NCBI RefSeq assembly: GCF_963676685.1
Contig: NC_092346.1
Coordinates: 66,588,001 to 66,652,000 of the forward strand
Direction of reading: 5' to 3'
Source of the DNA: Mytilus edulis
Lineage: Eukaryota
DNA: 64,000 nt
Positions 1 through 64,000 of the stretch are shown piece by piece. The notes below the pieces were generated by a model. It ran no database searches. It was not told where the DNA came from and was given only the letters and a program-made list of their open reading frames with translations. Position numbers and translations under genes: made by a program. Position 1 is the stretch's first letter; each line of letters opens with the position of its first letter.

Positions 1-420
1 TTTACAAACAATACACGGAACATGCTTATTGTTACTTTTAAAATCGAATGCATATTTACAACAGTTATGAGAGGTGTTTTCGTTAAAGTCATACACAAGA
101 AGTGGCACTGATATATCATTTTAAATTAAATGATATTTCGTCAAAATTACATAAACCATCCCTCCTACAACAGAATAGGTAGAAAAAACACTTATATATA
201 TAACGTTTGCGCTTTTAAAAAACATCAGGACAACCAACCCTATTTCAATAGATTGTGCGTTCATAAAAATGTATTTAGTTTGTCAATACATTCCCACCCT
301 TGCATTATTTACTTTCTAGTATATTTGTCAACATTTGCATAGTATTAATCAAATGTAGTGATTCTAAAGTCAACACGTTGTTTCCATTCATAAAAGTCTT
401 CTAGCCATGCATTGCGGAAT

Positions 421-899
421 TGAAACAATATATGCTCACCTTCTACTTGCACAGGGGTAAGGCCGTATGTCGATGACTATTGAAACAATATATGCTCACC
501 TTCTACTTGCACAGGGGTAAGGCCGTATGTCGATGACTATTGAAACAACATATGCTCACCTTCTACTTGCACAGGGGTAAGGCCGTATGTCGAGGACTAT
601 TGAAACAATATATGCTCACCTTCTACTTGTACAGGGGTAAGGCCGTATGTCGAGGACTATTGAAACAATATATGCTCACCTTCTACTTGCACAGGGGTAA
701 GGCCGTATGTCGATGACTATTGAAACAACATATGCTCACCTTCTACTTGCACAGGGGTAAGGCCGTATGTCGAGGACTATTGAAACAATATATGCTCACC
801 TTCTACTTGTACAGGGGTAAGGCCGTATGTCGAGGACTATTGAAACAATATATGCTCACCTTCTACTTGCACAGGGGTAAGGCCGTATGTCGAGGACTA
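421..899. repeat. 60-bp tandem repeat x8 (exon-containing minisatellite)
   Basis: Eight near-identical 60-nt units starting at 421, 481, ... 841. Only three variable positions (unit offsets 9, 30, 54); 481-660 is identical to 661-840. Confidence 0.98.
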
Positions 900-2586
900 C
901 AAAAGACAAAATACAAGATAGGAATATGAAAAACATGTATTCTTAAGCAGAAACTACACGTATGCGAAAGACATAAGCAGAAATTTCAACAATTGTTACA
1001 CATTATTATTTAAATGATTAGAAAACAATGGTTAAAATAACGGCAAATTGTAATAAAAATATTTTAAAGTCAAATTATCAAACAGGAACGTTCGAACACA
1101 GCAAACTGTGATATGAATGAAACAATCTTTCAGATACACAAGCAAAAGCATTTATTTTTTAAACTCAAGGAGGTTTCACAGTATGACATTTAAAGAACAT
1201 GGATATGGTTGAAACTTTCAAATACAAATTGAATAAAAATCAAAAATGTACTGTTCATGTCAATATTAATATATGTGCATCCATTACAAGAAGCTGAAAA
1301 CGCACGTGTTTAAATCCGATCCAATACTGAGTATAGAGCATGTAGGTTTCATGAGGATACAAATTTCAAACACATACAGTGTATAAACAGAACAGCCTCA
1401 TTAATACGTGTGCACCAATTACCAATACATAACACAAAATATGCAATAATTTCAACAAAGCAAACATATTATACAAAACATATATACAATGATTGCAGCA
1501 AAGGTTCTCAAAGATGTGAATGGTAACTTCAAGGATAAAAAATATAGAAAGTAAAGTCAGAAGAAGTCACCAGACTGACAGAATATAACATGATGGTAGG
1601 GATTCCAGACCCGGTGTAAGCATTGATATAGAAAACATGAATTATTTTACACCAGTTGGTTGGACCAAACCTGTCGCTTTTGTGAAAATCATCCTGGATA
1701 CTTTGTCTTTTTCTGTTTGAACGTTCATAGAAAATACAATTCAGACAAAATAAATAGATGAAAAATGTAATCTGTGAATAAAATTAACATTGAATAAATT
1801 AGTGTTCGTCCGAAACGCTTTTTTTGACAGAAATCGAGCAGACCAGACTTATAGAACACTCGTCAATATGCTATTGCACGTTATTTAGTAGATCACTTGA
1901 TTATCAGCAGTCATCGGAGGTCATCTCGATGGCTCTTTACATGGCTTTAAATATTTAATATTGTATCAATAACTTAGGTTTAAAAATATGTTTTATTATA
2001 TATACTAGTATTCATAATCCATCTGTACCAGTACGTTACTAAATAAATAGGATGTGTGTTAGAATCTATACATGACAGACTAATGCTTTCATTCGAACAG
2101 TATACACTATACATAGTTATTAATTTAATAATGCTCATGACATTTAATAAGACTACGTATTTATTAGTAATGCAAATCAATGTCACATAGCAAACAAAGT
2201 GAAGTGCCAAAACATTAAATGCATTGAATATTTTATTGAATAGAATTAAATTAGAATGGTAATCCTCAACAACAATTCGCAAGTATATATAAACCTAATT
2301 TTACTTTGTATAACATTGTAAATAAACTTCGTACATTTAACAATAATGGAAAATATGTGATCAATTGAGTTTTATTGAATTTCAAAAAGGCTTTTTATAA
2401 CAATACAATAAAGATCAATCTACCGCTTGAAACTATACACACTTAATAAATATATTTATGGAGTTAAGTGTATGTATAAATTGAAAACACAACTATTTAT
2501 CAAAGTCAAAAACATACATTGTAGGGAGAATTATTCTTAAATGTGAAAAACATTTTTTCAGTAAATTAGAAAAGTGCGCTTACCAT
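440..2586 (-). CDS. 5' part of a probable calmodulin-like gene (gene F). ATG-only exon 2584-2586; exon 2 (37 nt, SSTYGLTPVQVE+G) present in 8 tandem copies; remaining exons lie left of the window
   Basis: Minus strand reads gaaaATG|gtaagc at 2584-2586. Strong acceptor ttttgtcttttgtag precedes exon 896-860 TCC TCG ACA TAC GGC CTT ACC CCT GTG CAA GTA GAA G|gtgagc. The phase-0/phase-1 structure matches exon 2 of the five neighbouring genes, and M-SSTYGLTPVQVE aligns with [11 protein letters not shown]. No EF-hand exon is visible in the window, so family assignment is inferred. Confidence 0.72.
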
Positions 2587-3169
2587 TTTCAGGATGTTAC
2601 GTTTACTTTCGTTCTAAACCCGGATGTTCTTACGGAGCGCCATCTACAGTCGAAAAAAAAACATAATTCAAAGCAGTACTTGAACGCAGTGTGTGTCGCT
2701 ATTTGTAAGCGGTGTTGACATTTAGTTGTTTTGGGGTATTATTAAAAGATTAAAACAGGAACAAAACTTTATAGATCCGATTTCATGTACTGATAATTAC
2801 ATTCGGATATTTTTTTTGTTCAGCTGTGATACTTAGCATTTAAAGCTAAGTATGGATTGTATTATTCTAGATCACGCTAGCCCACTGAAGTATTACGTTT
2901 GTTTTAATATTAATGTTTTAAAACATCAAGGTTATATGTCTTTAAATGGCATATGACGTGAATTTCAATGTATAATTAATTCCACTGTCCGATATCTTTG
3001 TGCTCTTGTTAAATTGATAATTGAGTTTTCTCAATATAAGGAGGGCTAGTTTGTAGTCTAAAAATAAACATCGTTAAACACTATACAGCACATGTTTGAA
3101 TGCTCTAATATTACGTTGCCTGGATATACAAGTAGTGTTCAATAAAAACACACAATTACGCAAGCTAAA

Positions 3170-3270
3170 TGCAAAATCATGTCTATATACAATGATTAAC
3201 GGACGCCATCACGAGTTGGCTGACTGTTGTGGAATATCTGTGTCACATAGAAGACGAATATGTTCCAATA
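3170..3270 (+). mobile_element. Decayed fragment of a Penelope-like RT C-terminus
   Basis: Translation NGRHHELADCCGISVSH matches YGRHHEFVDRYGITVSQ of the element at 63686-63958. Confidence 0.6.
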
Positions 3271-4182
3271 ACAAAAGTTTGGTCCTCTTTTCCTTGCAAG
3301 TAAAATCAATAAATGAGACTTTTCGCAAAATTTCCATCACAACCATCAACGTCAGTTCCACAGTTGTCTTTAAAATTTCATTTATGAGATTTAATTGTCC
3401 TTTGATACTTTCAGTCTCATTTTTCTGTAAAATTATACTACAAAACTAAATGCCAATCACTAATTATAAAGCAGTTGATAAATTGATACATTGCAAGGTA
3501 TTAAATAAATGGAAGTGTTTTAAACATAGGCCATCAAAGATTTGCCATATTCGCAATTTTTTCAAAATGATAAAAAAAAAACAAAAAAAAACATGATAAA
3601 CTTGAGACAATAACTGATGAGTTTCCTTACTTGTGAAGAAAAACTACTTTTAGTCAACCTTTCCATTACTATTGCCATTGAGGTCGTCCGTTCTCCTTAA
3701 CAGTTTTACGTTTCTATCTTATTCTCTGAAACACCCGCATAAATAATTGCTTCTTAACTAGAATAACTTTATAATAACTGTCATATTATATGCTTCTGAT
3801 TGGACAAGAATCATAGTCACAAGTTTGATTTGCCATTTGAAAAAAAACACGTACATAGTTTATACTACAGAAACCATGACAGAATTTAACTAAACTTGAC
3901 CAGCTTTATTTAAGTACTAATGGTTCTCTACAAACTGATCTCATTCGGTAATAACGGATGCAAATTGTGGCTTTTGGGTGCATTCTTAGGTTATGATTAA
4001 ATAATTTGACGGTAAGCAATACAGGCTCCATAAGTCCTCCAGTCTATCACACTCAATGCACTAGAAAAAATACATGTACACGTAAATATACTAGACAATT
4101 ATTATACAGCATACAAAAAGCCTACGATTTTGTTACTTGTTTTTCTGCTTTATATCGATCTGAGCTAAGCACTTTTCAACTG

Positions 4183-4509
4183 ATAGATATAGGAAGATGT
4201 GGTGTGAGTGCCAATGAGACAACTCTCCATACAAATAACAATTTAAAAAGTAAACCATTATAGGTTAAAGTACGGCCTTCAGCACGGAGCCTTGGCTCAC
4301 ACCGAACAACAAGCTATAAAGGGCCCCAAAATTACTAGTGTAAAACCATTCAAACGGGAAAACCAACGGTCTAATCTATATAAACAAAACGAGAAACGAG
4401 AAACACGTATATATTACATAAACAAACGACAACTACTGTACATCAGATTCCTGACTTAGGACAGGTGCAAACATTTGCAGCGGGATTAAACGTTTTAATG
4501 GATCCAAAC
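4183..4509 (-). mobile_element. SINE-like interspersed repeat (young copy; central CCTGTCCTAAGTCAGGA motif, tentatively Nin-domain type)
   Basis: Near-identical reverse complement of 9751-10077; further copies at 26612-26695, 34445-34626 and 62998-63385. The family name is from recall and has not been verified. Confidence 0.8.
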
Positions 4510-4559
4510 TGATAGTTTATTCATATGCTGTGCTGTTACCTCTGTCCAAGGGTATGGGA

Positions 4560-4830
4560 GGATTGGGCGCGAACAAACATGTTTAACCCAGCCGCATTAA
4601 ATAACTATGAGTTTGTCCCAAGTCAAGAGCCTGTAATTCGGTGCTGTTGTTTGTTGCTTTATGTCGTATTTGGTTTCTTTTGATCAGGCCATTGGTTTTC
4701 TCGTTTGAATCATTTTGGAGCCTTATCTGACTATGCGGTATGGGATTTGTTAATTGTTGAACACCGTACAATGTATGTTGACCTATAGTTTTAACTTCTG
4801 TGTCAGTTGGTCTCTGGGGGAGGTTGTCAT
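4560..4830 (+). mobile_element. Older diverged copy of the same SINE-like superfamily
   Basis: tttaacccagccgca...gtcccaagtcaagagcctgtaattc...ttgttgaa...acctatagtt...ttgtcat; same motif order as 9751-10077. Confidence 0.6.
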
Positions 4831-5432
4831 ATCATTCAGATCAATATGCCTATCGGCTAATAATGTATTATAATGTATATATATATAAAAGTCAAAACAA
4901 CGTCATCTTAAGAAAATATATATTTATATATTATATCGTTACAAAGCCTCCCACAATGAGAAAACCCAAACCATATGTCATCTATTATAAAAGGTTTTGT
5001 ATGTTCTTTTTATTATGTTCGTGTTCGACAACTGAGACAGATTAAACAGGGATATCTTCGGTAATTTATTAGTGTATACCCTCACATGTGCATATGTTAT
5101 TCTGAAGTATTAAATTTGGTAAACGGTCTTGTGTAATATTTTAGTTTATTATCTTCCACTTTAAGTGGAAAGAGTTGCACCTGTAACTGCTGTCTTCTGA
5201 TACCCTTAAATTACTTGAATGAGTAACTCAGCAAAGTTATGATCTTTCAAAGAGACAATTCTCAAAAGCGCAATTATATATATATTTTGTTAACTATACA
5301 GCTCACAGCTGAAGTTAATATACTTTTTGTTGTATTTTCGCCCTTGTACCTGTACCAGCGTCAAATGAAAGGAGCAACATGATTCAACTATCATACACAA
5401 TCTCGAAATATATCGATTTTTATGCTAATTTA

Positions 5433-5656
5433 GGGACGACATCAAAAGTTCAATAAAGGATAAAAAACTTAATTCACATAGTTTTTTCACTGAACCCCAA
5501 TCCCCCTCTTAACTTAATTTGGGAAAAATTGATTGACCCATATAGATATATGTAAAAGTCAATGTCGGATAACCACATCTTGCAGCAGTTCAACCCCCAC
5601 CCCCAAACTATTTGAATTAAGTTTGTTATCCTTCATTGAACTTTTGATGTCGTCCC
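5433..5656. mobile_element. MITE, PIF/Harbinger (Tourist)-like
   Basis: ~55-bp TIRs GGGACGACATCAAAAGTTCAAT...; TTA target-site duplication; second copy at 32203-32428. Confidence 0.88.
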
Positions 5657-6794
5657 TTATCATTTCGATATTATTTATGACAATTCTTTTTTAGATGATT
5701 CAGTGATGGTATTAGATTTTTAATATTGAAAATTTAGGTTTATATTTTAGACAAGACAGAGGCAAAACACTTGTAACTGATATCAAGATGGGACCTAACG
5801 ACTTGAACTACCATATAAACTAATGAGGAGATGTGCTTGTCGATGAGACACCATGTTCTATCCATCAAAGACTATAACGAACTTAAACAGACAAAAAAAC
5901 ATGATAAACACGAAAGCAATCAACAACTAAATAGTATGGCAGACTGCAACTAACGACGACAACTGGATTAAAGGCTCGATTATGTATTCTTACACATTTT
6001 TCGAAGTGTAATTCTGAAATTAAACAGAAATACAACAAAATGTCTATATGCCAAATTACGATTTAAAGCATAATCATTAGAGTGGAGAGTTGTCTCAATG
6101 TCTATCATAACACATCTTCGTTAGTTTTAGATATACTTAGTCTCAACAATATTTATTTGACGGCATCTACCATAAAACACCGTTCCAAAAGTGTAACAAT
6201 TTCCATATAAATGTACTACAGTAGTACGGTCAATTTATTTAGCATGCACATACCAAAGTTAACATAATTAACCTTTCAAAATCTAATTTAAACAAGCCAT
6301 GTTTATACATTTGTTTGTCTTTATGACTATTTTCACTACGGGAATTTTTAGGATGATGGCATTTTTTTTTAATACACTACATTTCATGTAGGCACGTGCA
6401 CTTGTTTTCAATTGACCTCGTCAAAGTCAGTCAAAGTACTAAACATGCCTTTTAAAGCTGACTATGATGTAAGGGCTTTGCTCATTGTTGAAGGCAAGTA
6501 AATCTACCTGTAGTTGTTAATTTCTGTGTCATTTGGTTATTGTAAAGAGTTGTCTCATGGCAATCATACCACGTCTTCTTTTTTATATTGAATCACGTAA
6601 TCCTACACGTGCTTCATACCATGAATTAGTAACCAGGTTAGAATTCAGAATAATGTCTGATTCACGATCTTAACAAAAACATTTAATATAACAGAACAAA
6701 ATCATAATTACACAATATTTAACAATAAATAAATACAATGTACAAATATGGATGGCAAATTTTTAGTCGTTGTTCATGGTGAAAGTTGATATCT

Positions 6795-6800
6795 TTTATT
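6795..6800 (-). terminator. Candidate polyadenylation signal of gene A
   Basis: AATAAA on the minus strand ~87 nt after the stop codon. Confidence 0.5.
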
Positions 6801-6886
6801 CAAAGTAGAAAATCGTCTAAAAATAGAATCTGTACGAAAGCTTTCAGTATGTCTACCGGAAGACTGTAGTTTATTTGGCATTTCTT

Positions 6887-11915
<5,029 letters not shown>

Positions 11916-12262
11916 TTTGGTGACGTTCTGACTGATTGGTGGCTAACAGCGAAGTGGACATAAATCTCTGGTTTTCACCTGTAGATTAAATAAATCCAGT
12001 ATTACCATCAAACGGATTCCAAATTAATAGAGGTACCTTAAAGGATAACATTTTCATGACAGCGTTAGGAAAAGAGGATTACAAAATTTAAAATACTTAA
12101 CTACAACACATTATATAATTTAAATATAAAAATGGTAATTGTATTGTAACATAATACAATACTTTATAAAAATAGGCATACAGATGATTAAACGTGGATT
12201 AGAAAAATTAAAACCACCAAATCCGTATAGGTAACAATCAAATATATTATACATTGTCTTAC

Positions 12263-12322
12263 CTGTTTCGACATGCTGGTGAAAGTATCGAAACTATTAT
12301 ATAACTATATTATATTGATATT
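12263..12322 (-). promoter_or_regulatory. Putative promoter and short first exon of gene A
   Basis: CAG|gtaag donor at 12263/12262; TATATAA at 12297-12303; the ATG exon has its own acceptor (tctacag| at 11979-11980), implying an upstream exon. Confidence 0.5.
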
Positions 12323-12617
12323 GATTTTTTATCAATATAATCGCACATGACAATAATATCTACTCTGATTTGTGATAAACTAATAAGCAATACAAATGAT
12401 TAAAAATATATGACAGGTTTAAATAATATATATTTTCCAAAATCAATTCGAGTTAATATGTATATTTACATGTAACTGAAAATTATTGTCATGAAGAAGT
12501 ATAAAAAGAAATTTCTGAACATAATTTTTCTCTGGTTAATGCATATGTTTAACAGATTATTATATACTAAATACATATAGAGTATGTAATAAACTAGCAG
12601 TTATTAAATAAGTCTTA

Positions 12618-12878
12618 CAGCCGATTTCATTGAGTGTGTAGCCAAAGACAACATTTTTGGTTAGCTTGCTTGCTAGCTGAACCGTGAAGTCATTATTAGG
12701 TTAGGTAAACTACCCTCCCTTAACAATAGACTAGTCCGACAGATAACGAATCTACTAGGACTAGGCTTCTTCGAAAGGAAGGTAGTATACCTTACCTATC
12801 AATGACTTCATGGTTCAGCTAGCAATCAAGCTAATGAAAGATATTTCCCTTTAGATACACACTCAATGAAATCAACTG
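12618..12878. mobile_element. Palindromic (foldback) MITE, Tc1/mariner-like ends
   Basis: CAG...CTG termini flanked by TA; the two halves are imperfect inverted repeats over ~120 bp. Confidence 0.8.
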
Positions 12879-14159
12879 TAATTATCTTAAGACACCCTGT
12901 TCTTACCGATATTAAGCGTATCCTCTTGATAGTACAAATGTAACAGCTTTAGACTAATACATTATTTATCATTCAATTAGTAAAAAAAGTGTCTTTACTT
13001 ATTCGCTAAATCAGAAAAAAACACACAATTGTATGCTGTTATATGTCTTAAGATTTTTCACAGTAGATGAACCTATGGAAAAAAAATAGTCAGTAAATTT
13101 TAATTATAATTACACCTTATGTGAGAATCCGGGGTTTTGATTGGTTAATAGCCAGTGTATTTTTCACCAATTTACTGTTATCAAATGAATATCGTTCATT
13201 AAAGTCAACAAATATATGCATCACTGAAAAGCCAATTATTGTTAAAATGCGTATATGGTGCAGAAAAATTGGTACCGTTTGGCAGCATGAGCTTTGAAAA
13301 GCTCCTGCAACGGACTATAATAATAACATTCATTAAATTTTGTAGCTGAAGAATGACCAAATACACAAACTAAATGCATTACAAATCATTTGAGAAACCT
13401 GAAACAGCACTGATGGTTGTAAAATACAAAGCAAGCTCTAAATAAGAAGCAAATAGCTCAGAAAAGTATAAGTACAAAAAATGTAGCATGTTGCTAAGTT
13501 TACAGTTGGCAGTGTTTTTATGACTGCTGTTATTTGTTAACTTTTTTTTTATTATTTTGGCCATATTGTTGAGTGTTTATTTTCGGTCTAAAGTTTTTAT
13601 TGCCCCATTTGGTATTTTTTCATCTTTTTAAAACCAGGACAGGTATCTAAATAGATACGTACGTACGTTCTTCAGCAATAGACAAGCGCGTGAACATTAT
13701 GTCAAGCTCGACGTTATCGCCCCGAATAAGATGTAACATGGTTTAGTTTTGGTGCTGGGATGAAAATGCGGATATTGTTTTATTTCAAAAAGCTGTTATA
13801 TAATAAGGTAACTATAGAATTTAAGAGAGGCATTCTCGTCGGCCATAGCGCAGATTCCTTGCACGGATTTTGCAATGCTATTGGTCTTTTTTTAGTATAT
13901 TACTCCGGCGACGTTCTTATTGTTTGGTTTTCAGATAATTTGACAAGGGAACGTCACCATCGAAAAATGTATAACTAACGACTTCAGATTAAAAATCCTC
14001 TCTTTTGTCGTAAAATTTGATATCAATTGAGCTTCCTGTTAAAGATATATGGAATCTCCATTGCGAACAAAAATGTTATCTTGTAAAAAATAGTTATCGT
14101 ATCAAAGCATATATAATAAGATCGTTTCGAAGAAAGCTCGCAATGATTAAAAGTATACA

Positions 14160-14346
14160 TTGGAATTTGATGTGACTGTCATACAAGTGAGATATTAAGC
14201 TAGCTTTAAAACCAGGTTAAATCCACTATTTTCTACATAGAAAAGTCAGGAATATGACATTTATCCTTTCGTTTGATGTGTTTGATTAGGGACTTTCCGT
14301 TTTTGAATTTTCCTCGAAATTCTGTATTTTTGTGATTTTACTTTTT
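14160..14346 (+). mobile_element. SINE-like repeat fragment
   Basis: Diverged inverse match to 40893-41115. Confidence 0.65.
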
Positions 14347-16017
14347 AGTCTGGCTGATACGGAAATGAATCGTGTCTTCTAACACTATGTCGGCGACAAT
14401 ACATCAGCCTACAGATTTCCAACATCACAAAGAAAATAACTCAAACATTTGAGCTGCAAATAAGTGAATCGCTCACAATTCCCCTTACCCTTAAAAAATT
14501 AAATTTGAAGGACATGTCTTACAATTAATTGCTTAAAGAATGATTAAACACGAAAAGATGGAAATGAAATTACACTTTTTAATATTTTCTTACAAGTGGA
14601 GTTATTTTCAAATTACGGTTTTATATTTTACCAGTCATTAGGGATGACAACGAATGCATTCTAAAACTCTCATACGAATAAATTGTTTTTGATATGTACT
14701 CCCCCTAAGCAATATTAAATATTTTCCTTTTGTCGTAACACAAAAAGTATTCCATTAACGTTTGTAAGCAAGATTATCGGCGCTGAATAACATTTGTGGT
14801 TGCACTCATAACATTCATAATCATGCGAAAGGGATAACAGTACAGCATTTGATTGTACACAGATCGTTAACCTGTGATATGTATTAAATTGCCTTTTGTA
14901 TTACTCACGTCTTATACCTTAAAAAGGCAACAAAAGAGAAAACAAAATTACCAAATATTTTCCAATTAAAAACTCTTTTTACAATGAAACCTTCATTACT
15001 TCGAATAGTCGAGTACTCGTGAGTATTTAGATATTTAGATAAACTGACGGAAGTAGAAGATTGAATCAGGATGCTGTCGTACAAATTATCATAATTTTGC
15101 TAATATCTTTCGAAAACTAATTATATTGTTCTTATAAGAGGCAAAAACACAAATACAAATGAAAACCAAAAATAAACAGGTTGCAGGTATTCCTTAAGGA
15201 TCCACACAGACTTCATCAGGCTTAGTACTGTTTTGATTTGAATCCCTATATTAGTTTTTATGCCAAACTGAGAAAAGATCCGTCTTAATTCATTTAAAGT
15301 TATATGATGTGAGTTTCTGGTAATTTATACTGTAATGAACATATTGAACCTAAATGCATGTTTGTATATGTCGTGTACATGTGCAACCACAAAAACTTTG
15401 TACAGGTAATTACTTGTACGATGCCAACATACAAGTAATTACTTGTACAATTTCTGCTGAGAAAAAAAAATAAGTGTTCAAATGCTTAAAGACATGGTCA
15501 GGAACTACTCTGATAACACAAACTATTAAATATTAAAAGAAACTAAGCGGCATAACTCGATAAATGTCACACCATCAAAATTCAATATAACCTCCATGGA
15601 ATTGTGGTCAGATTGCAAATGAGTTGATCAATTGGTACTATGCAAATCTTAAATGTAACTTTTACGACGCACAACTTTTAAACCATAAAAAACAATCTGG
15701 ACCTATATTTTATGGTCTATGACATTGTGTTTGAGTTTTGATCCAGAAGTATTTTTATTATCATCGATATCCAAGTTCGAGATTGCTCTGACGTCCAACG
15801 GGTGTTTTGCACGGCACAAGCCTGTGTGACAAAACAGCATACTCTGTACAGTGATCGTTTTCGTTCCGGAACTATTTTCCTTTACTCCACTAGGGAAGAG
15901 TAGTATGCGGATCGGAGTTTGAGCTGCTGGGAAGTTTGTCAAAACAGTTGTTCGACAGCAATCTCGAACTACGATATCCAGAAGACGAATAAACTCATTA
16001 CTTAAAAAGGTAAGTAA

Positions 16018-16935
16018 AGCCTCGGGTACACCTTACCGGATAGCACGAACGGACGCCTAACGGATGAAAGTAAAAGTTGTCCTTTGACAAAATTGTTATC
16101 CGTTGGGAGTACGTTGATGTACTGAACGAATAAAACGAACTTGTAACGGATGCATAACGGACACACACCGGACGAGTAACGCATAAAACGGACACCTAAC
16201 GGAAGCGTACCGGATAAAACGGATGAACAAGATTTACGGAAAAATCAAAGTCGACAATAATAATACATGCAAATCGCATAAATATTCAAAATGTTTCTGT
16301 GTAACTGGTTTTGGTTTGTTCTTCAAAATTCCACCGAAGGGCATTGTCTGGCCTGAATAAGAACTGCTTAATTGTGAAGACTTGCCTATACTCTAAGATC
16401 AATTATGAATTTATGAACCTTAAGAAATCTGATATACCAATAATTGGCATTTCTCGCGCGTAATTTTCAATTGGCATTTATCCCGGCGTTTCAGATCCGT
16501 TCATCATCCGTTTTATCTGCTATACGTACGGTAGAAGTACGTTTCTCATCCGTGCAACATCCGTTTTATCCGTTTAACATCCGGTAGAAGTCCGTTGGTG
16601 AATTTATCTTCCAGACCTCCAACGGATGTATAATGGACACGTAACGGATACAAAACGGAAACGAAACAGACGAGTACCGTATAAAACGGACGCCCAACGG
16701 ACGTTCAACGGACATTTTATCCGTTGGACGTCAGTTCAAAGTTTTGAACATGCTCAAAATTTTCCACCGGACAGAACAGACGTCGAAGGATAAAACGTAC
16801 GCTTGACGGACATGCAACGGATATGGACGGACGTCTAACGGATAAGAACGGACGTCTAACGGACATGAACGGATTGAAAAAAAAGTAATTCGTTAGGCGT
16901 CCGTTCGAGCTATCCGGTAAGGTGTGACCGAGGCT
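16018..16935. mobile_element. Non-autonomous PIF/Harbinger-like DNA element
   Basis: ~48-bp TIRs AGCCTCGG..ACACCTTACCGGATAGC.CGAACGGACGCCTAACG; TAA TSD (16015-17 and 16936-38); interior dense in AACGGA/TCCGTT motifs. Confidence 0.88.
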
Positions 16936-17331
16936 TAATGGACAGAAATCTAGATCGGTAAAAGCCAAAATCTCCAAAAAAAACAATTTCAAACATGTCC
17001 TATATTTTTTTGTCAAAGACATTTATTTTCAAAAGATTTGGTGAAGCAGTACTTTAAATATCATTAAATCCAAAAACCCAATTTGTGGCGGACGAACAGA
17101 CATCGAGCAGACGGGTATAATGAATAAATCAAGCATCCTGCAACGGAAAGTGCTTTATTTCAGAAGTTGTATTGTCTGTTTAACCTTGAATTAATATTCA
17201 GTAAATATATATATATGTCTGCCATGAATTTCATTTTGATTTCAAATGCTATAACCATAGACTTTTCATGCAGTTCAGAACACTTTGCAGCATACATGTT
17301 TGTAAAAATGCATAACACTGTGTTGTAGTAA

Positions 17332-20300
17332 TCAAACGGATAGCATCATATTAACAAAGTCTGAAATAGAAAAAGAAATCATTAATTACAATAGCAAACA
17401 TACAAATTATTGGACATATGCTACACAAGAAGAAACCGAACACACCAAGGGGACATTAAAAAAACAAATGTCGATGAATATATGCGTATCGTGTATATGT
17501 ATGTGTTTTTAATAATAAAAGCTAGAGGGACAATGCAAGTAAACTAAAAAAATATCAAGTTATAAACAACAAACAAACAAACAAACAAATATTTTATTTG
17601 CCAATCATGGCGCCCACAATGAGCGGAATAATTGCAGTATAAATTTTCAAACATAATGTAATGTAAATCAAAAAATGGTTAAACAAAGTACTTAATGTGA
17701 TTGATTTTGATTTAATTGATTAATGTAAAATATCACAGCAAATAAAGTAAGTAATTTGTAATAATAAAAATATATAATATGATATGACCCATTGTTTCTC
17801 ACTCTAGTTCTAAGGCAAAGGTAATTAAAACTGAACCAAATAAGCATAACATAACTTTTGTACTTTCAGGTTTCGTTACTTTGAAATGTTTGGTTTTTCA
17901 AGTTCATACTAGAATGTCAAATCTACTAGTATAAGGATTGGCACAGAGAAACATTTATTCTGAAAACAACCGAACAAGTCGTTGAAATTGGATATAAATT
18001 GTAAGCACCATATACTCTCAAACACAGTTATTTATACAATTAGCTTTTGGAAAAGTGTGATATCCACCAACAATCTCTTAAATTTCTTTTGTGGCAATTC
18101 TGTTCTCTTGTTCATACTGTATATTGAAAAGGATTCGTGCTCGAGATAACTATGACTTAGGAAATACTCCAGCATAGAATAGCTGTGTGTCCCAAAATTA
18201 ATTATAAAAAGTACTTGCAACTGGACAATACGTTATCAACATTCTAAAGTTTATTTATACACTACAAAATAAATTTGCATTTAAAACCTGCGTTGATCAC
18301 ATAACAGTAATATTCATAAAAAAAGAATCTATAAAACTTATGCATGAAATATTTGGCACTGGACGTTATGTTTCTTATCGTGTGCCTTTAGTGATGGTGG
18401 AAACCTAAAATTTATTAAAAACCCGGATAACAAGTTTATAATTTGATGGGCTTTTGAAATACACACAAACTATTGACAAACGTTTAAAAAAATACTGTTA
18501 AAACCCCGCCATGCAATATTCGGATAAATATAAAAGGCATCATCGGAGTTTATAAGTACAAAATAATTAACAAAGTTAACGATTAATTCAACTCCAGAAC
18601 TATGTGTATGTTCGCTCTAAACGAATATGAAATACTTGCAACTGGACAATAAACAACTGCAGTCAAAGTTACTTAATAATAACAGATTAATTTTGCAATT
18701 ATTATAATCATTAAAAACCTACATCGAACTAACTTAATCTGATAAATGACATCTTCATCACGTGTGTCTTCCATCATAGAATTGTCGTAAACATTATCAG
18801 CGATTTTATTTAAGAGATACATGTAAAAGCGCTAAAAGACGTGTAACGTTTTGGCGTTAAATATTGGACACGTTTTGGCGAACAACAATTATCGGACACG
18901 TTTGGGGGTTATGAAATCGGACACGTTTGGGAAATAGTGTACACTTCGGACACGTTTAGGGAGAAAAGACACGTTTGGGAGAATCGGACACGTTTGGGAG
19001 GAAGGACACGTTTGGGAGTGTTACATATATATTATAGTTACCATCATAGTTTACTCGTCCATTTCCTTCCTTGTCTGCCAATTTCATCATCTCATCTGCT
19101 TCCTCTTCCGTTAAACTTTCACCGGATGTTAGCATCATTCGTTTTAACTCCTCTGCACTTATGTATCCATTGTCATCTCTATCAAAAACACGTAAAGCTT
19201 CTCGTAGTTCGTCGTCTGGGTGAACTTCTTTAGACTTGGTCTCAACATAGGAAAGAAACGTCTCATAGTCTATTGTTTCATTACCTGTAAAGATTCATGC
19301 ACTTTTAGTATCTTAATTTTAGAAACGAGTCCGAAAACATCAGACATTGCTGATACGTCCTGTGGCAAATGTCATTCATGTTCAAGATGAATTCAAAAAA
19401 TGTTTCAACAAAAAACATAACATGTAAACTTTATTTACAATTATTTTTTTACTAGAGATACATCTGTAATATTAGTAGTGAGAGAAAGTGTGAGAGCGAG
19501 TAGCTAGTTTTTTCTTCAATAACTATATTCTTTATCATGGATATGAATTTTTAAAAAACAAAATGGATATTCTTATACATATTTTTGAATGTTTACCCCA
19601 ACACCCATAATCAGGTGGTGATTGTAGGGGTATTGTAAAATCCTGACAATTGAAAAGCAAATAAAAGATAGCCAAAAAAATAATGCATATGTATCTTAAT
19701 CATTTGTAAAAGATAGTAGATACTGTTAAGTTACATTTTTGTAAGTTAAATATTCCAACTCTGACCTTTGTAAGTCTTTTGGATTTTTATTTTAGTTCTT
19801 TTACATGTTTCGGAGATAAGTGTGACGTCGATTTCGCTGAACTGATATTAAATTACATTATTAGGAATTTCCTCGTATCGTTGAAGTCTAATATGTGGCC
19901 CTATGCTGTTTCTACTCTTAGGTCGGATTGCTGTCTCTTTGACTTTCTCAATTCTTTCAGATTTAAGATTATTTACAATAAACATTGTAATTAAAAAAAA
20001 ACGTGGAAAGTTTTCATTTGAACTTTGATGTATGATTGTCTCATTGGCAATCATACCACCTCAGTGGCACCTCTTTTTTTTTATACTAGTATTATTAAAG
20101 ATAAAATCACGGCATATTTATATCCTGCTATGGAATCGGCATTTTTCAACCATATATGTTCTGCACATGAATGTTTACCTTCGGGGTCAACTGTTGCTTG
20201 AATAGCTGAGATTTCTATTTCTGGAGGATTCAGTCCTAAGGCTCGGACACATTTTCCTAGTTCTGTTTTTGGTATAATTCCCGTATCAGTTTTATCAACC

Positions 20301-23224
20301 ATTAAAAATGCTTCTTTAAACTCTGTAAAGTGTATTCAAAATTTAATACCAGTAGTCAAACTTTTAAAAGTGTTAAGTACAGCTCTTTATAAGAACCAGA
20401 CAGACTGCCATATACATGTGATTTATGAGGGTTTCAGATTTTATCTATAAATGGCATAGAAGAAGCAGTACCTGAATTCCGCTAAAAAAATGTGAGTGGA
20501 AAAATACGAGTGGTTGCCATGGTAACGGACACTCTATAGAGAAATTTAAGTTATTCTGTAAAATGTAATTCCTGTTAAACATGTCTACTATGATGCAGTT
20601 AATACACAAATGAAAACGATAAAAACTCTGTACAAATGAAGTACTAGTACTTATGATTATTGAAAGTGCAATTACTGTCCAAAAGATTGAAACTTTCAAT
20701 AAAATTAACGGTACCAATTTTCTTGCACCAGATGCGCATTTCGACAATCCATGTCTCTTCAGTGATGCTCGTAGCCAAAATATTTGAAATCCAAAGCTTA
20801 TATAAAAGATGAAGAGCTATAATCCAAAAGGTCCAAAAAGTATAGCCGAATCCGTGAAAGGAATCAGAGCTTTGCACGAGGGAGATACATTCCTTAATTT
20901 ATAATAATTTCTATCATTTTGTAACAGCAAAGTATGTCTTAGGACTGTTGTCTGATGTATTAATTTCCATATATGTTTTATATATTTTAATATTAAATAA
21001 ATCTAACATCATGCTTGAAATGGAACATACCTAAGTTCAGTTGTTCTTTTGGGTCTGTCTGGAAAAAAAATATAAAAAATACACTGTTCTGAAAATCAAA
21101 TCTATTATAACAAAATGATAACCACTAATTACAATTACTGATTGCCTCGTCAGACGCTTTTCGAAAATGAATCATGGTCAAACTATTTCAAGTTTTTTTT
21201 TAAATTCTTAAAACAAATTGAATATTGATTCCATTATTTCTTTGGTAATATTACTTATATATATTAGGTAAAAGACAATGATGTTGATTGCTATTGTCAA
21301 TTAGTTTTGTTGTGAAATAAATGTGTGTATGAAAAGCTCGGACATTATCCTATAGCATAAGTTTTGTTGTCACTGTTTTGTTATACTATTAAAGGATTTA
21401 CTTTTAACGAAATTAGTGTTTTGTCTTTTTGCATTTTTGTGTCTTAAGATATATATATATCTTTGTTCTCACAAACCAAATTACAGATGCTATTAAATAC
21501 AAAGTATTTTGTTTAGACTTCTTTCACTTTTTGGTTGTTTTTTTTTTTTGGCATGGCGTTGTTAGTTTCTCGTCGACTTATGAAAATTGAATATCCCTTT
21601 GGTACCTTTCGTTTCTTTGGTACATTTTAGAATAACAATAAAAAGAGGCAACATATACCAATAGGGATAGTCAAACTCATATAAAAGTCGAAAACGAACT
21701 GAAAATAACATGGCTAAAAACAAAACTGACGAAAATGATAGTCTACAAAACTAAACTGGTGGGGAACTCAGGTGCTCCGGAAGGGTTAGCATATAAAAGC
21801 GGATGAAATGGTTACATATATGATGAACATGACTATAGAATATGAAATGTATTATCTTACCACATATTGCAACGGTAAATTATCAGCAGACGTCATATTG
21901 TACACTTATGACGTCATGTTAGTCATTTCATTACGTCAGTGTATGTCATTTCATTACGTCAGTGTATATGTATCATGTATGTCATTTCAATGTATTACAT
22001 TGGAGATCACTTCTAACCTCTTATTAGAACTGTCAGAATGATCTGTCATAGAACTGTTCTAAACTGTTCTAGAAAAGTTCTACCTAGAACTGTTCTAAGT
22101 AGCACTTCCAGAATCAGTTATAGGTAGATTTGTCAGGATCAGTTCTAGGGTAGAACTGTCTAAAACTATTCCAGGAAGATCTGTCAAAATCAGTTCAAGT
22201 CGTGGAACTGTCAACAGAACTGACCAAATCAGTTCTGAAGATATCCGCAGAACTGTCAACAGAACTGAATAAATCAGTTCAATTACCGTACAACTGTCAG
22301 CAGAAATGTCTAAAAGAGGGACGAAAGATACCAAAGGGACAGTCAAACTCATAAATTGAAAATAAACTGACAACGCCATGGCTAAAAATGAAAAAGACAA
22401 ACAGACAAACAATAGTACACATGACACTAAAACTGTTCTAGTCGTAGAACTGACCAAACCTGTCAGGATTGTAGAGCAGTTCTAATTGACGTCACTGCAG
22501 TAAAAACAGTGCTGTGATGAGAATGTTTTAATATATATCATATTCCTTCGATGTGTTTATATAAAAAGACAAAGAGTTCTTAAAAGTGTTCAATGGATAT
22601 AACTGACTAAATCAATTCTAGCCGTAACAGTTCTAATCGTACAACTGTTCTAGTCGTAGAACTGTTCTGGGCGTAGAACTGTTTAAGTTGTAGAACTCAC
22701 CAAAGATCTAGGTAGAACTGTCTAAAACTGTTCTAGGGTAGAACTGGCAGGATCTGTTCTAGGGTAGAACTGTCAGGATCAGTTCTACATTGTTGTATGT
22801 CGAACTGTCTTTATCAGTTGTAGATCTGACCAAATCAGTTCTAGGTTAGAACTGTTCTATCTAGAACTGTCTAAAAGGTGTCAGGATGACAGTTCTACAT
22901 ATTGTCCTCCTGATAGATTCTGACAGATCTGATGAGAGGTTAGAAGTGATCTCTACTGTATGACGTCTTGAAATTCGTACACTTGCTGTGCAACGCATGA
23001 CTGGGTCATCGATTTCGTTTTATTTCTACAAACATTGCACTTTAAACGACCTTTTAATTTGAATTTCTCGCCAGTTGATGTACAGAAGACTAATGTAAAT
23101 AAAAAGTTTGAAATTTTTAACTATAATGTACAAAGTTATTGCGCTATTATATCTCATAAACCGTGAACAATCAATTTAAGTAATAGATATTAGTTGTTAA
23201 TGTATAAAACTAAATGCTTACCAT
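17332..23224 (-). CDS. Divergent calmodulin-like EF-hand protein (gene B), 148 aa
   Basis: Exons 23222-23224, 21031-21058, 20179-20322, 19042-19284, 17332-17360 (447 nt, GT-AG, calmodulin phases). MTDPKEQLNLEFKEAFLMVDKTDTGIIPKTELGKCVRALGLNPPEIEISAIQATVDPEGNETIDYETFLSYVETKSKEVHPDDELREALRVFDRDDNGYISAEELKRMMLTSGESLTEEEADEMMKLADKEGNGRVNYDDFVNMMLSV; AATAAA at 17154-17159. Confidence 0.9.
18842..19025. repeat. Array of 7 GGACACGTTTGGGAG-like units bounded by TGTAAC...GTTACA
   Basis: Motif repeated at 18866-19018; short TGT...ACA inverted ends suggest a small DNA-element derivative; no TSD seen. Confidence 0.7.
20513..20526. promoter_or_regulatory. RFX X-box-like motif
   Basis: GTTGCCATGGTAAC, a 13/14 match to the palindromic X-box GTTGCCATGGCAAC. 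Confidence 0.35.
20725..20768 (-). ncRNA. Minimal type I hammerhead ribozyme
   Basis: GCAUCA-CUGAAGA-GACA(UGGAU)UGUC-GAAA-UGCGCA-UC^-UGGUGC: complete catalytic core, 6-bp stem I, 4-bp stem II, short palindromic stem III. It lies within a probable repeat fragment of ~20695-20931. Confidence 0.85.
21998..22958. mobile_element. Non-autonomous TIR element (TA TSD) with an interior of TAGAACTGTTC micro-repeats
   Basis: ~42-bp TIRs CA.T.GAGATCACTTCTAACCTCT..; TA on both sides; nested retroelement 3' fragment at 22313-22428. Confidence 0.82.
22313..22428 (-). mobile_element. 3'-terminal fragment of the Penelope-like element
   Basis: Near-identical to 63386-63500 (gagggacgaaagataccaaagggacagtcaaactcataaat...). 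Confidence 0.8.
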
Positions 23225-24051
23225 TTTGATATCGCCACCTTAGTTCAAATGAGATGTTTTGATATAGCGTATTGGATTTGTATTAATAGATTATATTTGA
23301 CTATGCGAATATTTCTATAGTGTGTTGACGTGTGTATTATATTTTATTGACTAAAATTGATTTTAAATATAGACCTATAAGAAAAGATCCATTTAAATCC
23401 AGCTCGAGAAGTGTGTTTATCAATGAACATCAAAATAACTATTTTAAAGTATGTGTAGTGTGCCAAAAGCAGTCAACTAACGGATTTTTGTTTTAACTTT
23501 CAACATGTTTAAAATGTAATACAGTGAGACAAAGCATATTTCAAAAATTGAAATCTATAGGTTTGTGTTGAACAATAACCAAATTCGTAACGAAGGAAAC
23601 TTAAGACCAAGTTTTAGTACACAGAATGAGATGCAATCTTTAAAACGTCATTCAAGAATATACGGAAACATTTTTGGTAGGTGGTGCAAATTTTGTCTCT
23701 CCTGTTATAATGCTCAAGATATTTTGTGTTAAAATATCCAGAAAAGATTATCATAAAATTTTAAGCTTGTTTTCATGGTCAATAAGATGGTCTCAAGAGT
23801 AAAACATCCTATATATTTGCATTCTGTGTGATGATATATTATTTGTCTATGTTTCATGTTGTACTGTAAAAAAACCACTAAAAGCCACAAAACTGTCCAC
23901 TAACAACTCTAGTCTAATAAACTAATTAAGATTGTTAAGAACGTTTAGCATTTTTTCTCTCTTTCTAATAAACCCAACATCAAGTAATTTCCTCGCAATT
24001 TGGTTAACTTTTTTTTGGTAACAAGAACGTATGTTAACGACATGGCACATA

Positions 24052-24494
24052 GTATGAAATTCAAAACAGTGTAGCTGTGGCCATTGATTGACACATTAAA
24101 ATCATTCATTGACTGGGACAATTTAGGTGAACGTTTGTATGTAACGAACAATGCTCACTATGTACTTTTTAAAGACACTTAAACTATGGGGTCACCAAAG
24201 GTTCTCAACACCTAAATAAAGTAATTCGAAAAATTAATCAGAAATAACACGATATTTTGATTTATATCAATTATATAAATCAAAACACAAAGGTTATTCC
24301 TGATTAATTTTTCTAATTATTTTATAATTAAAGGCGTTAAGAAACCTTTGTTGACCCCACAGTTTAAATGTCTATCGTAGGTACGTCATGAACAGTGGTT
24401 GTTACAGACAAACGTTCACGTAAATTGTCCCAGTCAATGGATGATTTTGATGGGTCAATCAATGGCCACAGCTACACTGTTTTGAATTTCATAC
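24052..24494. mobile_element. Fully palindromic ~445-bp MITE (copy 1)
   Basis: Arms complementary over essentially the whole length; TA flanks; second copy at 58785-59237. Confidence 0.9.
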
Positions 24495-24544
24495 TATTAT
24501 ATTTAAAATATAATACTCTTCTGTTGAAATATATGATAAAGCGT

Positions 24545-24685
24545 ATAAAACATGGCAAAATCCGTATCACATGCCGTATCACCCTCTACCAATATCATCT
24601 CTCGGGCCTAAAGGCCCTTGGGCTGATATTTGTGTCTCGGGATGATACGACATATGATACGGAATTTACCATGTATTATTCTCTA
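24545..24685. mobile_element. Small hairpin MITE-like element
   Basis: catggcaaaatccgtatcacatgccgtatca ... tgatacgacatatgatacggaatttaccatg inverted arms around gggcctaaaggccc. Confidence 0.65.
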
Positions 24686-25368
24686 TATATAAGTTCTATC
24701 CTGTTACCCCTTTGGTCTATCTTGTTACCGATAAAATCATTGCATATATATTGTAATAGTCAAATAGGCTTAGAAATGTGTGTTTGGAATCAAAGTGAGT
24801 TGGTAGAAGCTAGGTGTTATTTGTGTATGAAATACAGTGAGATCAAATAAAAGTAAATATATACGGAATTTTAATTGTTTAGTGACAGCCTATATTAATC
24901 GCAGGATTTTAGTTGCTTTGCTAGTGCATAATACCGGAAAGCTATCTACAAGAAGACGACCACCAACGTTAATTCTCTAGTTTGGGTTTGAGTTTTTTTT
25001 TTTTATTAAGGTCAATGCAGAAGAGCGCTCTGGTTGCACGAAAATCATAAAATTTAACATTCGTTATCGTTTAATTTGACCTGCTCTTGGTCTAATTACT
25101 GTCATTATTGTAAATACAAAATATCAGGAAATAATATGTTTACTGTACTTTTATGTTGGTATCTTTTTTTCAGGGCTGATGTTGTGATATATCACATTAA
25201 GAAATTTCACTGTAAAATGAGAAAATATCAATCATATACACGTTTTTTCAACGGTGATGTATGTTTCAGTTGACATACTTTAGTTCTTTGATGCATGGCT
25301 TTTGAATCTAAATAATGATATTTCAAAAATGACTATTTAGTGTTTGTAGTCAACCTTCCTAGCAAATA

Positions 25369-25610
25369 AGGCCGAAAAATAATACACGTTTCCGCTAACC
25401 CTACCTACCTTCCTTTTTTGTTCCTCCGTCAAAAACTTTGATGCCATTTCGGAACAAGCATTGTTATAGTCAGACTGATTCCCTAGTTGTAACGTTAACC
25501 ATCTTATAAATGTTTGTCAAATAAAAAATTATATTACCTACCTACATTGTGTACCTACCCTTTTTTCAGCATGTATAAGCGGAAGCACATGTATTTTTTT
25601 TTTTGTGTCT
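25369..25610. mobile_element. Degenerate MITE
   Basis: Imperfect TIRs aggccgaaaaataatacacgtttccgct / agcggaagcacatgtattttt...tgtct. Confidence 0.45.
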
Positions 25611-27393
25611 TATAATGACAAGTAACTACTGAGATTAACATGTTAAGCTAATAAATAATAAGTAAAGCGCAAGACATTTTTTATTGTAAAATGTGTCGTG
25701 AAGAGAAAAGGTTATTGCTAGTCAATGTAACGTTAAGTCCTGTTAAATCTTACTTCAAAATAATGATATATTAAGTTATGTTGAATACCGATTACTGCTG
25801 CTGCTTGTCAAATACTGAAGGTTGGGGAAAATATATCGGATTTAATATATTTTATACTTTCAATCAAGTTCTGGCTCATTACTCGCAGGATCTAACAGTT
25901 GTGAAATAAAAACGTGTAAGTTTTAACTTTGTATCTAAACAGAATAGTTGTAATGAAATGCAATGTACACAGTATTCGTGTATAGAAGTTGGAAATATAA
26001 TTTAATTTATTTTGATACGGCTCTCTTTTTTAACTTCCCTACTTTTTTATCTAAGATTTGTTAAGGGCTGTAGATTTTGACAACAGATTGATAATCTACT
26101 CTCCTCTCCATCATCTTTCATATTGAAATGAATAGCATACGAAGCACAGTTAAAATAAGTCAGTTAGGAAAGACATTCAGTTCCCGTTTAAAATCGGTAT
26201 TACAACCGATACAAGTAAAGCTTCTTAACATATGCATGCAATACCCTTTCGACATATTAAATGATTTACTGAAATTTTATATCCTAACAAAATTATGATA
26301 ACTTACCTTTATATACTCTAATAGCAACACGAATACTGCACGGCAAAGTTGATCTTATGATTTCCCAAATTTTTAAACTTTTTATTTTTTTAAATTCTTA
26401 CAAACATTCTACTCGAATGTTCTAAATGTACCATAGAAAAGAGTAGACAGTTTAAACATTCAGACTATACTCTAGAATAGTTTGGGACAGTACAAATCTA
26501 AAAAAAGAAAGGAAAGAAACGCCACCTGCTTTGAAATCATATTCTCATGTTAGAAACTATAGTTTCAAACTCGGAAAGAAAAGAAAGAAAAGAAAGAAAA
26601 AAAAACCTATATATAGATATAGGAAGATGTGGTGTGAGTGCCAATGAGACAACTCTCCATCCAAATAACAATTTATAAAAGTAAACCGTTATAGGTAGTT
26701 TGATTTCCTAAGAAGTTAGTAAAAACGGACAGTTATTCCTTCATATTGAGAAAATATAGATTATTTAGACATTGTTAGATAGCAAGGTGTATTGCTAAAA
26801 CAATGCAACAAATTGATATGTTATTAGATCTCTATTTAGTCCAAAGGTAAAATGTATATATTTATGATAGTAAAGGAATAAATCGGCAATAAGTCTGGTA
26901 TCATCTGAATATCAGTACCTTACTTTATTTGTACCATGACAGATACTGATATACCCTAATTTATTGACAGATTAATTGAAAAGGGATTCTGTGGTAGTAC
27001 TGTACAAAGAGGAGAGAACTCCTTACTAAAATATGCTCCCCTTTATATACTATTATATCTTAATAATAAGTTCCACATCAAACATCAAACATGCATAGAG
27101 CTTTGTAAAAAATGACAAATTCCTCATTGGCTATTTACGTTGTTGGGTTGTTGTCTGATAGATGCATGATTAAGGTCTATCCTCTTTTACTCTTGAAATT
27201 CTTTCCAAACACAGACCTATACTTTCATGAATTACATTGTATTTGTAACATAAATTAGATTTTTTCCTTTGATGTTTTTATGAAATAATTTGCTTAAAAA
27301 GTGTGGTGAGGCAAAACCATGGTATATTATATGCAAATTAATGTTGTACCATACTTTGCTAATTAAATATGCAACTCAACTAGAATTCAAAGG

Positions 27394-27467
27394 AAAAAGG
27401 CGGAGCTTCAGCCATGGTATAACATATTCATGTTCATGTTATTCCATGGCTGAAGCTCCACCTTTTT
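27394..27467. repeat. Isolated 74-nt hairpin
   Basis: 32-bp arms complementary at 30/32 positions, 10-nt loop. Confidence 0.85.
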
Positions 27468-30424
27468 TTTTTAAATGTATCCGCCTCTTAAATATTTAGG
27501 AAACTGTTAAACGTACTAAAAGGTCAAGATCTTCATTTGTTTTCATTTCATAACAAAAAGCAATAAATTATGTGTACCCACTAAAACGGACAAGCAGTTT
27601 ATTCTTTTAATTGCTGTCATTGAATATCAAGAGAGAAAATAAATCCCGAAATTGATTTGAAACTTTGATACTCTATAGTTTTCCTGGAAAATATTCACAT
27701 CCCTCGGTATAAGTGTACTTCCAGTTGCGTATATATTACATGCATGTCGGAACAATTGTGATGATGGCGAATTTCTTCCTTTTTTCGAGAACAATCTAAG
27801 TGATATATAAATGTCCATAACTTCGATGAGCCAAATAAAGTTATATATCGACCTGTATTTAAATCTCTTCTTCTTCTTCTTTTGGTATACTATAGTCTAT
27901 CGTCATTTGATGATTACATACTGCATGTTGGCATACGTGGACTTGTCATTTTACAAAACTTTTACCCCAATTTACGCAAAATGTATGTTTCTTTCTTATG
28001 TTCTATGTATACATGTATATGTTTTAATTTGCGCTATAGGTCCGTAACTTATAATCCAGGCGTATATACGAATGGTCGACAAGTGCGTACATTTTTTAAA
28101 ATCAATATTTCTGGCCTTCACCATTGACAACGAGTATATATTACATTTTACCAAATTTACCCTTGGAAAAAATACGTATATAGATTTTTATTTCATCAAA
28201 TCTGTTTGGTTTTTTTTTGGTATTATTTATATTTTTATAAATAATTTTCTTTTCACCAGAAATGTTATTCATAAGCAAGCGTATGAGTTTAGTAATATCA
28301 CTTTCGGACACGCAAGATAGAGGTCTATATTATACACCTAATAGTTCAAAATGGAAAGTTATAAGTTATCGGCCGTGTACACTTATCAATACACTAAGAA
28401 GTGAAACGATGCATGAATTTGCAAACTCGACAGGAAATCGCTTAACTACCTGGACGTGTCACCTCACACCCCCTACAATATCTTTGGGAGTAATACCTTT
28501 AGCCATGCGGGTGATAAGTGGAGCGAAGATCCTAATTTATTTGAATAAAGTTTATTACATAAAAGAATTATGAACTAATTAGATTTCCGAAAACAATTCA
28601 AGTTTCACGGAAGACTTATTTATGATTTGAAATTTTGACTTTTTCACTATTAAATTCCTATATTATCAGTCTAAAAATAACAGATCATGGTTATTTAAAA
28701 AAAAAAAAAGAAAATTTTCCGTATCAAGTTAGTTAACTAGTCGGATAAAACAACCATACGATTGACGAGATATCGACACGCAATTACGACTACATCGGTT
28801 TACTGTAGTTTTGGTCCTTAGACATATCGTGACTGCAAATCGAAGAAGGTGACAAAATGGCTGACCGCAGAGAATTGATACTCTAAATTTAAAATCGATG
28901 GTGATCTCTTATCTAGCAGAATAAAACTTTAATATCTATGAATTTGAGCATTTTTATACAGAATAAACATAATATCAATTTTTGATTTTTTTGCGAAGTT
29001 TCCCTTTAAGAAACCTTTTTCAAACTATATAGAATTGTTACGAATTCCCCTAATTTTGGAAACAATTACTAAATGTTTCTTCTTTAAGTTGTGAAAAAAT
29101 GAAATGTGAAACTATCATTTCCTTTGCGAAGATCCGATTAAATTTCGATTTTAAAAAGGGGGTACCTATAGAAAAAAGGAATAAATATCGGCTACAAATA
29201 TCTGTGAAAAAACATAGATTTTTTTGCGATCAATTAGGGGAACGTACACCCTCTACGCTCTCTGGATCCGCTACTGTTTGAGTACAGTGTTTTATCATTA
29301 AAATTGTGTTTTAATAAATAATCTAATAATCGGATTAATAAAATAACGGAAGAAAGCAGTTTGTACAAAAACTAGAAATGTATAAATATGCATTTTTCAA
29401 TGAGATGAAAATTCTGTAAAATATGATAAATTTGTATGATACTTGAAAACAAAAAACAAAACAATTCTTACCGTCATTAGAATAATTATTTAATCCTTGT
29501 CCGACGCTGGAATCCGATATTTTTGTTTACCTCAGTCTGATGACATTATGAAATTACTTGCGCAAACAACCATACACTGGGCGCAAAACTAAATAAAAAT
29601 CGGGAAAATTTGAGACATTTTCTTTCCATTTTGCAAATTCAGGGGTTCTATTACATGAAATACACAGAATATCATACACGAGGCGCAAAAGTGACTTGCG
29701 CGAGCTTCCATTTCATTGGATAAAACTGTAACGTGATCAATTTCCAATATAAGTTGAAGGTCTTGAAGCTGTCAATCATTTTATTTATATTACAAATTTT
29801 ATATACCATGTGTCTTACTCATTAACATATTTAAACAAACTCATCCTTCGGATTCGTTTGTTTAAATATGTTAACTCGTAATAACCATGGTATATATAGT
29901 ACATGTTCAAATTTATCTTAAGTAAATGTAATAAAATTATAAATATCACGAAGTCAACAATAAGGATATTTACTTTTAAATAGTGACTTGAGAATGTAGT
30001 CGTCAGGTTGTTAACCTTAATATTTGTCTTTAATCTTATGGTGGACATTTCGTGTCCAAATTTTTGACATATTAAAAGTTAAGAAAAATATTGTTCAAAT
30101 GGCGAATTGGAGATACGTTCGGCCCAATCCACTGGTCCATGATACTATATTAGTCGCTACCAGTCACCTTATTTTTGCGTTCCCATAATAAAATAAATTT
30201 TAGAAATATACAAACTTTATTTGTTTTAATTGCATACATGTTCTAATATAAAGCATCACAAAATGTTGACCAGCAACGGCAGTATGATACTGTATGTATT
30301 GTTCAATATTGCTGTAAATATAACCAAGGCACTTAATTCGTCAACACCTTGGAGAGAATTGCAAAATATATTTTTTCCTGAATGACTGATACGATTTCCA
30401 CATTCAGCTATGTAATCGTTGTTT

Positions 30425-35747
<5,323 letters not shown>

Positions 35748-36221
35748 GTTGTAACGTATGAAAATGTGGTGTGACAAGTAAGAGGATGATCAACTTGTAT
35801 ACTTTTCCGTCGGTTTATCTATTTCGACTATTTTACAAGAGGCGCCAAGGGGATAAAATGACAATATGCCCGGAAGCAGCTAATACAAAATTAACAATTG
35901 TTTTCCGTTTACACCTAGAGGTAAACATTATCTCTTAAACTAACCATAATTTGCGCTATTGTTCTTTACAATCAGACCCTTTTGCATAATTTCAACAAGC
36001 ATTTTTACCTGTATTATATATGGAAATATTTGTTTAATAGTGTGTATCAGTTCATTGACTGCGGGCCACCTACATGTGTCGAGTCAGTTTTACCTTTTGT
36101 AAACTTGTTTTCAAACATATCATAGGATTGGATTCATGTCAAGGGGCAATAGTCATTTATTTAAAGAAAAAGTAAATAGTTTGTTCACTTTAAAAATTTT
36201 AAGACGGGTGATTTAATTTTG

Positions 36222-36277
36222 CCGCAATGCGACAAACAATAATCCCACATATCCGCAATGCGACAAATCACTATGGT
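36222..36277. promoter_or_regulatory. Conserved upstream motif of gene C (CCGCAATGCGACA x2)
   Basis: 36253-36277 matches 47752-47776 (upstream of gene D) at 23/25 positions. Confidence 0.5.
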
Positions 36278-37115
36278 ATAAATATATATATTTAGAAGTT
36301 TTTACTTTCTGTTCAATCTACCGTGATATTTTTATATGATTTGATTGACATATGAAAAAAAGGCACCCAAGGGACACCTGAAAAAAAGGAGATTTACATT
36401 CGAATTATAAATTAACCAGGATTATTTATCACCTGTTGAGAACAGTGCGATAATAGTTGAACAAGAATTAACCAGATTTGTATACTTTGACTGTTAAATA
36501 TAAATAAGTAAACGATACAGTTTACGAAACAGCGGGAAACGAAGAAGTTTGGAACACAATCCTAATGGGATTTTTTTTCTCAAAACACGAGAATCTATTG
36601 TAGATGAGAAATACGTTTCCAGTGATATATAATTATATAAAAATAAAAGAAATATTTCTATGCATACCTTTTATTGTCATGCCGAACCTTTTATGGCTTA
36701 CTTTTAGACAAAGTATGGATGGTGGGTTCACATTTCTGTATACTTTCAAATTTTTTTAACCAATTTTCAGTAAAAGGGTTTTTTTGCCCATTTCTCAGAA
36801 TTCGCTTTTTTTCGCCATTATTCTCTATTTGAATGTTCAACAGCCCATTCAACATTATGTGTATTTGGCATTGCGCTAGCTTTCAGTAGATGCTAGTACT
36901 CTAATTGTCTATTGTTCTTTTTGTGCCTCATACCGATCTGTTTTGTTATTAAGCTAATTGTGCCTCATACCGATCTTTTGTGTTATTAAGCTTATTTTGT
37001 GCCCAAGCAAAATTTTAATGAGTATTAATGTTTAGTTGCTTTAACTATTGATCATTAATTGTATAAAGTTTTATACTGTTAGTGTCTCATAAGTCAGTAT
37101 TTATGGCTGGATATT

Positions 37116-37278
37116 CAGGCGCGGATCCAGAGGGGGGGGGGGGGGGGGTTCCGGGGGTTGGAACCCCCCCTTTTTTTGGACGATCAATGCATTTGAATGG
37201 GGACATATAATTGGACCCCCCCCCCCTTTGTCCTGGGTTAGGAACCCCCCTTTTTTTAAATGGCTGGATCCGCCCCTG
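37116..37278. mobile_element. MITE with CAG..GCGGATCCAG TIRs and 5-bp TSD
   Basis: TSD ATATT; G/C-run-rich interior. Confidence 0.85.
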
Positions 37279-37459
37279 ATATTGATTGTTTTATGTGTAA
37301 ATATTATAATTGTTGTATATGTTTTATGGCAATCAATATGTGACACTTTAATAAACAAAATGTATTATCTTATTGCAACTTATGGTTACAGTTTGTTCTT
37401 ATTTTGTACTGCTACACCACTGTCACAGATTAGGTAAGGGTTGAGCGCTCACCACAGGC

Positions 37460-37603
37460 ACTTTGTCTCAGAAAAATTTTCCTATATACCTTAATAAGGT
37501 ATATAGAAAAAAAAATACTGAGGCTGCTTAATAAGGTATATAGGAAAAAAAATTCTGAGACAAGTGCCTAAGGTATATAGGAAAAAAATTTCTGAGACAA
37601 GTA
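37460..37603. repeat. Foldback with a triplicated arm
   Basis: ttgtctcagaaaaattttcctatatacctta followed by three inverse copies taaggtatatag(g)aaaaaa...ctgag. Confidence 0.7.
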
Positions 37604-39727
37604 CTTGTGTCGCTCACCCACCATGGCGTATATGCCTGTCCCGAGTTTGTAGTCTGTTGGTCGTTGTTTGTCGTTGCTTCGTGTCTGTAATAATTGTTTT
37701 AGAATGCATTAGACCGTTAGTTTTCTCATTTCAACTATTTTACTTTTTTATATTAAGGCCTTTTATCTTCGGCTGTACTGTTTTCTCATTGTCAAAGACC
37801 GTGAATTTGCCTATATTTGCTTTAATTCAACTATATAATAATGTATAAGAATATATCACCGATTTATTTCTGTCCCTATCCAATATACCCTCATTTTCCA
37901 GTGGCAGTTCAAATTTCCCTGACCATCATCCTAGATGGCCTCCATTACAACAACCTACCTATTGTATTTATTGTGAACTTGTTTTCGTCCTGAATATGCA
38001 TGAAATATTTGCCACTGGACGTTAAGCAACCAACAATCAATCAACCGATTTATTCTTTCCGAGGCTTAAAACTCTCCAATTTTGTTCATACGTGGTATCT
38101 TGATTATTCATACTAGGATAAATGGTTCGGGAAAAAAGTTGAATAAACATGGATATTATTTTTTTACCTTTGAGGGGTGGTTATGAAATGGATACCAAGA
38201 GTTACTTCCCGTTCACCACTGATTGAACTTGTCTACTGATTAATGCAAAATATTCACTAGGCATAAAGTTGTAAATGAGTTATTTAATTTCTTCCTTATA
38301 AATACTGACGTTTTAAACTGGTTCTGACCCATTGTATTGGATGGAAAATAACAACTTAATACCTTTATTTTGGAACCGAAGAGTCCACTTTTGACTTTAA
38401 ATATTGTATAGTCCCTGGTTGGAAAATATTTTTGTTTTCTCATCCTACCATTACAATTTCTTATTCTCAATTGTATACTCATTTAGCCTTGCTAGCAGAT
38501 ACATATAGCATAGAAATAAACTATTAAAGGGATATTTATCATGAACGAAGGATCCCCCCTCTTGTATACGCTCTATAGGGGTAAATTCAGTAAAAAATCT
38601 CCCATTGACTTTAATGCTAATCTATGTGTGGAAATAAATTTATACCTGATTTACCTTTAGAAATTAAAAACTTTCATATATCATTCATGAAAGTACAAAT
38701 GTAGCCTTATCTTTTGCAACAATAAAAACATAGGGTCATGCGGCATTTTTGGGCATTCACATGGCCTTGTTTACAAACAATGTAGATTCGCACTGAATTC
38801 CTATGCTGACCCCCATTACTTTTCAACCCTGTAGGGGAAAAATTAGTACATTCGGCATTTATTTTTTATTTTTTTTCAACTCTAGTTTTGATCCATCTAA
38901 CAAAAAATATTAATTACAAACATTATCTACCAATCAGAAGAGCACATGACTTCACTTTTAGACAGTCCTGATGACGTATATTTATTTACTGAATTTACCC
39001 CTATAATACTCATGATGTACAGATAATTTTTACTACTTAGTCTAGTATATTTAAAATTAGAAGAGTTGTCCTTCTTACATTGAGTATATTTTTTAATAAA
39101 CTGTAAAAGGCGGCCAAAAGAAATAGCACCAGAAGAAAAAGTGTCTAGATGGGAATTCACTTCTAAAAATAATGTTGTTAAAAAAAAGCTGTAATGTACC
39201 CCCTTTTCCCGTCCGTTCACACTTTCAGTCTCATTGCCCATTTGGAGTATGCCTGGTTCCATAAACACAGATTTTGGTAGCAAGAAGTAATTACTTTTAA
39301 TTAGTATGCTACACTTACATTTCTTATAAGCCAAATAGATACATTGTGTTTGAACAAAGACAGGCCAAGAACAATAATATTAAACAGCACTAAACAATAA
39401 TGTGCTCATACGGATGCCCCACCCACACAGTCATTTTATTCTTCAGTGGGGCCTAAACTCTTACGCGACATTAAAATTAAAAAGCTCAGATCATAGGGAA
39501 CATATGTACTAAGTTTCAAGTTGATTGGATTTCAACTTCATAGAAAACTACCTTAACCAAAAACTTGAAGCGGGACGGACGCACAGACCGAAAAAAATAA
39601 TGCCTCTAAGTGTCGATTAAAAAACGTAATAGAACACAAAGATAGCAATAAAGATATACCAGTTCAGTACTGTTTAGAGAATCAATACAATTTTTTGAAA
39701 TACAGCGATAATACAAACGACAAGTAA

Positions 39728-39877
39728 CAGAGGCGGATTTAGAGGGGACCAGCCCCCCCCTTTTTCTGGGAAAAAAATGGTTGATTATATAGGGATTCAT
39801 TGAAGCATGACGGGAGTGGGGCCCCTCTAAGGCAGTTAGTGGGCCCCCATTTATGAAAAATTCTAAATCCGCCACTG
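39728..39877. mobile_element. MITE with CAG.GGCGGATTTAG TIRs and 5-bp TSD
   Basis: TSD AGTAA; related copy at 47333-47477. Confidence 0.85.
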
Positions 39878-40356
39878 AGTAAAACAACAAAACGGCATTT
39901 AGTAAAAGGGACGATAATTTGAAATATGCAATTATACTTTGATATTAAAAGGAGATACCTAAAGTATATTTGTGATAGCTCTGATTCGCTTGTTCACAAT
40001 TTGTGCGAAACAACAAAGAACGTCAGTGATTGAGGGATTTTCATGCCTTTCATTTCTGTAGTTTTCATTTTTGAACTCAATCATTCCCCATTCTGTAATT
40101 TATACGCCTTTTTGTTTATTCTTTTTTCCTTTAATCTCACAATGGGTGCCCAATAATCAAAGACATAATAAAACATAAATTGTAATACATAATTTATTAC
40201 ATGTAACAATAACATTCAACAGATGAAGCGACAAGTAGTACACAGAAATGGTCGTTCTTCGTTCGTTGTCCTTTTAGCAATGATAATGTGTATTTATAAT
40301 GTAGAAAAAGTCGCTTACGCATTCATCAAACATATATAAATTGAGCAATGGACGGG

Positions 40357-47021
<6,665 letters not shown>

Positions 47022-47132
47022 GTTGTTTACCTGGATGTCTTTCAGTCCGATAATTGGTGATGGTTTAAGGCTTCCTTGTGCGAAAGTTGTGGCCTCACAG
47101 GGTATTTCAATTGAAGAAAGATAAATATTATC

Positions 47133-47171
47133 TTATATAATATAAATACGGTAAACGATAATATTGATATT
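47133..47171 (-). promoter_or_regulatory. Putative TATA promoter of gene D
   Basis: TATATAA ~115 nt upstream of the ATG, plus an ATATTGATATT block shared with the gene A upstream region. Confidence 0.45.
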
Positions 47172-47332
47172 TATTTGTTTGGTCAATGCTTTTAAACATT
47201 TCTACACTTAGTTTTATTGTTGTTATCTTTACTTTGTGATAATTGACCAATAAGTTTGGTCAATAGAAATAAAAGTCGATTCAAAAATTTCATTCGTGTA
47301 CAGTGAAATGAATACAACTGCTCCAACATAAA

Positions 47333-47477
47333 CAGAGGCGGATTTAGGGAGGGGGGGGGGGGGCTTTCTGAGAAAAGTTTGGTTGATTATATAGGGAATC
47401 ACTGAAGCTTGACCGAAGCGGGACCCCTCTTAGGCCAGTCAGTTGGCCCACTTATGAATGTTCTGGATCCGCCACTG
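47333..47477. mobile_element. MITE with 5-bp TSD upstream of gene D
   Basis: TSD ATAAA; same family as 39728-39877. Confidence 0.85.
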
Positions 47478-49983
47478 ATAAAGACCTATACTCTGAGGAC
47501 CTATACCTATATATATCTACATGTAGTTATCATTGAGACTCAACAGGAAAATTCTGTGTTGATTTGTATAAATAAAAAAACAAAAGCATTGATAGTAAAA
47601 TATGAATAAGATTCCTTGAAGACATTGAACAAACTTTTTATACGAAAATAAATTATAGAAAAGAATACAAAAACTGGAGTTTTCATTTCCCCCAATTCAC
47701 GGGCCTCTTTTTTCTAAATATCACATACAGTTCTTATAAAATGATGTCATCCCGCAATGCGACATATCTCTATGGTGTTACGGCGTTGTTTACTATGGGC
47801 TAATATTTCTTTGTTGACTTATCAAGACGTATATATCATGTACAAACTGATTTCTTCGTTTTTGTTTTTAAATATTAAATGCTTTTGACGGAAATTTACA
47901 TTATTTTTGCACAAAATCGATAATTATTTAAAAGATATTGAATGACATCCTCGATATCAAATTTTAATGGTTTAAAATATAAAACAGCATATTTTTGTTT
48001 TGTTTTGTATTGGTGTAATTTCTTTATCACAGAACTTTTTGTCTGTTGTTTTCTCACGCAGGACTTCATTTCGATCTAAAAAGAGACATATTATGTTCAG
48101 ATTTGAAAAGCATAGGGTCAATTTAAATCATAATCCGTTTAACATAACGTAGTCTCGAGTTTGATTTAGATGTTTTGAATACATTAATTGTGTTATTCTT
48201 TCGTCTTTATATTTCTTCATTTAACGTGGTACATTGCATTTCTATTATCACAACGATTTTAAATCTGGAGTAGTATTTTATAGGGAAAATGGAAGTAGTT
48301 TTCCCTCCGAGAATACTAACAATTTCTAAATTTATGTGAGATAATACTTTCTTAATCTGTTTTATTGAAGTCAAAGACCATGGCCATTTCTAAACGGCGC
48401 TTAATTGTTTATAGGATATTCATAGCCACCGTCATTTTACATCAAATTTACGAAAATTATAAAGCCCTTTCTAATAATTCTCAAGAAAATGTTTTCCTGT
48501 ATTTAAAAGTTTCACTCACTGCAATTATTTTTAATCAATTTTAAAGAAAACTATTTATTATAAATTAAGTACCATGGCTTACATCCAATCACAGCGCTTC
48601 AAAGTTGACTTCCTTCACCTGCTTACATAAAAGGCTGAAACCAGGAAAATTGTAATGCTACTTTTTTCTTCAGACGTGCCACACGTATACAAAATATTTT
48701 TTAACTGGCCCAATCTGGAATCCATGCCTATCTCTGCTTTATAAGTGAACAAAACTTCAAATAGTCGACAGTTCCTTGTTACAATATTACGATAATACCA
48801 ATTTCAGTTTAATCTGTATGGACATCAAGTATGCTGCAGAAATAAAGTTTTTTGTTTTTCAAAGATTTATGAAATAAATTGGGAGAAGATTTCTACCTAC
48901 TGGACAATCAAAAACAACAAGGAGTTTTGAAACAGACGACACCATGACCAAAAAGGAGAAACTTAAATGCAAAAAAGTTCACAAGACACACACCACAAAG
49001 AACAACAAAAACATTGACCAGCGGCATATGCCTCATTAAAAAACCCAGCATGAACCTCAGTAAAAAAGCATCTCCTGCTCCACTATAGGTTTTATACTCC
49101 TAATTTGATACGTTAATCATCTATATCAAGTTATATAATGTATACAATCTTTACATCCATCCTGTAAAACTATAGCAGATTGGAAAGCATTTTTTGTTTT
49201 AACCTAAGACATCACTTGTTTCTTGAAACAAAACAATTGACCAAAGTAAATTCTCTAGCAATGAACTTGACAGTAGGAAAAATAAGGGAAAATACACGAT
49301 TGTCAGCACTGTGTCGATGCCGCTGCTGGTTACCTTGTCACTGAGGGTATTATTAACCCACCAGATTGGTTGCTTCGCTTCTTACATAATTTATAACATA
49401 CGCTCAGATTTAGAAACTATAAAAGAAAGGTTCACTTAGATGAATCCTACCGGTGATGTCAAAAAGAAGTGGATTCTTCAAAAAGATATAAGTTTGTACA
49501 AACGTATTCAGTCGACAAAATAAGGGATGGGGTAGTGTAGGCGCCTTCAAACATGTTTAATACAGCCTCATGTTGACCATGTCTCAAATCTAGAGCATGT
49601 AGTTCAGTGGTTGTCGTTTGTTCATGTCTTCAATATTTTTTGTTCGTAAATTATTTTATTATAAATAAGTTGCCCAAGGATACTATTGCAAGCCCTTATT
49701 TGCTGACCTGTATTTATATGCCGCAGAATTTTTAGCATTTATATAAACAAGAGTTCACACGCTGTAATGTCTCGCCTTCTTCACTAATCATTGATATTAT
49801 GTTGATGGTCCTAAATATGAAGCTTTACTACAACTAGCACATACACTTAACATGAATTAATCCAAGACAATGAGGTCTAGGTCATATCAACCAAACAAGA
49901 AATACATGTAAACCTTACAATCATTCAATATACTAAATATAGTTGACCTATAATTGCTTATAGTTTCTAAGAAACAGACTTAA

Positions 49984-50545
49984 GGGGGCTCCTGGGTATA
50001 AATCAATTTTTTTTTCTAATATAGGATTTCGTTATATTTTTTTTATAAAGGAACTTTATCCTATACTTAATAGAAAAATAAAAAAAAAATGGAGTCACTG
50101 TTCATTTAACTCGCAATCATCCTCCGAAAGAAGCATACATTTTTGTTAATGTCCTTTTTTTCTGTTGAACTAATAGGCGAAATTGAGGTAAATTATATCG
50201 AAAAAAAATAACCTAATTACGGAAATCGCTTTAATGTTACAATTATTCAGTTTATGTATAGCTTATTTGAAAATAATAATAAAAAATATAGGTCACCGAT
50301 GAGTTGAAAAAGATATTAAAAATTTGATGCAAAAAATGGCATTTTTGCACCAAAGGGAGATAATTTGGAGCTTTTTCAATGATATTAACATTTTAAAAGT
50401 CTTTTGGGGCCGAACTGAATCGATTTTTTTGGTTGATTTTTGTACCAAATCATAAAGTAATAACTAATAGTGTAATAAATAAGATTTATAATAAAAAAAA
50501 TAAAGGTTTGATTTTTTCCTGAACTTTTTGTACCCACGAGCCTCC
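49984..50545. mobile_element. Kolobok-like non-autonomous element nested in the previous element
   Basis: TTAA TSD (49980-83 and 50546-49); GG...CC ends; TIRs gggggctcctgggtata / ggaggctcgtgggtaca. Confidence 0.75.
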
Positions 50546-51122
50546 TTAACATTGACCAATGAACAATGAGAATGAGATCAATGTTAGATGAACCATGATA
50601 CCAGGCAGACATGTACAGCTAACAATTCTTCCATACAACAAATATAGTCGACCAATTGCTCATATATATAGTTTAAGAAAAACAGACCAAAACACAAAAA
50701 CTTAACACTAAGTAATGAACCTTGAAAATGATGTCAAAGTCAAATAAAACCTGCGAGACTGAAATGTACATCATAAAATATTTCCATACACCAAATACAT
50801 TTGACCTATTGCATATAGTATTAAAAAAAAGACCAAAACTCAAAAACTTAAAACCATGAAAATGAGGTCAAGGTTAGATGACACATGCCAGCAAGACATG
50901 TACACCTTACATTCATTCCATACACCAATTTTTATATACCTATTACATCCAGTATAAGAAAAACAGACCAAAACACAAAAACTTAACTATAACCACTGAA
51001 CCATGAAAATCAGGTCAAGGCTAGATGAAACCCGCAAGTTGGACATGTACACCTTAAAGTCCTTCCATACACCGTATATATTAGACCTATTGCTTAAAGT
51101 ATCCTAGATATGGACTTAACAA

Positions 51123-51236
51123 CCACCAAAACTAAACCGTGTTCACTGATCCATGAAATGACCACCAAAAACTTTACCGTGTTCACTGATCCATGAAATG
51201 ACCACCAAAACTTTACCGTGTTCACTGATCCATGAA
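51123..51236. repeat. 39-bp tandem repeat x3
   Basis: accaccaaaactttaccgtgttcactgatccatgaaatg. Confidence 0.9.
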
Positions 51237-52288
51237 GGGAGGTGGGGGTCGATTGAAAACTGTTTGACGGTCATGAGGACCTTGCAAGGTACGCGCATAC
51301 CAACTATAATTACCCTATTACTCATAACAAGAGATAAATTAGCATTACAAAAAATTCTTAACTCTTTTTCATGTAGCCACTGAACTATGAATATGAGGTC
51401 AAGGACAATGGACATGTGACAGACAGAAACTTCGTAACATGGTGCATCTATGTATACAGAATGAAACAAACAGGTCTTCCATCTTCTAAAATACAAAGCT
51501 TTTTAATAAGTTAGCTTACGCCGCAGCCGCTGGATCGCTATCCCTATGTTGAGCTTTCTGCGACAAAGGACGCAGGCTCGATAAAAACTTATTCTTATGA
51601 AAATCATTGCCGCCAATAGCAATTAATGGTGATTGCAAAACCCCTTACCACCGATTCACATTTAAGTTTCTCGTCTGGAAAACATGGTGGTATAAGTGAC
51701 ATATAATTTCCGTTGTAGCTCTTTAAAATTCCGATAATCGTCTTTTTGTCAGCATCTACATTTACACTTATGCACATGAATACTGGGTTAATCATGTAAT
51801 GGACATTCTTATACAGCTGACTGATTTGGTATTGATCGGACGAATAAAAAAACTGCTAGATACAATAATTGATCTGACTGGCAACATCATCATCTCAAAT
51901 TTGTTTCAGCAGTACGTTCCATACATATTTTTTTTTAAATTCGGGGGCTTAAAATGGTATTCTAAGAGCGCTATAGTGATGCTCTTATTAAAATCTTACA
52001 GCACATTCTATTTATGTATAATAGATTAACATATTGGCGAAATAGGTCTTACTAATAACCTTGCATTCAACAAGCATACAATTCTTCTCATTTTGACCAA
52101 TGACACCGACCTTAAGATAAACTATGACAGTTGGTGTCCCTTTAATACCTGTAACATATAACTTGCATTTTGACCAACAAAAAAAAGGAAGAGCGAATTA
52201 TACTGATAATAGAAACACCCATCTGAATGCATAGTTCAAAAAGTTGAAATTGTATTGCACAACTTTATTGTTTTCTTATAACTTTTCT

Positions 52289-55200
52289 TCATTTTGAGGC
52301 CATCATATGAACGAATTCTGAAAAGAAAAGAACGATAAAGGTAACTTGAGTAGACTTCCTAAAACATATGATTCATTAACAAACAGTGTAACATTACGTG
52401 TGTGACATTGACTATACTATATAATTATTATATGATTTTTGTGCAAAACACAATTGTTTAAATGTCGTTGATCGAAAATTTCATTTTGTTGTTTTTTTTT
52501 ATGCTGGAATTTGGGTCGGGACCACATCACATCATATCCATTATATTGATTATCAGATATATTGCAGCGAAACTTTTTACCTTTATTTATATTATTAACT
52601 TATCCTTCTTCTACAGAGCTTCTTAAGTGCCAAAAATGAAATTTTAAATATTTGTACGCGCGCGACTTTAAATTTTGTGCGCATAACTTTAAATCATGAG
52701 AACACAACTTTTAAACTTGTGCGCACAAACTTTTAATCTGGTCTTTGAACGATTGCAGATAACATACGATGTTTGTGCTACAGTGAACGATCATACATTG
52801 CATTTGTCTTATAAAGATCATGCTGTTGTTGACAAATAAAACGAAATTCATTGAACTCAAACTGGAAAATCAGTTCTCATTTAGATTGTAGTTACTTCAA
52901 AGTTGCTTTGAAATAAAGAAGAGAAAAGACACCAAGTCTACACATTCATACCACCATTCATGCAAAGAGATTTTCCACTACATGGTTTTTCAACAAAAAA
53001 ACTAATTGATGTAAACCGAATATCTACGATTAGTTGTTTTATAGCAGTATATTTACATACTTAAACAATGACGTATTTTTGTTTTTGTAATTCCAGAAAA
53101 GGCATATGTACCATATCTGGCAACGGACTATTTGTACAGGCAACGGACTATTTGTACAGGCAACGGACTATTTGTACAATGTTATCTGGCAACGGACTAT
53201 TTGTACAGTGTTATCATGCTTCGTGTGATACTTTTTTCTTTATTTTTCTATATCCTCTTATCTTAACTGATAATTTTCCCGAAACTGTTGAAAATCAAGT
53301 TAATTGCTGGACTATTTTACAAAAGGGGCGAAAGATACTAGAGGGACATTCATACTCATATGTTAAAATGAACACACAACGTCATGGCAAAATAATAAAG
53401 AAAAAGACCAATTATAGACAAACAGAAATACCCAAAACACGACTTGGAAGACTAAAGACTGAGCCACGAAAACTATCATGTTATTCTCTTCGTCACTTGA
53501 TACGCGTTTAGAATTAATGATAATTCAACAATACTAAAAAAAATTGGTAAAATATGTCGCGATTTAACTATATAGTAATTAATTATGTGTAGATCTTGAA
53601 TGTGATACATATTGACGTCTCTATATACCTTCATAATGAACCTGACCATCACCGTCTTTATCAGCAGCTCTGATCATTTCGTCGATTTCAATCTCACTTA
53701 ATTCTTCTCCCAAATTTGACATTGCTTTTCGGAGTTCATCTGCATCTATAATGTCATCTCCATTTTTGTCAAATGCTTTGAAAGCTTCCCGAAGTTCTTC
53801 ATGGGAATCTGTTTCCTTCACTGTCCTTGCCACAAGAGATAAGAAATCAGGAAAGTCTATAAGTTCTTCTCCTGTTTAAACAAAGAAAAGTGAAGATGAT
53901 CGATATGGAAAAAACACACATTTTATATACAATGAAAAACCAAATGCAAAATCATTACTGTAAGACGGAGAAACAATTTCCATCTGAATACCTGTAGGTT
54001 GTTTATGTTGATGAATATCATGGCGTTCTCTTCTTACTTGTTTCCCCGCGTGTTTATTTCATATAGTTAATACTTCGTTGCGAAAGAAAATATATCCCAT
54101 ATATTCATGTTTGAGTTGTTAAATCATTGTGTCTTTTTTTTAGTTCAAAGCAAGTCTTGGTGTTTTTGTTTTGTTTTTGATTTATCTATAATTAAGATTC
54201 AGTTGAGATATACTTTATGGGTTTTGACTACGTGTGTATACTGATGATAACATTGCTATATGAAGTCTCTTTGGAGGTAACCTCTTCTTACTTTAAAGTG
54301 ACAAAATAATTTTACTTTATCAGGGAGTTGAGTACTTTGTCAATGAGTCCACTTTCCGTAAATGTATTCGAAATAATTTTGTTCATGTTTGTTATGCTTA
54401 TACTTTAGTGTTTTCTATGATATGGCAATCCCAACATTTATCGAGATTAAAAGGGGGTGGATAGACCTAAACACAAATCGTAAGTTACACCGTCAACTAT
54501 ATTGTTATGCTTATATCACGTGAGGAAATTCGTCAGAAGTTGTCTTTATGTCTTTGACCATCTTCTTTTTTAATTTGTTTTGTGCCAAATTAATTTCAAG
54601 ATATACCAGTCACCCAGAAAGAGACACACAACACACACTAATGTTTGTCCATAGATCACACTAGCTCATACTAGACTTAACATGCAAAGAGTTAAATAAA
54701 CATAATTATCTTTGTTCAATAAATGTTCTAGCAAACTTCATATCAGTACATGTATATAATGGTTTTGTTTAGACTTAAATGCTTTAAGACATTAAAATGT
54801 CCGCTGACCAATCCATTTAAAAACTGATTTTTCCCCTTGAACGTTGTTTTGCTTTTGCACCATCAACTACTAGCAAGCTCACATAAAACATAAACATATA
54901 ACGACAGCAGTATACCATTGCTATCAGGATCAGCATAAGCATGTGTCATTTCTTTCAATTCCTGGTTTGTAGGATTCTGTCCTAAAGCCATCATAACTGT
55001 TCCGAGATCTTGAATACTGATAGATCCATCCCCGTCAGTGTCAAAGGCACGGAAAGCTTCATAATATTCTGTAAAATGTACAATTCTGACAATTAGTTTT
55101 TAAAAATTAAAGCATTTAGATATGCTTTTTTTTCTTTTTTCTCTCAGTTTAAATTACAATACTACATTTCAGATATTAAAACATATTAAAACATAAACAG

Positions 55201-56194
55201 ATATAAAAGGTTTTAATATCAAGTTTTTAGTCTACAATTTATACTATTTCAAGAACCCGTTACCGTATGATTGTTCTTCATCGAGGAGTTAAAAATGTAC
55301 TTTTCAATCATTTGCAAAACAAAGAAAAACCAATGCAAAGGATCATACCTGCTATTTGTTCTTCTGTAAGCTGATCAGCCTACAACATTAATTTTTAAAT
55401 GAAAAATGCATCTTCGATAGCCAGCGAAAATAGAAAAAATATTATGCTTTTACATAGAATTATTATACAGACTCAACTATATATAAAAAAAAACAAGGAG
55501 ATGTTTTATGATTGTAATTGCGACAACTGGCCATCACAGTCCACATGACGTGCATGTAAGCAGCAATATAGGACTCCGAAAAGCCCTCAACGACGAGTAA
55601 ACCCGTCATGGCTACCAACCCGTCATGGCTACCTTTTGGTTAATGAACTTCTACAATTTTCAATCACAATATCTGAACCTGTAAAGAAAGATCGCACATT
55701 TATTGAACTTTTGAAAATGCTTTATGGAATCATTTAATGAAAATATTCAAATGTGTTTCAGATATGAGGACTTAAACTTTTACGCTACCGAAATTGTGTC
55801 ATCAATCTGCAGTTTTCAATACATTGATCTTCACAGAATGATTCCTTATATTGTATTTGTACGCCTCCTATTATAGATTTTTCTGAAGATTTTACTCATT
55901 CTATATATCTATGTAATCAAATATAAAATAAAATATGTCGTTTGTCCATATTCTCACTCGCCTTACATATTTGAAACCGTTTTCAAAAACAGACATTCAT
56001 ATGTTTGCTGATGTCCCAAATAACAACACTAAAATAGTCTTTTGACATCCTTTTTTTAGCGTCTTTAAATGATCGAACTTAATTGCCGCAGTAGTCTCGT
56101 GATCGACAATGCCAGATATTGATGCAAAAAGACCCTTAAAACACCTACAAGGAAATATTATAACCAAATAAGTATATAAATTGTGACTTACCAT
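52289..56194 (-). CDS. Divergent calmodulin-like protein (gene E), 152 aa
   Basis: Exons 56192-56194, 55349-55379, 54916-55068 (153 nt), 53629-53871, 52289-52317. [152 protein letters not shown]; AATAAA at 52264-52269. Confidence 0.92.
53119..53207. repeat. 20-bp repeat x4
   Basis: ggcaacggactatttgtaca three times in tandem, plus one spaced copy. Confidence 0.9.
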
Positions 56195-57109
56195 CTTCTA
56201 TATCATTTGAAAAAGTAGTATATAAGATCAAACTGTCTACCGATTTAATTTAACATTGTTCCCCCATTCATATTCATTGACAAGAGTATACATCTACTTA
56301 AAAGACCATTCTAATCTTATCGGTAAACTCGTCCTATTTCACTTGTAAAGATTTTGCTTATATTTGTGCTAAACCCATATACACAGAGATCACACTCTAC
56401 TGATCACTTATTGAAGTTTTATTTTCTCAAATGCACAGTTGTTAAAAGATTTAATAACATATTTACATATAAATGACAAATATAGCATTGAACAATCAAA
56501 CGAAAAGACCGATCGGATTGTTTTGTCGAAATTCTATAAGAAATGTTTGAACATTGAGTGTACACAACAGAAAATTTAATAACATTGGGATCTCGAGTGA
56601 TGTTTTTTTAAATGGCAATCAACATTGGTTTTCTTGAGGTGGTTGATTAAAATCATATATCTTTTTATCTGTTGTTGTCAGATTCAAGCTTAGCAATGAA
56701 ATGTGTAGATTTAAACACATATTTTGAGGATAAAGCAATGGGGCGAACTGTATAAACGTTTCTACGTAATATTCAAGATCATATAAAATAAACCACCATC
56801 CATTTTAAACGTACATGTCTATGTAATAGGTTTTTATCCGAATCGGATGTGAACTTTTACTATTTTTCGTATGTGTATCAGTACGTGTCGGAATATACAG
56901 ATTAGTAATAACTCTTCAGAAATTGTATATGATTTATCAATATATCATGTGCGAATGCAGTTTAAAAAAAAACAAACAACTAAAGATCACACTGTTCATT
57001 CTGACATTGATTGAACAAAATAATGCCATTGTCAAATCAGAGACATATATACGTATATTTTAAATAATGTATCAGAGTTGTCTCGCATGGCCGTAGTCGC
57101 TTTAATAAT

Positions 57110-57252
57110 CGACCGACCTTCGATAGGAAAACTGACTTTCCTAGTAAATTAAGATTGGAGTCGAATGCACCCACACGAGCGGGGTTCGAACTCACAACCT
57201 CAGTGTTGACTGGTTAGTGATTACAACAGTAACTACTTAGACCACTGAGCCC
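57110..57252 (-). mobile_element. tRNA-derived SINE head
   Basis: Pol III A box (ggctcagtggt, 57241-51) and B box (gttcgaacc, 57183-91); no complete cloverleaf. Confidence 0.65.
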
Positions 57253-57489
57253 CCCCCCCCCCCTAGTAGAACAAGAAAACGTCAACTTCACGGTAAGTGA
57301 AATATAAAAGTCAGTTGAACGTACTTATTTACGTTATTACAACCACAGCCACAGGCGCTTGGGTGTATGATACATTTTTTTTTATTAAAATATTAAATTT
57401 TCTATATTTATAATACGTATCTTATTCTATCACTTCTATGCATAAAAAGTAAAATCACAAAATACTGAACTCAGAAGAAAATCCAATTA

Positions 57490-58055
57490 AATAATTTTGA
57501 CGTTTGTGGTTCAACGTATTTTCTAAATCATAATAGAAATATATCATAATAAAATATAATAGAACAATATCATATTGACGGGATATTTTAAAGTACAGAT
57601 TCACGTTATACTGTTATAAGAACCAAAGAAACACAAAAAGTCGCGTATACAAAACACACCTGCAAAAAATGAAAGATAATACAAACACATAGAAGGGATG
57701 TTTTAAATTAGTACCGAACGGTCAACCACGTTAAACGGATATCACACAAACCAATCCAACAGTACTGGTAAAAGTAATATTAATAATAGAACAAAGACAA
57801 ATGAAAGAACAATATAACACGTTGTTAAGATGACAAACAACATCAGTACGCACAATCTATACACCAAGACCATCATGTTACGATTGTATCATTTGGAATA
57901 TTTACCAACAAGGTCTTGGTACCTTCCGATGATTTTTTTTTTTAGAAAAAGGACGAGACGTTCTTTGACACACCCCTGGTTCATCAACTTTCTACTCAGA
58001 CACTGATGACGTTTTGCAAAGTCTTTTAAAAGTAGGAGCTGCAAGCTCTTGGATA
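57490..58055 (-). mobile_element. Second Penelope-like family, decayed RT C-terminus and 3' region
   Basis: 58055-57893 translates RYPRACSSY/DFAKRHQCLSRKLMNQGCVKERLVLFLKKKIIGRYQDLVGKYS (stop plus frameshift), homologous to the 63686-63958 ORF. The left boundary is approximate. Confidence 0.7.
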
Positions 58056-58064
58056 TCTCACCTA

Positions 58065-58186
58065 GTTTCGAGTGATTTAAACGACTTAGAGAAAATACCC
58101 AATTTTACCATCCATACTAAAATTTATTTCTGAGTATGGATGGTAAAATTCGGTATTTTCTCTAAGTCGTTTAAATCACTCGAAAC
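58065..58186. repeat. Near-perfect inverted repeat, 54-bp arms, 14-nt loop
   Basis: 58065-58118 versus 58133-58186, one mismatch. Confidence 0.95.
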
Positions 58187-58784
58187 AAACAAAAAATCTG
58201 TATCATATACCCAAGCGCCTGTGATTACAACATGACTTGTATAACTTACTCATCTGTATGTTTTGCTTTAAACTGATAAGGTAACGATAAGTTGACTTCC
58301 AGCTCACGAATAACGAAGCAGGCAATAACCGTATCTTAAGAAACCTTGGTTGGATGCGAAATGAAAAAAAGTAAGTAAAAAAGCATAGTTTGTGTATTGT
58401 TGAGTACTGTTCTCTTGTATAATTGACCATTATATATATTTTTTGTTAATTATGTGAAGCACTAGGATTGCTGTCACCTTGACGTATATACATATTTTTC
58501 TTCCAGAAACTACACCTATATAATCAGCAGCATAAATACCTAATTTGAATTAAAATGATATGCGGACAGATCGAACAGATGTAAGAATTGGAACCACCAC
58601 ATATGTACATTTCTACCTCGCGATCTAAATGAACTAAAACAACAGTAGTTAACCGATGTCCAAATCTTGTAAATAGCCGAGAAAGAGACAAATCAAGGTC
58701 AACAACAGAGCTCTGGTCAACAACAGAATCTAAGGACATCGCATGACCTCTTAAAGGAGCGAAACTAGGTGCGTCGACATGATA

Positions 58785-59237
58785 GAATGAAATTCAAAAC
58801 AGTGTGGCTGTGGCCATTGATTGACACATTAAATTCATTCATTGACTGGGACAATTTAGGTGAACGTTTGCATGTAACGTCCACTGCTCACTGTGTACTT
58901 TTTAAAGACACTTAAACTATGGGGTCACCAAAGGTTCTCAACACCTTAATAAAGTAATTCGAAAAATTAATCAGAAATAACACGATGTTTTGATTTATAT
59001 CAATTATATAAATCAAAACATAAAGGTTATTCCTGATTAATTTTTCGAATTATTTTATAATTAAAGGCGTTAAGAAACCTTTGGTGACCCCACAGTTTAA
59101 ATGTCTATCGTAGGTACGTCGTGAACAGTGGTCGTTACAGACAAACGTTCACGTAAATTGTCCCAGTCAATGGATGAATTTAATGTGTCAATGACCGTCA
59201 ATCAATGGCCACAGCCACACTGTTTTGAATTTCATTC
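58785..59237. mobile_element. Fully palindromic MITE (copy 2)
   Basis: Same element as 24052-24494; TA flanks. Confidence 0.9.
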
Positions 59238-59322
59238 TAAGCGGTAATCTCCAGTTATGCATGCAAAACTCGACATGCGAATTCACAATCAGTCAAAATA
59301 CCACAATCTGTAATAGTCTTTG

Positions 59323-59650
59323 CGGGGAGGGTTGAGATCTCATAAACATGCTTAACCCCGCCGCATTTTTGCGCCTGTCCCAAGTCAGGAGCCTCTGGCC
59401 TTTATTAGTCTTGTATTATTTTTAATTTTAGTTTCTTGTGTACAATGTGGAGTTTAGTATGACGTTCATTATCACTGAACTAGTATATATATTTGTTTAG
59501 GGGCCAGCTAAAGGACGCCTGAGGGCGGCCTCTGGGTGCGGAATTTCTCGCTGCATTGAAGACCTGTTGGTAATCTTCTGCTGTTGTCTGTTCTATGGTC
59601 GGGTTGTTGTCTCTTTGACGCATTCTCCATTTCCGTCCTCAATTTTATTG
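59323..59650 (+). mobile_element. SINE-like repeat (Nin-domain-like core)
   Basis: ttaaccccgccgcatttttgcgcctgtcccaagtcaggagcct core and ...gggttgttgtctctttgac...ccatttcc tail. Confidence 0.7.
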
Positions 59651-59653
59651 TTT

Positions 59654-59976
59654 TATATTACCGACTTTTAACTACGGTTCTATATTTTTCGACAGGTTAC
59701 CTACTCTGTGGTAAGAAATCCTGGTACTCGGTCAACGAACAACCAAAAGAAGTAAAATAACATATATAAACAGTGCAATTTCGGGGGAAAGATTACTGCT
59801 TTCTGATGATTTAGTCATGTATAATTAAACAGCAAACTTTCCCTTAGATAGTATCGATTAAAATCTTGAATTTACTTATTTACGTTTATCTTGCTTGACC
59901 GAGTACCAAGATGTCCAACCAAAGAGAAGGTAACCTGTCGGAAAAGTATATATTCCGTAGTCAAAAATTGTCTATA
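59654..59976. mobile_element. Degenerate foldback/MITE
   Basis: Arms actacgg...cgacaggttacct...tggtactcggtcaa / ttgaccgagtacca...aggtaacctgtcg...ccgtagt. Confidence 0.7.
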
Positions 59977-60246
59977 TGATGCAATCGATTAAAAATGCTT
60001 ACTGACAGTTCTAATGATATCGACGATCTTAATACACATTTAAAACATGTCGGCAGTGAGTTGAGTCACTCGTTGAGGAGGGGAGGGGTCCTTCTCCCCG
60101 CTCAATCCGCCTCTGGTTTTGTTTAGGATCACATTCCTGTTTAAGAAGTCCACACGTTGTGTAAAAAGAAAAATAACCTTATTCAATGCATTTTGCTTAG
60201 GCAATCTCATTAAAAAAATGTAGTATTGTCTATGATGTATGTATAA

Positions 60247-60676
60247 GTGGGACGAAATATACCAGATGGACAGTCACACTCATAGATCGAAAATATACTG
60301 ACAATGCCATGGCTAAAAAAGAAAAAAGACAAACAGACAAATAAAAGTACACACGACACAATATAGAAAACTAATTTAAAAGACTAAGCAACATGAACCC
60401 CACCAAAAACTGGGGACGATCACAGGTGCTCCGGAAGGGTAAGCAGATCCTGCTCCGCATGTGGTGCCCGTCGTTTTGCTCATGTTACTAACCCTGTAAA
60501 TAGTTTAAATCGGTAGGTACATTTGTAAAAAGGGAACGGGATTGTATAAGTTACGACATAAGGAACATATCCGATATCATCTGTGAAACAGATATTCCAT
60601 AACGGTCAAACAACTCGTGGTGGTGTCCGTAAAATTTACAAAGGGATGATTTCAACTTCACCATTTGGAACTCTTG
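60247..60676 (-). mobile_element. 5'-truncated Penelope-like element 3' end
   Basis: Colinear with 63386-63811. Confidence 0.82.
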
Positions 60677-61578
60677 TATATCGTACAACAGCATGGTATC
60701 ATTAGAAGAGTGGTGACGTTTCTCTGTTTTATGAAGAAAAAGAAAAAGAAATCATGATGAAATATTTTAGCAACAAAAAACAATCAATTTATTTGCAAAA
60801 TAGTTTAATCGCCATGGCAGATGCTTCAAAACATTTAATACATATCCGACCCAACTACCCTGATCGTTACTAGACAATTCTTAATAGTACTGAATTGGTA
60901 TACAGAACGGAAGACATAGACTTTCAAACAGATCTCTTTTATCATGTTTATCGCCTGGTTCACTTTCCTGGTTTTCATGGATTTAGGAAAATTTAGTATT
61001 CTGTAAAATAAAAGAAATATTATATACCAAAACTACTTGGGTCTTTCTTATCTTTTGATGAAATCATGCATATTCAACTTAACATTTCATTGTAGTAATA
61101 AACAGTTGCACATGGTCTTTCAGCTTTACGACATTATCAAACGAAAATGCCATTTTATACATATGTTTAAGAACTAAATTAATGGTGTTCACTTATTCAC
61201 CGTTAACCAATAAATATTTAAGGGAACAACTTTGATTAGACTAAGCCCACCACTTTAGAATTTATCGTTTTTATCTTTAAATGTGCGGATTTCTATTTGA
61301 ATGAATGGGCTGTAGAATTATTTCTAAATGTAGATACAGTAATGTAATTGTCACAATTTGACATACGATATATGCAGTTTGAAACTACTACCAATTAGTT
61401 GTTTAAAGAGTAGCAATCCAAAATCTTTTACATTGCTAATCCCATATATTGATACGAGAAACTTATATAATCATAAATCACAACTAATAAAATCATTAAC
61501 CATGTCAAATAAATAGACACATAAAATGTGAAATTACCCCGTACATACCCCATCTAAATATTTTACCACCATTTTCAG

Positions 61579-61625
61579 GTCAAATATCAGTTTTACTGAG
61601 AAGTCCTACAATATCAACTAAAATG
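61579..61625 (+). other. Candidate ATG-terminated exon of a plus-strand gene
   Basis: attttcag|GTC...AAAATG|gtaagt: consensus acceptor and donor, the same design as the gene A ATG exon. Confidence 0.45.
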
Positions 61626-62997
61626 GTAAGTAACTTTTATTTCTATTACACGCAAAACGATGACATTCTAAACATACACACATAAACATATATGTTATTA
61701 TATATACACTATATTTTTCATGTATTATTATATTTAAGACTTATTAAGGAAAATAAAACAAGACACGCCTTTTTCATTTATACATGTCTATAAAACTATG
61801 TGTAGTAAACTATAGAAAGATGTCCAATTGTGTAAAATATAGCGTACTTACTATTTCTAGGCCAAGCAAATGATCTATAAATTTGTATCCGTCCGGTTTT
61901 AATATGTTAAATGACCATGTTTACAAATCCAGTCTTAAAAAATAGACGGAAGAAGTACTTTATAGGTTTTGTTTTCCAATGTTTAATTACAAGAAAACCT
62001 GAATGAAAAAACGAAGATTGAAAACAATACCCATATCGCGTTAATACGTTCGACTCGAAAGATTTGAATGATGTTACATGCAAGGTCGTCAAACAATGAA
62101 AATGTACTATCACAAACATACTCAATTTCTGTTTTATCAAATTCAAGATATTCTTATACTATCCTATCTCGAAAAAATCTAAAATTCCAATATTAAAGGC
62201 AGTAAAAAGGGCAGTGTCAAAATGTTATTCGTGGATAGTAGGGTTTGAAGCGTATATGATTAGTTTAATTTATTATGTGTGTAAAATAAGAAAAACACAG
62301 TTAGCATCTAGCAGAATCTTCCATCTTCACATTAAGATATATTTGTCAAACAAAATAGTTATCTACTAAACGTTTTTGTTGTTATTGTCTATCGTATGCC
62401 TTTGAAAACAATCAACTTATTTATTTTGTTTACATTTATCCTGTCCTCAGTATGAAACCAATAAACGTACATTTTACTCGAAAACAAACAGGAAAAAAAG
62501 CTCAACGAGTCCAGATTTTCTTCCTGTTACTATACGGATGTGTTCATTTTCTTACAATGTATATGCATTGTATGGTCATTATTTCAATGAGCCAAAATGA
62601 ACTTGGTTTTTTAATCGATTGTATGTCTATATACGAATGCATTTGAAGACTAATAACACATATTTATGAAAAAGGCAATGCGTCTAGTTTTCGTATTGTT
62701 ATCTTCCATTCTTTAGTACCACTATACCGTTTACGTATATGTAATTGATGTGAAATCGCTGAGTATATTCAAATAATGGGGTATGTTCTTTTTACAAATG
62801 GACAAATTGTCTGAAATAAAAAAAAACTTCTTTAAAAGCTTATATGACCGGTATTTAGTTTTGTCTTCACTGTATATGTTTTCCATGTATATTTGTCTGC
62901 GTATCACCATTTAAATATATTGTTGTAACTTTAGTTTTGAACTCAGGGAAATGGATGTATATGACTTTTGATTCCTAATTATACTTTTGAATTACTA

Positions 62998-63385
62998 AGA
63001 TATAAGAAGATGTGGTATGAGCGACATGAAATAACTCTCCAACCAAGTCATAATTCGTAAAAGAAACCTTCATAGGTCAATGTAAGGGCTTCAAAACGGA
63101 GCCTTAGCTCAAATCGAACAGCAAGCTATAAAGGATCCCCAAAATGACTATTGCAAAACCATTCAAACAGGAAAACCAACGGTCTAATTTATATAAAAAA
63201 AACTAGCAACGAGAAACACTTATGAACCACATCATCAAACGACAACTTCTGAACATCTGATTCCAAACTTAGGACGGTTACAAAAAAATGTAGCGGGTTT
63301 AAAGTTTTAATAGGTACCAACCTTCACCCTTATCTGAAACAATAGTGTAACATCACATCATAGAAAGACACACTATAAAATATCA
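62998..63385 (-). mobile_element. SINE-like repeat abutting the Penelope-like insertion
   Basis: Diverged copy of the 4183-4509 / 9640-10077 family. Confidence 0.75.
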
Positions 63386-64000
63386 AGAGAGGGACGAAAG
63401 ATACCAAAGGGACAGTCAAACTCATAAATCTAAAACAAACTGACAACGCCATGGCTAAAAATGAAAAAGACAAACAGAAAAACAATAGTACACATGACAC
63501 GACATAGAAAACTAAAGAATAAACAACACGAACCCCACCATAAACTAGGGGTTATCTCAGGTGCTCCGGAAGGGTAAGCAGATCCTGCTCCACATGTGGC
63601 ACCCGTCGTGTTGTTTATGTGATTACAAATCCGGTAAATAGTCTAATTCGGTAGGTCACATTCATGAAAGGGAAGGGGATTGTAGTTACGACGTAAGGAA
63701 CATATCCGATATCATTTGTGAAACGGTTATTCCATAACGGTCAACAAACTCGTGATGGCGTCCGTAAAATTTACGAAGGGATGATTTCAACTTCACCATT
63801 TGGAACTCTTGGTTTAATAGCTTCCTTGTGAGCAGTAACCCTCTATCAAGAAAATCATGATAGGAAATGCAAGCACGGGAATATCGTATCAATTGGGAGA
63901 TATATACCCCGTATGCAGGTGCTGCTGGAATGTTGCTACTTAGAAATGGAAAGTTCACAATTGGAAAGCTGAAATCATCTCTTTTGTCGTAAAGTTTAGT
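63386..64000 (-). mobile_element. Penelope-like retroelement 3' end (RT C-terminus and 3' UTR), continuing beyond the window
   Basis: Open frame from the window edge: KLYDKRDDFSFPIVNFPFLSSNIPAAPAYGVYISQLIRYSRAC..., stop at 63686; no C-terminal GIY-YIG domain follows. Confidence 0.8.

What the first reader, a model, noticed from the sequence alone, without database searches (positions are those of the whole stretch)
421..899. A minisatellite that is eight tandem copies of a calmodulin-like coding exon, each with its own splice sites and an in-frame stop in the spacer
Seen: on the minus strand each 60-nt unit is ag|TCM TCG ACA TAC GGC CTT ACC CCT GTR CAA GTA GAA G|gtgagcatatRttgtttcaatag. That is a 37-nt exon (SSTYGLTPVQVE, the positional equivalent of calmodulin exon 2 [10 protein letters not shown]) plus a 23-nt GT...AG spacer. 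Exons lie at 860-896, 800-836, 740-776, 680-716, 620-656, 560-596, 500-536 and 440-476. Only the first has the native polypyrimidine tract; the duplicated unit captured the acceptor TAG, the exon and 20 nt of the downstream intron. Known: 23 nt is below the normal metazoan minimum intron size, so neighbouring copies should not splice together. Inference: reading through a spacer hits TAG in frame (GGT GAG CAT ATA TTG TTT CAA TAG) and joining two copies frameshifts, so only transcripts with exactly one copy are productive. This amounts to a newly formed mutually exclusive exon array in which copy number could tune the productive versus NMD-targeted fraction.
Basis: partly seen in the sequence, partly recalled or inferred. 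Interest (0 to 1): 0.92.

Follow-up and report, generated by a model that had tools for sequence, protein, structure and literature searches.

The report
Eightfold tandem exon in mussel gene
A 60-base tandem repeat in a mussel (Mytilus) genome has copied the tiny second coding exon of a calmodulin-like gene, splice signals included, eight times in a row; the structure is real and neat, but it looks like a by-product of a genome full of short tandem repeats, and whether the extra copies change splicing could not be tested.

Summary
Window 419-899 holds 8.0 copies of a 60-nt unit (97% matches), found nowhere else in the 1.37-Gb genome. On the minus strand each unit is an acceptor TAG, a 37-nt exon and a GT donor with 20 nt of intron.

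The exon identity is confirmed too. The predicted 144-nt EF-hand exon lies 1 kb left of the window, followed by exons 4 and 5. The exon pieces, with one exon-2 copy, tile exactly onto a 150-aa database protein, called CALM in M. edulis and neo-calmodulin-like in M. galloprovincialis. Spliced transcript-sized contigs from related mussels carry the same exon.

Zero, two, three or four joined copies, or a retained spacer, all give premature stops.

The proposed function, a mutually exclusive array tuning NMD, is untested. All copies encode the same peptide, and I found no RNA structure or docking complementarity.

In 277 kb of calmodulin-family loci, minisatellites cover 6.7%. Two further arrays amplify an exon end plus its donor, about as many as chance predicts (expected 1.6).

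I read it as a young, probably polymorphic, neutral-to-mildly-harmful minisatellite. First readers noted this stretch before, and similar exon-boundary arrays elsewhere in this genome.

The parts
419..899 (-). 60-nt minisatellite, 8.0 copies. Unit = acceptor TAG + 37-nt exon 2 + 20 nt of intron 2 including the GT donor. There is a 180-nt higher-order pattern.
   Evidence: TRF. Unit table, and period-180 identity of 99.0% against 97.4% at period 60. Single place in the genome.
860..896 (-). Exon 2 copy 1 (variant type C-G-A). It is one step from each of the other types, so probably the ancestral copy. It is the only copy behind the native 3' splice site.
897..916 (-). Native polypyrimidine tract and 3' splice site of exon 2 (14 of 18 pyrimidines). 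A TTCAT branch-point candidate lies 31 nt upstream of the exon, at about window 927.
800..836 (-). Exon 2 copy 2 (type C-A-A, GTA codon)
740..776 (-). Exon 2 copy 3 (type C-G-G). The exon is identical to copy 1; the spacer variant is G.
680..716 (-). Exon 2 copy 4 (type A-G-A, TCA codon)
620..656 (-). Exon 2 copy 5 (identical to copy 2)
560..596 (-). Exon 2 copy 6 (identical to copy 3)
500..536 (-). Exon 2 copy 7 (identical to copy 4)
440..476 (-). Exon 2 copy 8 (identical to copy 4). Its donor opens the unduplicated remainder of intron 2.
2578..2586 (-). End of exon 1: start codon ATG at 2584-2586, followed directly by the donor gtaagc at 2578-2583. This ATG|intron arrangement is typical of calmodulin genes. 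The assignment is inferred; it is the nearest upstream ATG|GTAAG.
   Evidence: Paralogues in the window show the same ATG|gtaag pattern.
1..439 (-). First part of intron 2 after the last copy. The intron continues left of the window. Exon 3 (144 nt) is at L005:1650-1793 (window -1150..-1007). Exon 4 (243 nt) is at L005:1005-1247. The exon 5 coding part is at L005:712-737.

Best explanation
This is a young minisatellite whose 60-nt seed happened to span the whole 37-nt exon 2 of a neo-calmodulin-like gene. The seed took in the acceptor AG and the GT donor with 20 nt of intron. The array probably varies in copy number between individuals. The genome belongs to the Mytilus edulis species complex.

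Shown: the array, the gene, and the reading-frame consequences. Slippage or unequal exchange first made several copies. Three of them each picked up one substitution. A 180-nt block of three units was then duplicated, and one more unit was added.

The gene can still encode its normal 150-aa four-EF-hand protein, but only from mRNAs that carry exactly one copy. Neighbouring copies cannot be spliced to each other, because the 23-nt spacer is too short. Any other outcome meets a premature stop.

Inferred: I expect the native copy-1 acceptor to be the main acceptor. U1 bound to each preceding donor should block the internal acceptors, whose only good branch-point motif lies inside the preceding exon copy. 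The eight identical donors then compete for exon 3, so some share of transcripts is probably unproductive.

I read the array as a neutral to mildly deleterious by-product of a very high minisatellite birth rate, not as an evolved alternative-splicing device.
For: The array is real and unique in the genome.

Gene model: exon 3 is 144 nt, exon 4 is 243 nt, and exon 5 follows, all left of the window. They hit EF-hand families and match calmodulin structures at E about 1e-28. The exon pieces tile P0012 exactly, at residues 2-13, 15-61, 63-142 and 144-150. P0012 is CAG2235466.1 / XP_071163992.1 / XP_076097895.1.

The exon-2 peptide is kept in M. trossulus and M. californianus, and in 965-1303-nt Logan contigs that encode the whole protein and so must be spliced.

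Frames: 0, 2, 3 or 4 copies, or spacer retention, all give premature stops.

History: copy 1 is one step from each derived type, and the array has 180-nt periodicity.

Thirteen paralogous exon 2 candidates (28-34 nt) in the 277 kb surveyed are all single copy and outside arrays.

The region is minisatellite-rich: 88 arrays, 6.7% of 277 kb. Two other calmodulin paralogues carry arrays that amplify an exon end plus its donor, against 1.59 expected by a random-seed model, P = 0.47.

The array RNA has no unusual stability (z = +2.9). No inverted repeat among the 25 longest listed (of 86 pairs) links the array to its introns.
Against: No transcript or read data from this species could be examined, so splice-site usage is pure inference.

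The internal acceptors have the same pyrimidine content (10/18) as this gene's own constitutive exon 3 and 4 acceptors, so they may well be used.

All eight donors are identical and strong. Classical competition experiments (my own knowledge, not checked here) would favour the donor nearest exon 3. That would make the allele far more disruptive than 'mildly deleterious'.

Both exonic variants are synonymous. That is weak (P about 0.08) but compatible with selection on internal copies.

The array has lasted long enough to collect three substitutions, which argues that it is at least tolerated.
Confidence: 0.6

Rival explanations
1. Hypomorphic or near-null allele. With eight equally strong donors competing for the exon 3 acceptor, most transcripts use a downstream donor. 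They retain spacers, or join non-adjacent copies, and carry a premature stop. The array then largely silences this copy of a gene from a large, redundant family.
For: The eight donors are identical, AAG|gtgagc. Every product other than one copy has a premature stop. At least 37 calmodulin-family exon-4 matches in the genome suggest redundancy. No Logan transcript-sized contig encodes the exact protein of this species complex, although one does for an M. californianus-like relative. That last point is weak evidence.
Against: The rest of the coding sequence is intact and identical to the annotated protein. The array is old enough to hold three substitutions and a higher-order duplication. Absence from a protein index does not measure expression.
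Confidence: 0.2
2. One reading: a newly born mutually exclusive exon cluster that acts as a copy-number rheostat. Several copies are chosen, and array length sets the ratio of productive to NMD-targeted mRNA. Selection sees this effect.
For: The array has the sequence features of known mutually exclusive clusters: same length and phase, homology, length not divisible by three, and a donor too close to the next acceptor's branch region. The criteria are those of PMC5740500. Internal acceptors match the pyrimidine content of constitutive acceptors of the same gene. Both exonic variants are synonymous.
Against: The copies encode an identical peptide, so the choice brings no protein diversity. No docking/selector complementarity or structure was found. 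Formation is explained by chance in a minisatellite-dense region. Two synonymous variants are not significant (P about 0.08).
Confidence: 0.12
3. Assembly artefact: the true locus has one copy, or a different number, and the array was created or inflated during assembly or polishing.
For: No read-level check was possible. The assembly holds only one representation of the locus.
Against: The array is only 481 bp, has no gaps or Ns, and sits in a 107-Mb contig. It has an ordered pattern of three variant positions with 180-nt periodicity, which artefactual expansion would not be expected to produce. Comparable or larger arrays are common in neighbouring loci.
Confidence: 0.05

Closest known systems
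Mutually exclusive exon clusters born by tandem exon duplication (Dscam1 exon clusters, alpha-tropomyosin exons 2/3, human clusters catalogued in PMC5740500; reviews PMC9013439 and PMC6071210)
   Same: Tandem homologous exons of equal length and phase, each with its own splice sites. Joint inclusion is prevented by the two textbook means: a donor too close to the next branch point or acceptor, and an exon length not divisible by three, which gives a frameshift and NMD.
   Different: The spacer is 23 nt, so there is no functional intron at all between neighbours. The eight copies are 97-100% identical and encode the same peptide. There are no selector/docking elements, and there is no evidence of regulated or even actual use of more than one copy. 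The origin is a minisatellite, not a kilobase-scale duplication.
Copy-number-variable tandem repeats that contain whole exons (for example the LPA kringle IV-2 repeat; from my own knowledge, not checked here)
   Same: A tandem array whose unit includes complete exons with their splice sites. Copy number is likely to vary between individuals.
   Different: In those cases the unit is kilobases long, every copy is spliced in frame into the mRNA, and protein length varies. Here at most one copy can be included.
Artificially duplicated competing splice sites in minigenes (classical cis-competition experiments; from my own knowledge, not checked here)
   Same: Several identical 5' and 3' splice sites in cis compete for one partner. 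The outcome depends on position and occupancy.
   Different: This is a natural allele with eight units in an invertebrate gene, and it has not been tested experimentally.
Exon-end-plus-donor minisatellites in paralogous calmodulin genes of the same genome (L087:1706-3060 and L105:5498-5947)
   Same: Same genome and same gene family. The minisatellite unit includes coding sequence and a 5' splice site, amplified into the intron.
   Different: Those arrays contain only the 3' part of an exon plus its donor, with 51-nt and 98-nt units. They make decoy donors, not complete exon copies.

Membership tests
Calmodulin-family gene (four EF-hand, calmodulin-type exon structure) | EF-hand domains with calmodulin-level similarity | tested here: met
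   Exon 3 and exon 4 translations hit PF13499, PF00036 and PF13405 above their cut-offs. Exon 4 aligns to calmodulin residues 61-139 in many PDB entries, E about 1e-28.
Calmodulin-family gene (four EF-hand, calmodulin-type exon structure) | Conserved intron positions: an intron directly after the ATG, a short phase-1 exon 2, and a 144-nt exon 3 | tested here: met
   ATG|gtaagc at 2584-2586; a 37-nt exon 2 ending in phase 1; exon 3 exactly 144 nt. Paralogues in the window have 31-nt exon 2 ([10 protein letters not shown]) and the same layout.
Calmodulin-family gene (four EF-hand, calmodulin-type exon structure) | The one-copy reading equals a catalogued protein | tested here: met
   The exon pieces are exact substrings of P0012 at residues 2-13, 15-61, 63-142 and 144-150. 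P0012 is CALM of M. edulis and neo-calmodulin-like of M. galloprovincialis.
Mutually exclusive exon cluster (criteria of PMC5740500) | Neighbouring exons of similar length, same reading phase, and sequence homology | tested here: met
   Eight 37-nt copies, 0-2 differences per 60-nt unit.
Mutually exclusive exon cluster (criteria of PMC5740500) | A mechanism that forbids joint inclusion (steric interference below 50 nt, or frameshift) | tested here: met
   23-nt spacer. 37 is not divisible by 3, and 2, 3 or 4 copies give stops at codons 32 or 37. The criteria were read. This shows the potential only, from sequence.
Mutually exclusive exon cluster (criteria of PMC5740500) | Splice-junction reads from every exon copy to the flanking exons, bridging the other copies | not testable with these tools
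Mutually exclusive exon cluster (Dscam-type, RNA-structure driven) | A docking site complementary to a selector in each unit | tested here: not met
   None of the 25 longest inverted pairs listed (of 86) in L005:1650-5450 involves the array. The array RNA folds worse than shuffled sequence, z = +2.9.
Minisatellite / VNTR | Head-to-tail repeats of a 10-100-nt unit at a single locus, not carried by a dispersed element | tested here: met
   Period 60, 8.0 copies. One place in the genome.
Minisatellite / VNTR | Copy number varies between individuals or haplotypes | not testable with these tools
   No reads and no second assembly were available. The higher-order 180-nt pattern shows repeated rounds of expansion, which makes polymorphism likely but does not show it.

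The most novel reading that the evidence does not exclude
The array is a natural splicing rheostat. Several of the eight sterically incompatible exon units are recognised. The fraction of transcripts that end up with exactly one copy, and so escape NMD, falls or rises with array length. A length-polymorphic minisatellite would then give heritable, graded expression of a calmodulin-like gene in mussel populations. It would also be a snapshot of a mutually exclusive exon cluster at birth, before the copies diverge.
Probability: 0.1. Interest if true: 0.65.

Novelty: new variant of a known kind. Interest (0 to 1): 0.4.

Why it matters
Tandem exon duplication is the accepted origin of mutually exclusive exons, but nearly all known clusters are ancient. 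The first moments after a duplication are therefore inferred, not observed. Here a complete micro-exon with both splice sites is repeated eight times, with spacers too short to be introns, in an otherwise intact gene. It is a ready-made natural test of how a spliceosome handles identical competing exon units, and of whether steric exclusion plus NMD make such duplications tolerable at once. If the array is length-polymorphic, allele-specific expression in heterozygous mussels would answer this without any engineering. If it proves silent or simply harmful, it is one more minisatellite in a repeat-rich bivalve genome, and a warning for gene annotation.

Tried and rejected
The first request was L005:330-1800. 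The second was a different, non-overlapping stretch, window:300-2700. I made no further attempt, so read laying was never used. No places were named as human-like.

The M. trossulus, M. edulis and M. galloprovincialis loci and the Logan contigs could not be fetched. Copy number in other assemblies or species is therefore unknown.

3. The metagenome-contig scan with exon 4 found only distant calmodulins, at most 59% identity, and no mytilid locus.

4. A protein search with the exon 3 open frame found only genomic-type ORFs with intron-derived flanks. It found no transcript fragment of this species.

5. A coding reading on the + strand is rejected. The one frame without stops in the consensus is broken by TGA in the TCA-type copies, giving ORFs of 58 and 69 aa only.

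6. Dscam-like docking/selector pairing or a structured array RNA: no support.

7. A dispersed-repeat or transposon origin is rejected, because the unit occurs at one place only.

8. A special process that seeds tandem repeats at exon boundaries, a lead from earlier scan notes, is not supported in my sample. With arrays moved at random, 5.2 overlaps are expected and 4 observed (P = 0.79). With a random-seed model, 1.59 are expected and 2 observed (P = 0.47). Two of the four overlaps merely start 5-30 nt after a donor. The sample is small (277 kb, one gene family).

9. Selection on internal copies, judged from synonymous variants: there are only two independent exonic changes, P about 0.08. This is not evidence.

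All searches were made exon by exon, by reference. The joined frame was checked only inside scripts, for length and stops.

Full report
**1. The observation**

Reading the minus strand of window 1-3000 shows eight head-to-tail units between 899 and 419. Tandem Repeats Finder reports one array at 419-899: period 60, 8.0 copies, 97% matches, no indels, score 913. It is the strongest of 30 rows in the window.

Each is preceded by TAG and followed by gtgagc. The unit is TAG, then 37 nt, then 20 nt of the following intron. After the last copy the intron continues with new sequence, so the duplication junction has at most one base (T) of microhomology. The 481-nt array matches only itself in the 1.37-Gb assembly, where the window is contig 3, 66,588,001-66,652,000.

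**2. What the unit is**

I fetched the DNA left of the window. On the minus strand it holds three further exons:
- A 144-nt exon at L005:1650-1793 (window -1150..-1007).
- A 243-nt exon at L005:1005-1247.
- A 26-nt coding end at L005:712-737.

The translations carry EF-hand motifs and hit PF13499, PF00036 and PF13405 above their cut-offs. Exon 4 aligns to residues 61-139 of calmodulin in many solved structures, at E about 1e-28.

Exon 2 ends in phase 1 and exon 3 starts with the two bases that complete a Glu codon. With the ATG at 2584-2586, which is followed at once by gtaagc, one exon-2 copy gives a 453-nt open frame of 150 codons.

I searched exon by exon, by reference, and sent no joined model to any search tool. 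The search found a 90%-identity cluster of 150-aa proteins:
- neo-calmodulin-like of M. trossulus;
- M. californianus;
- P0012, called CALM in M. edulis and neo-calmodulin-like in M. galloprovincialis.

All exon pieces of this locus are exact substrings of P0012, tiling residues 2-13, 15-61, 63-142 and 144-150. The three missing residues are the split codons. The genome is therefore a mussel of the M. edulis complex.

The exon-2 peptide is kept in congeners and, slightly changed, in more distant relatives. Several of these proteins come from Logan contigs of 965-1303 nt that encode the whole protein. Because the gene spans more than 5 kb, those contigs must be spliced transcripts. The transcript evidence is from relatives, not from this species.

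**3. Context**

The gene lies in a large tandem cluster of calmodulin-family genes on contig 3. There are at least 37 exon-4 matches genome-wide. The next best is only 57% identical, so this gene has no close paralogue. In the 277 kb surveyed, thirteen exon 2 candidates of paralogues (28-34 nt; [10 protein letters not shown] in the calmodulin genes of the window) are each single copy and outside any array. Only this gene has the exon-2 array.

**4. Anatomy and history of the array**

Three columns vary: TCC/TCA and GTG/GTA in the exon, both synonymous, and A/G in the spacer. Copy 1 differs by one step from each of the three derived types. The order of types is 1, a, b, c, a, b, c, c. Identity is 99.0% at period 180 against 97.4% at period 60.

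The simplest history has four steps: an early expansion, one substitution in each of three copies, duplication of a three-unit block, and one further unit. Two independent synonymous changes are not significant. About 28% of all single changes in the exon are synonymous, so P is about 0.08.

**5. Consequences for the message**

Shown from the sequence:
- Reading through a spacer stops after 20 codons.
- Skipping all copies stops at codon 25.
- Two copies stop at codon 32, and three or four at codon 37.
- Only one copy is productive.

All eight donors are the same strong AAG|gtgagc. The copy-1 acceptor has 14/18 pyrimidines and a TTCAT motif 31 nt upstream. The internal acceptors have 10/18, which is the same as this gene's own exon 3 and exon 4 acceptors. 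Their only yTnAy motif is a CTTAC inside the preceding exon copy, 42 nt upstream, with the preceding donor and several AGs in between.

A 23-nt spacer is far below the 50-nt donor-to-branch-point distance used as the steric criterion in the human catalogue of mutually exclusive exons (PMC5740500). So neighbouring copies cannot be joined. The rest is inference. U1 on donor k should hinder recognition of acceptor k+1, which favours the native acceptor. The eight donors then compete for exon 3.

How much of the output is productive cannot be derived from sequence. It could be nearly all, if exon definition pairs acceptor 1 with donor 1. It could be little, if the donor nearest exon 3 wins.

**6. 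Is it a device or an accident?**

There is no inverted complementarity between the array and its introns. The array RNA folds less well than shuffled controls, z = +2.9. The + strand frame is broken by TGA.

Earlier scan notes list several 'exon-boundary' tandem arrays elsewhere in this genome and suggest a genome-wide process. To test this lead I ran TRF on paralogue loci and found two more cases in calmodulin genes:
- A 51-nt unit, 26.6 copies, made of the last 36 nt of exon 4 plus its donor (L087:1706-3060).
- A 98-nt unit, 4.6 copies, made of the last 83 nt of exon 3 plus its donor (L105:5498-5947).

In 277 kb around 26 family members there are 88 arrays covering 6.7% of the sequence, about one per 3 kb. 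Arrays whose unit spans an exon 3 or 4 junction are as frequent as expected. The random-seed model expects 1.59 and I observed 2 (P = 0.47). Random relocation expects 5.2 overlaps and I observed 4 (P = 0.79).

In this admittedly small sample, no special process is needed. A genome this rich in minisatellites will now and then seed one on an exon edge and, rarely, on a whole micro-exon.

**7. What could not be done**

I did not try again, and read laying was not used.
- The metagenome scan found no mytilid locus.

So three things are unknown: whether the array is polymorphic, whether it exists in sister species, and which copies are spliced. The lack of a Logan transcript encoding exactly P0012, and the purely genomic-type hits to exon 3, say little about expression.

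**8. Verdict**

The structure and the exon identity are solid. These are the two textbook routes to mutual exclusivity.

The claim that the array works as a mutually exclusive cluster tuning NMD is untested, and I think it unlikely to be an evolved function. The copies are identical in product, the array is young, and its birth is explained by chance.

I rate it as a new variant of a known kind: tandem exon duplication, here in minisatellite form with unspliceable spacers. Its interest is moderate, mainly as a natural experiment on the first step of mutually exclusive exon evolution.

Noticed in passing
L087:1706-3060 (G000 contig 3, about 102,150,357-102,151,711, + strand): A paralogous calmodulin gene has a 51-nt minisatellite of 26.6 copies, 93% matches. 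Its unit is the last 36 nt of exon 4 (the DLDGDGEINYE loop) plus the GT donor and 15 nt of intron. This gives about 26 decoy donors directly after the real one.
   Followed up: partly
L105:5498-5947 (G000 contig 3, about 102,026,117-102,026,566, + strand): Another calmodulin paralogue has a 98-nt unit repeated 4.6 times, 98% matches. The unit is the last 83 nt of exon 3 plus its donor and 15 nt of intron. The later copies carry a 1-nt insertion that shifts the frame.
   Followed up: partly
Window 7,000-56,200 and beyond (G000 contig 3, 66.55-66.73 Mb, 70.16-70.56 Mb, 101.99-102.32 Mb): There are large tandem clusters of calmodulin-family genes, at least 37 exon-4 matches in the genome and most on contig 3. 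Within the window there are three near-canonical calmodulin genes and more divergent ones, all on the minus strand.
   Followed up: partly
277 kb of calmodulin-family loci (window, L003, L004, L091-L110): Minisatellite density is very high: 88 arrays, 6.7% of the sequence, several with 13-33 copies of 33-66-nt units in introns and flanks. Examples are L095:7830-10000 (66 nt x 32.9) and L100:6277-7179 (54 nt x 16.7, between exons 3 and 4).
   Followed up: partly
L003:7257-7705 (about 200-650 nt downstream of the stop codon of the gene): A foldback element has 155-nt arms that are 88% complementary and 139 nt apart, with a smaller 33-nt inverted pair nested inside. It looks like a MITE, and it lies in or just after the 3' UTR.
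   Followed up: partly
window 2615-2644, minus strand: If transcription starts upstream of about 2650, exon 1 holds a short upstream ORF (ATG GCG ... TAG, 9 codons) ahead of the main ATG at 2584-2586. This was seen by eye only.
   Followed up: no
L110:5305-6115 and window 18946-19018: Two further arrays, 33 nt x 23.9 and 37 nt x 1.9, start 5-30 nt downstream of a calmodulin-gene donor without including it.
   Followed up: partly

What the first reader, a model, noticed from the sequence alone, without database searches (positions are those of the whole stretch)
20725..20768. Intact minimal hammerhead ribozyme in sense orientation inside intron 2 of gene B
Seen: the pre-mRNA strand reads GCAUCA CUGAAGA GACA-UGGAU-UGUC GAAA UGCGCA UC^UGGUGC, with all core nucleotides present and a predicted cut between 20731 and 20730. 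Known: minimal type I hammerheads with a palindromic stem III are associated with Penelope-like elements and generally cleave best as dimers. Inference: a retroelement-derived self-cleaving motif that could cut the gene B pre-mRNA co-transcriptionally; activity as a monomer may be low.
Basis: partly seen in the sequence, partly recalled or inferred. Interest (0 to 1): 0.7.

Follow-up and report, generated by a model that had tools for sequence, protein, structure and literature searches.

The report
Polymorphic mussel retrozyme relic in intron
This is a real self-cutting RNA motif, but it is one of about 4,500 near-identical copies carried by a known kind of mussel-type mobile repeat, here a clipped copy that is missing from some individuals and is likely a near-harmless passenger in a calmodulin-like gene, left by an enzyme likely borrowed from Naiad jumping genes.

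Summary
The hammerhead is real: every core base, full-length Rfam Hammerhead_1 match (31.3 bits, cut-off 34), no match as good in 300 shuffles. It lies in sense in intron 2 of a spliced, intact calmodulin-like gene. It is a canonical metazoan type I motif, not the 'minimal' kind. It sits in a 232-bp, 5'-truncated copy of a ~350-bp tandem repeat whose ribozyme core occurs 4,519 times in this genome, fitting the published Mytilus non-LTR retrozyme in size and number (sequence not compared). The insertion is young and polymorphic: 3 of 4 DNA runs hold the empty site, one holds both forms. With one ribozyme and no start hairpin the copy is likely dead; a slow cut 408 nt before the 3' splice site likely does little to the host gene (untested). 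Family 3' ends are fixed (54 of 55 insertions) just before a hairpin that also opens Naiad retrotransposons (19 of 22 Naiad loci, 0 of 14 canonical PLE loci), naming Naiad as likely helper. The scan noted the family and this Naiad link before on other DNA of this genome; I re-tested the link. The polymorphism is a ready natural test of an intronic ribozyme.

The parts
20725..20768 (-). Type I hammerhead ribozyme (canonical metazoan architecture); predicted cut between 20731 and 20730
   Evidence: Sequence; descriptor and shuffles; Rfam RF00163 31.3 bits
20698..20929 (-). 232-bp insertion: 5'-truncated single copy of the ~350-bp retrozyme unit (unit positions about +149 through the cut site to +33); homology runs to 20931 because 2 letters (TT) fit either side
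   Evidence: 97.4% to the unit in L020; empty-site joint 20697->20930, skips 232, 2 letters fit both sides
20698..20724 (-). 27-nt tail after the ribozyme, ending at the family's fixed 3' end (+33 from the cut); the Naiad-type hairpin that follows in full units is absent here
20717..20781 (-). Possible distal extension of helix I (20781-20777 with 20721-20717) around an internal loop 1; read by eye, not supported by the folding runs
   Evidence: Sequence; helix I probability falls to <=0.09 once flanks are added
20323..21030 (-). Intron 2 of gene B, 708 nt with the insertion; cut site 300 nt from the 5' and 408 nt from the 3' splice site
   Evidence: RNA joints in 4 of 4 runs
23222..23224 (-). 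Gene B exon 1 end (ATG then GT)
   Evidence: Joint 21058-23222 in 3 of 4 RNA runs
21031..21058 (-). Gene B exon 2
20179..20322 (-). Gene B exon 3 (EF-hand)
19042..19284 (-). Gene B exon 4 (EF-hand pair; best solved relatives are calmodulins)
17332..17360 (-). Gene B exon 5, coding part to the stop; the five exons give an open 148-aa calmodulin-like protein

Best explanation
The ribozyme belongs to a 232-bp clipped copy of a ~350-bp tandem repeat with about 4,500 ribozyme copies in this genome, inserted in sense into intron 2 of a calmodulin-like gene and absent from some haplotypes; it is likely a dead, near-neutral passenger, likely copied in by a Naiad reverse transcriptase from a circular or uncut multimeric RNA. 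Steps. (1) Shown: full units are head-to-tail, carry one hammerhead each and, 33-40 nt after the cut site, a hairpin shared with the start of Naiad elements. (2) From the literature on the Mytilus family: arrays are transcribed, self-cleave slowly and circularise. (3) Inferred: Naiad protein binds the hairpin, nicks AT-rich DNA and starts reverse transcription just 5' of the hairpin, as a Poseidon PLE starts internally in vitro. (4) Shown: this copy begins at that fixed point, runs back across the cut site and stops after about 232 nt; inferred from this: the template was a circle or an uncut multimer, since a cut linear monomer would end after 33 nt. (5) Inferred: with one ribozyme and no hairpin the copy can neither release a unit-length RNA nor be copied again. 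(6) Inferred: it may cut some pre-mRNA or excised intron slowly, but mostly after both exons are made, so host expression changes little.
For: Copy number 2298+2221 exact core matches, reversed control 0; copies 93-99% alike with 324-354 bp period. 3' ends at +27..+42 after the cut in 58 of 60 loci taken in order along contig C1 (10 overlapping loci dropped) and 54 of 55 after dropping 5 more duplicated sites, 5' ends scattered, 29 of 55 shorter than one unit. Hairpin hit at E<=0.07 in 19 of 22 Naiad-type loci of three families and in 0 of 14 loci of C-terminal-GIY-YIG elements; Naiad copies end at the same place before the hairpin (12 of 12 with a regex hit; 6 of 6 family-2 loci); 7 of 22 hairpin pairs show changes on both sides in a 9-row alignment. 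Empty site in X3 (depth 41, beside junction contigs at 46-52), X5 and X2; 5' junction contig in X6. Gene spliced and open. PMC7229834 (parts 2-4 of 6 read): ~5000 HHRs in ~350-390 bp repeats in Mytilus galloprovincialis, kobs ~0.1/min, circRNAs. PMC2995048 (passages) reports that splicing went on when an intron was cut by a slower hammerhead and failed with a fast HDV ribozyme.
Against: No cleavage or expression data for this copy; genotypes of the RNA runs are unknown, so splicing of the filled allele itself is not shown. Identity with the published Mytilus clones was not checked (supplement unreadable); the organism is inferred. The Naiad link rests on shared sequence, fold and end position, not on an assay; the hairpin alignment has only about five independent lineages and was picked by similarity; family-1 Naiad hits are weak (E 0.004-0.07) and 3 of 22 Naiad loci had none. 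Junction contigs reach only 23-29 letters into the repeat, under the tool's 31-letter rule for bridging. A 2026 preprint (10.64898/2026.07.22.740005; part 1 of 5 and passages) finds retrozymes depleted from Xenopus introns, which suggests genic copies are not fully neutral.
Confidence: 0.8

Rival explanations
1. The intronic ribozyme cuts the nascent gene B RNA often enough to lower mRNA from the filled allele, making this a segregating cis-regulatory allele (CPEB3-like effect arising by insertion), possibly helped by pairing of its palindrome with abundant retrozyme RNA in trans.
For: Sense orientation, intact core; alone, the 44-mer forms helices I and II (mean pair probability 0.83 and 0.85); AUGCGCAU self-duplex -10.5 kcal/mol; a Mytilus monomer clone cleaved at ~0.1/min and the circRNAs are abundant; CPEB3 precedent (PMC10919898 passages).
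Against: Only 408 nt to the 3' splice site: about 6 s at the mammalian rate quoted, about 1% cut in that time at 0.1/min (my arithmetic), against 9.9 kb for CPEB3. With 15-160 nt of flank, predicted helix I probability is <=0.09 (the family copy behaves the same, so this prediction is weak). Slower hammerheads did not block splicing. Five calmodulin-like paralogues lie in the window.
Confidence: 0.12
2. Same dead copy, but mobilised by a canonical hammerhead-bearing PLE (C-terminal GIY-YIG) or a LINE, the Naiad hairpin being a relic of origin rather than a working signal.
For: The genome holds many open C-terminal-GIY-YIG elements, one with a different hammerhead beside it (L127); published work links retrozymes to PLE pLTRs in Xenopus and Naiads lack canonical HHRs.
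Against: No hairpin hit in 14 such loci (121 kb); retrozyme and Naiad copies stop in the same register before the hairpin; a second retrozyme family with a different hammerhead also carries the hairpin and two of its copies stop before it.
Confidence: 0.15
3. A domesticated, conserved intronic ribozyme of the host gene, like the amniote intronic hammerheads (recalled; cited in the reference list seen).
For: Intronic, sense, intact core.
Against: 97% identical to a 4,500-copy repeat, clipped, and absent from haplotypes in 3 of 4 DNA runs; the unit has no such match in the four paralogous genes of the window.
Confidence: 0.02

Closest known systems
Mytilus galloprovincialis non-LTR retrozyme (Cervera and de la Pena 2020, PMC7229834; parts 2-4 of 6 read, supplement not readable)
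   Same: Type I HHR in ~350-bp non-coding tandem repeats, low GC, about 5000 copies there against 4,519 core matches here; a second HHR family in the same genome.
   Different: This copy is a lone 232-bp piece with one ribozyme; the paper names PLEs only as candidate helpers, while here the fixed 3' end and hairpin point to Naiad. Sequence identity with the paper's clones not checked.
Naiad Penelope-like elements (Craig et al. 2021, PMC8557442; passages read)
   Same: Shared 5' hairpin and the same 3' stopping point in this genome; N-terminal GIY-YIG, DKA motif and ~1000-aa ORFs seen in L139 and L177-L196.
   Different: Naiads are autonomous and lack canonical hammerheads; the retrozyme codes for nothing and carries one.
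Poseidon PLE of Anolis, internal RT initiation (Frangieh et al. 2024, PMC11167929; parts 1-2 of 4 read)
   Same: Copy ends fixed by an internal start at a stem-loop downstream of the HHR; AT-rich targets; template spans an uncut HHR.
   Different: Shown in vitro for a C-terminal-EN element on its own RNA; here inferred for a Naiad acting in trans.
CPEB3 intronic HDV-like ribozyme (PMC10919898; passages read)
   Same: Self-cleaving motif in sense in an intron of a host gene.
   Different: CPEB3 is conserved, single, faster (half-life 2-3 min) and 9.9 kb from the next exon; this one is a young polymorphic repeat copy 408 nt from the next exon.

Membership tests
Hammerhead ribozyme type I | Core CUGANGA, GAAA, NUH with helices I and II and open helix I | tested here: met
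Hammerhead ribozyme type I | Rfam RF00163 gathering score (34 bits) | tested here: not met
   31.3 bits over the full model, E 1.4e-6; no hit at gathering
Hammerhead ribozyme type I | Self-cleavage at the predicted site | not testable with these tools
   Only contigs were available; they cannot show RNA ends
PLE minimal HHR (min-HHR, PMC4209133) | Helix II 7-8 bp with extra 5' nucleotide, helix I 4-5 bp, no helix III | tested here: not met
   Helix II 4 bp, helix I 6 bp, 2-bp helix III with palindromic tetraloop, which the paper calls canonical
Non-LTR retrozyme | Type I HHR in each unit of 150-450 bp tandem repeats | tested here: met
   Family: 324-354 bp period, arrays of up to 5 or more ribozymes. 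This copy alone is a sub-unit fragment.
Non-LTR retrozyme | Many dispersed copies, non-coding, no LTR | tested here: met
   4,519 core matches; boundaries show no terminal repeat. Coding capacity judged by eye, no ORF scan run.
Non-LTR retrozyme | Target-site duplication, when present, longer than 4 bp | tested here: inconclusive
   This copy: 0-2 bp; a clear 15-bp duplication in 1 of 55 loci, 8-9 bp matches in 6 more that may be chance
Non-LTR retrozyme | Expressed as linear and circular RNA | tested here: inconclusive
   Family sequence is in contigs of 4 of 4 RNA libraries and continues into unit sequence at 20931; strand, level and circularity not shown
Mytilus retrozyme of PMC7229834 | Sequence identity with the cloned circRNAs | not testable with these tools
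   Supplement too large to read; clones not in the collections used
Autonomous PLE | RT plus GIY-YIG ORF flanked by pLTRs | tested here: not met
   The insertion is 232 bp with host intron on both sides
Naiad-dependent non-autonomous element | Shares the Naiad 5' hairpin and 3' end register | tested here: met
   (family level; this copy lacks the hairpin but ends at the register)
Naiad-dependent non-autonomous element | Mobilised by Naiad protein | not testable with these tools
   Needs an in vitro or cell assay

The most novel reading that the evidence does not exclude
Mussel retrozyme circles are parasites of the hammerhead-free Naiad retrotransposons: they carry the Naiad RT-start hairpin, and each new sense insertion plants a working ribozyme in a host intron. 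This one is a segregating ribozyme allele that measurably lowers a calmodulin-like mRNA, perhaps switched on in trans by pairing with the cell's own abundant retrozyme RNA. The Naiad-helper half alone I put near 0.75; the measurable effect on the host gene near 0.12.
Probability: 0.1. Interest if true: 0.75.

Novelty: new member of a known kind. Interest (0 to 1): 0.4.

Why it matters
As a single copy it is ordinary. Two things raise it. First, the helper enzyme of animal retrozymes is open in the papers read (PLEs are named as candidates); a shared, covarying hairpin at a shared copy end names Naiad and gives a precise substrate and start site to test. I found no paper making this link (four papers or preprints read in part; supplements unseen). 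Second, a sense, intact ribozyme that is present on one haplotype and absent on another in the same run is a ready natural experiment on whether retrozyme insertions harm host genes.

Tried and rejected
Rfam at gathering score on the window and at E<=10 on 2.5 kb found nothing; only the 101-nt scan did. Minimum-energy folding gave no signal against shuffles and loses helix I with flanks for both this copy and a family copy, so it says little about activity. The first 30 loci were ranked by likeness to a query with flank, so their shared 3' end was biased; I redid the test on loci taken in order along C1. The fold was aimed at the wrong stretch of L020 and was not used. RNA contigs cannot show cut ends; no unique-flank intron contig through the site was among those listed, which is no evidence either way. 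No target-site duplication longer than 2 bp here. X1, the best DNA holder and possible source, was left out of the laying. A strict pattern missed the family-2 Naiad hairpin; nhmmer found it. Orientation bias of intronic copies could not be measured without an annotation.

Full report
1. Observation. A descriptor found it as the only hit in the window; 300 dinucleotide shuffles gave none as good. Rfam Hammerhead_1 aligns over its whole length at 31.3 bits, E 1.4e-6 on a 101-nt stretch, just under the 34-bit cut-off; wider scans missed it. By the definitions in PMC4209133 (passages) this geometry is the canonical metazoan type I, not the PLE minimal form.

2. Host gene. RNA contigs from 4 runs (3 studies) join exons at 23222, 21058-21031, 20322-20179, 19284-19042 and 17360 (the first joint in 3 of 4 runs, the others in 4 of 4). 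Joined, they give an open 148-aa protein with EF-hands whose best solved relatives are calmodulins. Four paralogues lie in the same window. The ribozyme is in sense in the 708-nt intron 2, 300 nt after the 5' and 408 nt before the 3' splice site.

3. What carries the ribozyme. A 201-bp query gave 714 candidates in the 1.37-Gb genome, the 40 scored being 94-100% identical. The core pattern occurs 2298+2221 times, the reversed control 0. The homology covers 20698-20931 and recurs with a period of mostly 350 bp. The window copy is 97.4% identical to a unit in L020 and covers about two thirds of it. This fits the Mytilus galloprovincialis non-LTR retrozyme of PMC7229834 (parts 2-4 of 6 read): about 5000 type I ribozymes in 350-390 bp repeats, a monomer clone cleaving at about 0.1 per minute, abundant circular RNAs.

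4. The insertion is young and polymorphic. On 4 DNA runs from 4 studies, a joint 20697->20930 skipping 232 bp stands in X3 (depth 41, 108 letters on the short side) and X5 (depth 19, 131 letters); X2 record 2 spans the site with 21 letters where the window has 254. X3 also has contigs that run from unique flank 23-26 letters into the repeat on both sides (depth 46-52), so it holds both forms; X6 has one such contig at the 5' junction. These junction contigs are under the tool's 31-letter rule, but they match the repeat exactly at the junction. Two letters (TT) fit either side: a 2-bp duplication or microhomology, with no loss of target DNA.

5. How copies are made. In loci taken in order along contig C1, 58 of 60 arrays end 27-42 nt after the cut site, mode +33/34, while 5' ends are scattered (10 overlapping loci dropped). 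After dropping 5 duplicated sites and lengthening the reference, 54 of 55 do so, and 29 of 55 are shorter than one unit. The window copy ends at +33. Directly after this point full units carry a hairpin. Earlier notes of this scan said the hairpin is shared with Naiad elements, and I tested that. A GIY-YIG search gave mostly C-terminal-endonuclease elements and a Naiad-type ORF of 1053 codons with N-terminal GIY-YIG and DKA; its relatives fall in three families. The hairpin was found at the ORF start in 19 of 22 Naiad-type loci (E 7e-12 to 0.07) and in none of 14 canonical loci. Downstream copies of the Naiad terminal repeat stop just before the hairpin (12 of 12, 6 of 6), in the same register as the retrozyme. 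In a 9-row alignment 7 of 22 pairs change on both sides; the rows are few and related. A second retrozyme family with another hammerhead also carries the hairpin (L071). PMC11167929 (parts 1-2 of 4) shows that a Poseidon PLE starts reverse transcription at an internal stem-loop and that genomic copy ends mark that start. I infer the same for Naiad acting in trans. Since this copy crosses the cut site 33 nt from its start, its template was a circle or an uncut multimer (inference).

6. Effect on gene B. Not shown. For an effect: sense, intact core, helices I and II form in the isolated 44-mer, and the palindrome can pair in trans. Against: one ribozyme only; 408 nt take about 6 s at the mammalian rate, about 1% cutting at 0.1 per minute (my arithmetic on figures; mussel rates unknown); PMC2995048 (passages) reports splicing across introns cut by slower hammerheads; helix I is not predicted once flanks are added, although the family copy behaves alike. 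Over the 5-10 minutes quoted for splicing a larger share could be cut, but after both exons exist. Against full neutrality, a 2026 preprint finds retrozymes depleted from Xenopus introns.

7. Novelty. The element is a member of a known kind. The Naiad link was in none of the texts searched: 'Naiad' with 'retrozyme' gave two works; the preprint mentions neither mussels nor a hairpin and the passages of PMC8557442 say only that retrozymes may exploit PLEs and that Naiads lack canonical ribozymes. The scan had noted the link on other DNA of this genome; there were no earlier notes near this place. The polymorphism of this sense copy is my own result.

8. Verdict. Real ribozyme, known kind of element, likely a dead passenger; interest comes from the testable helper and the natural allele pair. 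Interest 0.4.

Noticed in passing
window 7201-8166, 19043-20320, 30905-32958, 41322-44293, 53633-55066 (all minus): Tandem cluster of five calmodulin-like paralogues, 36-53% identical to gene B exons 3-4 at protein level.
   Followed up: partly
window 22311-22427 (minus), intron 1 of gene B: 117-bp tail of the 1000-aa Naiad family, 96.6% identical, stopping right before the hairpin; older pieces at 21528-21612 and 21641-21733.
   Followed up: partly
window 63373-64000 and 60239-60676 (minus): 3' part of a young Naiad copy (97%) running off the window end, and an older terminal-repeat piece (85%).
   Followed up: no
window 13218-13279 (plus): 62-bp decayed relic of the same retrozyme with a broken core, on the strand opposite to the calmodulin-like genes.
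   Followed up: partly
window 21861 (minus): Alternative first exon of gene B: joint 21058-21861 in 1 of 4 RNA runs.
   Followed up: no
L071:280-720, L109, L146: Second retrozyme family with a different hammerhead (CUGAUGA core) and the same Naiad-type hairpin about 55 nt after the cut; two copies stop before the hairpin.
   Followed up: partly
L129, L134, L136: A third hammerhead variant with a near-identical helix II but different stem III palindromes and a different downstream sequence.
   Followed up: no
L127: A hammerhead with a long helix II in inverted copies next to a C-terminal GIY-YIG ORF; may be the pLTR ribozyme of a canonical PLE.
   Followed up: no
window 24049-24500 and 58779-59239: About 455-bp self-complementary (MITE-like) repeat, 92-95% identical to a copy in L146.
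   Followed up: no
window 49305-49365 (plus): Weak match to the Naiad-type hairpin (E 4e-4).
   Followed up: no
window 20640-20680 and 21094: Small indel polymorphisms in introns 1-2, including a 22-bp insertion at 21094 in 3 of 4 DNA runs, seen on an empty-site contig (X2) and on a junction contig (X6).
   Followed up: no
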